Shown: piece after piece, positions 1 through 64,000 of the stretch
Position numbering within the stretch: position 1 is the stretch's first letter
How the letters are laid out: every line of letters starts with the position of its first letter
Assembly (NCBI RefSeq): GCF_036321535.1
Contig: NC_087472.1
Location: forward strand, 90,770,001 to 90,834,000
From: Camelus dromedarius
Lineage: Eukaryota
DNA length: 64,000 nt
Direction: 5' to 3'
The notes under the pieces: generated by a model
What the model saw: the letters and a program-made list of their open reading frames with translations, nothing else
The model's database searches: none
Told to the model about the DNA's origin: nothing
Position numbers and translations under genes: made by a program

Positions 1-599
1 TTTCTATCCCTTCCTATGTTTAACATTAGCATGCCATTCTTACCATTTATACACAACACATCTCATAAATTCTGTCCATGTCAAACTTCTATGCTCAAAA
101 CATCTTAAAAGGTTTCACCTATGATTTACAGACTACAAACTACTTGATCATTTAAAATGGAATTGAAAACGCTGAATAGTAAATGCATGTTGTAACAACC
201 ATATTAGCAACTTAATCCAGACTTTTATGTGGAAACTTTAATACAAAGAAAACAAGTGTAAACAATAAATCTGAATGTCTGAGTGACAAAAAAATTGTTT
301 TGCTTTTCAATCTCAGGGAATTAGGCCCACCAAATTAAATTGAATTTTTTCTCAGTGATCCAAACATCCCAATTGTCCTGCCACTGGTTTGTAGCTTTCC
401 TCACACTAACAAAACAGTATGTTTTTTTTTTTTTTTACACAGAATGTTATGACAGATGAGGCATATAGCATGTAAACTTGCTGTAACATACCCAATACCT
501 TTTGTAATCCTTCATCATCACAGCTAATGACCACACAATGTTCATTCAGATTAGTATACATCAGTGTTCTCCAGATATGACTGGGTAAATATTCCCACA

Positions 600-2480
600 G
601 GGTACTTTCCAACACAGGTGCTTAATAGCAGATATACGCTGTGAAACAAGCACCAAAAGACATAACCACTTTAATATTGCTTCATGGAGTCATGGTCACA
701 GTCAGAACTGCCATCTCTTCACCCAGTGTGTTTGATAGATTGGCCAGCTGTCCTGCTCACTTCTTGGCTCTTTAAAAGGGCATCTGAGTCATAGCTAAGG
801 GAGCATTTTATTCTCTTATTTTGAGCCTCTTTCTAGGCACCAGCATTATGTTAGATTTTCCCTTTTTAACACCCATTTGGTGGCTTTCTTCCCTTCAGTA
901 ACAATCTTATCTTTCTTCCTTACTGTTAAATTTTAATCCAAACTTTCTCCCTCAACACAAAGTATGTCCCCTGGGTTCAGCCACTGGACTAGTCCATGTT
1001 TACCTGATAGCAAGACAAGACCTGCCTGGGCGTCCCCTTCAGTCTTGTCCCAATTTCTGATAAGGGGTCACATTGGTTCCATACAGAAAAATGGGGTTAT
1101 CCTGTCCACTAGGCAATAAAACATTTGTGACACTGAGCCCCAATTAGGCAAGGTGTGGGGAAGGGGGAATCCATTCCATCAATCCCTGCGGAATTCTTGC
1201 ACTTACCTTCCAACTGAGAGCCATACTGTGTTTGAGAATGTTACCAGCCTTTGATTAATTGTAGTCCTAGTCCAGGGACTACTAGTATGGCATGGAAAAA
1301 GAAAATTGTGGTGAAATAGGAACACCTGTAAGTTCCCCACTTGAATTATCTTTTTCAGCCTAATTGGTCTCACAGGTGCAGCGCATTTATCAAAGGCGCT
1401 AGTTGCCCAGGTTCCTTTCTTGGAACTCCACCTGCAGGCCAGAGAGGGTGACGCTCAATGGAAGGAGATTCTGAACTTAAATTTGAGTTTTTGCTCTGCA
1501 ACCAAGGAATTGAATTTTTAGCAGACTTACCATCAGCTTGCTGTCCTCTTAAAATCCATTCTTTTAGCTCCTAGAGTTTAGGTTCCACCGTTTCCAGATT
1601 CCATCAGAAAGTTTCAAAGCCTATGCTACTTCAAACCAAGGGTAGGTTGGCAGCCAGCATCAATGGTTCCTTTCCATTCCTTTTATCAGAATCATCTGTT
1701 TTCCTTTTCAAATAATGCCTTGCCCATATTTTCAGCTAAGAATGAATTTGGGTCTTCTAAACAATCTCAAGTCTGGCACTAATTGCTCTGGGGTGTGACA
1801 GTTAAGCTCAACAGCTGATGAGGACTCACAGAACTCAAATGACAGTTTACTACTGTAGAAAGGAAAAGCTTACGGTATACCAACAACATTAAAATAAGAA
1901 TATGCATCACAACCACAGGCTGCTTCCCAGCAGAGGGTCTGGAGAGGCCAAGTACAAGCTCCAAGCACCCCCTCTCTATCAGGACCAAACCAGGGTGCAA
2001 TTTCTCTCTTAGATCAAGAACCACCAAGGTGAGCACACACCACTTTAGAAACCAGGGAGCACGAATGGAAGTCTCAGCCAGGATTGCTTACAGCCTGCTG
2101 GTAACCTGGGCATATTCTTCCTAAGTAGCCAGTCCCAAACCCAGTGGCTTCCGTGGTCCTCACCGAGAGCAGGTAAAAATGGCCAGTGTTACTGGCTAGC
2201 AGTAAACAATTGTGATAACCTGTAACCCGTGGCTACCCATCAACACAATGAGTCACTTCTTTTCATTGCTTTGATCAAGGCTTTCCATTGTGTAGCTGTT
2301 TTGGCAAAACATCTCATGCCAGCTTCAGAGCCTCTGGAATTAACCCTCACAGCAAAGATAGCTGCATCAAAGTGCATTGACTTTGTTGGTGGGCAAAGAT
2401 TTGCTTGGAAAGTGCTTCAGCCTGAAGTGTAAGCTGCCTATAGAATGATGTTATACCCACAGCAGCCTCCTCTTCCCACA
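600..2480. mobile_element. Degraded LTR/ERV remnant (MER21/MER77-like LTR around 1780-2480, possible internal sequence upstream)
   Basis: The motif ggactcacagaactc and the following segment resemble ERVL-class LTRs as recalled. No intact ORF; boundaries approximate. Confidence 0.35.
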
Positions 2481-4146
2481 GACACCTGCTGCCTGGGCAG
2501 AAAAGTCAGCAGACACATAGCAGTTATCCCACCATTACCCACCCACCCCTGTCTCTGTCTGTACGAATTATCTTACAGAACTGTTTATACGTTAACACGG
2601 AGCATCCAGGTTGACTAATGGGATGAGCCCTAGGCTTTGTGGGCACCATCGGACTTACTTAAACAACTTTTTGCTGCTGCTTTTTTCTCCCGGTATTATC
2701 ACTAGTAGAGAATGCCGAGTGGTTTTCTTTTTCTCTAAAGGACTCCTGCCGCCCACCTTTCTGCTTTTCAGCGTGTACCTCCATGTGTCCCGCCATAATA
2801 CCGAGAGCAAGTCTCTGCCTTCCCGGTCTCAGTTTTCCCAGCTGCAAAATTATTCTAAATGTGCTTTCTGGTTCTCACTAGGATTCTGTAAAAGACAAGA
2901 AAAAAAAAAAAAACCTGCCTCAGCTCCTCACTTGTGGTATGTGTAGAAAGGATAGAATTAGCATTTGAACCTAGAATGTCGAGAGGCTCACCGGGCACAA
3001 CCAGCACCTTGGGTACCGCTAATGGGATCCTGTGCTTGACAGCCCCACCCCCACCCCACTTCACCCCGTTTCCTTCATGTTCTGCTTTTCCTGCACAGCA
3101 GCAGGGGTCCTGGAAAGCTGGTCATTTTTCTCTAGTCCCCACCCTCTCGTACCCCCACAGCCCCGATGCATGAGGGGTACCACCCAGTGGTCCCTGTTCT
3201 TCAGTGGCGTCAAAACCTACAGCATCCTCTACTGTCAAAATAACCTTTGAAGAGAGGGTATATTAGAACATACTCAGGTTTTTATATAGCTTTAAAATAT
3301 ATTCCCTAGTGAGTACACTCAAGGAGATACATTTTTCCTCTAATGGAAATTCCTAGCTTGAGGTAAAAGGATCATTTTACGAAATTGTGTCTGCTGGTTG
3401 CTTGTTGAAGCTTCTAGAAACAGCTAATCATTTTGTTTACTGTTTCATCGAAAAATCTCAATGTATTCTTTAAGATGCTCATTTTGAACAGTAAAGTGTA
3501 TGTTTGTGCGACAATTAAATTGTCCTGATCGATCTTCTCACCTCTTTTCAAGTCCATAGTGTCGGTTATATACATCTAAATAGGAGTCTTTTTAAAATTG
3601 TTTCATGAAGGCGGGATTTTGTTTGATATGTTTGTTTTGGGAAATGTGTTCTCCAGTCTAATGTGATGGATCGTTCTTCTGTTTAAGCATGTCCAGTTTT
3701 AGCAAAGCACACTGCACAATATTTCTCTGCTAACGATGTCATCTCCTACTCCTGCTATTTCCGAGCAATTGCTGTGCTCCCCTCTGGAGCTATTTATGCT
3801 CCCAATTTCCTATTCTGTGTGTTACCATTTACCTGTACAGAGAGAAGAGTAGACTCGATCAAAAGAAATTCGTGCCGTTTGGCTGTTGGTTATTTGTTTC
3901 CGTCACACAGGGAAATTAGACTCTTAATACAACAGTGAGTCTAAAAATTCTCACTTGTTCTTACATCCTTGGCTATAAAGCAAAATATGTGTAATGATTA
4001 AGGCGGAGTACCAAAAAAGAAAATAATAGAAAAACTTCAAAACACGCATAGCTTCCTTCAATATATAAAGAAACATGTTGAGAATATTGGTAGTTGGAGG
4101 GAATCCATTCCTCTCTCCTACTCATGGAAATGGTTTGCTGCATTTC

Positions 4147-4243
4147 TTTTTTTTTTTTTTTTTTAATGGAAGTACTGCGGGTTGAACCCAGGACCTCATG
4201 CATGTTAAGCATGCGCTTTCCCACTGGGCTATTACCCTTCCCC
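4147..4243 (-). mobile_element. tRNA-Ala-derived SINE (Vic-1-like)
   Basis: Reverse complement is GGGGAAGGGTAATAGCCCAGTGGGAAAGCGCATGCTTAACATGCATGAGGTCCTGGGTTCAACCC followed by poly(A). It has A and B boxes, and tgctgcatt occurs on both flanks (4136 and 4248) as a likely target-site duplication. Confidence 0.85.
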
Positions 4244-5948
4244 TGCGTGCTGCATTCCTAAATGTTCTCACTACCTACACCTGCAGATGTGCTCGGAGGG
4301 AATCGAGCACACAGAGAGTGGAATGGGAGTCTTTTGTCTCTGCACCTCTCTGGTCTCCCTTACAGTCCCTGCTCAGCCTTCCCGGCCTCCTGCTCTGCTT
4401 GCATTGTTTGTTGTTTTTTTTTTTTTTTTTTTTCAATTCTTTATTCTTTTTCCTACCTACCTCCCTCTGAAATCAAGCTACATTCCTTTCTGCCACTTTA
4501 CACAGTCTCAGCTTCCATGTGAAGAGGTCATTTCTTTATCTTGGGAGTATTTGTAAGCAAAAGGAGTCAGGGCTTGGCTTTGATAGGGTGAGTGCTGGGC
4601 CAGGGCATTGAAGGAAAAGTGGCCCTTGGAAGCGCAGAGCTTTACTCACTGGGATGAAAGACAAAGGAAAAAAAACAAAACAAAACCTCCTGTTCCCACC
4701 ACTGGGTCTCCTTCGTGCTTCTAGGGAAACTTCAAAGGCTACTATTTCCCTTTTTTAAAAGAGAAAAACATGCACTACATAGGTATTAACCTACATGGGT
4801 ATTAACCACTATTTTTGGGTTTTGTCCTTAGCGTTTAATTAGAACTAACTACAAATAGTAACCAGTAAAATGCCTTAAAGCCTTAAATTTGCATCTGTTT
4901 AGTGTCGGGCAAGCTGTTTACTGACGGAGATGGCCGTGTTTATCTGCAGTTACATTTACAATTGTGTTGCCTCCTCCCCTTAGATGCGTGAGAGATTTGC
5001 TTAATTACTATTGATTCTTTATCTCAAAGGACTGAGAATTCAAACCAGAGTTTAGATGTATAAGGTGTTATAAAAGCAATGTTGTTGCATTTCCAATTTG
5101 GCTAATAAATTGGCTTTAGAGAAAAGCATCTCTCCGTGACACTTGGGAGTATGCTTACGATTTGCTGTTGTTGGACAAGGTTGAGATTTCACTTTTGATA
5201 AATGTTTGTCTTTCAGCATATGATTAAATATCACCTCAGATCAAGGCAACCTCCCCCCCACACACCAGACTTACAAAGTTCTTAGAGGACTTGAAAAGTA
5301 CGTCGTAGAATATAATTTGAAGGTGAAAGGAGAAATAAGTGAGCCTTGCTTCTAAAAGCTGGATACATTATGCAGTTACTTTGGTTTGCCTATAGAAAAT
5401 TTTCGTGAAGTTGATTGTTTTTTTATCTCACGTTAAAGTAGCAGAGAGATTAGGAGACGACTGATCTTTCAAGGAGAAAAACCCTTAATGGTTATAAATG
5501 CATAGCTGGAAACAGAGTTTACACAACCCTAACCATACAGATTAATCAAACTGACCTTCTCTGATACTAATATAACAAAGTATTGTCGGAAACTCTTTGG
5601 GAACCTCTAGTAAAATAGTTTTCTTCTGATTCAGGTGGAAATGACTCTGTTTCCTTGGAATACTGCAGGTCCCCTTAACTCCCAGTTATTTCCCAGCACC
5701 ATGGGAATGAGAACTGTCTCTCTGCCCACATCTTTTTACCCAAGGCCAGTGAGCCTTGAGAACAACCTTGGAGCCTGAATACTCATCACACTCACCCAAC
5801 TTAGAGCTGTGGGATGAAAACAAAACACTTTAATAAAAGAGGGTAGGGTTTGGGTTTGGTGTTTACTGAAAAGGTCCAAGACAACCCAACCAGGATTTAC
5901 AAAAGAAAAACAGTGAAAGGAGCATTTTCCCCTTTGAATCATTTGTGA

Positions 5949-6293
<345 letters not shown>

Positions 6294-8322
6294 TGAAGCC
6301 GTGTGACCTAATGCTGTTCCTGTGATTAATCATTTTTGCGCTTAATGGAACGAGAAAATATTTTGATAAGCTAGGAGGTAAAAGCTAGAACGTAGGTTGC
6401 TCTCAGACTGGAAAACAAAACCCTGAGATACTCATTTTTCAAATAGTACAATGAGTCACCATGTAGCCATTGGTTCTTTTCATTTCTTGCCTCTCCGGGG
6501 GTGGCTGCCTCTCTCCGGCAGAAATGGATGTGCTCCTGGAGATGCTGACACACCTGTCACCAGATCTGAATAATGATACTTGGCAGATTTTTGCAGAAGA
6601 GTGTAAATTGATAAGCCAAAAAAAAAGAAAAAAAAAACCCCAAAAAAGAAAAACAAGCCCTTTAAAAGCAGCAAAGTAAGCCCCTCAAACTGAAGGCTTT
6701 TATTTATTTATATATACATGGATTTACGAAGTTTCAGTTTGGCACCTCCATTCATCCCTCTCTTAGAGACTACTTGTTGATTTCTTTTGCATTGCACACG
6801 GGAAAGCTCCCCAGGTATTGTCTTGAGCTTAATGAAGGCAGTTGAGGAAGGGAGCAGAAGGAATCGGTCTTAATTTTGACTGAATTCTTAGGCCTCAAAA
6901 TTATTCAATGCCCGATTCCACATGTCAACAAGAACATATTCCACGTTTGGGAATCTGGGAAGGTTTCCTGAAAGGAGTTGCACAGCAACTGTTTTGCCTT
7001 CTCCTTTGCTGTAGATGTCTACCACCTCCTGGATTAAAATGTACACCTTTTTTTTCTGTGTTATTTTGATAAGGTGTTGCTTTTTAAATTCCAGGGTCAC
7101 TGGGCTATTGAATTCTGATCATTATTTACCAAGCCCTTGAACATGTTTGAATTTTAATTATTGATTATACTTCCATTTGCTTTGATAGGGTTTCTATTCA
7201 GGTCTTCCCTCAAATGTATTTTGGCACCATTTTCTTTGTAGATGATCTGTGAATGGATTCTGAGTATATAACTTCCCTCCTCCATGCCTGGAAATTATTT
7301 GGGGGGCAATTTTAACTCCTTGAAGACCTGAGTTACTGTATAAAGTTTATTTGCTAAACTTTGATTTGCCTTTTCAAAGAGGGGGAAAGATAAAATCTTC
7401 CAATGATAGGACTTTTGTGAATATATTAGGACCCAGGATTTCTCTTTGACTAATGGATTCAGTAAATTGAAAGTTCAACATGCTGTTCACCGAAAATAAC
7501 TACTGGGACCTATCCTTTGCAATTATTCTACGGACTTTTTTTTAACTGACATACAAGGTTCAGTTTCTTTTCATAACAAAATAAAAAGCTGAAAATTCTC
7601 AAAAGACGTTTTCTACAAAATGGAAAACTTTTCATTCTTTTAACTTGTTTGCCATGGATATAATGAACTTGTTAATAGATTTGTCATGTGGAATGCTTTA
7701 TATGTAAACTGAAAGCATACGTGTGTTAAAACATTGCCCTAGCAATAGGTTATTTTTAAATTACTTTTTAAGGTCATCTATTTGAGTGCTCTCTAATAGA
7801 TTGTATCACTTTTCTTATGGAGATAAATGTTCATATTTTATATTGTGTCATGTAGCCTGAAGTAATTAATTTTCTTCTCAATAAGGGTCAATCTGATGAA
7901 AATCTAAATGAGTGTTGAAGAGGGCAGAGCAGTTAGTTGTTGGTAATTTTTTGCCTTCAATAACCAAAGTAGATAATTTCTTAGTACATGGTAGTAATTC
8001 TTCCACTTACTGACATAAACCTAGATGGCTCTCCATAGATGAATAGAAGGATATTTTTTCTTATTTAATGTAGAGAAATTCTCACCATTCAAGTAAGGGC
8101 TTTTAAGAACTGAAAACTTGGTTAATTGGTTGAGTTGGTAAACTTTCCATCGCATTCTAGGTCATCAGCCAAACAGATAATGAACTCAGGAATGTTCTTA
8201 ATTGTCTTAATAAAACAGCGGTCAATAGAGTTCCCATATCCAATTTTTTTTTCTTAACTAAGATGTGTTTACTGTTTAGTAAAATGGCAGTAACTGTTTT
8301 CTGGTTTGGTTATTCATAATAG

Positions 8323-8408
8323 GGGACGAACGGGGCGGATCCGGGTCCTGTCTTTTAAAACTGGCATCATTTCTCTGTGTAAAGCACATTTGGAAGACAA
8401 GTACAGAT
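8323..8408 (+). CDS. DMD: Dystrophin exon 66 (86 bp)
   Basis: aatag|GGGACGAACG...TACAGAT|gtaagt. Encodes [28 protein letters not shown]; phase matches exons 65 and 67. Confidence 0.97.
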
Positions 8409-10440
8409 GTAAGTCATGTATATTAACTCTGTATTCTTTTATTAATGTTGGCTAATTACCCCAGTTCTAGAGGGGGAATGACATAGTGTTCTTATTTGAC
8501 TGCAGGTTCCTCATGTAAGATGTAGAACTACTTTTAGACTGTCATAAAAATTGGTTTGTGCCGTTCCCTGTCAGAAATTAAATTGTAGGCATTTAAATAG
8601 AGAATGAGGATTAACTTCTCGAGTCCGAGTATTATTTTACATTACATTGACTGTGTCTGAATAAAACACTTGTCCCTCAGGGATAAAGTCTGATTTCCTA
8701 ACCCCTTTGTCTAAGTCAGAAAAATAAATGTGAAGGTTTAATCCGTGCACTTGCCTTGCCTTTGGAGTCTTATTTAAAGAATACTGTCTGGCATTCACGT
8801 TCAAAAAACATTGCTTATTTTATAATCATCTTACTGCAAGTTGTACTGACATGTCCACTTCTGTGATGTGATTAACATTTTATTATTTGAGAGATAGCTT
8901 GCCATTTCTTACCAGGTAAATATCACCTTATAAAATTTCCTTTTGATTAGCCATTGGGCCCTTCTGCTGAAAACTGTAAATCAAATTAAAAGCAAATGCT
9001 GGAAGAGGGATGGTTGAGATTACTAAGCAACCATTCATTCCCATTGTGAAGCAGTGTACTTGTTTCTCCCCTTTAAATGCTTGTGAGAAGTCTTTTCGGT
9101 AGGAAGATTAAACAAACCTAGTCTGTCGTCTCTTTTCCCTTAAGGCCTAGCCACACAGGGATGAGGAGATGTGCTGAGCTTAAGCACAGGCAGGAGATAA
9201 AAGAGATTGAATTCCTCCAAAGCCACTCTGTGTCCTACTGCTCATTTCCCCCCTAGGAGTAAACCACAAAATACACAAGCTCTTTTAGCTCTCACTTTTA
9301 TGTAGTTTCCACTGAGTTTTCTCATCCTAAGAACCCAAGGAAAAATAACGGAACAGCTTTTGTTAACCATTTAAAACTGTATTTGGGGATAAAATAGAAT
9401 ATTTCTGCAGGCTTTCCTCCTTTAAATGCTGTAGTTACTTGTTATAGGTTAGCTTTTACGCTAACGTTGCCAATGGTATGGTTCCAGCGCATCGTGGTAC
9501 CAAATTGGTTCCTCAAGGACGCTTCCAGCCTGTGTGTCAAATAACTACTAAGAGGGAACATGTTTGAGGTTTGCAAAACAAAAATGTTAACTTCAAACTG
9601 GGATATTTGAAGAGAATTCATAATTTTGAAATTATGTGTGTGTTTTGGAGAGATGAGGAAAGGCTGTGTATGAGATCTCACTGTTCTTATTGGCGTCTTC
9701 AGTATCTCGTTAAAACATTTCATTTCTGAGAGATGAAAGTGTGCTCTTGAGTAGGCTAAGCTTTCTTGGATTTAGTTTTTTGGCAACTTCTATTTGAATG
9801 CAAGGTAGGATTAAACTAATTTTACTTCTGAGAACAAACCATATGTTGCAGGTGTTTGGTATAGTCATACCTTCTGTGAATCCACATATATTGGGCACCC
9901 GCAGTCCTCCAAATGCAACTCTTCCACTCTACATGTTTCTGGCTCACAGGTGACAAAGAGATGGTCCCTGCCCTCAAGGGGATATCAATCTTCAGCCCCA
10001 AAGACAGACACATATTAAATCAGTGACACTGTAAAGTGATTTGAGCTAATTACAAATACGTACAGCATCCTGTGGGAACACATAGGAGAAAATAATTGTA
10101 TGACTTCATAAAGAAGCCCCGATTTTGGAACATTTTTGAATCTGATGTCCACAGGGGATAGAGCCTTGGGCCAGTACTGTGATTCTTAATGCTAAAACAT
10201 TTATTGCATGATAGTGGTCACATCCTATATATATTTTCCAAATGATTATGTTCTCGCTTAGGAAAAATTCATGTGTCAAAACTGTATATAAACTCATTTC
10301 TTGCAGGGCTACAGTTTATTTAAAATCTGTCACACTTCGTATATACACAGTGATGATTAACTTGATCCCCCCAAATAATAAATGTCCAGATTAGTGTACA
10401 GTAGAAGTAGCTTCTCTGTGGAAATGTTGGCTGTTCTTGA

Positions 10441-10710
<270 letters not shown>

Positions 10711-11404
10711 TAAGTAGCATATTTGTTCTTTTGTATTTTAGAAATTAATTTAAAAACCACAGAACTTTAGTTTCTCTTTGTAGCTCTCCTATAGGCAGGT
10801 AGGTAGGGAATTTTTGATATTTGAAACGTCTGTAGGCAATGGCTTCTGAAACTGTGGATTTCAGGGGAGAGGACAGTGCAAAGGAAGGGAAAGAAATCTC
10901 CATCTGCAGCCAGAACCCCACAGTTACTAAGTTGCTGGGAGGGAAGGGCGTCTGCAGTGGTTTAGCAAAAGAGGAAATAAATCTCCGGCCATGGAAATCC
11001 TTTGTAAATAAGAAAATGACCTTCCTAGGTGAGTCTCTTAGTCTCAGTTTTTGTCCCTAACCTAATTCTGTCTAATTATGTATTTTCGCCTTCTTTTCAA
11101 TGTCTGTTGGTAAATAGCTGACACAGCTATCGTTTTTCTAAAAGTTTTCCTTTTGTAGCTTTGACATTCCTCTACTATTCCAAGGCCTGGATGGTGACTT
11201 CCCATAGGCTTACAACCAGGTCAGAGGTTTGTACTGTCTGCTAGTGTCCTTCACCAGCTCAGCACACTCCTACCCATTCTCTTTGGTTTTCTGCCCCATT
11301 GCCTTTTCCACACCATAATCAGTGTCCCCAGAAACATCCTCTTCCTCCCAGATACCTAAGCATTCCACTGACTGACTTTTAGGTTGTTTCTCTTTTTTGG
11401 CAAG

Positions 11405-11640
11405 GTAGGTAACACTGCAGTGAACATCTTTAGGCAGTTAGCTCTTTACTTTGATTCAAGTTTTTCCCTTTAGGATAAATTCTCTGGAATGGGATTACCA
11501 GATGAAAAGATATAAGCAGTTTTCTGGCTTCGGATACGTATTACGAGATGGCTTTTTATCAAAATTGTCTCTATTTATAATCCCACTAGCACTGAAGGAG
11601 TGAGGTGTTTGCAGTGTCACGTTTTTCGCAGTGTTCTTCT
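11405..11640 (-). mobile_element. Old L1 (L1M-type) fragment
   Basis: actgcagtgaacatc...ttaggataaattc...ggaatgggatta is typical antisense L1 3' ORF2 sequence. Confidence 0.55.
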
Positions 11641-12509
11641 GTTGTTTTCTAAATTCTAGGAACTATTTTTGTTATCTGGGGTTTCAGTCCATTCTAATCT
11701 CATCATTAGTAGAACTAGGTGTACAGATAACTGGGTTAGACCTGTATGTAGTCTGACCACAGACGACGATAAAACTCTAGAAGGGCTCCTGGGTAGAACA
11801 TTGTCAATGTTTAGAAATTTCAAGCAGTTTGAGCATTTGTTTAATAGTTAATTGGGCAGATTGAATATATATACACACATAATAAGGCTGCTTATATAGG
11901 GTTGGATATACTAGGGGTTGGTTTGACAAAATTATGGCAAATTAGCTGCAAAAGTAAAACAGATGTGGAGAAATAAATACATTTTTAACCTCGTACTCAA
12001 ATCTCCCGAAACATGAATAGACTATCACTCCCTCTGAGTTTTGTCTTGTGTGTTGCTGCATTAATATTTCTACTCCAGAATGTTGACACAAGTAACTCCC
12101 ATACAATGAATATTAATGGCCACAAATAGTCCAGATTCATTCTGGTTTTTTTTTTTTTCTAAAATCCAGTTCTGAAACAACTTGCAATGGCTTAATTTTC
12201 TTCCCCTAAGCGTTCTTTTCTCTTCAGTCAAGTTTCAGTAACTTTTTGCATCCTAGTTATGAAACACACACGTGTTCATATATACATACCCACACACAGC
12301 TGTGTGTGTCCTGTGATGGGTTGAGAGTAAGGGTCAGAACACAGATCTTCCAACAGCCATGTCTGTTCAGGGACAGTTCCTGCCTCAGAGCCAGGTGGAC
12401 TGGACTCAGGGCTGCTGGAGCCATTGTCCCATCCCCCCATGGTACTTACTGACCATGCTGCTGCCAACACCAGCAGCCACCGCCACCCTCACTGCACTCT
12501 CTCTCTTTC

Positions 12510-12665
12510 CATTGAAATATATCTGACATCAAAATTGTGTAAATTTAAGGTGTATGACATGTTGATGTGATACATTTATATATTGTAATATGATTGCCAT
12601 TGTAGCAATAGCACCTCAGTCACGTCATTATCATTTCCTTTTTTGTGATGGGAAGCTCTAGTCTC
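12510..12665 (-). mobile_element. L1 3' end fragment (L1MA-like)
   Basis: Colinear with the 3' end of the L1 at 21425-21600 (ctgacat...gtgtaa.ttta...atatattgtaatatgat). Confidence 0.65.
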
Positions 12666-14347
12666 TGGCTCTCTTGAACTCAAGCAGCTGTCGGGACAAG
12701 GGACTGTTGAGCAGAAACTCCACTTTCCCTAGTGCCACCCCACTATCAGGAGCCTGTTGCATCCTTGGGGAGGGGGAGCGGGAGTGTCTGCCTTTTTCAT
12801 TCACTTCCTGCCCCTTGTTCCACTACTTCCCTGTCCCGGTAGCAGCACACTCTCTTCTCAGCACCAGAACTTTGAACTCAGGCCACCACTCCATCACATA
12901 GTGATTGAATGCATCCTAGCTAGCCAGTCTCCAAGCTCTCGGAAAGGTTTATGCTGAGAATGGGGGAAATCCAACATCTTTGGTTTGATTCTGTTTCATT
13001 GCCACTTGTACACTTGTGTAAATTATTACAAGTGATGAGAAGGCCTGGAAGCAGTTTCTTTCCCTTAAAAAAATTAGTACTTTACTAATTTTTCTTCTAA
13101 CTCTAAATGTTCAAAGAAGAAAATTTGGAAAATACAAAATAGTAGACAAAAAAAACCTGTTACCACTGTTAATATCTTGATGGATTTCCCCCAATGAATA
13201 CATTTCTCTAAAACCACACCCTGGTCATTTTCATTGGTCTTACTGCTCTCTCTGTTTAACTCTCAGACCTTTCCCATCTGTTTCTATAACTGCCCACAGT
13301 TTGCTTTCACTACCATGAAATAGCTTCTCCCTACCATTTGTACTGGCCATGGTTGTAAATGATATTGTTACTATTGCTACTGATGATAACATTTTACCTT
13401 TGTTCACATAGTTTTCTTTGAGATGAATAGAATGGACAGACTTGGGGGGCTTTGTTTTTATTGTTGTTTCAGTAGATGGAGAATTTATCCGTTCCCCTGC
13501 AGTTTGTCAGCTGGTGGAAGAATTTGACTCTTAGTCAGTGTCCCCAAGCCCATTTACCTCCTCATCCCCAAATATGTACTTTTTGATACTAATGCTCTTC
13601 AGCTTCCCAAGCTGAAGCAACAGGAATTTTTTCTGAGTCTCTGCTAGATTACGAGATGCCATAACAAAACAGGGAACATAGGAGAGATGAGGAGAAGAGG
13701 AATCCTCATTTTAAGAGGTCGCGTATTGGTAAATTGAATGTGGCTAGAAGGACGTTGTGCACCTTGTGTAGGTACAGAGCCAGGCGAAGTTTATATTGCC
13801 TAGATTTGGGGCCCCTCTCCACCTGCTAGTAATTGGCAGTCTGCTTGAACAGATCCATTGCGAATGCTTCCTTCAGAGTTGGCATCTTGGCCCTGGCGGG
13901 CTGTTCCTCAGCCAGGAGCCCTGGCCGTCACCTTGCCATTCGGAAACTGCAATGTGCATGAAAATTTGATGTTTGCTGTAGGGAAAGATAACAGGACTGA
14001 AAATGCCCTCTGCCCTCTGTTTGAAGTGTAAGACCTTGGGAACGGGGCCGGGCTAGTTCCTTCAGCAAGCTGTGCTCAAAGACTGCTCTTTCTAGCAACC
14101 CGAGGAAACACAGGGCGGGACAGTGCTTGTTTCTCTGACAAATGCATTCCCTGCATCACAGAAGGAGAAGTTGACTTCAGACTATAGTCTTTTTATTTCC
14201 TTTGTTGTCTTTTCAAGCTGGTGCAGTTAGAAAAATGTCAGCTTCTGATTCAGACAAGGGCCTGGCAGGGACAAGAGGACAGCGGTGTTTTCATGTGCAG
14301 TGCTCGCGGGGTGATCTTTTTGAAGGTTTCCTTGGCCCGTATCCCTC

Positions 14348-14478
14348 CGTCCTGGAGATGGGTGGTGGTGATGGTCACACAACAATATGTATATACTTAA
14401 TACCAGTGAATTGTCCACTTAAAATGGTTAAGATAGTAAATTTTATGGTATGTGTGTCTTATCACATTAAGAAAAAAA
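14348..14478 (+). mobile_element. L1MB-like 3' terminus
   Basis: ctggagatgggtggtggtgatggt...cacttaaaatggttaagatagtaaattttatg followed by an A-rich tail. Confidence 0.75.
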
Positions 14479-14479
14479 T

Positions 14480-14603
14480 GGGGGGAATAGCTCAGTGGTA
14501 GAGCATGTGCTTAGCATGCACAAGGTCCTGAGTTCAATCCCCAGTACCTCCATTAAAAAATACATAAATAAATAAACCTGGTTATCTCCCCCCTCCAAAA
14601 AAA
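14480..14603 (+). mobile_element. tRNA-Ala-derived SINE (Vic-1-like) inserted in the L1 A-tail
   Basis: GGGGGGAATAGCTCAGTGGTAGAGCATGTGCTTAGCATGCACAAGGTCCTGAGTTCAATCCCCAGTACCTCC, then an AT-rich AATAAA segment, a C-rich segment and an A tail. Confidence 0.88.
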
Positions 14604-15099
14604 TAGGGGGGAAAAAACCCAAAAACTTTTGTAAAAGAAAGAGAAAAGGAAATCGCCAAGTCTAAATAAGATGCTTTGCCTAATAAAAATCAGGATAGGC
14701 CCTTCAAGGAATTATCCATTAAGCCGGTAAAGGAAGTCATATCTGTGGATTTTAAAGGGGAAAATTTACTATAAATGTATGGGTTTGACAGTGGTGTCTT
14801 CATTGCTACTAAGTGAGGCGACAGGGTATGTTTCTACGTTGGACGCATACTGGAGTCAGCACAGTTACTGGGAAATTGACTCTTTTGAGTATTCGTAGAA
14901 GTAAAGATTTGAAATTAGTTTGTTTTGGAAATACAGCTACAGTTAGTGCATCATCGGATTGATCTGCTTTCATATTCCATGCAACCATCCCTGTTGATGG
15001 AGTAGATTAATCCTTATGACCTCAAGTAAGGCCAGGTCTGCCCTGGCCATGAGTCACACAGACTGCCCAAAGGAACCCTGGAGTTCGTCCACATGTCTC

Positions 15100-15235
15100 C
15101 TTTTTCAGATGAGAAAACTGAAACCTAGAGAGGCAGGATGAATATATTCTACATTCTGCAGTTATATTCATGTCAGAACGAGACATCAGGCCCAAGTTCC
15201 CTATGTTCTAAGCCAGTATTTCCTTCTGCTAAACC
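15100..15235. mobile_element. MIR SINE fragment
   Basis: MIR core tttcagatgagaaaactgaaacctagagagg. Confidence 0.6.
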
Positions 15236-15944
15236 ATCTGAGTAGAAGTAGATGGCTTGAAGCAGTTCAAATACTAGACTGAACTGAGAAAGTGTTAAGA
15301 TGATCCCTTATATGAATTTTAGGTTATAATAGGATGATGTGGGTAACTGAACACTCTTATCCCTACCCCAACACACGTACACACACACACACCATGATCT
15401 TTATTTAAAATACTCTAATCCCACTTTCAGGTGTCTAGTCTACCTTCAAATGAAATCGAATAATATTTCCTTTTAGGTTTTCAGTTTAAAAAAAAAAAAC
15501 GCTTTTAATTGACTCCAGAGAAGTCAAGTATCTGTAAATTGGTGTTTGGCTATGCCCTTCAAAGTGCTCCCCCTGGCCCTCCCCCAATAGTCTTTGTACT
15601 ATTTTCTTCTGTAAACATTTTAAAGACTTTATTGTTTAGATAGAATCAAGTATACCAACTTTATATTCAACATGCTTCACCTACAAGAGCTTGCATGTCA
15701 AAATCTTTTTATTTTACATCTGTTTTCTGCCTCCTGTTGTATTCATGCATTCAAAATGAGTAAGTTGCTTTTTCATCTGTCTTCTGAATTTTTATATTCA
15801 TATGACAAAAATGAATATCATCTATGCACAGTTGTTGTAATATAAAATGATATAGAAATGAGGATAAATTATAACCTCAACTGTGGAAAGCATGCGTGTG
15901 TGTGTGTGTGTGTGTGTGTAAGTAAAAAATCATTCCAGGACATG

Positions 15945-16150
15945 TGAAGTGGCAGAATGGCTAAGCACATACACCCTTGAAGCTAACTACTCAGGCTCAA
16001 ATCCCAGCTCTGCTCTTTGCCGAGTGTGTGACCTTGAATTCCTTTCTTGACCTTCTTGGCCCCTAAGTTCTTGGACTGAGCTAGTAGAGGCAGGGCACTT
16101 AGAGTGGTGGGCACATAGTAGGTACTCACTGGGCATTAGCTACCATTATC
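15945..16150. mobile_element. MIR SINE
   Basis: tcaaatcccagctctgc...tgtgtgaccttg...gcacatagtaggtactca are MIR hallmarks. Confidence 0.7.
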
Positions 16151-18349
16151 TATAGTGTATTTAAACATGAGGATAGCCCACCAAGACTAACAATTCCTTT
16201 TATCTGTAACCAAGCATCTATAGATTAGATTGTAGACACTCTTGAGATGGTGGTAAGATACCATGCCAAGACACTTCTTAATCCGTTTGACAGCATTCCC
16301 CATGCCAATTGATAACATTTTATATTTTCCATGCTTAAAATAACTCCTAAAAATTCCATTTTGCTTAGATTTCCTTTGGCTGTTTGTTCACTAATCAAAA
16401 TATGGTCCCTTTGGTCCCATAGACATTCTTTTTATACCCCTTTGGACTGATGGGTAATTGCTAGTGACTACGATGTAAGTTATTTAGGACTTGGTGTGTC
16501 TAAGTAGAGGTGGTATCACCAGGCTCCTACTGGGCCTGCTCATGGACAGAATTCCTACAAATTTTTAGGAAAGGGCCTTTCATCAGAGTATTATCAGCAT
16601 TGTCTTGAGTTGACTATTGGTTTTCAATTGTCGATTTTTTCTTCTTTACTATAAGCTGTGGCCGTGGCTTCTGTGGTTAACTTTCTCAGTCTGGAGTGAT
16701 GGATATTTTCTTCACCAGCATTTTAAAGATAGGTTTGTGTTGTAGTTGAATCCTGTTTCATTCATAGTATACGTATTGCAAAGGAAAATCACGTCTTCCC
16801 GTTTCCCCTCCTCAGTCTTCTAAAGCAGTATTCTTTGTTAGGACCAAAGTTTCCTTCCTTCCTTCCGTCCTTCCTTCCTCTCTTCCCTTCCCTTCCCTAA
16901 GCTGAGACAGAAGTGCTAATGAAGAAAACATATTTTGGGGGAGCCATGGAAGAATATTCCGGACTCCCTTTCATCGATTCGCCATTACTTCAATTTCACG
17001 TTGATACTTACCCCAGAAGCTCATGGAAACAAGGAAACATGAGTTCAACATTCACCGTTTTCTTTTTTTCCCCCATGTTTGTCACTGGCTCATAAGTTGG
17101 ATTTTTTAAAATAGAAAGTTCTTTCTACAAAGATTTATTTAAGATGAAAGGAAGTGCAAAATGTCTTCCTGGGTTACCCTTACTTGTTTATCCAGAGTCC
17201 TTTGTGTGTCTTGATACTCTAATAGCTAAAGATTTTTTGTTCATTTGTTCGTTTACTTTGGGTTTGGGGGGAGCATTTGATAAACTAGCTAAAATCTTTT
17301 TCTAATTTGCTTTTTTTTAAGCTACATTTTAAAATATATACAATAAAATTTGTTCTGGTGTTCATTTCTCTGAGTTTAGACGAATGTATATAGTTGTCAC
17401 CACGACTATGATCAAGACATTTTCATCACCCCTAAAATTACCTCTTGTTTTGTGGTCATCACGCCTGCTCCCAGTCTCTGGAAACCACTCCTCCATATTC
17501 TGTTCCTATATGTTTACCTTTTCCTGAACTGGATTTTAAATGATTGTTGGAGGCTGTTGTGGAAGAGTTAATGTTAAAGCTTGTACTTTAGCATAATGTG
17601 TCCTGATACATACTCGAGAAAAATGTTCCATGATATCTACAGGCAGATATATGTGCTTCACCATGCATATGGGAAAGTTTTCTGTAAAATAAGAACTCTC
17701 TCTAGCATAAATTAATAACATTGAGTGTACTTACAGATTTGCATAGATTTTTAAATTGTGCTGCTGTTCCCTGGAGCCATGATGTTAATTGGTTTATTAG
17801 TCAGGTGGAGTGGAGAGCCTGAGGTCAGGACAGTTGTCCTTGAACATGTAAATGAAGAGTGGATAATCACTGTATATTATTGTTTGGGCTTATTTTATCT
17901 TTAATGGGTGATTCAGAGTCCTGATTAATCTTTAGAGCAGTGACTACTGGCCTCCAACCTGCTCATTATCTTCAGAACTTTAAATAAAATACTTGATTTC
18001 TACCCAAGACAGCAGTGATGGGGAGCCTTTTACTTCTTCTTGTCTCGCCAACACAACTCTTGACCTCTCAATCATTATTTTAAAATTTTCTGTAAACGTG
18101 GAGCTGCTTAAACTCGTTTTTATGGCTGAAAACCCATAGTCAGGTATCTGGGCGAAGCACATCTCAGCAGAGTGTACTAGAGGATGCTTTAGGAACGACG
18201 ACGCTAAGAACAGGAAATCAGTTGGGTGTTAGGTTTGGAGATACAGTTTTGTCAGAAAACTAATCCTAGAGAGTTTTTCACATTTTATACCATTGACATC
18301 AATGGCATTTCCCCCTCCCTTTTCACAGTTATCACAGTTTCCAACCAGC

Positions 18350-19300
18350 ATTTTATTTGGAAAAAATTTCAAGTGTAAAGAAAAGTTGAAAAGATGATAT
18401 GATTAACAAGCATACGTCTCGTGTGTCCAACCCTGCTTAGCATTTTGCCCCATTCACATTTCGCGATGTCTTCACTTGAATCCACATACACAAACATGTT
18501 TCTCCCCTTTACCGTTTAAAAGTAAAAGGACATTACACCGTAAAACATAAACCCTAAACACTTCACCATACATCTTTTTTGAAAGGACTTCCTCCTGCAT
18601 AACTGCATCCTGTCGCCACACATAAAAACATCATTTCAGTGGTATCATCCAGCACGTAGTCCACATTGAAATGTCACCGTGGCTTCAGAATGTTCCTTAT
18701 TTCTGGCTTTTTTCTCCCATGATTCCAGTCAAGGTCTTTGTCTCTCACTGGCTTGTCAAGTCTTTACATACACTTAATCTGAACAGTCTCCCAGCATTTT
18801 TGTTTGTTTGTTTTTACATTCATAACATTGACATTTTTGAGGAGTCCAGGCAGCTCTCTTGAAGAATGTCCCATATTCTGGATTTTTCTGAGTTTCTTCA
18901 CGATTAGATTCCGGATGATTTTTTGTTTGTTTGTTTTTAGCAAGAGGAAGACAAAGGCGCTGTTGTGTGCTTTCCTACTACGTCACATGTGGGGGGACAA
19001 AATAACACTTGGTTCTTACTGGTAATACTAAGAACGTTAAGGTGGTGTCAGTCAGATATCTCCACTGTAAAAGTACCCTTTTCCCTTTGTAATTAGAAAG
19101 TCACTTTTGTGATATTTTGAGCACTTATGAACATCCTGTTCCTCAACAGGCTTTCACCCTATGGTTTTAGTCTCCATTGATGATTCTTTTCTAATTTAGC
19201 TATTAGATTGGTGATTTTCCAGTTCTACCATCCTTTCTGCATATATTACCTGGTTTTCTTCTATAAAGAAGAGCTCCCGCTTTCCCTCTTTCTCTCTTTT
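18350..19300 (-). mobile_element. Old L1 (L1MC/L1ME-type) 3' region
   Basis: T-rich + strand with motifs such as acattgacatttttgaggagtccagg and tctccactgtaaagt...tttccctttgtaatt; approximate bounds. Confidence 0.5.
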
Positions 19301-21424
19301 GTTGTGTGTGTGTATCACCATAGACATCTAGGGTGATTTTGCATGTACAAAGAATTGGACTTCTCCTGGTCAAGCTGCCTTCGGATACTATTTTTGCCAT
19401 GACATTGCTGAAAACGCCAGTGCATAGCATTGACAGCCCTTTTCCCCCATAGTAATGTAAACATATATCTGAGAAATACATTTTCATATTAACCAGCTCT
19501 TTTGTGGGACCAAATCGTGTAACATGAGCTATGTGCTAATGAGGATTGAGAATCTCATAGGCTTTTCTGTGTCTTTTTTCCCCTCTTTTTGCAACCTCAA
19601 TTTCTATTAACTTGCACCTCTCAGTCCATGTAGCTCATATATGCCGTAGCATCTAGCAGTAGGAAGGAGGACATGTAATGTCAAAAAGAAGGGGGAAAGG
19701 AGGCAATCAAGGGAGATGCGAGTATGCACTTAGCACAGTGCTTTTTGAGTATTCACTTGTATCTTCATGTAGCTCTCCAGCTTAGAATTCAGTTCAAGAG
19801 TTGGTACCTGGGCTTTGTCTCAAGTAGGCCTTGTTTACGTATGAGAGCCTCTAACGCAGACAAGTAAAAGATTCAAAAGATTTTGGAGATCAGCTTGTGT
19901 GTTCCCATAGGAAATCATTTTGGTCCACCCTTTTTAAGACTACTTTAAGCATACATATTTTAGTATTAAAATAATAGATAATCTTGAGCTGTTTCCTTAA
20001 CCTCTTTGAGCCTTTTTTCATCTGTAACATGAGGTTAAACAGATTATCTCAAGAGCTGCTTATCCCCCCCCAGGTTTCTTTGATTGTATGCTAAATGTTA
20101 CACATGGAAAAGGCAGAAGGGGATATGGATTACTGTATTTATTTCACAGCTTGGTCCTTATCAGCCAAGTCTTACCTGATCTTCTAGGTAGCAGTGCTTG
20201 TAGCAGAGATACAAGGTACAGAAAACAGTCTTGTATATACAGTGTGGCCTTCCACACGAGACCAGCTGTTCTCTGACTAGAAGTAGCACAGACTAAGAAC
20301 AAGATGTGAAAAAACATTGTGCGAAGCCTCATATAAATGATCCCTTGTGTCCCTACACTATAGTGTCCTCAGCAACTCAAAGGTAAAACACAAGGTTCTC
20401 GTGTCTGAGAGGATCAAACTGCCACCTTCCTTCTGTTTTATTTGTTACATGCAGGTTTCATACAGTTTTATAGCAGATTTTTTTTATCACTCATTTGATT
20501 TTCATAAAAATTGGGATTGTTTGGAAGAAGAGTCATTAATATTCTTTACAACTTGTTCTTGTTCCTCCTTTTATGTTCGTTGCTAGTGCACACTTCTCTC
20601 TTATGTAAAATATTCCACTGATGCCCTTGGTAGATTTAGAGGTTGTTAAAGAAATCGTAATAACAGCTCAGGGAACAGTCGGGAACTGCCTGTCCTATAC
20701 TGTCTGACCCTGGCCAGCCATTCTCCTTGTAGTTCTAAATCTTTGTGTACAGACAGTAATTCACAAACTGTTTTGATCAATTTAAATTCAGCAAATCTTT
20801 CCAAACACTAGGGCTTTTTACAATCAGGGCCAGAAAAGTTGGCTTGTCAGCTATTAATGCCATAACCTATTAACAATGGCGGCAATATTGAAATGATTAT
20901 TTGGATTTGTGAAGGGAACATTTTACTAGTGAAAACAGCAGATGAAAATGGCCAGGAAGAAGAGATTAACCTTTTTAAAAATCTGTGGTATGTCCCCAGT
21001 GTTTTCCACAAATTTACCTGTTTCTGTCAGTAAGAATGTTCGGAAATTCTATTCATGAATCTGAATGCATGCAATAGTTATATATTTAGATACTGTTTTT
21101 ATTCTAAATGGGCAGGAACTCTACTAAATAAAATGAAAACATACACTCATATGTGCACACACACAGACACTAACACCAACACCCACACTTTTGTACCAGC
21201 TGACTGCCTTAACCTTGCTTGGAATAATTATTTGCCATGATTAAATTAGTTGCTATTTGTCCTAGCATACATTGCATAGAGTTTCTTTTTGAGAAGCAAC
21301 CTGATTTCAAATTGGGGTCTAAGATTTTAGCATGTTCCCTTGTGACTTATAGTTTGGACTTTTAATTTATTAGTCCTTTTTGGTTCCTCTATCCACAATA
21401 TATAAACATATTTAGCTTAAAATG

Positions 21425-22250
21425 TTAATTGAGGTACAACTGACATACGACATCGTGTAAGTTTAATGTACAACGTGGTGCTGTGACAGTTATATATTGT
21501 AATATGATCACCACGCTTGTGTTAGCTCACACCTCTGTCATGTCGCATAAGTACCATTTTATTTTTGTGGTGGGAATGATTAAAATCTAGTCTCCTAGCA
21601 ACTTTGAAATTTATAATACAGTATTATTGACTAGAATCACTTTGCTGTGCATTAGATCTCAAGAAATTATGTACTAGCTGCAAGCAGATAATCTCCCCAA
21701 TTTACCCAGCCCCAGCCTCCCATAACCGCCGTTCTATTCTGGTTTCGGGAGTTTAGCTTTTTTAGAGTTCATACATGAGAGATATCATACAGTATTTGTC
21801 TTTCTCTGTCGGACTTATCTCATATAGCATAATGCCCTCAAGGTCCATCTGTATGGTCAAAAATGGCAAGATTTCCTTCTTTCTCGTGGCTGAATAGTAT
21901 TCCGCTGTATACACACACAGCGCATCTTTTTTTATCCATTCATCCATTGACGGACACTTAGAATGTTTCCATGTCTTAGCTGTTGTGCATAATGCTGCAG
22001 TGAACACGGGAGTGCAGGTGTTTCTTCAGCATGCTGTTTTCATTTCCTTCGGATATATACTCAGAAGTCCAGTTGCTGGATCACTTGGTAGTTTTAGTGT
22101 TAGTTTTTTGAGGAACCTCCATACTGTTTTCCATAGTGGCTGAACCAGTTTACATTCCCAGCAACGGTGCGCACAGGTTCCCTTTTCTCCAGCCTCACCA
22201 ATGCTTGTCTCTTGTCTTGTCTTCTGACAGCCCTTCTAGCAGGCATGAAG
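21425..22250 (-). mobile_element. 5'-truncated L1 (L1MA-type): ORF2 C-terminus and 3' UTR
   Basis: ORF 21762-22007(-) [27 protein letters not shown]...EYYSA...ILPF...DLEGIML is the classic L1 ORF2 C-terminal peptide. Confidence 0.9.
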
Positions 22251-22489
22251 GGATGGATACCTCATTTCTCTGTCCACAGTGCATTAACCAGTGTAGCCTT
22301 TCTCTCCCAGTCAGTAGTTGATCGGGCCTATCATAGCTGCTCGGTTTCTGTGTCTGGAGAACAGCTGCCTGCCTGCTGGGGGCCCTGCAGAGCTCCAGGG
22401 AAGTCTGACATTTAGGTAATCATCGTTTTCTCATGTTGGTTTCTCAGTTTTGACAAATGAAGCATGTCATTGTAAGGTATTAACATTAG

Positions 22490-22709
22490 GGCACATTTTC
22501 TCAATCTTGGCACCACTGACACGTTGGCCAGGGTGATTCTTTGTTGTAAAGCCTGTCCTGTGCAATGGTGGACATTTAGCAGGATCCTGGCCTCTGCCCA
22601 CTGAGTGCCACTGACACCCCCTCCCTGAGTTGTGACAACCAAAAATGTCCCCAGACATTGTCGGGTGTCCTCTGGGGGTACAGAATTGTCCCTGGTTGAG
22701 AACCCTTGA
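22490..22709. mobile_element. MER20 hAT-Charlie DNA transposon
   Basis: ttctcaatcttggcaccactgac...gttgtgacaaccaaaaatgtccccagacattg...ggttgagaacc; terminal inverted repeat remnants, ~220 bp. Confidence 0.88.
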
Positions 22710-24509
22710 CCTCAAGCATAGCTGTCTGCCTGTGAGCTTTCCTTCAGGCCCCAAGTATAAATTGTGTGTATTCCTAGATTTTAAGCGAAATCATTCTAAA
22801 TATATCCTGCAAATCCAGAAATAGACTACGGATTAGCCTTTTGCATGTGATACTGTAACAGACAAACTAACAGAGAGCCATTTACTTAAAAAACTATTTA
22901 GAAGTAAAGTAGGCATTTGAGAATGTACTTACTTTATCCTCTACTCCTTAGATGGCTCTTATACGTTTAATTTTTTTTTGCTCTTCAGGATGAGTAGGCA
23001 GTTTTTTTGTCATTCTTATTCAGATATAATCCTTCCTTTTATTTATCGTGATCACAGTTTAATTCCCACCCATCGTTCACTTCAGTAAATCTTGACGGAA
23101 GGTATAGAGACATAGTTCCTGTGTAGGAGAGGAATGAAGGAGGTTTAGACAAGTATTATTTCCAGGACAAAACGTAGTTCCTTTTTATTGTCTGAGAACT
23201 ACTGGCTACAGACAGTCTCTTGCCTAATGTTTACCTCTCTCTCTGCTATATTTTTCCATTTTATGAAGTATTGCCATGTTTTTTCCAAAAGCCTGACAGT
23301 TGGGATGCCAGTTACCTTCTCCTACAAATACGATGTACGTGTTTATGGTAGCTGGGCTGCGGGGCTTGCTGAGAAATCTTCCCATTGCATTTCTTCTGTG
23401 GCCGTGAACTGAGGCTGTTAGTCTGAGAGAAAAATCAATATTCAGATCACTGCTCTGGCAGCTATTTGGGGCCTTCAGTGCCTGAGGGTTCATGGAAGGC
23501 ATGCTGGGAAGGAAACCCAAAAGTTATTCTGAACCATGGCAAATCCCCTAACTGCCAACTGGCCATGTAATGTCCTTTGAAGTTATTATATTGATAATTA
23601 CATCCCTTGGCTAGAAATGCCGGATATTGGGATTCCTTTAAGTTGTCTTTGTACCTTGTTCAGATGACATTTGTATAAAGCCACCCTGCAATCTGCTGTA
23701 ATGCAGCAGCAGTAATTCCAGCAGACTCCATCCCTAGCCTCCATGCTGTGGAGAGTTGCTGATAGGTGTGGACCAAGAGAGAAAGAGCGGGGACCCAAGG
23801 TACTTCCCCCACGGTGGCTATCACAGTGGAAGGAGCTGTGACAGCGCTGCTTGCTGTGTGTGTGCCATAGAACGGGAAAAAGGAAGTATTGCCAAAACCA
23901 GAAAACAAAACACACCAGGGCTAAATGACCTATTCTAAGTGTTTCTGCTTAGATGGTCTGAAACTGGCATTTAGGATGACGACAGGGTCATCCTTGACAC
24001 CGAAAGAAGATATCTGAGGCCCAGGTGGATGTCAGCAAACAATGGCACATCCAAGGATGATCTCAATCCAATGCCATCATACCTGTCTTTTGACCTCAAC
24101 AATTTCCTGTCATTCTAGTCTAACCTATTTGTTTTTTTCTAGAATGATGAAAAGGTAATTTTAACTAGGTTTTAGTTCTAGGTCTTTTAGATCTTTAGAG
24201 ACGCTTGCCTGGTTTTTAATTCTTTCCTTCTTTATCGTCAGACACAAGGAGAGGGAATATACCAGTAGGATACAGAATGGTTTGGAGTAAAAATGAAAGA
24301 TGGGAACAGAATGAGAATGTGAATCCCCATATCTTGTCTTCAGGGCTGTCAGGTGGCACAGGCGAGCAGTTTTAAAAGAGCCAAAATGATGGATCTTGCA
24401 TCTTAGGAGGTAGAAAGAACCTTGAGAATTTCCAGCCTTTAAGCACAGGGGAATCTATGGTATTTTGAAAGAGGAGAACATTCTCTAGCTTCCCTTGGTA
24501 ATTCACACT

Positions 24510-24890
24510 AATGCTTTAACAACTTTCAGCATCAGAAAATGCTTCCGTATGAGTTACAGCCTAAATTCTTCATGCTGCTTAAGCCTGTTTCTTATTGTTC
24601 TGTCCTCAGTGGAGAAATCGAACAGCTGGTCATAGGCCCCTATGCAAGAGCCATTCATATAATTGAAAACTGTTATTAAATCTCCCCTTCAGCCACTCTT
24701 TCTTGCACATTCTGGTTTTTTTTTTTTTTTCATGGCTAAATAATCCCAATTCCCTTAAGCTGTTCTTGTAGGTCTTTCAAACCCTGTAATTATCACTGTG
24801 CCTTTCTGCCAAGCCTTCTCTAAGTTCTGGGTCAGCTATAGCCACCAGAACTAGACACCTTTTTCTAAGAAGGTTTTGAGCAGTACTGAG
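24510..24890 (-). mobile_element. L3/CR1 LINE fragment
   Basis: cttattgttctgtcctc...tctccccttcagcc...ggctaaataatcccaattccctt resembles antisense CR1/L3 3' region. Confidence 0.55.
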
Positions 24891-25539
24891 GGTAATGCGA
24901 TCATTTGTTCACACTCCACTGGCTGTGTTTTTAGTTATACATCGCAGACGTGGTCCTTCTTTTTTTTTTCCTGTTATTTTGTACACCTACATTTGTTGCT
25001 GACTCATGGTCAGACTTTTTTTTCCTGTCTTCCGGAATGACCAGAAGCTTTCTGTTAACATTATACTTGCTGGAGTAAGCCAGAATTCTTTCTCTGTAGC
25101 ATGTTTTTGAATCCATCATTAAAAAAACTTATCATTTAAGCCTAAGTCAAGAAAAAATATATAGGTTCAGATTCAGCAACAATAATGCTGTATTTTAAAT
25201 AGGAATGAGTTAGTGATGCTTTTCAATTTTCTGTCTTTTTATAATGGTTTTTCTCCAAGCTGGAGGGGGTTATTTTGATAAACTTGGTTTCTAGACCAGT
25301 GGAGCAAGAGATTGTTATAGGACATATTGTAGCTGAAACTTAATTCTTTTGACAAAGTCTCTCATTGTATCTTTGTTTATAGAATGAAGAAAACATGTTC
25401 AGTATAGACTAGACAATAATATAACTGGGAGGAGTCACAGTCCAACAGCCAGCGAGGGCCGGATCCTGGTTTTGTGCTGACCTCAGGTGCAGTCGGTAGT
25501 GGTGTGACCCAAGTTTGACGTTGGCCTGTTTGATAAATT

Positions 25540-26320
25540 CACCAGTGACTTTTTGATGAAGACAGAGCACGTATTTTAAACAGCAAAAATTACACAAAGT
25601 TGGAAAGAATGGCGAATTCAATAGCTGGAAGAGTCAGGAGTCTTAAAGATACAGATGCGATTGTACAAAGGGCTCAGACTAACAAGGTTTTAACAGAAGT
25701 GAAGGGAAACAAATCCCGACTGAACAAGTATAAAATGGAGGAATCACCAGCAGTAGGCAAACACAGCATTTCTTATCATGCTCAGCAGAGCATTAGTACC
25801 CTGTGGTGTTCACAAGCCTTATAACTTAAAAAAAAAAAAAAAAAGATGAAGGTCTTGGATCACTGAATAATTAGTGTGGGAAATTCAGAGGTCAAACAAG
25901 GTTTAACGTGTTTCTTTGCCGACAGCCCTCGCAGCCATTAGTATGTTGATGTGCATTAAGAATTTTAAGAGGCAGATGTAATGTGCAACGTTTCCTTAAT
26001 TAATTTGACCTTCTTTTCATGAAACATTTTGCTGGATGATTGATCTGCTGGATTCATTGGGAAACACTGACCCAGAGATTTTGGTTGAATGGAAACCCTG
26101 TGTGAGCCTATAGTACAGAACAAAAGAAAGTCATCCAATTATACTGTCCAGAGAACTGAAGGTGCCATTCCCAGCAGATCATATTCGGAGAATAGTTTTC
26201 TAAAAGACAATGGCAAACCAAGCCATGTCATTTGAGGAAGAAATGAAAGGAATAGGGATAAAGAGGCATGGACAGACATGACAGCTCTGGTAAAATACTT
26301 AAAGGGATGTGTGAAGGCTG
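25540..26320 (+). mobile_element. L3/CR1 LINE fragments (interrupted)
   Basis: cagcaaaattacacaaagttggaaagaatggc resembles a degenerate FADDTKLGG RT motif; later ctggtaaaatacttaaagggatg is CR1-like. Confidence 0.45.
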
Positions 26321-26349
26321 AGAATTTCTAGGTTTCTGGTCGAAAGATA

Positions 26350-26590
26350 ATGATAATGACAGTCACAAGAGCAAACACGGGCATGGCTCTTGCTGTGTGC
26401 CAGACATGCCAGACACACAAGTGCCTTTCATTTGATAACTCATTGAAATCTTAAAGCAACCGTATGCGGTAGATGCTATTAATAGTCCTATTTCACGGCA
26501 GAGGAAAATTAAGATACAGTAAGTGATTTTCCCAAGGTAGCACAACCAGCAGCAAAGCTGGGGTTTGTACTCTCTTGGTTGGACTCGAGC
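26350..26590. mobile_element. MIR SINE
   Basis: ctgtgtgccagac...cctatttcacggcagaggaaaattaag...aagtgattttcccaaggt. Confidence 0.7.
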
Positions 26591-27499
26591 CTCCGGTCCC
26601 CTTGGCTATATGCTGGCAGATTTCAGCTCAGTGAGATGAAGCACTTTTGACAGGGATACCTGTGCACAAATATTCAAGTTCATCCATTAAAGACATTTGC
26701 TCCCCACACGGGTGGTATTTATACAGTGGCTGTAAGAACATATACTGGCATTGGATAAGTTTGGACTCAGTGACTACTGAAAGTCTTAGAGCTCTGTGGT
26801 GCCGTTCCAAAAGGATGAATTCACTTCCATGGTCCCTTTCATCTTTAGGTTCTATAATTCTTTTTTAATTTTTAAAAAATTTTTCCACAAAGTACCTCTC
26901 TGATGGCACTCTACACAGAGAGAAATACTCAACAAAAGCTTTTGATCAGTAGCTTGAACTGATACCATTTTGCACCTAGGATATTCAAGGTTAAACAGCT
27001 CATTGTAATGTCACATTTATAATCAGGGCTAATAACTATAGTACTACTGAAGTGGTGAGTGTTTCAAGCCAAATGACCTATCCATCCAAATCCTACTGCT
27101 TTTCTGTCTAAAATGTGAATAGATTCTTTATTAGCAAACCACATTCCAAGAGAAGCAATATGGGTTTGCATTTCAAATGCTCATCACTTGCATGATGCTA
27201 AATATCCCATCATAGATTCAGCATAAATTGTTCTCAGAATAGGTAGTGCCCTTTGGTTCTTGACGAAAGCAAATGCAGATGGTCTCTGGAGAAGGCATTT
27301 AACTTCTAAGAATCAAAGTATCTCCAGAAAAAAATTTAAGGTCATTATAGTACATATTTAAAAAAAAAAAGTGAGCACACAGCAAACTAAGGTGAGTGAG
27401 AACCAGCAGAAATAGCAGACCCCTGAAGCAGACCCACAGTAACTTCATATCTTGGAATCATGAGAGATGATTTTTTGAAAACTAGGTATACTCTGTTAA

Positions 27500-28400
27500 A
27501 AAAAAAAAAATAACCGACAACATTGAAAAATACCTGCAGGGAACAACAAACTTTAGAAGTGACCTTAGATACTAAAAAGTACAATAAGCAAAATTTAAAA
27601 TTCATTGTGCGGGCTTACAGCAGACTGGATGGTGCTAACGAGAGAAAGAAGTACCCAAGCGGTAGGGCAGGCGGAGCTACTAGGAAGGAAGCGCAGAGAG
27701 ACAAAAAAGGAGGAAAACTAGGGAAGGCTTATTCAGATAAATGGAGGTTAGATCGACCAAATCTTAACATTTATCTAATAGATTTCTGTAAGCAGAGGGG
27801 AGAAGGAATGGAGAAGAGACAGTATCCCAGGAGATCATGACTGAAAAGATTCCAGAGCTGAGTCAAGACTCTAACCCACAGATTCAAGAGGCCCAGTGAA
27901 TCCTAAAGAATAAATAAAGCCCTAGAAATACAAGACAAGACAGGAAAAGGACAGATGGCCTTCAAAGGACCAGCCAACAGCTTCACAGCTGACTTCTCAA
28001 CAGCAGCAGAGAAAGTGAGATAGAAGTGTAATGGTACTTGAGTGTGCTAAAGCAAAATAAAAAGAAACACCCCCCCCAAAAAAAATCCCTTTCAATCTAA
28101 AATCTATACCCAATGAGGACAGCTATCAAGAATATGGACAGAAAAAGAGACTTTCAGGCAAACAAAACCTGAGAAATTTGATATCAACAGACACTGACTG
28201 TAGGAAATACTGAAAGATGTACTTTGGCAGAACTGATCCTAGATGGGATATTTGAGATGAAGGAAGCAATGAAAAACAAAAACAAACAAACAAACAAAGT
28301 GGTCAATGTAAAGGTCAATCTAGCAATATAAAAACTGAAAATAGAGTCTTGTAGAGTTAAAAAAAAATATGTACTTAAAATGCATCACTATGGTAACATA
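27500..28400 (+). mobile_element. Degraded L1 ORF1 region
   Basis: A-rich sequence with cacagattcaagaggcccagtgaatcc and acagctgacttctcaacagcag, typical of L1 ORF1; no intact frame. Confidence 0.7.
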
Positions 28401-29064
28401 CCAATCAACTGATGGATGCATAAATATATTTTGAGTTTTCTAAAATCATTGTACTCTCTGGGAGGACTGGCGTTTGTTAAGCTTAGACTTTGAAAGAGAG
28501 AGAACTCAAGACAGAGAAGCAACAGGCCCCCATGAAAACAGCACTAGACCAAGAGGTCTGCATGCTAGTAGCAGCTCTGCCTCCAGGGAGTTGTATGGCC
28601 TTTGAAAAGCCACTTCTTTCTTCTGTATGTCAGTTTTCTTTGTCGGCAAAATTGAAGCATTGGGGCCAGATGAATTTTAAAGCCTCTTCATTATGATTCT
28701 GTGAAACACTGAGAAACGGATTTGCTAGGAAAAAAGGAATCAATAGTTCCTTGAGTTGTGTTTTTTTTTTTTCTCCTTTGAAATGGTATCAGTAAACACT
28801 TGCAGGTTATCTGTTCAAAAACTGGAGCTAAATAGAGTCCCTCTCAGGTGTGTATTTTGCTTTCCTTTTTCCATTTGTTTTGCTTTGGTTTCTTGTCATC
28901 TAGTAGCCAAGCAGAGTGATGGCAGTTTCCCAAAGCCTCAGGGGTAGGTGGGTCGTGTGGGTGTTAGGGAGACACTTGCAGCAACAGGCAGTGAAAAGTG
29001 GGCCTCACTGTGCCTCTGTGATTCTTTTCCTTTCTTTTTTTTTTTAACATATTGCCTAAACTGA

Positions 29065-29313
<249 letters not shown>

Positions 29314-31581
29314 TAACATTTCTCGCCTTTTGATGACTTGATGTCTTATCTACTGTGCCAGTTGCTGTTAGTTTGTTCCTCTTCAAAGTGGGAGAGGAGG
29401 TGATCAGGCTGGGACATCGATCGCTGATGTCACCCCCCGCACCGCCGATCACTGGGTTGTTTTGGTGGATCTGCCTCATTCGGCAGGTGTCCCTTTCCAC
29501 CTTTACTCTTCGGCTCTGCAGAGCCATGTTCTTGGTTGATTAGGACTGACTGCCTGTCTCCACTGAGATATTTGTCCATCAGGTGTATACAGATTAACTG
29601 TACCTCTTCTTTCCTGGAACGCAAACACTTTGATCATCTTTCCTTTCTTTCTTTCTTTCTTTCTTTTTTTCTTTTCTTTTCTATTCTTTTCTTTCTTTTT
29701 TTTTCCCATGATCTTTTCTGTTTATAGAAACTCTCTAAGAATTGGTTATAAAATTAAGGGATGATTCTATTTTGGGAGACCCGTCATGGTAGCTCAGTCT
29801 CTTAATGACTTTGCACCACTTTTCTTCCCCAAAAGTAACAAGAATTGTTTCAAGCACCCTGAAACATACTTCTTTATCTGTGATTCTGATTACACTTTTT
29901 TTTGTAGTATCCTAATGAACTTCTAAGGGAATATAAAGTATGCAAGTAAATGAAAGATTCACAAAGCAGCTAAAAAAAGAAAATGTTCCTTATAAATTTA
30001 AAAGAGAAAGTGAGAGGAAAGATACCAGCTTATTATTCTGATATTCTTTAAATGTCACAGAAAACAATTGGCTCTTAAATCTTCAGTGTTGTTGACCTGT
30101 TTGGGGAGACAGGATATTTTTAAGTGATTTAATCTTATCGAACAACAGTCTCAAATCCAAATTCTGAAACAGTGATGTATTAAACATCTGGATCAACATC
30201 AAGGTTTCCATAGCGATGAATAAGTGTTAACTTGTAAACTAGTTGTATCATCTGTGCCTGTTCAGAATCCACTTACCAGCTAAGTAAATACTCTTCTGGT
30301 TATGCTCAGACTTGTTTTATTACTTTGTTTCCTAATAACTACTTTGTACCATTTGTGTGCTTTTTATTCACTGTGCTCCTTTACCATTGGTGTTTGTCCT
30401 TCCATACTTCATGCTGTTTCCAAAGAGGTTTTAACAAAAACCTTCAGAGGTTTCTAAAGCCTAGATAGACAAAACTGAGTAGGCAGTGCTTGCAAAGGAC
30501 ACCTTCTTTCCTTCCTGGTTTTGGCAGGTAAGAGTGATGCCACGGGGCAGTGGGGTTGGAGGGGAAGCTATACAGGACCGCATAGTATTTCTTACCTTTC
30601 TTTTCTTAGCTTCCTTCATTGGTAAGATTTGTATGGGGGGGAGGAATTTTATAAAATGACAAAGACGAATGCTTTGGAGGATCTAAGAGAGCCTTTTCAC
30701 ATTCAATTCTTTTGCCCTTATCAAATGAGATCATTTTAGGAATCAGTACTTCTTTTTCCTCCTCCCCCACTCCCCCATCCCGAAGAGGGTTGGGATCTAA
30801 AAATGGTAGCTTTTCCCCCACATTCCCATATGTGACATAAGGAATATGTTTATTTGAATTGGCGAAGATGCTTATCTGAAAAAGCACAAGGCAGGGAGAG
30901 CATGAAACGAAGAATACAGTAATCTGAGAATCGGGGAAATGTACCATGTAGTACTTACACATGATCAATTCTTTCATCTAACCCAAATCATGTCTTTTCT
31001 TGGGGCTTCAGCTATCATGTGTGGTCAACGTGGTGAGGAATTTCTGAAGAGAGACAGATAAAAGAGATTATCCAAGTAACTATCTGAAGATGAATCATGT
31101 CAGTCAATCAGGAAATGTAATTAAAGCAAGATTTGTTTTAATTGAGAGTTCTAGTTCCATTTTCTTTTTGTCTTATGAAATTGCTTTCTCTTTATAATTT
31201 TTTGAAAATACTTACCTCAGAAAACTTTTGTGCCCTTCTAATGGGTAGGGGGACCTGCCATGCATCAACCTTCTTCAGGAAGTTCTTTCAAGCTCTAGTA
31301 CTTGGTCTTCAAAAGACTGGAAGTTTGCCAGTATCTTCCTGCTTAATCTGAATGAGTTCCTAGTGGAGTTTCAATAAGAGCTGAGTTTTTCTTCCCTCCC
31401 TCCAAATGTTTATAGGATAATCTTTCTGCCAAAATGTTTTGATAGTGTTGGAGAAGCACCAGAGAAATCTGGAAGGAGAAAGTTAATCACTTACCTTGTG
31501 GGAATAATGAACACTGCATTCTGTTTCAAGAATTAAGACAGTGGAAGAAGGTTTATTAAAGGGTGTTCTTTGGGAATCTGA

Positions 31582-31752
<171 letters not shown>

Positions 31753-32455
31753 TGATGTGCGTCCGCGCACCTGGGAGAAGTTTCAGTTGTGCACAGCATT
31801 GCAGATCACATGTAATGCTGTGATTTGTAAGTTCCCCAGATGTCTCCCCACATGTCAGCCAGCTCGAGTGGCTCCAAATTGTAGACTCTGGGACTTACCT
31901 TATCCCTAGTGCATCAGGGCCTGCCTGGCACTCGTGGAATGTCGTAGACACTCAACATACATTGTTTGGTGAACCAGTAGGTTTTTCTTCGGTTTTCGTG
32001 GGTTGTAGGGAAGACATTTTCACATTTATTTTGCACAGCTCTGGTGGTTGTGTGCAGAGGTGTTATGGTCATGGGGCATGTTGGGTATTGGGGGGCAAAA
32101 ATACAGTTTGCCTCAAATTCACAATCCACTACTTTCAATTAATCTTACTCACCTTTTATCTGTTTTATATGCTAACACCTAGCCACTAAATGCTAGGCAT
32201 TTACCTTTTAAAGTACTCTGTGTGAGATAGGTATTATTTCTCAGCCCCTTTTTACAGATGAGGACTCTGAGGTCCTGAGGGTAAATAATTTGCCCACAGT
32301 TGTATAATTAAGAACTGGAGCCTTCTCCTAAGATGTTGTGTTGAGAAAATGTTCAGTGGCCAATAGAACTTTGAAAAATCACTGGTGAAATGGAAAGGGC
32401 CTAGACATGGTGGGCACAGATCTGAGTGTAAAAATCTTTTATTCCTTAAACACTA

Positions 32456-32620
32456 GCTGCTTGTTCTTCAAAGTGTGCTCTGTAGACCAGCAGCAATTGG
32501 CATCACCTGGGAACTTATTAGAACTACAGAACCTCAGGCCCCACCCCTGACTTTCTAAATGAAAAGCTGCATTTTAGCAAAACCTGCATTTTAGGAACAC
32601 ATCAGTTTGAGAAGCTCTGC
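32456..32620. mobile_element. MER5A-like hAT DNA transposon
   Basis: ttcttcaaagtgtg...ccagcagca...catcacctgggaactt.ttagaa...ctcaggccccacccc...tttgagaagc. Confidence 0.8.
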
Positions 32621-32899
32621 TTTAGAGCATTTCTTGCTTCCATCTCCAGAGTGATTCTCCCAGCTGTTGCTTCCTCACTTTGATTTCTTTTGCAAAGCTA
32701 GCCAGTGATGGAGAGTGTACCGTGCTGTGAATGGATGGTATCTAGTGGGTGAAATACGATAGCAACGTGGACAAAACATTTTAAAAATACTGTACAGCGT
32801 GGCCACACTTAAGGTCAACTTTTCGACCTCAAGACTTCTATAAACTACTGTTTGAGTAGCCTAGTAGTTGGTATACTTTATTTATTCACCATAACGACT

Positions 32900-33055
32900 T
32901 GTTCAGGTATTATTGCCCCCATTTTATAGATAATCTAAGCCTCGGACAGGGGAATAACCCACCCAAGTTAACCCCACTAGTAAATGTCAGACCTGGTTTC
33001 AAAGCCCTGTTTCTGTGTGATTCCAAAGCCTTTGCCCTCAACCTCTACTCGCTCC
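32900..33055. mobile_element. MIR fragment
   Basis: ccccattttatagat...cccaagtta...tgattccaaagcc. Confidence 0.6.
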
Positions 33056-33143
33056 TAAGTTACAGAACAAGCGGCCCGAGGCAGAGCACTGGAGTGGTGC
33101 TTTATCTTGAGATCATACCTTCTGAAGCCTGATCTCAGCATGA

Positions 33144-33293
<150 letters not shown>

Positions 33294-33981
33294 TGAGTAG
33301 TGGGAAAAGCAAAACAGACTCTCGTTTGACGTATATATTTGAACTCCTCTCAGCTGAATACCTTCCTTCACTCCCAAGTGCAAACAGTCTCTCCTATTTC
33401 TTTCTTTAGATTTACTTTAGCTGCAAAGAGAAAAACAAGCTGATATTCAGTCGCCATTTTCCCATGTCAGTTGTCCCATGACAATGACCTTTTCCAAAAA
33501 TGGAACTGTATCTCACAGGGAAATAAAACCACGTTACGGCTGCTCACTACCTTACAAGGCTTTTAAGAAATATGGGACTGTTTACAAATGAGTGACTCCA
33601 AGATCTCATTTTGATTTTCCTCCCTCACAAATCAGTAGGCGTGTGTCTTTTTGTATCTGATTGTGTGGTCGTATCTAGTCACTTTTTTCTACTTCAAATA
33701 GAGTCACAGCACATTTCTTCACAGTGAGTAGTAATGATTCTCATGGCCAAACTGATGATGCCTTCACCTCTTTTGAACCTGCTCTTTCTTTTTCTCCATA
33801 AGTCTCATGGCAATAGCACAACTGTTTTTCTTTTAATTCACTTTCCACCTTTGTTTGGCTGTTGCACTCCATGGTTCATACTTAATTGGATTTCACTTAT
33901 TTTGACCTTTCAGTAATTTGTGTCTGTGTGTGGCTGAGTTTGCCTGTGTTTCTCTTCACCACCTCATTTTTTGTTTTGCAG

Positions 33982-34020
33982 TCCTGTTACTCTGATCAAC
34001 TTCTGGCCGGTAGATTCTGC
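33982..34020 (+). CDS. DMD: Dystrophin exon 71 (39 bp, alternatively spliced)
   Basis: ttttgcag|TCCTGTTACT...TTCTGC|gtgagt. Encodes PVTLINFWPVDSA. Confidence 0.95.
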
Positions 34021-36445
34021 GTGAGTACTTCTGCTGAAGGGTGCTGCTACCACCAACACATTCGCTTGCTTGATTTAAAAAAGTTTTGTTCTGTTTGTTT
34101 TGTTTTAAAGACATTTTAATTTCCCTTCATTCAATTTTTTTCTTCCCTTGGTAAGACTTTGAGAGTGCCTTCTACCCCAGGTCAGGAGAATCAGTGAGGT
34201 TTTCAGGTCCCCATCTGGTCAAATTTAAACCAACAGAAATCCTGGCCTTGAGTTCAAAGTGACATCACAGAAGCTGTTGGGTTGTTATAGTCCAGGGAGA
34301 CATGTTTGTATATTCTTTCACTAGAAGCAGGGAAGAGCCTTCTGATTACATCATAACATTCTTTAGCCGTATTTCTAGAGATTCAGCGCTTTAGGGCCTT
34401 CAAAAGGGTGATAGTTTATTCTAGGGCCTGTTAAAAGTGGACCATTCAAAAATCAGTGAAATTTGTTTTATAGTACGATGTTGAGTATGGTTGAATCATT
34501 TCAATGAGGCATGCGGGCTATTTCTACTCAGGTAACTCCATGCTATTTGTGTAATCTTGATAGACGTGAGTGTCTCAGTTTTGAACTAAATGCACTTTGC
34601 TTTCTTCTCCAAGCTAAATACCCAGCTCATAAACAGTTATACGTTTACACTCGAAGGAAAGTGTACTGTGGTCTTTGTTATTGCTATTGGTGTGTGTTAT
34701 TAATAATACTAATACTAGATACCAACAGATAATTGATTTGTCTCAGCATTTATAATGTTATTAGAAAACTTTTTGGAGTCTGTGATTTATATATCAGCAA
34801 ACAAAGTGTGCATTGTTTTAAAGTTACATTGTGTGAGGGTCTAATAACAAAATTTTGGTATTTCAGAATGTACTTCATTAAAATATTTACTTAAAGTCAT
34901 ATAGCTCCATTAAATATAAGACGAAAATGACCAGTTTGGAAGACAGGCTTATGTAAGAATTTACTTTATTTTTAGTGGGTCTTTTTTTATTCCACCATGT
35001 AGTTTAATTTAAAGGGGATCCTTTTTCAAAAATTCTGTAGTGATAAATGCAAACTATTAATTGAGGTTTATTTTAAGTCCTTATTAGCCTAAAGGAACTC
35101 TAGGTTTCCCTTTCTCGTTTCAAGCTGCATTATCGTGCCCTTGAATTCTGGGATATAGTGGCTCTCCCTGGTTTCTTTAATAACCGTTATGCTTAAACAA
35201 CTTGGGAGGTTACTTAGATTCAGTTATGTTCTTTGCTCTTAGTAATTGTTTCCTCTAACCCAGGTTGTCTATTGGTTTATAAAAGTTAAAGCTTTTCATA
35301 AATAAGAAACTGTTTAAAAAATTGATATACTGGAATCTTCAGCTTGATTGGATCCCGATAAGCAAATTGACTTACTTTGTGTTAAACTAAGTTCTAACCA
35401 ATGGAGAAATCCAAAGACAAATGTGCTGAAGAATAACTTTTTAAACGCAGGGTCGGAGGTACACAGCGTAATAAACAAAGAATAACTAACAGTTCCTTAA
35501 AAGGAAAGAGAAAGAACAAAAGTGTATTATATACATAAGCTAATCAGAAAAACTCATAACCGAGTAAGTTTAATGTAACTTTTTTTAAGTAGAGGGTGAT
35601 TGTTAAATTTTGAAGAACTTTAAAATTAATAACATTCTCTATTAAAAATATCCTCTCTGACAACTGAAGCCTACCGCCACTTTGCCTTTTTATAAAAGTG
35701 TTAGATTATTTAGAAATGGTGGGAAATTCTCATTTTGAGAAAGAAAACAACCCCAGGTGACTAAAGTCACTGTTTTCTTTAATACCAGTAATTTTATTAA
35801 AGCCTTTACTCATGGGATTATAAATAATTTATGAAATAAATTGTAAAGTTGTCCTATTCAGGCAGAAGAGCCAGGCCCTAAGGTGTTCTATTTTGCAAGA
35901 ATTCTATCTAATGTTAACACATCCTGTGACAATGGTAGCATTTAATACATTCGATATGGATCACAGAATTTGAAAGTTTACTGAGATACAGTCTTTTGTT
36001 TTTCCTTAGAGAGAATCCTTACTTACCTACATTTGTCATCTTATTGGAAACTAAATCTAGCATAAACCTTTTATATTCTTTGTCCACAAATGAGACAATC
36101 AAACAATATTCTTTGAGTTATTCTGCTTTGAAACCTAAATGGGTGAAAACTTATTAATGGAGTTTTCACAAAACAGAAAGTGGTGGTGGGTCGGATGGAA
36201 TTGGCTATTGGTGAGAATTGGAATAATGCTTCTGGGTGTATCGTTTTGTATTTAGGGAGTGAGAAGGAAGAACAGTATTCTTACCTTCCCTTGGAGAAGT
36301 GTTTTAGAAGGCTTTGCTTTTAGTTCTGTTTCTGGACTAAGTGGTTTTGTACTTCTACTAATTCTTGGTTTCTGAATGATTCTTCTCTGACCAGTACTCC
36401 CTTTTGGCTCATTTTCTGGTTTCGATAGTACCTCCTTCAGTGTAC

Positions 36446-36520
36446 ATGTATATATATATGTGTGTGTATGTGTATAAATATATATATATGTATGTGTATA
36501 TATGTATATATACACACACA
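36446..36520. repeat. Imperfect (TA/TG/CA)n microsatellite
   Basis: Directly visible tgtatatatatatgtgtgtg...tatacacacaca. Confidence 0.85.
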
Positions 36521-38407
36521 CTTTTTTTTAGATTTCCGGTTTTTTATGAGTTCTTGTGCTTATGTATGCTGTGTTAGGCGCTATGTAGATTAATAAGAAA
36601 AATAACATGGAATTATCCTCAAGGCTAAGAATTAAAGCTCTGCATAAGATTTTCTGTGTAAGATGTTATTAAATGCTGTGCATTTACATGCCTACTTCTC
36701 TTGGTGTAATTAATGCTCCAAGGTCTCAGGATTTCTTGCTTGATACTACCCAGATAGCAACTATTATAAAGGAAAATATATTTCCACTAATATATTTTCC
36801 TCGATGGTGGGCTTTTAGCTTATAAGAAGGATGTAATTGAAAGACTTGTCTGTTCCAAAAGATAGGGCTTATAAAGCAAATAATCCAAGCACTCAATTCT
36901 CTTGACCTACAGTGCATATTTCAAAACAAATCTTAATTTTTCTAATAATGGGCCATTCCATGGTTCTGAGAAATTAGCAGATTATCCCCAAAACTGGAGA
37001 TTCACCTGGAAATCTTTGGATCTGCCTAGTAAATTGGGTACTCATCCTTTTGTTTCCTCATGACAGTTTAAGCATCTTTGTAATTCATTCCAAATTTGAT
37101 TATGGTAACGCTTGACCTAGACAGCATTGGTTTCATCAGACATTTATCTCTCAGGGAAGACTTCATTTCCCTAATTATTTGCTGTAGTGTGTTGTAATCA
37201 TCTTATGATGGTGTGTCTTCTTTAAGAAATATGAAATGCTAGGCCATTTCCTATATAAGCCTAGGTAACTACACAGTTTTCTCTTTTTTTAAATGTAAGG
37301 AAAAAACCCATATTCTTCTCAGTATTCTAACCGAGTCCATGAATGCTATTTAGACATTGGACTAAACTAGTCCTCTCTGAATAGATTACTGTTGACTTTT
37401 GGATTCATGCCTTTCCCTAAAGGCTTTCTCTATCAGGAGAGAAATGGAAACGATCTTTTGTCCTATTCTAGTGAAAACAAAAAAGCACATGCCCGAACTG
37501 GTTTTCAGAACAGATGGATTTTTTTCCTAAGGTTAATCTGAGAGATATTGTATAAACTTCAAGGACAGTTAATAGATCACATGTGAATAGATGGAAACAT
37601 GTTAACCCTACCAAGATTCTAATCTATGAAAGTAAAAAGAGTAGGATTTTATGCCCCCAGAGTCTACAGACCATGCATGCTGACCCTTGCCTCCTATTCC
37701 CTGCCCCCTTGTATTCTCACACATGGTACCCCTAATAAGATACATTTCCGATATTGTGATACTCTGTTGAATTTAGTTATTCTTTTTTAAGATTTCACAT
37801 TATAATTTTAGGCCATTCAGTTTTACTCTATGAAGAAGTAATACAATCCTGCTGGTAAATTGGTAGATACATACTTTCTTCACAAAATTGCACAGACCAT
37901 CTTGATACATGGAATCTTAAGTAGTCATGGACTGGAGTGGCCTCTTTGGAACTAAAATTGTTGACTGCAAGTGTACTAGGGGGAATGTACACTTTCTATT
38001 CAATAAGAAGGCAGCTAGTAACTGGCACAGGTGTAAACTGTTTCAGATTGTAAACCACATGTGCTAACACAATTTCACAGCTGTAGGGTATGAGACATTA
38101 CAAGGAAGGAGGACAAAAATGTCATGTAGACATTGTCCCCCCCAACCTTTTCTATAACTGAAACTTGCCCGAGAAGTTTGTGATCTCTATGGCTTTGGAA
38201 AAAAGCAGAAGTAGGAGAAATCATCTCTCAAACCTGGATTCTAAATACTTGATGATACAGAAGCTACAGGAACAACTAAATGTGTACATTATCCATAGAA
38301 TTAGAAATGAAAGCATTCTAGGCCATGTATATAAATAACTGTGTGGTGGGGTTTTTTTCTCCATTAATGGATGGTGTCTGTGACTAATCACATTTTCTGC
38401 CTTATAG

Positions 38408-38473
38408 GCCTGCCTCGTCCCCTCAACTTTCACACGATGATACTCATTCACGCATTGAACATTATGCTAGCAG
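38408..38473 (+). CDS. DMD: Dystrophin exon 72 (66 bp)
   Basis: cttatag|GCCTGCCTCG...TAGCAG|gtatga, with a branch-point-like tgactaat at 38381. Encodes PASSPQLSHDDTHSRIEHYASR. Confidence 0.96.
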
Positions 38474-39581
38474 GTATGAGACTAGTTGAATGCCAGGCAA
38501 ATATTGAATGAAATAACTAACCAAGGAAATCTAACCTATAACCATTTTAAACAAATCTTTTCTTTTTCCCCAATCTTGTCTGATTTCTACTAATCAGCTT
38601 GCCCTCTAACGTGCATGCCATTCCACTGCATGTTGTTTTTGGACCAATAAGAGCATCAGTTCAGAACAGCCTCCCCTAACCCTGGCCTTTAAACACTCCT
38701 CGTAGCTTTGTTGTGTTTTATATCCTGAGTTTGTTTAATCAACTGACTTAGAAACCATCTAACCTTCTTAGAAAACTGCTAGATCAGACATAAATATGTT
38801 AAGAAAGTATACTGTGTTGTGTGGAGAACGTGAAAGCACTGGCTTTCTATTTCTGTGTTTATTGTACATAATATGCCATAAAGAAGAGAATCATTAATTT
38901 TCCTAATCCTTGTGCCTTTCTGTCCCACCTTCTTTGTGTTGAGGTAACTTTTATATCTAAAGCCTGAATTGCTAATTGTAAGATATCTTATGCTTGTTAA
39001 ATAAATCTGTAAGAGTTTGCTTAACTTTTTTTTTTTTTTAGTTGTAAAAGGAGTTTATTATTGTCTGAGATGAAGGAGGTTTTTAAAGGTAAAAATTGGT
39101 TGCAGAATGTTTGGAGAGGTTACTGTGAATCTGTCCTTTATCAATATTCTAACTGCTAAACGTGTTTATCAACCATGGGAAGCATTAACTAGCTATATGT
39201 AACTCTGTCATCAGTGGAAAGCTTTAATTGTCTTTAAAAAGAAAACCACAGGGTCGTGTAAGGTACGGGGTGTATTTGTTGTTAGGGAGCCTTTTCTCAT
39301 GGAAACAAAGGCCTGTTCTCGGTGAAAGGAAGATCTATCTGCTAAGAAACAAAATTCAACTTCCCTTATAATTTAAAACAGAAATATAAAGCTGCTAACT
39401 AGCTGTGGTCCACCGCTCACTGCCTCAGATGGTTAGGCCAACACACACATCCCTTAATATGAAGGATTCCTTTCTCCTCTTGACATGAGTTAGCCTTTAG
39501 TTTTCAGGAATGTTCGATTAGGTCTTGAATAGGTTCTAAGAAGTCACATAAGTTTTAATGAGCTTTTACGTTTTTTATCAG

Positions 39582-39647
39582 GCTAGCAGAAATGGAAAAC
39601 AGCAATGGATCTTATCTAAATGATAGCATCTCTCCTAATGAGAGCAT
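39582..39647 (+). CDS. DMD: Dystrophin exon 73 (66 bp)
   Basis: ttatcag|GCTAGCAG...GAGCAT|gtaagt. Encodes LAEMENSNGSYLNDSISPNESI. Confidence 0.96.
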
Positions 39648-42324
39648 GTAAGTATCCTGTCTCTTTTTACAAAATGTTCCTGACGATGAAATTGCTTGGA
39701 GGGATTTAGAGGTAGGGTAGCAAAGAAGATAGGAATTAGCATTTATATTCGTTTGATCTTTCAAGGAGCCATTCATTTACTTTTTTTTTTTTTTTAAACT
39801 CTTGACAACCTGACACAGAATGAGTTCATCCAGATTGTGGCATTCTTGGTGTTTCAGATGGTCCAGAATGTTCCCCAAACACTTTGCCTTATTCTTATTT
39901 AATGCCACACTATCACAAATCGCAGGGTCCTAAATACTTAAATTAGATTAAATGCTTAATCTTGGACCAAACCTGCCACATACTTTAAGGGATTGGATAT
40001 TAATTTTTAAAGTGCTGGCTAAGTAGTATTTTGTCCACTCATGGGGAGTGGAGATACAATCTTGGTGTAGTTGCATTGGTATTCCCATATGGTCGGTTAG
40101 TTGGGCATTTTCCTCTAGAGACCCTAAGTGGTAGATTTTTGTGATTTAGCATCTTCATGAGCAAAATAAAATGAGGCAATCTTGTGAAGGGTTTCACAAG
40201 AGGAAGTACAAATTTAGGTCACAGTTTCTTTGTGGGATGATAAGCCAGGCCTGTCAAATTTAAGGAAGGAGAGAGAGTGATGCATTACCGAGCAGGAGAA
40301 CCCGTCACAGTAAGGAACACAGAGGAGTACGCCATGAACCAGCAGCCTGAGGCAGGGGGAGCAGATTAAGAAGTTAATGTGGAGGAAAAAATTAAGGATC
40401 TGCCAACTGAAGAGTTAATTTAGAGAGAAGAAATCTAGTCAAAGTATAATAATGTTATAAGTTTAATAAGGTATGGATGTCTCACTACTTTGTCATGGAA
40501 AATCTAGGCAAAGGGGAAAATGGTAAATTTATCATATGTAGTTTATATGGCAACCCAAAGTCACATTCAAATGAGAAACGGCCTTTAGAACGATTAGACT
40601 GAAGGAAATAGTATCAAAGTGGCATTTATACATAAATGGTTATGTAAGGCATGAGAATAAATCATCTCATCTGGTACATAAAGGCGATCAAGTTAATAAT
40701 AAAGAATAAAATCGACACTCAGCCATTCATATATGATCAAGTTGCCTAAAAGAAAACAACCTTTTCCCCAAACAAAACTTGGTGCATTCTTTTTCTTAGC
40801 TATGGGGGAAAGTATTAATAGAATGAATAATAAAATACTTTGACAGAAAAATAGTTAACCAAAGTATCAGCCAAATGTAAACAACCTGAATGATTTGCTT
40901 CTTTGGGTCACTGATTTGAACATGAGAAGCTCTCGCACATTCAAATTAATTCAAGTTGTATCTGTGTAATAATGGCTGCCACTTGGTGACTGCTTAAGAG
41001 AACAGCGAGAGAAGTTTAATTCTAGCTGTTCTAGCAATAAAATTTCCGAGTTTGGAAGAGGGCTAGTAAATCAGGTGGTAAAACAGCTTTTATTTTTAAA
41101 TGAAATTTAGCTTTCTTTAGCTTATTCTGAGGACGTAAAATCCATTTTGACTCAGTGTTGGATGGTAAAATCATGATATTTTGGGGGCAGGTCTGGGGAA
41201 GTGATTTGATAGATTGGTTGATCTCACTTAAACATTTGTCTTTACCATCCAATAATTATTTTTAGTCAACTGTTAACTTTTCAACCAATTATCTGGCCTG
41301 ACGGACCAAAATCGTTTAAATCAGGAGGATTTTTTCCCTCAGTATCTGAATTTCTTTTCAACTCAGAAGACAAGGAGATGAGAAAAGGAAATTAAATGAG
41401 TGTGGAGAGGGAAGTATTAACGTATCATCTTACTAGTATCTAGCCAGAAACAGAACTTTAGCCTCCCATTAAGAATAGAATGGAGTTCTTATAACTTGGA
41501 GGTACACAGGCTTTTCAGGAGCTAGGAGCATTGGGTTTAGAAAATAATTTCTCCAGTGTACTGGAGAGTTCCTGGGTTTAAGGAGAAAGATTGTAACTGC
41601 CTCCCAAAATAAAAGCCTTTGGCCTCTTGGTTGCCCAAGATTAGTCTTTAAAAGCTGCTCTAAGGAATGAGTTGTTCAGTCCTCTTATAATTAGTCACCT
41701 TAATGGCTTTTTTTTTCCCCTTCCAATTTTTGTGTTTCTATCTAAACAATAATTAAATGAAACAGTTGTTTTATCTGTAGTTTTATTATTGTTACCAGCC
41801 TGCCTCTGTGGCTTAATAAGTAAGTTCAGACTGGCTCACCAAAGCAACACTTTCGGGTTTCATTGCCTTCTACTGAAGAAAATATTTGCTCTGTTCTTTT
41901 ATGGGCTTCAGTTTTTTCCTGGTCAGTATCAACAATAGTGTGGGTGAGTGAGCAGATTATCTTGACAGGCTTGGTAGCAAAACATTATACAGCCATTATT
42001 ATGTCGCTTAATATTTACTAACGATTGGTTAAACTGTCGACATGGAGCCCCAGTGTTGCTGTAATTCTGCTGTTCGTTTACCCATGTAAATAGGCCACCC
42101 AGATTCAGTGGAGAATTTGAGCCAGGGATCCTTGGAATTGTCACCAATAGGATGGTAGAGCACAACCTCAACAATGTCACAGTGTCTTCAGAAATAGGAA
42201 AAGGGGTCTAATTAATTGTTAAGAGCAAATAACTGTTTCTCTTTTAAAATACACACCTGAGTCCCTGACCCCCAAAAGCAAAATAAGGGGGGAAAAAACC
42301 AAAACCTTTGATTTTATTTTCCAG

Positions 42325-42483
42325 AGATGATGAACATTTGTTAATCCAGCATTACTGCCAAAGTTTGAACCAGGACTCCCCCCTGAGCCAGCCTCGTAGT
42401 CCTGCCCAGATCTTGATTTCCTTAGAGAGTGAGGAAAGAGGGGAGCTAGAGAGAATCCTAGCAGATCTTGAGGAAGAAAACAG
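42325..42483 (+). CDS. DMD: Dystrophin exon 74 (159 bp), syntrophin-binding region and start of coiled coil
   Basis: tttccag|AGATGATG...AAACAG|gtgagt. Encodes [53 protein letters not shown]. Exon 75 was not found in the window, so the remainder is intron 74. Confidence 0.97.
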
Positions 42484-43499
42484 GTGAGTTTTCTTTCTAG
42501 CTTTGTCGTTGGTATGCAGAGCGCATACACTTGCGCACATAGAAAAGCGCCAGGAATCTTCACTTAGAGTCGTTCTATGTCTAATTGTTTGCTCCAATAA
42601 TCTGCGTAGCTCCATTTACAGATTTTCTCTCTCTCTTTTTTGTATCTGAAACAAGAAAATGAATGCAACAGCATAAGTAAGAACTCATACTTTAGGTGTT
42701 AAAGGAGTTAATGCTGATGGTGGTATTTGATTTGTTGCATGTGTTTCAGAGGCTTTGATTTTATATTTGAGAATAGAATGTAAGAACAAAGTAGGTCATT
42801 TAATTTTATGGTTATATGATTTGTACATGTGTTTGCCCATATGATCTATCTTAAAGCACTTAAGGAAGTAGGCTCATTGGTCATATTTGGGTATGAATTA
42901 GTTCATCTTATTTTTCATCATCAAACACAAAAATCATTTATGCTCACCGTCCTAGCAGATTAGTGAGGCAATTGCAGTTGTCAGTCATCACCCGAAAAAG
43001 ATGTTCATGGGAAAAGAGCAGAAATTATAAAAGTATAAGACTAAAGACAATTTCATAATGATGGCACAGAGGACAAAGATGTAAAAATCTGGCGTACTGT
43101 GTGGTGTCAGGTTAATGGAAATCATTGGACTTTTACTTTTGTATTACATTTATTGTATCACAGGTCCCTTGGTTAAGAAAGGCTTTTTGCACATGATCAC
43201 TTCTAACTCAGTGTGCCTTCTTTAGACAGATGCCACCAGGCGAGTCTTTAAAGGAGCAGTTGCTCAAATTTATGGGACTTGAGTACTTTCATCTCTTTGG
43301 TTTAGCCCAAGGCACAAAGACCTCTTAATCTAGGCAACACAGTGTGTCTGAGAACCAGTGCCCTCGGGGAGTATGTCACCTCAAGATGAAAAGGCAAACT
43401 GCCGTTTATCCACTGCTGTCTGCTGCCACTGCCCTCTTTCTAGCTCTCAGTGCCTCTGACCAACGCTCCTTATCTGGTCGGCTTCCCTTTAGTCTCCTT

Positions 43500-44100
43500 C
43501 CCAGCCCTCCAATACATCCTCTGTACTGACTTCTAGTTGCGCAGCTTTCCAGAACCAAGACCCATCATGGCGCTCTTCCTTCATTGGATTTCTGCATCTA
43601 GAAAAAAACCCAGCTTCTCAGCTGGGCATTTAAAACCTTCCACAATTTTCTCTTGACCTGCTTTTTTCACAGCTTCATCTTTTGTACCTGTATTCTGGCC
43701 ATGCTGTTGTAGCTACTGGTTCTGAATGCATCCTGCCCTCATCCACTTTCTGGGTCAAGCTCAAGCTTGCTTCTCAGCCTCACTGCCCACCCGCATCCCT
43801 CCACTGCCACATCTGGCAAAAGAGTCCTACCCATCCTCCACGCCTTTGCTCTGAATTATTTCCCCTGTTAGATCCCTGCATTTGGAAGTAATCTATCTTT
43901 TGTTTATATTCCCAGAATACTGGACCTTTCTCAAAGAACTCTGTGACAGTTTGCCTTTTTATCAGTTACTCCCAATGCCTCCCTCTGATGGAGATAGTGA
44001 ATGCCTTGGGAATGAGAACTGTGTCTTAATTCTCTTAATGTCCTCTATAGTACCTAGCACAATGTGACTATTTACTGGGTGCTCTGGAAATGTTTGGTAA
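43500..44100. mobile_element. L2 LINE fragment
   Basis: Pyrimidine-rich stretch ending ccttgggaatgagaactgtgtc...cctagcacaatg, like an L2 3' end. Confidence 0.5.
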
Positions 44101-47100
44101 AACCTAAAACTACAGGGAGGATGTCACATGAGTACCATCCAGGAGGTAATATGGAACATTCAGTTGGTTTTATTGGTAACATTATTTTTGGCCTTATTTG
44201 TAAGACTGGCAATGAGTATAATGGTAGGTAAAACCTTTCCCTTTACTTTATTAATAATCATCATTAGGTTCATTTATGTTAAATCTTTCAATATTTTAAA
44301 GGTCAGTCAAATAGGAAGAAAAAGCTGGGCTTGGCATTAGAAGTAAAATTTGATGTTACCCAGGAATAAAAATAGATTTGTAATATCTAATTGTTGCTGT
44401 TGTATAATATGTCTTCTTACCTCATTGGTCAAGAGTTCTGTCTTATTATTAGCATGCTTCCCTTCCATACCGTGACAGCCAGGCCAAGTGTTGGTGCAGA
44501 GTACTGAAGCTACCATTTATATGTATTTCATCATTTTCAGGGCACTTGAATGCATTTTGGGTCATTTAATCTTCCTAAAAGTTCTGTATGGAAGATGGAT
44601 GGAAGAATGCAGGTTCAGAGAGGTTCAAATGGTTTGACCCAGATTTCACATTCGCCAGTGGCAGAACCGAATTCAAATCCAGATTTTCTGACTCTAAATA
44701 GCCAACTCAACCTTGCAGCAGAGCATAAAGAAGAGTCATTCTATGTAAAAATCATTTACATGAAATTGTGCATTCTTTATAAATATCATTTATGTAGAAC
44801 TGTGGCACATTCCATGGAAGGTACCTTAACTTGAGGGAATAATTTTAGGACCAGACATGAATAAACCAGTCCATCTATGTGTGGTACAGTGATAACCACT
44901 TTACCCTGAAAGATGTCCAAGATGTCAAGAATGAGATGGTTTATTCTCTGAAAGAAAAAATAAATTACACCAGGGCTGCGTAAAGGTCCAAAATGAAGAA
45001 CCTGCTGTTAATGAAAATCTTTCTGTAAGTTATCTTGACCCTCAAGTAAAGGTCAGGATGACCTTCCTTCTTTCTCTGTCTACTTTATCACATTTTCACT
45101 TCCTCTCAAATCCCAAAGAAATATCTCTGCAGAGCTCCCCTCCTGGAAGTAGCCGGTCTGCTTCCCTTTGCTCTTCCTCTCCTGTTGTCTTGCATTTCTT
45201 CTCAAAGAGCTTCAGAGCCATAGCTTTGCCTTCATGGTCCTTGAATTCAGTGTTGCTTAAGGAGCCTTTAGTTCACCATTTCCTGTCTTTCCGCTGAGAG
45301 AATCCATGGGAGGTCATTAGATGCACCGCCCTCAGTGCCTGCCAAGCTGGCTGTATTTCCCAAGTCAGATGGGCTACATAATATGACAACTCCAAGCATG
45401 CTTTTAGAGAAAACGGGGAAGAATATTTAAAATTGGGAGTGTCCCATGTCCTTCGGACATGTACTTACTATATCTGTGTATTTTGTGTTCCTTTATTCTG
45501 TAGGAAGAACTTGTCTCCAAATGACACTTAGCAAAGGAAAGAGGCTTGGAGATCACAATTCCTGACCAGACATCTTATTGAATTCTGTTATTCTTATTCA
45601 TGACCCCTCCCCACCATCCCCTTGAAAACAGGAAGTGGCTAATTAGGAAGTGTCTCAGGGGTGTCTTATCTCTGTCTTTAGAATTCCATTTCTCCCAATT
45701 GTTGCATGGAGCATTCAATAAATATTTGTTGAATAAGTTAATGAATAAATGAATTGAAATGAAGCTGAATTTATTTTCCTTGTAGCACTCATGCATGTAC
45801 TTTTGGCTGAAATTCTTTTTACAACCTAATTTCATAGAGAAAAGCCTTTTGAAAGCTTTTCTTCTGCTTGCTTTTCAGAATACGTCCCTGTTACAAACTT
45901 CTTTGATTAGCGCCAAGCATTGCTTTGTCATAAATTTAGAACGTTCAAAATTCATTTTCTAAATCCTAAGCCCTGCGTGTCTCCCCCCCACTGGCATTCT
46001 CTGATTCTTGGCTTATGCCACAAAGATAAGGCGGAAGCTCTGAGCAAAAGCTTAGAATTTTCTCAATAGTGTCTCTCATAAATTTGAGTGACTAGTGACT
46101 TAGACAATCTTTGACGTTTCACTTCTGCATAGTGTCTCACCCTCATACCACAGATAACTGATTCACCTGTTTGGTAGACCAGTTGGATGTTGAGAATTTG
46201 CTCCATTGTGTATCCTTGGCGTTGCAAAAGTTTTCTTTTTTCCTGCCTAGATTAAAGCCTACAATCTCCTGACTTAAATCTGTAGTGGCACCTTATGACG
46301 TATTTTTCTCTGCACTGTCTAAATGAACTCAGACTTGCTCTGAAATTCTATGTACGACCCTAACAATGAAAAGGTACCCTTTATGAGAGACAAAAACCCA
46401 TTCTCATTCTGCTGCCTGCACATCAAATTCATTAGGTTGCTCCCAAGTCTAAACGGAGGGTAAATGCTAACCTGATCCGCTGTGAAGCGTAAAGTTAATT
46501 CTAGTTGTTAGGAGATGTAACATGACAACGGGGGACTCTAGGCTCTTAGTACCTACTCAGTACCTTTCATGTGTCTTTTTTTGGGTGACCAGTCACGATG
46601 CAGCCTCAGTCTGAGTTTCCTCTTGCTCCTTTTCATTCCTCCAGTGGTTATACAGATCGTTAATGTTACGGTCAGAGAAGTTCTAGATCAGTTACTTGTA
46701 CCACTGAGTTAAACTAGCTGGAGATCGTGATCCTGTTGCTTTGCCTTGTAAATGATGGGTGACTGAGCCTGGGGCTGGTGGTTTTCAGTCTTCACAGTCT
46801 CAGGACGTCTTTATTCCGTGTTCCTTCCTTAGGTCTTCGTATGAGTCTCAAATGGTGGTGAGGAGATGGCCAAGAGGAAGGGAAGCTGAAGGGGGTCAGG
46901 AGTGGGCGTTCCAAGCAGTAAGGAGCATAAACAGGGGTGTCAGGGAGGAGCAGCAGCGCATGATTGGGAAACCGCAAGCCATGTGTGACTTCTGTAACAG
47001 GGCAAGAAGCGGGAGGAGATGAGACCAGGCAGGTGGGGAAGGACACGGTGCCATGCTGCGGCTCCTCACCTGGTACAGGGAGCCACTCCTGGGTGCCAGC

Positions 47101-48424
47101 CAGCAGTCATGCTGTTGGATTTACACTTCGATGCGTCACTCGGGCAGCTGTGTTGGGAGTGAGCGTGAAAAGCACGATCCAGGAAGAAGGAAGTCAAACT
47201 GGGCATGAGTGTGGAAGCCCAGGAAAGAGATGGTAAGGGCCTAAAGGAAGGTTGTAGAAATGGGGAGGATGGGCTGAATCTGAGTGCTGTTTTAGGGGAG
47301 GGGCTGAGCTGTTTGGCTGCTTCCGTGGGTCTGGGGAGGGGAGGCACCAGTCCCAGTTCCGGCCCGTGCTTGGCGAGACGGTGGTTGCTGGCAGCGGGGA
47401 CCGACGATGCGGGAGGAGTAGGGGCAGGTTGGTTCTTTCGCTCAGCCGTGTTGATAGAGGGCCCTCCTGAAGGGTCGAGTAGCTGGAAGGTGGTGAATGG
47501 GCTACAGGAGACGGTGAGTTTGAGGCGCCGGTGACTCAGCCACGTACACGTGTCTGACAGTGAGAAGGGGAGCTGTGGAGCTTGCGGGACAGGTGTGGGC
47601 CAGAGAGGACAGAGCTGTGAGGCACCAGCTCACCAATGAAGTTGAAACTGAGAGTGAATTTATCTCCCCAGGGAGCGCGTGGCTGATGGAGGGCACTGGG
47701 CCTGGGAGAACTCTGGAAGATGCAAACATTAAAATGTTTATTTAGTTACTTTGATCCTTTAATCCACACAGAGTATGAGATATCTGAAGGATTCGGAAGG
47801 CATATGGAGAACCGTGAGCCTCTCTCCAGCCCTGTCCCCTGGCTGTGGTGCTCCCAGCTCTGGAGCCCAGCCACCACCTTTTCTGGCTTCTCATGTACCC
47901 TTTCAAGGATATTCTCCACGTATGCAGATATTTACACATGTTTGTGGGTTTGGGGATTATTTCACACAGTGCTGTGTAGTATTCCCACTGGTCTTCTGGT
48001 GGTACTTAAAGATCCCTGATTTCTTTCCATGTGCTGGAGGAATATGCCAGAAAAAGAGGGGAGGAGAGCATGGGAGTGGTAGGAGCAGCTTCCCAGAGGA
48101 GGCAGGAGGGAGAGGGGCAGCAGGGCACAGGAGGAGGCATGGTTTTGAGTGGGAGAAGGGCCCCCTGAGAAAATAGCATTGTAGGTGAGGAACTCAGGGT
48201 AGGGAAGGGGGGCCAGGAAGATAACACTGAATGTTAACTTTCCAATAGACATCCTTGGTAATTAGTACAGAAACAGATTCTGACAGCTGGTCTGTACATG
48301 GCTATTAAGTTGGATTAGGGGGAAAAGAGGAGTATACAAGAAATGCAATGAAACGGGGCCTTCATGTCACTTGGCAGTTTGAGCCCCCAAGCAAAGGGCC
48401 GCAGCGCCTTTTTATTTTTATTTC

Positions 48425-48915
48425 TTTATTTCATTTTTTAGTAAGGAGAGACTTTATTTGAAAGGATTATTGCATGTGGGGAGAGGGACTATTGCCATAG
48501 GGAGCATGCAAGTGTGTAAAGAGTTAGGCAAAAAGTGGTTTTCTTTCACAGAGAGGAGTGACAAAGCTGGAGGCTCTTTTGCCCTGAGCCCAGTCAGCTC
48601 TCGGGAGGGCCGGCATCCTGGGCCAGGCTGAGAGTGGGCCAAAGTTCAGAGGCCCGGAGGAAGGAGGGATGCTTAGCCACAGTTTGATTAACAAGCATTT
48701 TGTCCAGTTGATCAGTGGGAATGAAACAGTTCAGGTAATCCTTTATTAGGCAAAGGATGGGAATTAGTAGGATTCGTGTCTAGCCTTGTCTTCGGTCAGC
48801 AGTGGGGCATCCTTGAGCGTTACCTTAGTCATTTGGGGAAGGATGGTTTTTTGTTGTAATCTTTTTTTCCAGGACATGACAGGGAGGGGGATTTCTCCAC
48901 CCTTGCTCTTTTCAG
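48425..48915. mobile_element. Probable solo LTR
   Basis: ~490 bp with antisense poly(A)-signal-like gactttattt near one end and LTR-like composition; family not identified. Confidence 0.35.
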
Positions 48916-49809
48916 GTAATTTTCCACACTGTCGATGATAAAACGTCCAGGACCCAAAGTCACTCGATGCAGAGCCTTTTTAGATAAAGGGAGCTAGTTT
49001 CCCCCCAGACCACCAGGCTCTTTCATGGCAAGAGAAGCCACTGTATGGAGGGAAGCGGAAGGGCCTACCCATTGCATTTAATAAGCTGTGCATGAGGCAA
49101 GCGCCTCAGCTCTCCCCAGGCAGGGACGGCACTTACTCGGGCTGGGGTCACCATGTTTCAGAGGCTCAGTTTCTAACTAACCAATCCGATACTTAGATCT
49201 CCTTCGGTCTATCCAGAGTTAATCACAGCTGGAGGGGACCAGTTCATCCTATCCAATTCATGGATGTAAATAGATTACCCAGAATGGCAATTTATTTCCC
49301 CCTTTATCCAAATTCTCCCTCTTTTTAACTGTCTTGTTATACTAAGTGTATTTATGTTGCATTAAATCTTTTTGGGGCAACAGCGAGAGGTTTAAGTACA
49401 AATAGTAAATCTATTTAGATGGGGAATGTATATATTTTTTAAAGACTGGAGTTGTCACTCCATTCTAGAGTCCTCTGTCTTAGATGTCTTGGAGATGAAA
49501 ACCAAAATAAAATTGTCCGCTGAGCCTGGATCTTGGCATAGGAGATTGGATAGTTATGAAGACTACTTCATATCACAGGGAAACCAGAGTACCCCTCTAA
49601 TGAGAATAATATTCACAACTTACTGGTACAACTGCCATCTTCCTAGAATAGGCTGGATAAAAGCTGAAATTCTTAAAATCCAGTTTCCCTTTTTAGATCT
49701 TCCATGAAGACCCTCATCCTCCTCTTGGCTTTTATTACCAGACCATCCTGCTATAATAGAATTGACTGTACTGTTAAGTTTCCTTAGTTACTTTCCAGGC
49801 CTGAGGATA

Positions 49810-50640
49810 TCATTCCATTCACTTGAACAGATAATTAGTGAATGCTTAACAGGTTTTTCAACCTGCCAGGAGTATATAAAGGAACAAGCCTTAGTTCTTA
49901 CCCTCCTGGAGCTCAAAATTTAATAAAAAGGCATTAAAATATAAAGAACTAATTAGAACCCAGTGTTACAAGTGATCGAGGGGCACAGAGGTGAAGGATT
50001 AATTCTGTGTGAGGGATCGAAGAGACTTTAACAAAGAGAGTTGAAGATAAAGATTGAATAGGAGTTTTCCAGGCTGCGAGAGTGGAGGGTAAGGATGAGC
50101 TTTCCAGACTGCTGGGGCAGCGAGCAATGTGGGGCCAGAGCACAAGATGAAAGGATCAAGAGAGTAGTGGTGTGGTAGGTGCAGTCCCACTGTTTAAATG
50201 GCTTCATGTGTCAGACAAAGGAGTTTGGATTTTATTTTATAAGCAGTTGATCAGTGAAGGTTTTTTGAGGTGGGGATGATTGAGAAAAATAATTACAGGC
50301 AGGGAGCTAAAGCCATGGAGATTGGTAGAAGGAAAGTGGAATCATTCATTGGAAGATGGACAGGTTCTGAACTAAGAATATCTTAGGCAAGTGAAGAAGG
50401 AATGAAGAAACGGGAAGGTCACTGAATGAATGAGGCCAGGGGAGATGGGAAAGGGATGAACTGCGTGTTACGAAATTGTTTAATGAGGGAACTGGGAAAT
50501 AATCATTAAAAAACAAAACAACATAGAACACACAAGAAAAGCTACTGATTAGCCAAGGTCAATGGATAGAGAAAAAGAACTATGTATTAGGCATACTGAG
50601 TTCTGTTTGCCCAAGGAGATTCAAGTGGAAATGTCCTATA
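49810..50640. mobile_element. L2 LINE fragment
   Basis: cattccattcact...ccctcctggagctca...aggagtttggattttattt...caagtggaaatgtcc are L2 motifs. Confidence 0.65.
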
Positions 50641-50924
50641 CTGATTTTATGTATTCACTTTCCAAGAAGGAATTTAAAAAAAAAAAGAAGAAGAAGAAAG
50701 AAAGCCTAGTAGTAAGATTCCTGAAATATAATCAGTAAATCAGTGAACATAGTAGAGATTGGCTTAGTTGATATAACTGTGTTTAAAATTCGGTCTGAGG
50801 TTCCCTGCAGGCAGGGGGAGAAGAGGAAACAGTGATTTGTCTCTCTCTCAATGTTGGATGAAAGAAGCATGCAATTTTCTAAGGAAACACCATAGTTTTC
50901 TTGGCTCTAAATAACAGTAAAAAC

Positions 50925-51125
50925 AAATAGCTGTCATTTGACTGCTTGCTATGGACCGGAACTGTTTTGAGTACATGTAAGATCTTATTTAATCCTCACA
51001 ACAACCCTATGAAGAAGAGGCTGTTTCCCAAATAAAGACTCCGCGGCACAGAGTATGAAGGACATGTCATACAGCTAGCAAGGCATGGGGCCTGGATTCA
51101 AACTCAGGCATTCCTGGACTCATAA
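50925..51125. mobile_element. MIR SINE
   Basis: atttaatcctcacaacaaccctatgaag...gggcctggattcaaactcaggc. Confidence 0.75.
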
Positions 51126-53214
51126 CAGTGTTAATGCTTGGTGTGATTGCTGGCTAGTGTCCTTATCAGTATTTTTATGACAAAGACCAAAGGAAATTTT
51201 ATGTGGCTGCCTCTAGTGCCCTTTATTAATTGTGGCTATCTTACCACTAAAGACCAAACAAATGATGACAGTTCTCCATAGACGGTGGTCACTGTTGCCC
51301 AAAATGTGTTCTGCAGAATACCTCTAAGATAATCTAAAGAAAACTGATTCTAAAGACAGATAAACTTTGGAAATGGTTGTACTGGAAAGTCTTGATTAAT
51401 CTGCATTTGCATTAAAGAATACGGGAAAAACTTGATTAGTTTTGTTTAACCCAGCGTTGGTTGCACATACTTGTCCTCAGCCCAATTCTAATGTTCTGTA
51501 GATCTTACTTTGGTAAGAAATTCAAGTCTGTTCTAATGCCTGTGCAGAGGAAGCCTGGATTTTTCTCACAAAAGTAACTTCTGATTTGTTCTAGTAGTAA
51601 AGCCCTAGAAACCCAGAGACCAAAATGATTTAGTCTGGAAAATTCAAAGATATGTGTTAAATCATCTCTCATAACAATAGAAAATTCTATGTAGTTTTTT
51701 TATGGAGCATCCCACTGTGAGTGGCCTGGCTTTGTAATTAAACTACCAAAAAGAATTTCCACCAGTAACTTTACAAAGTTAACTTGTTAAGTGGAGTGCT
51801 TAATTCTTGGTAATTGATTGAATTTCAAAGGATGTCTATACCAAAGACAGCAACTTTGTTTCTATCACAGTTACTGTTTGATTTTGCTTTTTAAGTTGTT
51901 AGATACAAAGGCCAGTTGTTACTTGAGGCCTCTCCTGGGTTGTGATCTAAAAGTGTGTTATCAACACATGGGAAGATATTAAGAGGAATGCAGGGGTAAC
52001 ATTCATCTCCGTGACAGATTAAGGTATACGTTTGAAAGATGTGTGGCTAGTATATGGTCCTGTGTAATGCCACTTGCGGAAGCTGATTCTTTGTCTGGCA
52101 CTGAAGTTTTAGAGGTAACTGATCAGTGAATCAACCTTGTGTGACTTGGTGCTTAGCAAGTTTAAGTTCACAGAACCCATGGCTAATGGAGACATCCAGG
52201 AGACTACTGAAAAAGAAAGATCTGGAGTCTAGAAGGGAAGTCTGGGTTGAGGAGTAGTGGGTTGGGGAGATGGGGTCATGAGCTTAGAGGAGCTAGAAGC
52301 CTTGGGAAAGGACAGGGTCCTCCTTAGGAAGAGAATATATGTGGAAAGAAGACCAAGGACCTCCTGGTGTGCGTGACTGTAGTTGGCTGTACCCAGTTAG
52401 AAATGATTTCCTGCTGTGTTAATACTGCTGCAGATGACTACCTTTATTTATTTATTTATTTATTTTTACTATGTTAATAATTAAAGTTGGCCTTTTTCTG
52501 TATCTCCAAAATCTGGGTTACCTTTTGGTGCCACTCTGTCTGCTAACTACAGGTTATAAGTAAATCCATATGATCCTTTTTCTATAATTTCCTAGTAAAT
52601 CAGGGTGATTATTTCAAAGATAGGAGTAACCTATAGTTCCAGCTTTAGCCCTGAGCATAGTTCCCGGTCCTTTTGCATTAGTGTGAGGTTTGTCCCATAT
52701 GCCAGACGGTGAGCTCTTGAAGGGAAAGGGACCATGTCTCACGTATCTTTCTCTCTCTAGTGCTGGGTGTAGAAATATGTGTTGATTAAGTGAATGGATG
52801 AATGCCCTTTGGAGGTTTCCTGTTCCCTGCTGGATTTTTTGGCTGACTTTCACCTGTCTTCTTGTTTTTCTCATTTCTTATGTTGTTGTTCTTCCCACAA
52901 ATCCTTTAATATACCTCTTTGGGTTGTCGTAACATTTTCCATTCAACTGGAAACATTGAAGTTGTTTAAGTTAGCCCAGACTGGAGCATTTTCTGGGCTT
53001 ATTTTTAGGCTCTTTCTTAAAATCATCATCTGAAAATCGTGAGAAGTGTCTACGTAGATAAGTCTGCAGGCATATACACACCATTTTTCTCTTACGTACG
53101 TGGATTGAACTTGATTCCGTCATATAGTAGGAGAGAGCATTGGAAAGTTACTGACCTCACTGGGGAAATATTTTTTGTAGTATGAGAAATAGGATTTTAA
53201 ATCTAGAACTTGTT

Positions 53215-53690
53215 TTTATAAGAGCTTTATCAAGATATAATTAACATACAATTCACTCATTTAAAGTGTATAAGTCACTAGTTATTCACAGAGTTGTGCA
53301 ACCATTGTCACATTATCAATTTTAGGACAATTTCCTCACCCAAAAAAGAAACCCCATACTCATTTTCAGTCACTCTCCATTTCTCCCAAAGCAATACCAC
53401 CCCAGCCCTAGACAATCAATGATCTACTTTGTTTCTATGGATTTGCTTATTCTGGACATTTCATGGAAATAGAATCATACAATATATCTGTAGCTGGCTT
53501 CTGTCACATAGCAGAATATTTTAAAAGGATACCCATGTTGTCGCCTTTATTAGTACTTCATTTTTGTTAGTGAATGATACTCTGTCATTTGGAAATACAT
53601 TTCTTAAATTCATCCAGCAGTGAATGGACATTTCAGTTGTTTTCACTTATTGGCTATTATGGATAATATGGCCATGAACATTTGTGTCTG
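53215..53690 (-). mobile_element. L1MB-type 3' fragment
   Basis: acatacaattcactcatttaaagtgta...tattcacagagttgtgcaacca...ctatggatttgcttattctggacatttcat. Confidence 0.85.
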
Positions 53691-54652
53691 AGTATAAGGA
53701 CTTACTTTTTTTAAATGATCCTGTAGTTTCTGTCACTGTAATAGAGGAATCCATAGGATCAGATGTGGCAAAAGTGCACAGCAGTGCACGCCGGGAAGTG
53801 AAAAACAGGCCATCAGGATAAATTTACTGGGAGAACTTAAGGCCAAGTCTAACTACTCTTGAGGGACTCAAGCCGGGACACACAAAACTTAAAATTATGA
53901 TTCTCCTACAGACTGTTACTGCTTTTTGCTGACCAAAGACAAAGTTTGATGTTTTACTGTATTTGTCTGAAACACACTTTCCCCAATGGTACTATTCCTG
54001 GACTACACTTCCTTATTTCTGAAACCTTCCCAATCAGAGTGTGCTTTTTGAATGGTTAAGACTAGTCAGTGTCCTTTTTGTCTTGGGTTTTGTTCCTCTT
54101 CCTTATTTCCAGGTATAACAGTTAGGATTGTGTTTTTTTTTAATGCATTCTTCTCTTCTTGTGTTGAACTTTTGATGAATACATGTATTATTAGACAGTG
54201 CTGTGTTAGTCTCTGATCAGGAATTTGTGGAAAAGAAAAGTCTCAGTCACTGAAGATAAAAAATACCTAAAGCCAGTTAATACTCTCAGGTTCTGTCTCA
54301 TGGAACTCAAACAAGATATAGATAGATATGTCAAGGGCATAGCTTGAGAATAGAGTATATCTATGAACTCTGTAGACTTGGTCTGAACAGTTTATTACAG
54401 CAGTAAGCTATGGACCAAAATTGATAACTTTGTCACATGCCTAGCAGATTTGGTCAAATCTAAGGAAATCTCATCCTAGCGATCTTATTGCCTCAGTGAT
54501 TTCATTTGGCCCAGATGCTCAGCTTTGATACACTTTACTGTAACACAGATGATGGAAGATACACAGTAATTCCCAGATTCTGGGGTAGCTACAATGAATG
54601 GTGGGGCAGGGGGCTAGAATTAGAGAGAGCAAATGATGACTCAGTTTCTAAG

Positions 54653-54655
<3 letters not shown>

Positions 54656-54724
<69 letters not shown>
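54656..54724. repeat. (TA)n microsatellite, ~34 units
   Basis: Directly visible perfect TA run. Confidence 0.95.
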
Positions 54725-54728
<4 letters not shown>

Positions 54729-57700
54729 TTCTGTCAAGCTCAATACGTCTTTCTTTTGGTAAGAAGCTTTCAGCACACCCGAGATTCCAAATCTAAGAAG
54801 TACAGAATATATAGAGAAAGAAGTCATAACAATTATGAACGCTTAGAGCGGGCTGGGCCTGGTTCTCACCAAGTTGTTCGTGTGGAATACAGAGCACAGT
54901 GGCTCACCGATCCTACTGATGGGATGAGTGTGGAAGTCGGTTGTCTGGCTTCAGCAAGTGACAGAGCCTAGCTGTCAGTCAAGGTCTTTCTGACTCCAAA
55001 ACCATGCTCTCAAACCCTATTCTAATTATCGCCTCAGCCATGGGTGGTAGAAGGCACCAAAAGGGCAGTGTGCCAAAAAGAAATTCTTAATTTTTCTGTA
55101 CATGCTTCAGCATCACCTTTAAAGCGCAGATATCACTGGAAGAAATGGTACATTATTATAAAATCCCAGTAAGGTTTATTCAGTAGGAAAGGGGTTGGAA
55201 ATAAAGAGCTCGGAATGCATTAAAAGAGGACAATATTAAGAGACAAGGATTAGAGACAGGAGCCTGGGGGTTCCTGCCATTTTTTACTATTTTGCTTAAG
55301 GCAGACCTAAAATATGCATACTTTTACTTCCCACCCTGTGAGCATCTCCTTAATTAACAATGGGAGTGCCAAGGCATATTAATGTCTCTTTCCATCTAGT
55401 TTAGGGGTATTTTTGACTGTGTTAGATACAATTTTACAGTATTGCTTTAAATATTTTAATTATAATTGGAAAAGGCGCTGTGCAATTTCCAGTTTTTTAA
55501 ATACCTCATGCTTGTGGAATTTGTCTTCCTCTTTTTTTTAGAAAGTGCTAATTTCCTAGATTTATAGTTGCTGTAATAGTTCTGTATGATTTACTACATT
55601 TGCCTGAATCCAGATTGGTGGATATGATTTAGCTGTTTTTAATACTGTATCAGGCTAAAGCTGGATTTCTCTGGGTCTCATCTTTTTAGATGCAAACCTT
55701 TGTAGTTGTTCCCACTTTATGAAATAGATCCTGTGTGCGTGTTCATGCTTTAATATACAGTTTAATACATAAGACTATTAAGAAGACCTTGATCACTGGA
55801 AAGTGATCCTCATACAACTATATAATTACATGCAGTAGGGACGTTTCATTAAAAGAGTAGAAAACCTACAATGAAAACACATGACATCTGTAAATTAAGA
55901 GGATTACAGAAAGATTGAAGTAATGTTCTTTATTATAGCTAGCATGTAGGTAGTTGTGACTACTGGCCGGGCCAGATGCTGTCATGTTTTCAGCAGGTAG
56001 AGGTAAGGCCAATTTGAGTCATCTCTTATATCCATTAGCTAGTTGAGAAAGATGAGCGTAACTTTGTATCTGGACAACCACGCTTATACGTGTGATGACA
56101 CAAAATGAATCAGATAGAGCTACATAGTTGTAGAATGGAGGGATTTTTGTAAGCTCTATGGAGAATAACAAATTAATAATGAATGGGAGACTTCTTCTTT
56201 AGCAAGAGTGGTTACAGGAAGAAATTGTGGCGGCAGACGCCATGTGAAGTGAATTTGAATTAGTGTTCTTTAGGGAGCTACCAGAGAAATATGATTTACA
56301 AGATAATCAAGGACATAAATATATTCTCCGTGGAGTAATTGTCTGATCCCTGACATATATTCCTGTGTATTGATATGACTCCACAAATACATTCCAACAG
56401 TTAGAGAATCAACAGGGGTGAAATGTACATGTGTAACTTCAAGAATAGCAAAATATATATTGGTAGCAATATAAATTGACAGCCGACTGTTATAATGAGC
56501 AGATTGTGCACTTGTGGTTAAGGTTTAAAACCACTCACCTTGGAACAGTGTTAAGTATCTCACTGATCTTTTGTGGGAATGATATCCCCTATGTGCTTTA
56601 TAAATATTGCATCCCAAAAAACTAGCATTATGATATACTTGAAAAGGTCTTGACATAGATGTTTTTAAATATAAGGAGACAACTTAATTCATAAGGGCTA
56701 AATGGCTTCGTTTTGTAACCCCTAACACAGCTCTATAACGATGACCACATGTATTAGGAAATGTTTAGTAAACGTTATCTCTAGTTCAACCCTTTGAACA
56801 TTCATTTTTCTTGATAATCTTCATGAAAATTTATAAATACCTGTAAAAGAGAATTTAGACTTAAAGAACTTTGTATTTTACTTGGTTTCTGGCCGAGATA
56901 TTTCTTTTGTGCTATTTCTGGTGCTATTTCTGGCTTTTCAGACCTTTAACCTAACAGCTTGTCCCACCTGAGAGCTTCAGGAGGAAAAACTAGTTCCTCA
57001 AAATCAAGTTGGTTATTGAGCATAATAGAAAGTGTATGTTTGTCACATATTTGTTTAGGAAACGGCACTTGTTTGGCTCATTGAACCCTGTTTTGGTAAA
57101 TTGAGATTTGAATGAGTACTAAGGGAACCTTGACCAGACATCTACATAATCAACATGTCCTGGTAGGCTTCTGATGAAGATACCGTTAGTTTTCAATTTA
57201 AGGCATCTTCTTCTGCTTCTGCCGTTTATCCAGTAGTATGTAATATATGGAGTGGAAAAAAAATGAGAACACCACAGCTGAGCTGCAAAACAAGATGAAC
57301 ATCTCTGTGGGCCAGAAACGGGGAGGTATGGCCAACAGGACAGGGTGAGCAGTGTGTGGGGCTACCTTGGTGGACTGTCAACTCCTGCTCTAGTAACAGG
57401 GATTAAATTCTTCTCACCAGGTGGGGACACAGAGCCAGGAATTTGAAATCAGGGCCCCACAAAAACACATCTGGAGAGACACATACTAACCCACTTATAC
57501 TTGAAAGGAAAATGAAAAAAAAAAAACAATTTGGACTGTGGCAGGGGACTACAGCTCATGTGTAGCCATGGACCTAATGAGTAGAGCCTGGAAAAGAAGT
57601 GAAGAGTGTGGTGGTTGAGAAGGGGAGCATCACAGCCTTGAAACAAGCAGCTGAACCACGCTGCCTGGAGATGAAATTAGCAGTCAGTGCCTTCGTATCG

Positions 57701-57853
57701 CTCAATGCAGGAGCTGCAAATTACCAAGATAAGACGTAGCTCCAGACTAGAGGCCCTGCTCCGAGTGGGAACAGCCATAAAAGCACTTGACAGAAGCAAG
57801 TTCAGAAGGAGAGGGAAACAGGAAACACACCCTATCCCTTTCAGAATGTGCCT

Positions 57854-57985
57854 GAGGGAGGGAGGGAAGAGGCGAGGAAGAAAGAAAGGAAAGAGGGAGG
57901 GAGGGAGGGAGGGAGGAGGCGAGGAAGGAAGAAAGGAGGGAGGGAGGGAGGGAGGGAGAAAGGAGGGAGGAAGGGAAGAGGCGAT
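57854..57985 (+). repeat. Purine-rich (GGAG/GGAA)n low-complexity tract with three GAGGCGA motifs
   Basis: Directly visible. Confidence 0.9.
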
Positions 57986-57990
57986 CGCCT

Positions 57991-60886
57991 GCCTCTCTGC
58001 CTCTCTGCCTCTCTGCCTCTCTGCCTCTCTGCCTCTCTGCCTCTCTGCCTCTCTGCCTCTCTGCCTCTCTGCCTCTCTGCCTCTCTGCCTCTCTGCCTCT
58101 CTGCCTCTCTGCCTCTCTGCCTCTCTGCCTCTCTGCCTCTCTGCCTCTCTGCCTCTCTGCCTCTCTGCCTCTCTGCCTCTCTGCCTCTCTGCCTCTCTGC
58201 CTCTCTGCCTCTCTGCCTCTCTGCCTCTCTGCCTCTCTGCCTCTCTGCCTCTCTGCCTCTCTGCCTCTCTGCCTCTCTGCCTCTCTGCCTCTCTGCCTCT
58301 CTGCCTCTCTGCCTCTCTGCCTCTCTGCCTCTCTGCCTCTCTGCCTCTCTGCCTCTCTGCCTCTCTGCCTCTCTGCCTCTCTGCCTCTCTGCCTCTCTGC
58401 CTCTCTGCCTCTCTGCCTCTCTGCCTCTCTGCCTCTCTGCCTCTCTGCCTCTCTGCCTCTCTGCCTCTCTGCCTCTCTGCCTCTCTGCCTCTCTGCCTCT
58501 CTGCCTCTCTGCCTCTCTGCCTCTCTGCCTCTCTGCCTCTCTGCCTCTCTGCCTCTCTGCCTCTCTGCCTCTCTGCCTCTCTGCCTCTCTGCCTCTCTGC
58601 CTCTCTGCCTCTCTGCCTCTCTGCCTCTCTGCCTCTCTGCCTCTCTGCCTCTCTGCCTCTCTGCCTCTCTGCCTCTCTGCCTCTCTGCCTCTCTGCCTCT
58701 CTGCCTCTCTGCCTCTCTGCCTCTCTGCCTCTCTGCCTCTCTGCCTCTCTGCCTCTCTGCCTCTCTGCCTCTCTGCCTCTCTGCCTCTCTGCCTCTCTGC
58801 CTCTCTGCCTCTCTGCCTCTCTGCCTCTCTGCCTCTCTGCCTCTCTGCCTCTCTGCCTCTCTGCCTCTCTGCCTCTCTGCCTCTCTGCCTCTCTGCCTCT
58901 CTGCCTCTCTGCCTCTCTGCCTCTCTGCCTCTCTGCCTCTCTGCCTCTCTGCCTCTCTGCCTCTCTGCCTCTCTGCCTCTCTGCCTCTCTGCCTCTCTGC
59001 CTCTCTGCCTCTCTGCCTCTCTGCCTCTCTGCCTCTCTGCCTCTCTGCCTCTCTGCCTCTCTGCCTCTCTGCCTCTCTGCCTCTCTGCCTCTCTGCCTCT
59101 CTGCCTCTCTGCCTCTCTGCCTCTCTGCCTCTCTGCCTCTCTGCCTCTCTGCCTCTCTGCCTCTCTGCCTCTCTGCCTCTCTGCCTCTCTGCCTCTCTGC
59201 CTCTCTGCCTCTCTGCCTCTCTGCCTCTCTGCCTCTCTGCCTCTCTGCCTCTCTGCCTCTCTGCCTCTCTGCCTCTCTGCCTCTCTGCCTCTCTGCCTCT
59301 CTGCCTCTCTGCCTCTCTGCCTCTCTGCCTCTCTGCCTCTCTGCCTCTCTGCCTCTCTGCCTCTCTGCCTCTCTGCCTCTCTGCCTCTCTGCCTCTCTGC
59401 CTCTCTGCCTCTCTGCCTCTCTGCCTCTCTGCCTCTCTGCCTCTCTGCCTCTCTGCCTCTCTGCCTCTCTGCCTCTCTGCCTCTCTGCCTCTCTGCCTCT
59501 CTGCCTCTCTGCCTCTCTGCCTCTCTGCCTCTCTGCCTCTCTGCCTCTCTGCCTCTCTGCCTCTCTGCCTCTCTGCCTCTCTGCCTCTCTGCCTCTCTGC
59601 CTCTCTGCCTCTCTGCCTCTCTGCCTCTCTGCCTCTCTGCCTCTCTGCCTCTCTGCCTCTCTGCCTCTCTGCCTCTCTGCCTCTCTGCCTCTCTGCCTCT
59701 CTGCCTCTCTGCCTCTCTGCCTCTCTGCCTCTCTGCCTCTCTGCCTCTCTGCCTCTCTGCCTCTCTGCCTCTCTGCCTCTCTGCCTCTCTGCCTCTCTGC
59801 CTCTCTGCCTCTCTGCCTCTCTGCCTCTCTGCCTCTCTGCCTCTCTGCCTCTCTGCCTCTCTGCCTCTCTGCCTCTCTGCCTCTCTGCCTCTCTGCCTCT
59901 CTGCCTCTCTGCCTCTCTGCCTCTCTGCCTCTCTGCCTCTCTGCCTCTCTGCCTCTCTGCCTCTCTGCCTCTCTGCCTCTCTGCCTCTCTGCCTCTCTGC
60001 CTCTCTGCCTCTCTGCCTCTCTGCCTCTCTGCCTCTCTGCCTCTCTGCCTCTCTGCCTCTCTGCCTCTCTGCCTCTCTGCCTCTCTGCCTCTCTGCCTCT
60101 CTGCCTCTCTGCCTCTCTGCCTCTCTGCCTCTCTGCCTCTCTGCCTCTCTGCCTCTCTGCCTCTCTGCCTCTCTGCCTCTCTGCCTCTCTGCCTCTCTGC
60201 CTCTCTGCCTCTCTGCCTCTCTGCCTCTCTGCCTCTCTGCCTCTCTGCCTCTCTGCCTCTCTGCCTCTCTGCCTCTCTGCCTCTCTGCCTCTCTGCCTCT
60301 CTGCCTCTCTGCCTCTCTGCCTCTCTGCCTCTCTGCCTCTCTGCCTCTCTGCCTCTCTGCCTCTCTGCCTCTCTGCCTCTCTGCCTCTCTGCCTCTCTGC
60401 CTCTCTGCCTCTCTGCCTCTCTGCCTCTCTGCCTCTCTGCCTCTCTGCCTCTCTGCCTCTCTGCCTCTCTGCCTCTCTGCCTCTCTGCCTCTCTGCCTCT
60501 CTGCCTCTCTGCCTCTCTGCCTCTCTGCCTCTCTGCCTCTCTGCCTCTCTGCCTCTCTGCCTCTCTGCCTCTCTGCCTCTCTGCCTCTCTGCCTCTCTGC
60601 CTCTCTGCCTCTCTGCCTCTCTGCCTCTCTGCCTCTCTGCCTCTCTGCCTCTCTGCCTCTCTGCCTCTCTGCCTCTCTGCCTCTCTGCCTCTCTGCCTCT
60701 CTGCCTCTCTGCCTCTCTGCCTCTCTGCCTCTCTGCCTCTCTGCCTCTCTGCCTCTCTGCCTCTCTGCCTCTCTGCCTCTCTGCCTCTCTGCCTCTCTGC
60801 CTCTCTGCCTCTCTGCCTCTCTGCCTCTCTGCCTCTCTGCCTCTCTGCCTCTCTGCCTCTCTGCCTCTCTGCCTCTCTGCCTCTCT
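57991..60886 (+). repeat. (GCCTCTCT)n octamer tandem array, 362 units, 2896 bp
   Basis: The 8-bp period holds without visible variants; phase at 57991 and 60871 differs by exactly 360 units; partial GCCT units flank both ends. Confidence 0.97.
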
Positions 60887-60887
60887 G

Positions 60888-61189
60888 CCTGCCTCGAACC
60901 TACAACCTCCTGCTTACTAGTCCTAGCTCTCTACCCCTAACCTACAGGCTCTCACTAGCTACCTGAGTTTCCCCTCACTCACCTTTATCTCCTCAACTAA
61001 CAAACGGTGCTGAATTCCTAGTGCCTCAGCCTGGGTTGCACCTGAGGAACCAGGGACCCAGCATCCTCCTTCAGCTGTGGGAGATAAACCTGACTTGACT
61101 CGGGGAAACTGAGGTAGCTAGCGAGAGCCTGTAGCTCAGGGGCAGAGAGCATGGCTGGCAAGCAGGAGGTCCTAGGTTCAAGCCGCAGG
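60888..61189. other. ~300 bp imperfect inverted repeat (arms 60888-61029 and 61042-61189, 12-nt loop)
   Basis: Left arm gaacctacaacctcctgctt...ctacaggctctcactagctacctgagtttcccc...gtgcctcag aligns end to end with the reverse complement of the right arm gaacctaggacctcctgctt...ctacaggctctcgctagctacctcagtttcccc...gttcctcag. Confidence 0.92.
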
Positions 61190-61211
61190 GGAAGGACAGA
61201 GGAGAGTTTTT
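61132..61211 (+). promoter_or_regulatory. tRNA-Ala-like Pol III internal promoter (A box 61132-61142, B box 61175-61184) with TTTTT terminator 61207-61211
   Basis: TAGCTCAGGGG...GGTTCAAGCC. Ungapped 44/57 identity (hand count) to the head of the SINE at 4147-4243. Confidence 0.65.
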
Positions 61212-61559
61212 GCTGGAAGCAGAAAGCAAATTTCATTTTTACATGAGTGCAGTAAGTCCTACATACCTTCCTAAGTTGCTGTCTATACGTATGAACTTTC
61301 CCAAAAGGTCCCAATTAACTTATGGGCCTGATTTCCCCAACAGACTTCTCTGGACTTGATACACACTGATTCACCATTAGGATCAAAAGTTACATCTCAC
61401 CCATCCTTTTGCTCAGTCACAATGATCACAGGTAGACGGTTGGTGAATGCATAATTCTGGCCACTGTTTGACTTGACTTGCCATAATGCCACGTAGACCA
61501 GAACAGCCATCTGCTAGGTTTTCAGGTTGTAATTCTGCCCGTGGGTGTAGAGGTATGCC

Positions 61560-62415
61560 CGATAGTAATACCCAAAACACAAAGACTTAAGACAGTCCCT
61601 CCAAGTTGACTATCCAAAGTTGAATTAAGCCTAGATGAAAATAAAATGATAGAAGAATACAACCAAAATTGTAAGGATGTTTAAGATCCTCTAAGACATA
61701 CTTAAGGAAATACTATTTATTAAGATAACAAGAAATTAAGAAACAAAGCAATGAAGAACAGATGCATCTGAAAGCCATTTTTGGAAATAAGAACTATAAT
61801 CAGTGAAGCTACTGCACTCAAAGGACAAGATAAATTCTAGGCTGCACCCAGTCAAAGGAAATTAAAAGATGATTCTGAGGACTTTATATAATATTTAAAA
61901 AAACAGATAAACAGAAATCGGTAATAAAGAAAAATGGGGGAGTGACCACAAGGCTTGAAAATATACCTGGTAGAAGTTTCAGAAGAAGAGAATGGAGATG
62001 CAGAGAAGCAGTATGTGAAGCTGTAAGAGCTGAGAATCTTCCAGAACTGGAGTGATGTGAGCCTTTAAGGAAATGGTCTCCAGAGAGAAATTTTAAACAT
62101 CTGGGAAGGCCTGTGTAGAGCAATTGGTATTCTTTACAACTCAGCTTTGGGAAGCCCTGGCTGAGTTCAAATGTTATATTTTTCACAGGAAAACATAACA
62201 GAAATGCAGTGTGTTGTATATGCTTAAACCGTGGTTTCTAAACAAGGACACTTAGAAATAACTCAGTAAAGGAGAGCTGTGTGGAAGAACCTGACCCAGA
62301 GGAAGACCTCTCTAGAAAAGGTAGTCTCCTGTCAGTGACCCTGTGAAAAGCAGGCAGGAAGACAATAATCATTTGTTGTACTATCCTGAAGTCCATGTCT
62401 AAAGACACCGTTTTC

Positions 62416-62449
<34 letters not shown>

Positions 62450-64000
62450 CAGCTTTCAAAAAGGATTTCGTGGGTGACCCGATCTGATAGAAGAATTCTG
62501 AAGAGGAGTCCATAAAAAGATGTCATCAGTTGGGATATTTCAGTGAAGGTGGATTTCTTATAGTCAATACTTCAATGGAAAAAAAGTAAAAGATAATTCC
62601 TATCAAATGAAACCTTGTGAACACTGGATGCTGCTTCAGATTCATGACAACATTTAGGTAATTATCATTTAAATGGTCAGAAATGGGATGTAATTAATGT
62701 GAACAACTACGTACACTGGTTCACACCCAGAGGACCGATGTGCAGAATCTGGCCAAGGGAAAACTTATTTTGATAAATTTCTTATTACTGCTTTGTCAAC
62801 GCAGATTGCTGTGAAACAAACTGCACATATAACTCTCCTTGAAGATTGATAGCAAGTAGGATTTTAATCAATACAGATAGGAGATTACATTTCCTGTAAA
62901 TGGAAAAGATCATAGATTTTCCTGCATGACTTTAAACAAATTCCTAGAAAACTTGTAACGTTAGGTACAGGGTAGAGCTTTAAACAAACAAAAGACAGCA
63001 CAGATTGGATTGAAATAAAATCTTCCATGTAGAGAGTGACCATTTTAAAACTGGGCATCTTGGAAGACAAGCCATCCCCTGCGGAACGTTCATTCCAGGT
63101 ACGAAACAACAGAAGATCCCATGTCACTAACAGGAAACCTGGTTATGAGACTGTCTTCCTTTCTCAAACTGGACAATGGGAAAACCCTTCTTGCCGACCC
63201 ACCACTTGCGTCGCATGTCTTTTCTTGTAGATAGAGATCTCCCACATTTGTGGATAGGACATTCTCTCACCTGATAAAATGTCATCTGTGAAGAACAGAA
63301 ATCTTTCCTCTTATTTTGGTACTTATCATAACTAGAAGAAACATATCAAGAGTTCTAATCAGTCACTGGGTATCAAAAGACAGAAGTGTCCTTAATCGGA
63401 AATGCATTCTCAGCAATTCTAAAGCAAGAAGGAAATCTATAACCCTAAATGTACTTATTAAGAAGCATAAAAAGAAAAAAGAAATGACTTAAGCATTCAA
63501 ACTGAAAAGCTAGAGGAAAATCCACAGTAAGTTACAGAACATTAACGGACATACAAGGAGACTAGAATAACTGAAGAGCTTCACCACGTTCCTGGATGTG
63601 AAGACTCAATAACACGAAGTCAGTTCTTCCCAGTTTAATTTATACATTCAATGTGATTCAAGCACCAGATTTCAACAAGGATTCTCATGAAATAGGAAAT
63701 TTTGACACTAAAATCATAGGCATAATCAGATAGATCTGAAGAGCCAAGACAATTTGGAGGCAGAACAAGTGGGACTGAGAGGGCCTGCCAGACAGCAGTG
63801 TATTTAAATACATAGTGTGGAATCTGCACAGGGACACAGATAAACAAGCAGAAGAGAATTGCTCAGAAGCACACTAGTGTACTTCTGGATGCTGGATGTA
63901 TTGTAGAAATACCATAGAAATCAGTGGGGGAAAGGTGGACTATACAATTAAATGGGCTAGCTTAGGAAGTTATCTTTGTGCGGGGGGTAAAATAAGGTTT
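61560..64000 (+). mobile_element. Degraded old L1 fragments (ORF1-like ~61600-62090, ORF2-like ~63000-64000)
   Basis: A-rich with agctgagaatcttccagaact, aatttatacattcaatg.gatt and atcagtgggggaaaggtggactatacaattaaatgg L1 motifs; interrupted, no ORF. Confidence 0.6.

Follow-up and report, generated by a model that had tools for sequence, protein, structure and literature searches.

A candidate low-copy duplicon with a SINE-derived end and an expanded octamer array in a dystrophin intron

A repeat block of ~3.7 kb (57854 to ~61575) was identified inside an intron of the X-linked dystrophin gene, within a window that denotes here the whole stretch of 64,000 nucleotides analyzed. We judge the chances to be about even that this block represents a single copy within a small, lineage-specific family of low-copy interspersed repeats, or duplicons, with a SINE-derived end. 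A similarly balanced judgement applies to how the family came about, namely that a polypyrimidine tract in a SINE tail undergoes hyper-expansion in situ and forms one border of DNA-level duplicative insertions. The family may already carry a name in repeat libraries. In this one mammalian genome, the same SINE-derived junction bears 1.5-5 kb of perfectly pure repeats with units of 8-10 nt at approximately 15 paralogous loci, and several of these loci switch through a palindrome into a G-tract-rich minisatellite. These loci form a natural replicated series for the seeding of large expansions by SINE tails, the upkeep of array purity, and the possible driving of duplicative transposition of neighboring DNA.

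Structure of the repeat block and its host gene

As an earlier note on this DNA had described, the block is a composite of modules that abut without spacer: a 47-bp minisatellite, the palindrome AGGCGATCGCCT, 362 copies of GCCTCTCT, and a hairpin of ~300 bp (Table 1). The count of 362 octamers was reproduced by TRF, which called an array at 57989-60890 with a period of 8, 362.8 copies, 100% matches, and 0% indels, and by a regular expression, which returned 362 exact contiguous copies. The array is in sense orientation relative to the dystrophin gene; its minus-strand reading is (AGAGAGGC)n, located downstream of the tRNA-like head of the left arm. The purine tract (57854-57979) had a period of 47 with 2.7 copies and 90% matches in TRF, and AGGCGATCGCCT is the point where the purine-rich strand changes to a pyrimidine-rich one. 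The octamer strings were not discussed in the open literature searched.

The proposed placement in DMD intron 74 was consistent with the exons found in the window. These included EF-hand_3 exons on the + strand at 10537-10701 and 29113-29211, a ZZ-type ORF at 31582-31752, and dystrophin C-terminal exons that continue up to 42.3-42.5 kb. Motifs of the exon following 42.3-42.5 kb were absent from the window, and by the usual exon numbering the intron would be number 74. The neighboring DNA was single copy in a genome search on both the left (57250-57853) and the right (61572-62200), and the window copy is a discrete block within unique intron DNA. A perfect A31 run at 62417-62447 was considered as the poly(A) of a larger insertion and rejected, as 61572-62200 is single copy and 57854 has no matching direct repeat.

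Table 1. Features of the repeat block, in window coordinates
Feature	Position	Strand	Basis or remark
Purine-rich (G-tract-rich) 47-bp minisatellite	57854..57978	+	TRF; left edge of unit
12-bp palindrome AGGCGATCGCCT	57979..57990	.	Read directly from sequence
(GCCTCTCT)x362 perfect array	57991..60886	+	TRF and regular expression
Left arm, SINE-derived, including GCCTGCCT junction	60887..61036	-	Sequence comparison
Right arm, inverted arm copy	61042..61211	+	Head sense on plus strand; self-comparison, arm tree
Truncated non-coding body common to other copies	61190..61575	+	Homology; right edge ~61571-61580

Occurrence of the family across the genome

Exactly six (GCCTCTCT)n arrays were found in the genome, each directly adjoining one and the same end of the SINE-like arm. 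The completeness of this linkage follows from the 2015 six-unit positions (893+1122), which equal the sum over the six arrays. In the BLASTN comparison against this genome that had been proposed earlier, the hairpin was multi-copy: four further full-length copies were identified at 91-94% identity, all of them flanked on the same side by a perfect (GCCTCTCT)n array (523.8, 609.8, 328.6, and 24.8 units). The sixth array, with 199 copies at C3:91.02M, is next to a lone arm with the same body behind it, and the second arm is missing.

Older loci of the family carried arrays of other units. Eight of the 11 examined had perfect arrays at the same arm end, seven of CCTACTCT and one of a 10-mer, and these measured at least 1.4 kb, reaching the edge of the extracted locus. 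The remaining three were the GCCTCTCT copy at C3:91.02M again and two loci with short CT-rich seeds only. The 2784 six-unit positions of CCTACTCT were consistent with ~8-9 arrays. The arm-start motif occurred at 22 sites in 2.3 Gb at no more than one mismatch, and pyrimidine-rich DNA preceded it in the rows read by eye. Module order was the same at every family locus examined, most members were single-armed, and no tandem repeat scoring 150 or more was found to the right of the arm at five X-family loci. In the arm tree, both octamer units occurred in both arm clades.

The family displayed traits of interspersed segmental duplications, including a small number of copies, some of at least 1 kb at 90% identity or more, an intra- and interchromosomal distribution, and variable boundaries. 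For example, 3.6 kb was shared at 98.5% within C37, 3.6-4.4 kb was shared at ~91% between C37 and C10, and other matches spanned 461-680 bp, while a trio of copies on C3 was 98-99% identical over 2.4-3.1 kb. At C37:101.65M the array sits between two hairpins, and at C3:62.25M the body of a young copy ends at 866 nt and joins, at a non-allelic position, an older family body that has no arm. Two X-linked genes, dystrophin and a GPM6B-like gene, each have a copy in an intron.

The 47-mer minisatellite recurred at C37:100.25M (~23 units) and C37:104.78M (97 units, 99% matches), with consensuses related at z 5.7-10.2, a score reached by none of 200 shuffles. The 21-mer junction GAGGCGATCGCCTGCCTCTCT had exactly three occurrences genome-wide, every one at a family locus, and a similar palindrome, GGAGTACTCC, was seen by eye between the minisatellite and the array of the C10:26.0M copy. 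A common origin of the window 47-mer with the 54-mer at C10:33.39M and the 46-mer at C10:26.0M was considered and dropped, as their kinship did not rise above shuffles (z <= 0.5). The purine minisatellite and palindrome may be leftovers of a fold-back (inverted) duplication of the tract; since the 54-mer and 46-mer are not demonstrably related to the 47-mer, the evidence for this is confined to the two palindromic junctions.

Boundaries and mode of spread

Measured from the array end, homology of the window copy to three other loci extended over 680-690 bp at 88-91%. Depending on the copy, the right-hand homology stopped after 461 bp, 680 bp, 3.6 kb, or 4.3 kb, and the left flanks shared nothing; the repeat-side end is fixed in the family and the body cut-off is variable. 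Neither edge of the three bounded copies showed poly(A), poly(T), or an A-rich tail. The absence of a clear target-site duplication, which had been remarked on before, held at two of the three boundaries checked, where the longest shared word was 6 nt for the window copy (null P 0.27) and 4 nt for the C37:100.25M copy (P 0.97). At C37:104.78M, a 9-nt direct repeat, CCCACAGCA, with microhomology was seen by eye near both edges (a chance of roughly 0.005 per locus).

The variable right ends, the unshared left flanks, the single-copy DNA on both sides of the window copy, the lack of poly(A) and poly(T), the C3:62.25M junction, and the double hairpin at C37:101.65M suggest a spread at the DNA level. 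In the duplicon reading, the ancestral unit would have consisted, along the + strand, of a polypyrimidine tract, an antisense SINE-derived arm with its tRNA-like head, and a non-coding body of at least 1.3 kb. The purine-rich tail behind the SINE head would have been the source from which the octamer array grew in situ. The right arm ends in a short purine-rich tail, GGGGAAGGACAGAGGAGAG, and TTTTT (61207-61211) where the left arm has (GGCAGAGA)n, which points to the tail as the seed of the array. New copies would potentially arise through duplicative insertion or recombination of DNA with the unstable repeat tract as one breakpoint, much as in the SVA-bearing core duplicons of apes, as judged from the boundaries only. 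The dystrophin copy would be a passenger, at most a burden on the transcription or splicing of intron 74.

Some findings speak against the duplicon reading. A fixed repeat-side end with variable far truncation is also the classical signature of a 5'-truncated non-LTR retrocopy, here on the minus strand, and the CCCACAGCA repeat is present at one of the boundaries. Both would be expected of a non-autonomous retrotransposon, either an SVA/LAVA-like composite on the + strand (CT-rich repeat, antisense SINE, and body) or a minus-strand element with a (AGAGAGGC)n 3' tail that a reverse transcriptase copied with variable 5' truncation. Such an origin would also accommodate an order of parts like that of the SVA 5' end, the discreteness of the window copy in unique DNA, and tail units that vary by subfamily, yet we consider it possible but unlikely. 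Besides the missing tails and the direct repeats that did not exceed chance at two copies, the arm sites number only ~22 in the whole genome. The longest copies include 3-4 kb of extra DNA, of which ~1.1 kb is 73-74% similar to tandem-array units on C8, a part unlike a defined element. Moreover, the arrays are of much more recent origin than the insertions, which means that they are not tails preserved from the time of insertion.

The likeness to SVA and LAVA is one of layout, without sequence homology. In both, a CT-rich short tandem repeat adjoins antisense SINE-derived sequence, a G-rich minisatellite is part of the unit, the whole has been assembled from older repeats, and copies differ in repeat length. 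In contrast, the repeat here is an octamer instead of CCCTCT, and the minisatellite lies outside the CT repeat, joined to it through the palindrome, instead of between the SINE and the 3' domain as in SVA. A SINE-R or L1 3' domain is likewise absent, and the copies are few compared with thousands. VNTR composites of this kind are described as hominoid-specific (PMC4432496, PMC7353768), and the host here is not a hominoid.

The earlier note had suggested a lineage-specific composite analogous to SVA. The multi-copy unit, the linkage of arm and array, and the sister loci with another octamer agree with this, although the analogy is architectural only, and the term retroelement is disfavored by the edges without poly(A), the two boundaries without target-site duplication, and the scarcity of arm sites. 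Its alternative, an RNA unit that generates its own tail, is disfavored by the sequence that copies carry upstream of the head, where homology reaches 0.16-4.3 kb in head-sense orientation and which a pol III SINE transcript would lack, and by arrays far younger than their flanks. Unlike pol III SINEs, the copies do not begin with the 5' end of the head and have no A-rich tail.

Turnover of the arrays

Sequence comparison of the copies suggested that the arrays are far younger than their flanks and undergo high turnover. Private substitutions in the flanks were counted in 27/670 columns for the window copy, 12/457 for C37:104.78M, and 31/670 for C10 (2.6-4.6%). A static array would be expected to have accumulated ~117-128 changes, and none was observed. 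Similarly, two copies that are 98.5% identical over 3.6 kb hold 523.8 and 24.8 units, and every array examined was 98-100% pure, whatever the age of its locus. Arrays of such youth would not have been deposited at insertion and then left alone; ongoing slippage or unequal exchange may keep them pure.

The occurrence of both octamers in both arm clades implies that simple in-place growth is insufficient without inter-locus exchange or convergence. This sharing between two old arm lineages, along with the purity of every array at any locus age, would also fit a VNTR-composite mobile element outside primates, copied from the fixed end that carries the repeats, over varying distances and lacking both poly(A) and regular target-site duplications, with arrays continually renewed and possibly exchanged between loci. 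We regard such an element as rather improbable; if it were real, the repeat tract itself would be the active component of a copying mechanism so far undescribed in mammals.

Array length and purity were taken from one assembly, and the read comparison relied on short-read contigs, which are unable to span an array. It is accordingly conceivable, though quite improbable, that the unit is real while the kb-scale length and perfect purity of its arrays were made by assembly or polishing. Uniform purity irrespective of locus age would be expected of such an artefact, and the short-read contigs covered the array-hairpin junction in only one of four runs. However, array sizes differ by locus (24.8 to 609.8 units) with clean and conserved edges, and the adjoining minisatellites vary normally (82-99% matches) in the same assembly. 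The C10:10.18M array also retains variants and higher-order blocks (98% matches), so the assembler was not simply flattening repeats. The hairpin core (60924-61108) and the right boundary were found in all four DNA runs, from four studies, each with a contig spanning the right edge of the unit. Contig cover was zero in three of the four runs at 60871-60921 and in the same three at 61432-61482, holes in short-read contigs that are non-evidential. Judged by its flanks in 4/4 animals, the expansion is apparently fixed.

Arms and hairpin

The 300-bp inverted repeat noticed from the letters was recovered by self-BLAST of the hairpin (60887-61189), where query positions 1-302 matched 61189-60888 at 74.0% over 311 columns (E 4.7e-41); the best ungapped piece of the arms was 49 nt at 90%. 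Folded as single-stranded DNA, the hairpin reached -86.2 kcal/mol compared with -45.5 +/- 3.8 for shuffles (z -10.7), and none of 100 shuffles was as good. Since the arms reach almost to the center (~61037-61041), each comprises ~150 nt rather than a short stem.

The head of the left arm has a B-box-like GGTTCGAGG, sense on the minus strand, that runs directly into the array, and its first 150 nt were 88.9-94% identical in the four other copies and 77-84% identical in older family members. In the right arm, an A-box-like TAGCTCAGGGG and a B-box-like GGTTCAAGCC were seen by eye. A 57-nt arm stretch was 77% identical to window 4231-4175, an ARAGORN tRNA-like gene (SINE head), and arm positions 233-302 matched 12 other genome sites at 81-88%. 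In contrast, ARAGORN reported no tRNA in either hairpin arm, and a search of 57000-62500 against Rfam gave no tRNA match at E<=1 and no match inside the hairpin. Hence, the two tRNA-like heads of the earlier note survive as likenesses to SINE heads but not as program calls, and the label would appear to hold only by that similarity. The 23 Rfam matches obtained were of microRNA type, all at 57866-58083 and all below the gathering score, and were set aside as purine/pyrimidine complementarity, a matter of composition.

In the arm tree, the right arms of the X-linked and C37:112.28M/C38 copies formed one group apart from the left arms, with a support of 82/81 that is below the tool's star threshold. 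This grouping and the single-armed copy at C3:91.02M indicate that the hairpin arose when the arm was duplicated in inverted orientation, an old event. It is a by-product of that duplication and no gene, and should be read as such in annotation.

A functional RNA or regulatory module, in which the hairpin yields small RNAs or the (GCCUCUCU)n tract acts as a sponge for polypyrimidine-tract-binding proteins, is very unlikely. Its attraction lies in the strong fold, in the 362 CUCUCU-containing units that a dystrophin pre-mRNA would hold with the array on the sense strand, and in the 33-65% of sampled words of 60871-63870 that were present in RNA runs. However, any pre-mRNA would be expected to yield such intronic words, the two arms, with a complementarity of only 74%, are drifting, and orientation to host genes is inconstant, with the C37:104.78M array antisense to the neighboring GPM6B-like exon (by eye). 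The hairpin without an Rfam match, and its absence from the array-bearing copy at C3:91.02M, also count against the structured-RNA system that had been proposed. A MITE-like DNA transposon with the 150-nt arms as terminal inverted repeats, as a long and almost spacerless inverted repeat in several copies might suggest, is hardly tenable, for the arms are internal (beyond the right one, homology continues for 0.16-4 kb, and beyond the left one come the array and the minisatellite), single-arm members are in the majority, and no target-site duplication was found around the hairpin itself.

Comparison with known systems

Repeat expansions are seeded in retroelement tails in RFC1 (AAGGG in an Alu tail), XDP (an SVA hexamer), and FXN (GAA in an Alu). 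The arrays here likewise combine a short purine/pyrimidine motif beside SINE-derived sequence with hundreds of pure intronic units, a purity that implies high turnover. In contrast to those expansions, they are apparently fixed, occur in parallel at ~15 paralogous loci with units of 8-10 nt, and are paired with an inverted purine minisatellite. Carnivore CAN-SINEs are tRNA-derived and carry a polypyrimidine tract, and 3' microsatellite tails are found in CR1 (octamers) and UnaL2. Here too, a tRNA-like head lies next to a simple-repeat tract, and the octamer unit recalls the tails of CR1-type LINEs. However, the copies include DNA beyond the upstream end of the head, the tail reads as purine-rich in head sense, the arrays are two orders of magnitude longer, and a partner LINE is not evident.

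A precedent for the duplicon reading concerns the low-copy repeat lcr16a, for which SVA elements are described both as breakpoints and as partners in the recombination that moves it, with circular intermediates (PMC9132208). The lcr16a core duplicon shares with the present family a low-copy spread within and between chromosomes, a VNTR composite at breakpoints, a proposed recombination at the DNA level, and variable extents. The blocks here are smaller (0.5-4.3 kb plus arrays) and carry no gene, and their mechanism is read from boundaries only.

In the introns of dystrophin and the GPM6B-like gene, long polypurine/polypyrimidine tracts could impede transcription, recruit splicing factors, or undergo breakage. 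They are also likely to be hypervariable markers.

Content of the body

Among 24 ORFs, none matched Pfam above the cut-offs, and three gave weak sub-threshold matches. A RPL10 or histone-like coding remnant seen by eye on the minus strand of the body was rejected on this result. Similarly, an L1 ORF1 fragment suspected by eye at the body end was not borne out, as the segment (1830-1995 of locus L027) matched family loci only in BLAST and none of six further ORFs there matched Pfam. The 800 bp that follow this segment matched many unrelated places, in the manner of a common interspersed repeat.

Structure and genomic setting of the unit

All four modules described in the earlier note were recovered where it had placed them, using TRF, a regular expression, direct reading, and self-BLAST. 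The 362 GCCTCTCT units are exact and contiguous at 57991-60886 (regular expression), and the inverted repeat begins at 60887, with 60888-61189 pairing with itself in reverse (self-BLAST, 74.0% over 311 columns, E = 4.7e-41). Folded as single-stranded DNA, this hairpin reached -86.2 kcal/mol compared with -45.5 +/- 3.8 for shuffled sequences (z = -10.7), and 0 of 100 shuffles folded as well. Its centre lies at about 61037-61041, and the two inverted arms, each a SINE-derived module of about 150 nt, extend nearly that far.

Positions of the unit's modules and of dystrophin exons in the window
Feature	Position	Strand	Description	Method
Purine tract	57854-57979		47-bp period, 2.7 units, 90% matches	TRF
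Palindrome	57979-57990		AGGCGATCGCCT	Direct sequence reading
Octamer array	57989-60890		8-bp period, 362.8 copies, 100% matches, no indels	TRF
EF-hand_3 exons	10537-10701, 29113-29211	+		Pfam
ZZ-type ORF	31582-31752	+		Translation
Further dystrophin C-terminal exons	~33.2 kb (33234), 34.0 kb (33998), 38.45 kb (38454), 42.3-42.5 kb (42341-42470)	+		Short motifs, translation

The arms had also been called tRNA-like. They do resemble SINE heads, but neither was called a tRNA by ARAGORN, which did call two SINE heads at other window positions, and no tRNA match was found in Rfam at E <= 1. The 23 sub-threshold Rfam matches all fell on the purine/pyrimidine junction. A 57-nt stretch of the arm is 77% identical to window 4231-4175 (BLAST), and arm positions 233-302 are matched by 12 other genome sites at 81-88%.

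The assembly comprises 2.3 Gb in 171 contigs, with the window at C37:90770001-90834000. Given the positions of the dystrophin exons, and since no motifs of the next dystrophin exon were found within the window, the unit is placed in the intron that follows the exon ending in "...LEEENR", which we take to be intron 74. Since this X-linked gene is encoded on the forward strand, its pre-mRNA would carry (GCCUCUCU)362. A second X-linked EF-hand_3 gene was observed at C37:38.26 Mb.

Both flanks of the unit (57250-57853 and 61572-62200) are single copy in the genome. Read support was assessed with short-read contigs, which are unable to measure the array, from four DNA runs of four studies. A 185-nt contig within the hairpin (60924-61108) was identical in all four runs, and the right edge was bridged (61493-62400) in all four by a contig of about 947 nt without loose ends, while the array-hairpin junction was covered in one of the four. 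A perfect run of 31 A residues is located at 62417-62447, about 850 bp right of the unit; it was rejected as part of the unit, as the intervening DNA checked (61572-62200) is single copy.

Members of the family

Besides the hairpin in the window there are four further full-length copies with 91-94% identity, three of them on C37 and the fourth on C10, and beside each, on the same side, is a perfect (GCCTCTCT)n array (523.8, 609.8, 24.8, and 328.6 units). An exact genome search for six consecutive GCCTCTCT units returned 893 forward and 1122 reverse positions, a total that is the exact sum of the arrays of the five hairpin copies and a sixth at C3:91.02M (copies are named by contig and megabase), where 199 units abut one arm only, followed by the common body, the non-coding DNA found right of the hairpin. 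As these six arrays fully account for the count, all six GCCTCTCT arrays are arm-linked. The hairpin-array linkage raised in the earlier note thus extends beyond the window, but the single arm at C3:91.02M indicates that a complete hairpin is not obligatory.

A 21-mer spanning the palindrome occurs at exactly three genome sites, namely the window, C37:100.25M, and C37:104.78M. The 47-mer minisatellite has about 23 units at C37:100.25M and 97 at C37:104.78M, and the unit consensuses of the three loci are related (z 5.7-10.2). The C10 copy carries an apparently unrelated 54-mer purine minisatellite without the palindrome, and the C3:91.02M and C37:101.65M copies have no minisatellite. The copy with the longest arrays is C37:104.78M (locus L004, C37:104778972-104780400), with 97 47-mers and 609.8 octamers; it adjoins GC-rich exons whose opposite-strand translation, judged by eye, resembles that of a putative proteolipid/GPM6B-type protein.

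Eleven more divergent loci were examined, and eight included perfect arrays of at least 1.4 kb at the same arm end that reached the locus edge, composed of CCTACTCT in seven and the 10-mer CCTACTCTCT in one. Among the remaining three, one was the C3:91.02M GCCTCTCT copy again and two contained short CT-rich seeds only. At several of these sister loci, a short (CCTG)n stretch separates the array from the arm. In one extended sister locus, 279 units follow a 46-mer purine minisatellite of 36.6 units (99%), with a palindrome again at the minisatellite/array junction (GGAGTACTCC). A second has 202 units, with a purine tract about 50 nt long before the array and degenerate octamers beyond the tract, and a third has 410.8 units (98%) together with alternating (CTCTCCTA)n/(AAGA)n blocks.

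Genome-wide, six consecutive CCTACTCT units occur at 2784 positions and the array-end pattern at six sites. One more CCTACTCT array end, whose junction is the variant CCTAGCC, was found outside the arm-hit set at G000:C4:83584930-83584959, and this array may lack a recognisable arm. The arm-start motif had 96 matches at up to two mismatches versus 356 for its reversed control; as the control exceeded the motif, only the 22 sites at up to one mismatch were counted, and these appeared by eye to be preceded by pyrimidine-rich DNA. The family is small, with roughly two dozen loci and expanded arrays in about 15. A minisatellite of the arm-start motif (CTCTCCTCTCTC-GGAATCGAACCTACAACCC) with a spacing of about 48-76 bp, eight copies of which were among the matches listed, was observed at G000:C17:18723474-18723946. 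Additionally, the loci L013 (C37:112278461-112281593) and L015 (C38:18505994-18509126) share a hairpin copy and a (CTACTCTC)n array at 96.6% over 3.1 kb. C37 is X-like, and this sharing with C38 suggests a region of pseudoautosomal type or one common to X and Y.

Probable turnover of the arrays

Private substitutions, counted over 457-670 aligned columns right of the array, numbered 27 of 670 (4.0%) in the window, 12 of 457 (2.6%) at C37:104.78M, and 31 of 670 (4.6%) in the C10 copy. At these flank rates, about 117-128 changes would be expected in each of the 2.6-4.9 kb arrays, whereas TRF reported none. Array length also differs, at 523.8 versus 24.8 units, between two copies with 98.5% identity over 3.6 kb. 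The loci are thus much older than their arrays, which are either under constant homogenisation or the product of recent re-expansion, unless misreported by the assembly.

Origin of the arms, array, and palindrome

An arm tree built from 26 sequences placed the right arms of the X-linked copies in one group with those of the C37:112.28M/C38 pair, at a support of 82/81 that falls short of the tool's star threshold, and the left arms elsewhere. Read from this tree, the hairpin may have arisen by a single old inverted duplication of the arm. The right arm ends with box-like motifs followed by GGGGAAGGACAGAGGAGAG and TTTTT, which looks like the native end of a SINE-like unit, and the corresponding place in the left arm is occupied by (GGCAGAGA)n; the array would then have grown from the purine-rich tail of such a unit. 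The palindromes are exactly the octamer meeting its own reverse complement. Judging from two junctions, a fold-back duplication of the tract could have produced them, its outer half then becoming the minisatellite. The GCCTCTCT and CCTACTCT octamers are each present in both arm clades, for which in-place array growth alone offers no explanation.

Mode of spread

Homology right of the array stops at 461 bp in C37:104.78M, about 680 bp in the window, 3.6 kb in C37:100.25M, and 4.3 kb in C37:101.65M and C10, and the left flanks of these copies have nothing in common. The repeat-side edge is thus fixed and the other edge variable. Two CCTACTCT copies on C3 share the same degenerate octamer start with differing flanks and differing right ends. 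At C3:62.25M, the body of a young copy ends at 866 nt, where it joins, at a non-allelic position, the body of an older family member that lacks an arm, and at C37:101.65M the array is flanked by hairpins on both sides. Copies may be made at the DNA level, by duplicative insertion or recombination in which the unstable tract serves as one of the breakpoints.

A minus-strand retrocopy with 5' truncation would fit as well and accounts for the one-ended pattern of a fixed repeat edge and a variable other edge, but poly(A) is missing, the copies are scarce, and the arrays are young. No A- or T-run was seen at any edge checked, and the search for target-site duplications at the window and C37:100.25M returned direct repeats at chance level only. 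At a third locus, C37:104.78M, a 9-nt direct repeat (CCCACAGCA) overlaps, by eye, element-like sequence and so looks like microhomology. The family DNA had no detectable coding potential by ORFs and Pfam.

The analogy to SVA drawn in the earlier note holds for the layout, which is like that of the SVA/LAVA 5' end, but the family departs from those elements in three defining features, namely the VNTR position, the poly(A) and target-site duplication, and the copy number. Excerpts of PMC4432496 and PMC7353768 describe SVA/LAVA-type elements as hominoid-specific. A pol III SINE was rejected because copies continue upstream of the head, and a MITE because the arms lie inside the unit rather than at its ends.

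The unit behaves most like a SINE-tail-seeded repeat expansion plus a small duplicon, that is, low-copy interspersed duplicated DNA, and we consider the chances about even that it is a duplicon with an expanding tail. By analogy, it would resemble SVA-bearing duplicons, as portrayed in excerpts of PMC9132208, in DNA-level spread with an unstable tract at the breakpoint.

In the long form, the copies with about 4.3 kb of flank right of the array, about 1.1 kb shows 73-74% similarity to the units of two large C8 tandem arrays. These arrays (C8:18358850-18590754 and C8:15524602-15738371) are oppositely oriented, have a period of about 11.9 kb, and comprise at least 20 and at least nine units, respectively. 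Within each unit, a stretch of about 1.1-1.2 kb shows 72-74% similarity to long-form flank positions 2260-3375.

Follow-up and report, generated by a model that had tools for sequence, protein, structure and literature searches.

How does a simple repeat of 2.9 kb come to stand, without one interruption, inside the dystrophin gene, and what, if anything, does it do there? The repeat in question lies in a 64-kb stretch of Camelus dromedarius DNA, the whole of which was analyzed and is called the window here. In the assembled sequence it consists of 362 consecutive copies of GCCTCTCT on the + strand (57991-60886). The perfect period-8 run is slightly longer (2902 bp), with no mismatch at a lag of 8, and TRF counts 362.8 copies with 100% matches and 0 indels. 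Read on the + strand, the run holds 1451 C, 1088 T, 363 G, and no A; on the - strand it is made of AGAG and AGGC tetramer pairs, flanked at either end by a lone AGGC (GCCT) tetramer. Given the composition of the window, the chance of such an array is about 10^-1690.

The array and its host intron

Nothing else in the window approaches the array in length. Next among the 14 TRF rows is a tract of 126 bp (57854-57979), and the perfect run second in length to the array is a (TA)34.5 of 69 bp (54656-54724), which shares its intron with the array and with an A31 at 62417-62447. Because the octamer makes no stop codon, all six frames are open across the array. These frames, one of which has an upstream Met (on +), are no evidence of translation, and a coding role was rejected.

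Which gene, and which intron, houses the array? Ten DMD exons map to the + strand between 5968 and 42483, with lengths of, in order, 202, 86, 158, 167, 112, 137, 39, 66, 66, and 159 bp, and their spliced frame is free of stop codons. The frame at 5973-6173 is identical to the dystrophin chain 1eg3_A in 66 of 66 residues. We take these exons to be 65 to 74, the numbering being that of human DMD. The exon 75 peptide of dystrophin proteins has no tblastn match anywhere in the window, so the array lies in intron 74, 15.5 kb past exon 74 and with exon 75 more than 3.1 kb further on. An earlier, sequence-only reading had described an uninterrupted 362-unit repeat in 2896 bp, located inside DMD, 7/8 pyrimidine on one strand, and accompanied only by simple repeats below about 130 bp. 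All of this is borne out in the assembled sequence, the pyrimidine-rich strand being the + strand.

Table 1. Positions of the array, its flanking features, and the reference features used, in window coordinates
Feature	Position	Strand	Basis or remark
tRNA-Ala-like SINE copy	4167-4239	-	ARAGORN tRNA call, A-rich tail, 9-bp target-site duplication
tRNA-Ala-like SINE copy	14481-14552	+	ARAGORN tRNA call, A-rich tail, Rfam tRNA 58.4 bits (above gathering)
DMD exon 74, last DMD exon of the window	42325-42483	+	Exon mapping; number presumed from human DMD
Imperfect (GAGG)n/GAAG purine tract with three AGGCGA copies	57854-57984	+	TRF rows 57854-57979, fold-back
Perfect 12-bp palindrome AGGCGATCGCCT	57979-57990		Purine strand flips here
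Perfect octamer array	57989-60890	-	(AGAGAGGC)n on -, (GCCTCTCT)362 on +
Left arm of inverted duplication	60888-61038	-	Flank, then head with damaged A box and B-box-like GGTTCGAGGC, then array directly
Right arm of inverted duplication	61039-61188	+	Same flank, better-kept tRNA-Ala-like head with A-box-like TAGCTCAG and B-box-like GGTTCAAGCC
Short purine tail of right arm, GCAGGGGAAGGACAGAGGAGAG, then TTTTT	61185-61211	+	Global alignment to array start on left arm

A sister copy and two fold-backs

What stands on either side of the array? The 300 bp to its right (60888-61188) form a single rod-like fold of -86.2 kcal/mol as DNA (z = -10.3), a stability that none of 100 shuffles reaches. The two arms of this hairpin are identical at 111 of 141 aligned bases, and either of them, followed outward from the center, opens with some 90 bp of flank, which gives way to a tRNA/SINE-like head, with the tails outermost. 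The A-box and B-box consensus sequences by which the heads were judged are those that we assume to be standard. The right arm, which also carries GGCAGAGAG at 61141 within its SINE-like head, is 76 to 77% identical to the SINE copies at 4167 and 14481 over 57 to 59 bp, a short similarity, and scores 17.8 bits against the Rfam tRNA model, under the gathering score of 29. A profile made from the two arms (nhmmer) recovers both SINE copies (E values of 2.5e-4 and 6e-3), with one more match below threshold, and finds no further copy of the arm-plus-flank unit in the window. The two SINE copies resemble a camelid tRNA-Ala SINE, presumably the one named Vic-1. A camelid tRNA-derived SINE goes unmentioned in the accessible portion of PMC6675863.

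The tail of the right arm is 22 nt long, degenerate, and purine rich, and the first run of at least four T residues (TTTTT) follows at 61207. At the aligned position the left arm reads AGGC AGGC and then (AGAG AGGC)n, that is, the array. The array therefore occupies the place of the left copy's tail, and the right copy shows what that tail may have looked like before expansion. As the alignment is short and of low complexity, it suggests the right-arm tail as a candidate for the pre-expansion seed. This relation had been missed in the sequence-only reading: the arrangement is suggestive of an array that is the expanded tail of one inverted SINE-like arm, held between two fold-backs.

The other fold-back is on the left. 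There, the purine tract has its purines on the + strand, opposite to the purine strand of the array, and tract and array fold back on each other at -76.6 kcal/mol, compared with -57.1 +/- 6.8 kcal/mol when the tract is shuffled (0 of 100 shuffles equally stable). The palindrome at this junction is notable by position only, because 14 palindromes of at least 12 bp are listed in the window (pure TA runs excluded).

Age of the array and of the arms

How old is this arrangement? With a generation of 5 years and a rate of 1.1e-8 mutations per site in each generation (PMC7305198, as excerpted), the first substitution in 2896 bp is expected after about 157,000 years, with a 95% bound of about 470,000 years. 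The purity of the array dates its last homogenization only, to less than about 470,000 years ago. Between the arms there are 0.25 substitutions per site; a clock would convert these into 57 million years, which is too high, since the changes in the arms are lopsided. An old duplication next to a pure array thus points to late expansion or to steady turnover. Very recent expansion, homogenization, and smoothing by the assembler had been offered in the sequence-only reading to account for the purity. Recent expansion or homogenization fits best and smoothing is still in play, but "very recent" is too strong for a span of 157,000 to 470,000 years.

The lopsidedness takes the form of a loss of C from the - strand of the left arm: C is present in the right arm only at 19 positions and in the left arm only at 3 (p = 0.0009). 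When the differences between the heads are polarized by the two SINE copies, 9 are derived on the left, 1 is derived on the right, and 3 are ambiguous (p = 0.02). Faster change in the arm that touches the array is compatible with long-standing instability, though the link is uncertain. A human population study reports no repeat-induced mutagenesis beyond the borders of the motif (10.1101/2022.02.08.479604, in the part available), which argues against the array as the cause of the C loss. Compared with the right arm, 12 of the changes are C to T and 7 are C to G, a high C-to-G share. APOBEC was considered as the cause of the left-arm changes and is not claimed, a 5' T being present at only 4 of the 19 positions.

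Origin of the array

How, then, might the array have grown? We favor, with moderate confidence, a real, probably neutral, and hypermutable expanded simple tandem repeat that arose from the purine-rich tail of the SINE-like segment. A local inverted duplication, visible in the sequence, produced two outward-reading tRNA-Ala-like SINE heads plus flank, and slippage would then have duplicated the AGGC/AGAG tetramer pair in the left tail. Against this reading, the array alone offers no strong structure that could drive expansion, its single strands folding poorly (0.0 and -9.8 kcal/mol per 240 nt of DNA versus -91.8 for CTG). The two flanking fold-backs (tract with array on the left, the 300-bp hairpin on the right) could favor stalling of the replication fork and template-switch repair, giving big jumps in length; an array bracketed by two fold-back junctions would be the pattern expected of template switching. 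Constant gain and loss of units may purge interruptions, so that an old locus would keep a young-looking array. Long short tandem repeats are described as shifting to an expansion bias and to changes that perfect interruptions (10.1101/2022.02.08.479604, in the part available). By analogy, the array should be polymorphic in length. The purine tract on the left is an alternative seed. No description of the locus was found in the literature among the matches listed; repeat tables published as supplements to camel genomes could list one.

Could the locus exist, yet owe its length or its purity to assembly? Gap fillers can loop round a repeat until a gap of estimated size is closed, and polishing of the consensus could have erased interruptions. 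We consider this unlikely, though it deserves more weight than the other rivals. In human repeat expansions, 1e-3 to 1e-2 synthesis errors occur per inserted base (10.1101/2022.02.08.479604, in the part available), so several errors would be predicted in 2.9 kb unless they were purged, and the array has no variant in 2902 bp. All 35 metagenome loci that carry the motif have 13 pure units or fewer, though short-read contigs shorten such arrays. Against an assembly product, the window contains no N and ten intact exons, as an accurate long-read assembly would presumably give, both ends of the array join cleanly in tetramer register, and, even if nothing purged interruptions, the array would be expected to stay pure for about 157,000 years. 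Camel assemblies built from HiFi reads exist (PMC12905343, as excerpted), and long alleles of a single short motif do occur in real reads, as with the 586 ACAGG copies at human RFC1 (PMC10502081, as excerpted). Words from the flank at 60891-62400 (155 sampled) are found at a fraction of 0.86 to 0.94 in 19 of the 24 listed runs, from 7 studies, while 5 small runs hold none; this supports the hairpin and the right flank, to which the sampled words are confined, and the run richest in them may come from the source sample itself. The array is a feature of the assembly, probably of the animal too, and most likely neutral.

Two further rivals concern what the array belongs to. It might belong to a family of (GGCAGAGA)n arrays scattered through the camelid genome, many of them from SINE tails and mutually homogenized, as in the B1-derived family of mouse, which serves as precedent (PMC9659126, as excerpted). 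The octamer does adjoin a SINE-like head and once sits inside one (61141), but 11-mers of the unit are absent elsewhere in the 64-kb window on either strand, and the two intact SINE copies have A-rich tails. The arm holds about 90 bp of non-SINE flank, which points to a local event, and a family of this kind is improbable in our view. The metagenome contigs offer 35 loci with a six-unit pattern, of 6 to 13 pure units and none like the window's flanks, so they show the motif only as a generic simple repeat; the head-to-array junction pattern has 0 matches in these contigs. On two of them (L006 and L020), (GCCTCTCT)10-13 adjoins AAACCCT telomere-like repeats, apparently in subtelomeric DNA of unrelated eukaryotes. 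Very improbable is an undescribed mobile or structured-RNA element in which palindrome, array, and hairpin were inserted as a unit. Its architecture is indeed symmetric, with two fold-backs and tRNA-like heads, and a Pol III transcript from the left head could span the whole array, there being no run of at least four T residues for 3111 nt on the strand of that head. What makes such an element unlikely is the lack of a target-site duplication and of an Rfam match at gathering. At all four candidate boundary pairs the longest shared word is 6 to 7 bp, a length that 31 to 49% of random pairs also reach, but a 9-bp duplication does flank the control, the SINE at 4167; and 0 of 32 Rfam matches in 57400-61500 reach gathering. 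Moreover, the composite has no second copy in the window or the metagenome contigs, and the A box of the left head is damaged. A structured RNA family was rejected, since 31 of the 32 Rfam matches are generic hits to the left fold-back, for the most part by miRNA models, and the remaining one is a weak tRNA hit.

Possible action on DMD

A further rival has the array act on DMD, whether at the DNA level (triplex or R-loop) or through its RNA (binding of MBNL or PTBP1, cryptic splicing), so that expression of the 3' exons is tuned or impaired. We rate this as quite improbable. As for DNA, H-DNA depends on mirror symmetry in a homopurine repeat, transcription meets an obstacle if the non-template strand is the purine-rich one, and purine RNA forms much the stronger hybrids with DNA (PMC11667243, as excerpted). 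The purine strand of the array, AGAGAGGC, has one C every 8 nt, and its best mirror registers match at 6/8 and 5/8, in blocks of 5, so the array is not a homopurine/homopyrimidine mirror repeat. Its G4Hunter score is 0.62, compared with 1.67 to 1.8 for AGAGGG and AAGGG. DMD is on the + strand, where the array is pyrimidine rich; the purine strand is therefore the template, not the non-template strand, and the nascent RNA is pyrimidine rich. The sequence-only reading had held that triplexes or R-loops are favored and had suggested that they could impede transcription or replication across the 3' end of DMD. Both ideas lose ground: such structures are possible in a weak form but not favored, and pyrimidine RNA is the unfavorable orientation.

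What about the RNA? YGCY is the binding site of MBNL, DM2 sets in at 75 intronic CCTG units, and UC repeats sequester PTBP1 (PMC11874975, as excerpted). The sense intronic RNA of the array reiterates 363 YGCY motifs, all of them UGCC, over its 2.9 kb (elsewhere they number 9.7 per kb) and adds two UC motifs per unit, about 720 in all. It is also nearly unstructured (-8.7 kcal/mol per 240 nt versus -55.6 for CCUG), and the pyrimidine zone free of AG extends for 2940 nt, the next longest being 147 nt. Exons 71 and 78 of DMD are MBNL1-dependent; the motif that MBNL favors, however, is UGCU, whereas the array offers UGCC only (PMC13044900, as excerpted). A strong cryptic exon after the array is unsupported: on a rough 10-site matrix, the first AGs past it score -2.0, -6.9, and -0.1, compared with 0.0 to 14.8 (leave-one-out) for the ten true acceptors. 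Should the array be an expanded SINE-like tail, as we prefer, its effect on DMD would be little or none, because it is 15.5 kb from exon 74, has the orientation least suited to a triplex or R-loop, and creates no strong splice site.

One speculation, for which we see a similarly slight chance, goes further. Judging by its motifs, the array could give camels a natural, length-variable RNA sponge in dystrophin, with some 360 unstructured UGCC and 720 UC sites per pre-mRNA between the MBNL1-dependent exons 71 and 78. Allele length might then tune DMD 3' splicing in cis or titrate MBNL1 and PTBP1 in muscle, as a tolerated large-animal counterpart of DM2. The terminator-less Pol III head could add a purine RNA of 3.1 kb whose R-loop would keep the array unstable and would explain the C loss in the adjacent arm. 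Pol III read-through from the left head across the array is conceivable, although the A box of that head is damaged.

Likeness to known repeats

An ESTR is a kilobase homogeneous array of a short unit, of about 4 to 6 bp in mouse. Mouse units include GGCA, GGGCA, and GGCAGA, a series that the camel unit GGCAGAGA extends, and the (GGCAGA)n family from SINE B1 is named MMS10. The camel array, 2902 bp long with 0 mismatches, shares with mouse ESTRs a kilobase homogeneous array with a GGCA core within a retroelement remnant; evidence for its own retroelement origin is of moderate strength (a short similarity, and an array abutting the 3' end of a SINE-like head). It differs in its unit, which at 8 bp, a tetramer pair, falls outside the 4- to 6-bp range, in its tRNA-Ala-like SINE tail in place of B1 or MaLR, and in its location in one arm of an inverted duplication. 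In mouse, a GAGGCA dimer within SINE B1 gave rise to (GGCAGA)n, and MaLR LTRs gave rise to Ms6-hm and Hm-2 (PMC9659126 and PMC6947457, as excerpted). Mouse ESTR loci, for which no function is known, mutate at 2 to 7% per allele in each generation (PMC3419097, as excerpted). The camel array resembles them in length, purity, and origin; membership among the ESTRs is not claimed.

How does the array compare with repeats that cause disease? With the (CCTG)n of DM2 in intron 1 of CNBP it shares an intronic position, a pyrimidine-rich sense strand, one YGCY per unit, and a muscle-expressed host gene, and the GCCT tetramers at both ends are a further likeness. It has half the YGCY density, however, its RNA folds far less, as mentioned, and no phenotype is known. 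With FRDA (GAA)n, CANVAS (AAGGG)n in an Alu tail, XDP (CCCTCT)n in an SVA, and the 2.5-kb pyrimidine tract of PKD1, which is similar in size, it shares an intronic, purine/pyrimidine-skewed, and retroelement-tied character (PMC11667243, as excerpted). Unlike the repeats that form H-DNA, it is not homopurine, has no mirror repeat (6/8 at best), places its purine strand as the DMD template, and has a low G4Hunter score.

Why does this matter? If reads confirm the array, it is an X-linked kilobase array of a pure short unit in livestock, with an unexpanded sister about 300 bp away, and so a rare before-and-after pair for the way in which retroelement tails turn into giant simple repeats. It would also be a likely hypervariable marker and a natural test of how well a muscle gene tolerates hundreds of intronic YGCY/UC sites, which bears on what separates intronic expansions that are pathogenic from those that are not. 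Should reads fail to confirm the array, the locus becomes a caution about the purity of long repeats in polished assemblies.

Other observations in the window

The SINE copy at 14481-14552, which scores above the Rfam gathering threshold, is a likely source of false tRNA annotation. Within intron 74, the region 46001-50000 is GC richer (GC of 0.50 at 46001-48000) and G skewed and holds several incidental open frames of 110 to 187 aa. DNA of intron 67 at 10836-11039 matches, at 97% of 68 residues, a peptide in P0064, a dystrophin entry of Camelus dromedarius, the two mismatches falling at the segment end, and the DNA at 20914-20988 in the same intron matches another segment of that entry at 25 of 25 residues; both segments are probably mispredicted exons.

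What the first reader, a model, noticed from the sequence alone, without database searches (positions are those of the whole stretch)
60888..61189. 300-nt rod-like hairpin whose mismatches favour G-U pairs on the strand antisense to DMD
Seen by hand alignment: about 13 mismatches are A-C or C-A on the + strand and therefore G-U on the minus strand, versus about 4 that would be G-U on the + strand. The left arm is depleted of G relative to the reverse complement of the right arm. Neutral decay of a DNA inverted duplication should give no strand bias. Inference: the fold was maintained in a minus-strand RNA, or one arm underwent strand-specific C-to-U deamination (APOBEC-like) while single-stranded. 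A ~140-bp duplex could also be an ADAR or Dicer substrate.
Basis: partly seen in the sequence, partly recalled or inferred. Interest (0 to 1): 0.75.

Follow-up and report, generated by a model that had tools for sequence, protein, structure and literature searches.

The report
Inverted repeat hairpin in DMD intron
The 300-base hairpin is real, but it is two old copies of a SINE-related repeat lying head to head beside a long simple-repeat array in a dystrophin intron, and its lopsided mismatches look like mutation history and not a preserved RNA fold.

Summary
Window 60888-61189 folds as a rod. RNA MFE is -175.8 kcal/mol on + and -209.6 on -. Arm against arm gives 115 Watson-Crick pairs, 13 A-C/C-A and 4 G-U on +. 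Minus is antisense to the dystrophin-type gene.

The hairpin is not a fresh inverted duplication. Each arm is a ~145-nt repeat unit carrying the head of the genome's tRNA-Ala-like SINE, and the two arms belong to different subfamilies. It lies between a perfect (CTGCCTCT)363 array and a shared flank, in a block present five times in the genome. An older homologue has ~114 nt between the arms.

Outgroup polarisation assigns 10 of the 12 A(left):C(right) mismatches to G>A in the left arm. These are spread over at least four tree depths, and 3 are at CpG. Nothing supports a maintained fold:
- The five copies show 0 compensatory pairs of 128.
- Recent transitions are unbiased.
- The window copy folds weakest of the four X-linked copies.
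- The arms are no better conserved than the flank.

Shared transversions point to arm-to-arm DNA conversion. Verdict: an ordinary repeat-derived palindrome with a modest, unexplained G>A excess in one arm.

The parts
57854..57979 (+). purine-rich (GAGG/GGAA-type) repeat directly upstream of the pyrimidine array
   Evidence: Tandem Repeats Finder reports period 4 and period 47. Sequence read. The C10 paralogue also has a purine-rich repeat at this place.
57989..60890 (+). perfect octamer array (CTGCCTCT) x 362.8, the left boundary of the repeated block
   Evidence: TRF reports 100% matches and 0 indels. The same octamer array lies next to the hairpin in all four paralogues (192 to 2616 bp seen, two run off the fetched DNA).
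60888..61036 (+). left arm: repeat unit of the array-proximal subfamily, SINE-head-like part antisense on +, G-poor (20 G)
   Evidence: nhmmer with the unit profile matches 60888-61034 on + at E 4e-39. Family alignment. G>A polarisation.
61025..61048 (.). junction and loop: the last bases of the left unit's own 3' flank meet the end of the inverted right unit
   Evidence: Alignment with single units that keep the same 3' flank (L013, L002 unit at 910) and with the spacer-bearing homologue. MFE loop.
61037..61189 (-). right arm: repeat unit of the second subfamily, inverted. Its tRNA-Ala-like SINE head reads in sense on + (about 61120-61189).
   Evidence: nhmmer matches 61187-61039 on - at E 6e-41. 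It aligns to the heads of 8 copies of an abundant SINE, 7 of which ARAGORN calls tRNA-like (6 Ala, 1 Leu).
61190..61214 (+). short purine-rich leader of the right unit, followed by a run of five T
   Evidence: Read. Conserved in the five copies.
61215..61568 (+). shared flank 'X', part of the repeated block. Homology of the window copy to its paralogues ends at 61566-61568.
   Evidence: blastn of extended copies. The same flank follows single units elsewhere. No Pfam match for its short open frames.

Best explanation
The hairpin is a DNA palindrome of repeat origin, not an RNA gene.

Shown:
- Two members of a ~145-nt repeat unit lie tail to tail. Each unit is about 80 nt of unknown origin plus the ~65-nt head of the genome's tRNA-Ala-like SINE.
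- The left unit belongs to a subfamily that sits next to perfect pyrimidine octamer arrays. The right unit belongs to a second subfamily and is inverted.
- An older homologue keeps ~114 nt between the two units. In the lineage of the window copy this spacer is gone, which made the tight rod.
- The whole block (array, hairpin, flank) was then copied to five places.

Inferred:
- The arms exchanged sequence at the DNA level.
- The excess of mismatches that read G-U on the minus strand comes mainly from G>A transitions on the + strand of the left arm. They accumulated stepwise over a long time. Part are CpG decay, part are old subfamily differences and part are a so far unexplained raised G>A rate in that arm. 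Two further mismatches come from A>G changes in the right unit.
- As part of the dystrophin pre-mRNA, the + strand can fold into an imperfect ~116-bp duplex like any inverted SINE pair in an intron, most likely without function.
For: Repeat origin:
- The own genome holds four other full-length copies at 91-95% identity and many single arms at 72-88% (61 matches, 40 of 180 candidates scored; 42 matches, 40 of 374 scored).
- Both flanks are shared, so the hairpin is not an independent insert.
- I aligned 43 units from the 34 loci I searched. Left arms group with array-adjacent units and right arms with a second type.
- The SINE head is identified by alignment and by ARAGORN (7 of 8 SINE copies called tRNA-like).
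- The spacer-bearing homologue has its units at 1398-1543 and 1808-1658 of the fetched stretch.

Polarisation with 27 outgroup units:
- 10 of the 12 A:C sites are G>A in the left lineage: 3 in the window only, 1 in three copies, 2 in the four X copies, 2 in all five and 2 older. The other 2 of 12 are A>G in the right unit.

No sign of a maintained fold:
- 0 of 128 pairs changed on both sides. 10 pairs were kept one-sidedly and 14 were broken.
- Within the five-copy clade the left arm shows G>A 6 against C>T 5. All transitions together run 11 minus-friendly against 8 plus-friendly.
- MFE on -/+ is -209.6/-175.8 in the window copy and -215.2 to -225.5 / -183.9 to -193.7 in the other X copies.
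- Pairwise identity of the arms (0.89-1.00) is not above that of the flank.

Arm-to-arm exchange:
- Both arms share derived transversions found in 0 or 1 of the 27 outgroup units (columns 28 A>T, 119 T>G, 67 T>G, 61 C>G).
Against: The G>A excess of the left arm is more than the family average. It stands at 8 of 23 G against 45 of 621 in the 27 outgroup units (Fisher p 2e-4), and against 2 of 52 for C>T in the same arm (p 8e-4). Six of the ten G>A fall within 22 columns near the loop. In 954 flank columns only 5 G>A were seen at 163 G over two branches. So a local, strand- and arm-specific process is not excluded and chance alone is a weak account.

The 3-4 double changes that keep pairing are also what selection on a fold would give.

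The polarisation rests on a consensus of 27 diverged units and on a mosaic copy tree. The window copy groups with the C10 copy in part of the flank and with the X copies in the arms.

No RNA data were seen. The larger block is unidentified (no long ORF, no Pfam hit).
Confidence: 0.6

Rival explanations
1. A real, recurrent, strand-specific cytosine deamination hot spot. The G-rich minus strand of the array-proximal arm is often single-stranded, through an R-loop or non-B DNA seeded by the strongly skewed octamer array, or through hairpin extrusion. Its few C would then be deaminated, giving G>A (and G>C) on +.
For: - G>A at 8 of 23 G and G>C at 3 of 23 in the left arm, against 0-1 G>A and 0 G>C in the right units read in the same orientation.
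- The changes lie on several branches, so they recur.
- The left arm diverges faster than the right. Between the C37:100.25 Mb copy and the C10 copy there are 15 differences in the left arm and 6 in the right.
- Other array-adjacent units have lost 8-10 of 23 consensus G, against 2-5 in the units checked that lack an array. One array-adjacent unit has lost only 2.
Against: - There is no gradient towards the array. Six of the 10 G>A lie at the loop end, far from the array.
- Within the five-copy clade G>A 6 and C>T 5 are alike in number.
- The array-adjacent units are relatives, so their G loss is not independent evidence.
- No R-loop, replication or polymorphism data were available.
Confidence: 0.15
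2. Editing fixed by retro-copying. The unit or the block passed through RNA or cDNA, and APOBEC-type C>U editing of the first cDNA strand (G>A on the sense strand), or ADAR A>I editing of the folded RNA, was written into the new copy.
For: - There is a G>A excess on one strand of the left arm.
- Five of the 10 G>A have A as 3' neighbour (TC on the other strand) and 2 have G.
- The two A>G changes in the right unit would fit ADAR.
- G-to-A DNA editing of retroelements by APOBECs that then enters the genome is described in PMC4866542 (abstract seen in the listing).
Against: - The changes are spread over at least four tree depths, not one burst.
- Editing of a cDNA should mark the whole copy. The right arm has 52 G-equivalents on + and 1-2 G>A, and the flank shows 5 G>A at 163 G.
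- The GA share (5 of 10) is not significantly above the availability of GA among G sites (6-7 of 19-25 G).
- No poly(A) or target-site duplication bounds the block. The window copy's homology ends at 61568 without an A run.
Confidence: 0.1
3. A structured RNA transcribed from the minus strand (antisense to the dystrophin gene). Its rod is kept by selection, which tolerates G-U but removes A-C on that strand. It could be a Dicer or ADAR substrate.
For: - The minus strand folds 20-34 kcal/mol better than + in all five copies.
- It has 14 G-U pairs and a longest helix of 23, against 12 on +.
- 3-4 sites changed in both arms with pairing kept, relative to distant relatives.
- Among the five copies, transitions in predicted pairs run 10 kept against 5 of A-C type.
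Against: - Selection on a rod should tolerate C>U in both arms. The C-rich 5' arm of the minus RNA (about 52 C) shows 2 C>T against the consensus, while the other arm shows 8 at 23 sites. So the bias is arm-specific, not fold-specific.
- There are 0 compensatory pairs of 128 among the copies.
- The double changes are all transversions, as DNA conversion gives, and none is a transition pair.
- The window copy is the weakest fold of the X copies.
- There is no conservation above the flank and no Rfam family.
- The rod was created by a deletion between two old units.
Confidence: 0.07

Closest known systems
Inverted SINE pairs in introns (such as inverted Alu pairs, the usual long dsRNA and ADAR substrates of primate pre-mRNA; recalled, not from a call)
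   Same: Two copies of one SINE-related repeat in opposite orientation inside one transcription unit, folding into a long imperfect duplex.
   Different: The arms are not whole SINEs but a composite unit (SINE head plus ~80 nt). They abut with a 4-12-nt loop after a spacer deletion. The pair is part of a block copied five times. Editing was not examined.
SVA and LAVA composite retrotransposons of hominoids
   Same: The order of parts at one end is alike: a CT-rich simple-repeat array, then an antisense SINE-derived piece, then other sequence. [quoted passage not shown]
   Different: No VNTR, poly(A) tail or target-site duplication was found. The copies differ at the end away from the array. 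Those abstracts call such elements specific to hominoid primates. Mobility by retroposition is not shown here.
Arm-to-arm gene conversion in DNA palindromes (as described for sex-chromosome palindromes; recalled)
   Same: Both arms share derived states that other family members lack, and in three paralogues a 22-nt stretch is identical between the arms (read from the alignment).
   Different: The arms here are ~150 nt and only 76-80% alike, so any conversion was patchy and old.
APOBEC-edited retroelements (PMC4866542, abstract seen)
   Same: G>A excess on one strand relative to family relatives.
   Different: The changes are not clustered in time, are confined to one arm, and their motif preference is not significant.

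Membership tests
Inverted SINE pair forming intronic dsRNA | Two copies of the same repeat family in opposite orientation, close together | tested here: met
   The unit profile matches 60888-61034 (+) and 61187-61039 (-) at E 4e-39 and 6e-41. 43 family units were aligned.
Inverted SINE pair forming intronic dsRNA | Lies inside a transcription unit | tested here: met
   Dystrophin-type EF-hand_3 exon matches lie on + at window 10537-10701 and 29113-29211, and a CH exon lies 1.4 Mb upstream on +. The hairpin lies downstream of these with no exon match over it. Expression itself was not tested.
Inverted SINE pair forming intronic dsRNA | A-to-I editing or dsRNA seen in RNA data | not testable with these tools
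Structured non-coding RNA (hairpin RNA or miRNA-like) on the minus strand | Match to a described RNA family | tested here: not met
   cmscan of 60000-62000, both strands, E up to 1, gave 0 matches.
Structured non-coding RNA (hairpin RNA or miRNA-like) on the minus strand | Covariation that keeps pairs | tested here: inconclusive
   0 of 128 pairs are compensated among the five copies. 3-4 double transversions appear against distant relatives, which DNA conversion explains equally well.
Structured non-coding RNA (hairpin RNA or miRNA-like) on the minus strand | Conserved above its flanks | tested here: not met
   Arm identities of 0.89-1.00 are not above flank identities between the same copies. 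The window copy has 11 private changes in 302 nt of arms against 6 in 377 nt of flank.
APOBEC-hypermutated retro-copy | G>A excess on one strand against relatives | tested here: met
   Left arm G>A 8 of 23 against C>T 2 of 52. The family average for G>A is 45 of 621.
APOBEC-hypermutated retro-copy | Changes made in one event and over the whole copy | tested here: not met
   The ten G>A lie at at least four tree depths. The right arm and 954 flank columns lack the excess.
APOBEC-hypermutated retro-copy | Preferred dinucleotide context | tested here: inconclusive
   The 3' neighbours are A 5, G 2, C 2, T 1. GA makes up 6-7 of 19-25 G in the closest relatives.
SVA-like composite retrotransposon | CT-rich array followed by an antisense SINE-derived part | tested here: met
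   Octamer arrays lie directly before the unit in the window, its paralogues and 9 of the 13 single-unit loci shown. SINE head identity.
SVA-like composite retrotransposon | Poly(A) tail and target-site duplication at the ends | tested here: not met
   The ends of the block in the window and three paralogues show no A run or duplication. The ends of other family members could not be fetched.
MITE or foldback DNA transposon | The palindrome is itself the inserted unit, with its own flanks at each site | tested here: not met
   All five copies share the array on one side and flank X on the other.
tRNA gene | Cloverleaf detectable | tested here: not met
   ARAGORN finds 0 genes in 60000-62000 and in 6 family loci. 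Only the abundant SINE copies are called.

The most novel reading that the evidence does not exclude
The block belongs to a so far undescribed family outside the primates built like the 5' end of SVA: a perfect CT-rich octamer array, then an antisense SINE head, then unique sequence. In this reading the array-proximal unit is a germline hot spot where the G-rich strand is repeatedly deaminated while single-stranded, so the hairpin's one-sided G>A records a local, structure-driven mutation process.
Probability: 0.1. Interest if true: 0.6.

Novelty: new member of a known kind. Interest (0 to 1): 0.22.

Why it matters
As it stands it matters little. Long imperfect hairpins made by inverted SINE-related repeats are common in large introns, and this one shows no sign of selection.

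It is a useful caution. A G-U/A-C strand bias in a palindrome need not mean an RNA fold. Here it traces to one arm's substitution history and to arms that were never identical.

Two side issues could be worth a specialist's look. One is why G>A is several-fold raised in the array-proximal arm. The other is what the array-plus-SINE-head family is and how it spreads.

Tried and rejected
- RNA evidence. The look-up of sequencing runs listed 24 runs. Five runs on record as RNA hold 22-31% of the sampled words as contigs.
- Rfam. No match over 60000-62000. Two chance-level matches elsewhere in family loci.
- tRNA search of the hairpin and of 6 family loci found none.
- Coding potential of the shared flank and of the 3.6 kb that three paralogues share. 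Only ORFs of 70-131 aa were found. Two recurrent short frames gave 0 Pfam families at E up to 10.
- Transcription-coupled asymmetry of the host gene as the cause. The window outside the arrays has GC skew +2.3% and TA skew +4.3% on +. That is the direction I recall for a sense strand, and it is the opposite of the A+C excess in the hairpin. Most changes also predate the copy's arrival.
- CpG decay alone explains only 3 of the 10 G>A.
- Earlier notes of this scan held nothing for this place, sequence or these words.
- Homology of the window copy beyond 61568 does not resume in the remaining 2.4 kb.

Full report
**Observation.** Window 60888-61189 is a rod-like palindrome. The repeat finder reports arms of 49 nt (90% complementary) and 28 nt (82%). 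As RNA the + strand folds at -175.8 kcal/mol (shuffles -99.5 +/- 5.3, z -14.5) and the - strand at -209.6 (shuffles -113.2 +/- 5.2, z -18.4). In both cases 0 of 100 shuffles did as well. Aligning the stretch with its own reverse complement pairs 146 positions: 115 Watson-Crick, 4 G-U on +, 13 A-C/C-A on + and 14 others, of which 7 are C:C. Twelve of the 13 have A in the left arm and C in the right. The left arm has 20 G and the reverse complement of the right arm has 38. The bias of 13 against 4 has a two-sided binomial p of 0.049.

**Host gene.** The window lies at C37:90770001-90834000 of a 2.3-Gb assembly. Dystrophin-type EF-hand_3 exon matches lie in the window on + at 10537-10701 and 29113-29211. 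A CH-domain exon match lies 1.4 Mb upstream on +. Outside the arrays the window has GC skew +2.3% and TA skew +4.3% on +.

**What the arms are.** The own genome holds four more full-length copies of the hairpin: C37 at 100.25, 101.65 and 104.78 Mb, and C10 at 33.39 Mb, at 91-95% identity. It also holds many single arms of 100-150 nt at 72-88% and many 57-nt matches to the outer end of the right arm (61 matches, 40 of 180 candidates scored).
- The 57-nt matches are heads of an abundant SINE. ARAGORN of 8 fetched copies tRNA-like (6 Ala, 1 Leu), and the right arm aligns to them in sense on +.
- ARAGORN and Rfam find nothing in the hairpin itself.
- A profile of the arm finds 45 distinct units in the 34 loci I searched, and 43 were aligned.
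- Each unit is about 80 nt of unknown origin plus the ~65-nt SINE head.
- In the orientation of the left arm, the unit is preceded in the window, its paralogues and 9 of the 13 single-unit loci I displayed by perfect arrays of CT-rich octamers or decamers, and is followed by a conserved flank that I call X.
- In the window the array is (CTGCCTCT) x 362.8 with 100% matches.

**How the rod arose.** Left arms carry the states of the array-adjacent subfamily. Right arms carry those of a second subfamily that is closer to the SINE head. The same order of parts (array, unit, inverted unit, X) exists at C37:112.28 Mb, with a twin on C38. It is about 78% identical and has ~114 nt between the units. 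In the five-copy lineage that spacer is missing and the two units are 4-12 nt apart. The block was then copied. Three copies share 4.2-4.5 kb beyond the array, the window copy shares sequence only up to 61566-61568, and the copy at C37:104.78 Mb shares less. I found no long ORF, no Pfam match, no poly(A) and no target-site duplication. What the block is, and how it is copied, stays open.

**Polarising the mismatches.** I used 27 outgroup units. Five near-duplicates and the 11 units of the hairpin lineage itself (five left arms, five right arms and one extra right-arm copy) were left out.
- Ten of the 12 A(left):C(right) sites are G>A in the left-arm lineage, and 2 are A>G in the right unit.
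- The ten G>A lie at different depths: 3 only in the window copy (2 of them CpG), 1 in three copies, 2 in the four X copies, 2 in all five and 2 older.
- Against the family consensus the left arm has G>A 8, G>C 3 and C>T 2. The right arm, read in the same orientation, has G>A 1, C>G 5, A>G 3 and T>C 4. Total divergence is alike at 26 and 25 changes.
- G>A at 8 of 23 G differs from C>T at 2 of 52 C (Fisher p 8e-4) and from the family's 45 of 621 (p 2e-4).
- The 3' neighbours of the mutated G are A 5, G 2, C 2 and T 1, and three sites are CpG. GA makes up 6-7 of 19-25 G in the nearest relatives, so an APOBEC-type preference is not shown.
- In 954 gap-free flank columns, polarised by the distant homologue, the two branches between the X copies and the C10 copy carry G>A 5 and C>T 2.

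**Is the fold maintained?**
- Among the five copies RNAalifold predicts 128 pairs. None changed on both sides, 10 changed on one side and kept pairing on the minus strand, and 14 have a broken cell. Five of the broken cells are A-C and would be G-U on +.
- With outgroup polarity, the variable sites of the five-copy clade give G>A 6 and C>T 5 in the left arm. Over both arms there are 11 transitions that suit the minus strand and 8 that suit +.
- All copies fold better on minus, by 20-34 kcal/mol as RNA and 12-15 as DNA. The window copy is the weakest of the four X-linked copies on both strands.
- The window copy has 11 private changes in the 302 nt of the arms and 6 in 377 nt of flank.
- Arm identities between copies are not above flank identities, and the left arm diverges faster than the right.
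- These results speak against purifying selection on the rod, though five close copies give little power.

**Arm-to-arm exchange.** Both arms of the five-copy lineage share derived states against the family consensus at 10 columns. Four of these are transversions carried by 0 or 1 of the 27 outgroup units: A>T at column 28, T>G at 119, T>G at 67 and C>G at 61. In three paralogues a 22-nt stretch around columns 55-77 is identical between the arms (read). Identical transversions in both arms are what DNA conversion between palindrome arms gives. A fold under selection would be expected to show transition pairs through G-U intermediates, and none was seen. This is inference, and the data do not exclude selection.

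**Reading.** The asymmetry is real but modest. It is older than the window copy for 9 of its 12 main sites. It is specific to one arm rather than to one strand of the whole rod. That pattern fits substitution history in two arms that were never identical, with a raised G>A rate in the array-proximal arm that I cannot explain. A local single-strand deamination process next to the skewed array is possible, but it is not supported by any gradient, since six of the ten G>A lie at the loop end. Editing during retro-copying is weakened by the spread in time and by the clean right arm and flank. A selected minus-strand RNA is the least supported reading.

**Limits.**
- No RNA reads were laid, and the listing of runs is not evidence.
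- Family counts are lower bounds, because only 40 candidates were scored per search.
- The copy tree is mosaic.
- The consensus used for polarity comes from units about 80% alike.
- Names for SVA, APOBEC editing and related systems rest on abstracts seen in the search listings and otherwise on recall.
- The A-box and B-box reading of the SINE head, the expected sense-strand skews and palindrome gene conversion are all recalled.

Noticed in passing
window 57989-60890: A 2.9-kb array of 362.8 perfect copies of CTGCCTCT (100% matches, no indels). The paralogues carry the same octamer in differing lengths, and other family members carry perfect arrays of TACTCTCC, of a 10-mer and of CTGC. Such perfection over kilobases suggests very fast turnover or assembly smoothing.
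   Followed up: partly
window 57854-57979 and the junction at about 57980-57990: A purine-rich repeat (period 4 and 47) runs directly into the pyrimidine-rich array through a short palindromic junction. The C10 paralogue has a different purine-rich repeat at the same place.
   Followed up: no
L002 about 900-1300 (C37:101645633-101646030): Just upstream of the C37:101.65 Mb hairpin copy lies a second inverted pair. It is an older unit plus a 135-nt copy of the right arm that is 100% identical to the right arm of the C37:100.25 Mb copy. It is followed by only 192 bp of array. This points to a local rearrangement or partial duplication.
   Followed up: partly
window 61215-61568 and family loci (for example L015 1170-1331): On the minus strand, flank X carries recurrent short open frames shared among family members (54-58 aa) and a splice-donor-like site by eye. 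There is no Pfam match. It could be a relic exon of a multi-copy gene or nothing.
   Followed up: partly
window 62417-62447: A run of 31 A on + ends about 880 bp of sequence that begins where the window copy's homology to its paralogues stops (61568). It may be the tail of a retroposed insert, but homology to the paralogues does not resume after it.
   Followed up: partly
C37:112279692-112280102 and C38:18507225-18507635: The spacer-bearing homologue of the hairpin block exists as near-identical twins on C37 and C38. This would fit an X-Y shared region.
   Followed up: no
genome-wide: Family units cluster on a few contig stretches (C9 24-41 Mb, C3 62-95 Mb, C10 10-33 Mb, C17 16-26 Mb, C37 90-112 Mb) and are not spread evenly. 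This looks more like spread by segmental duplication than by free retroposition.
   Followed up: no
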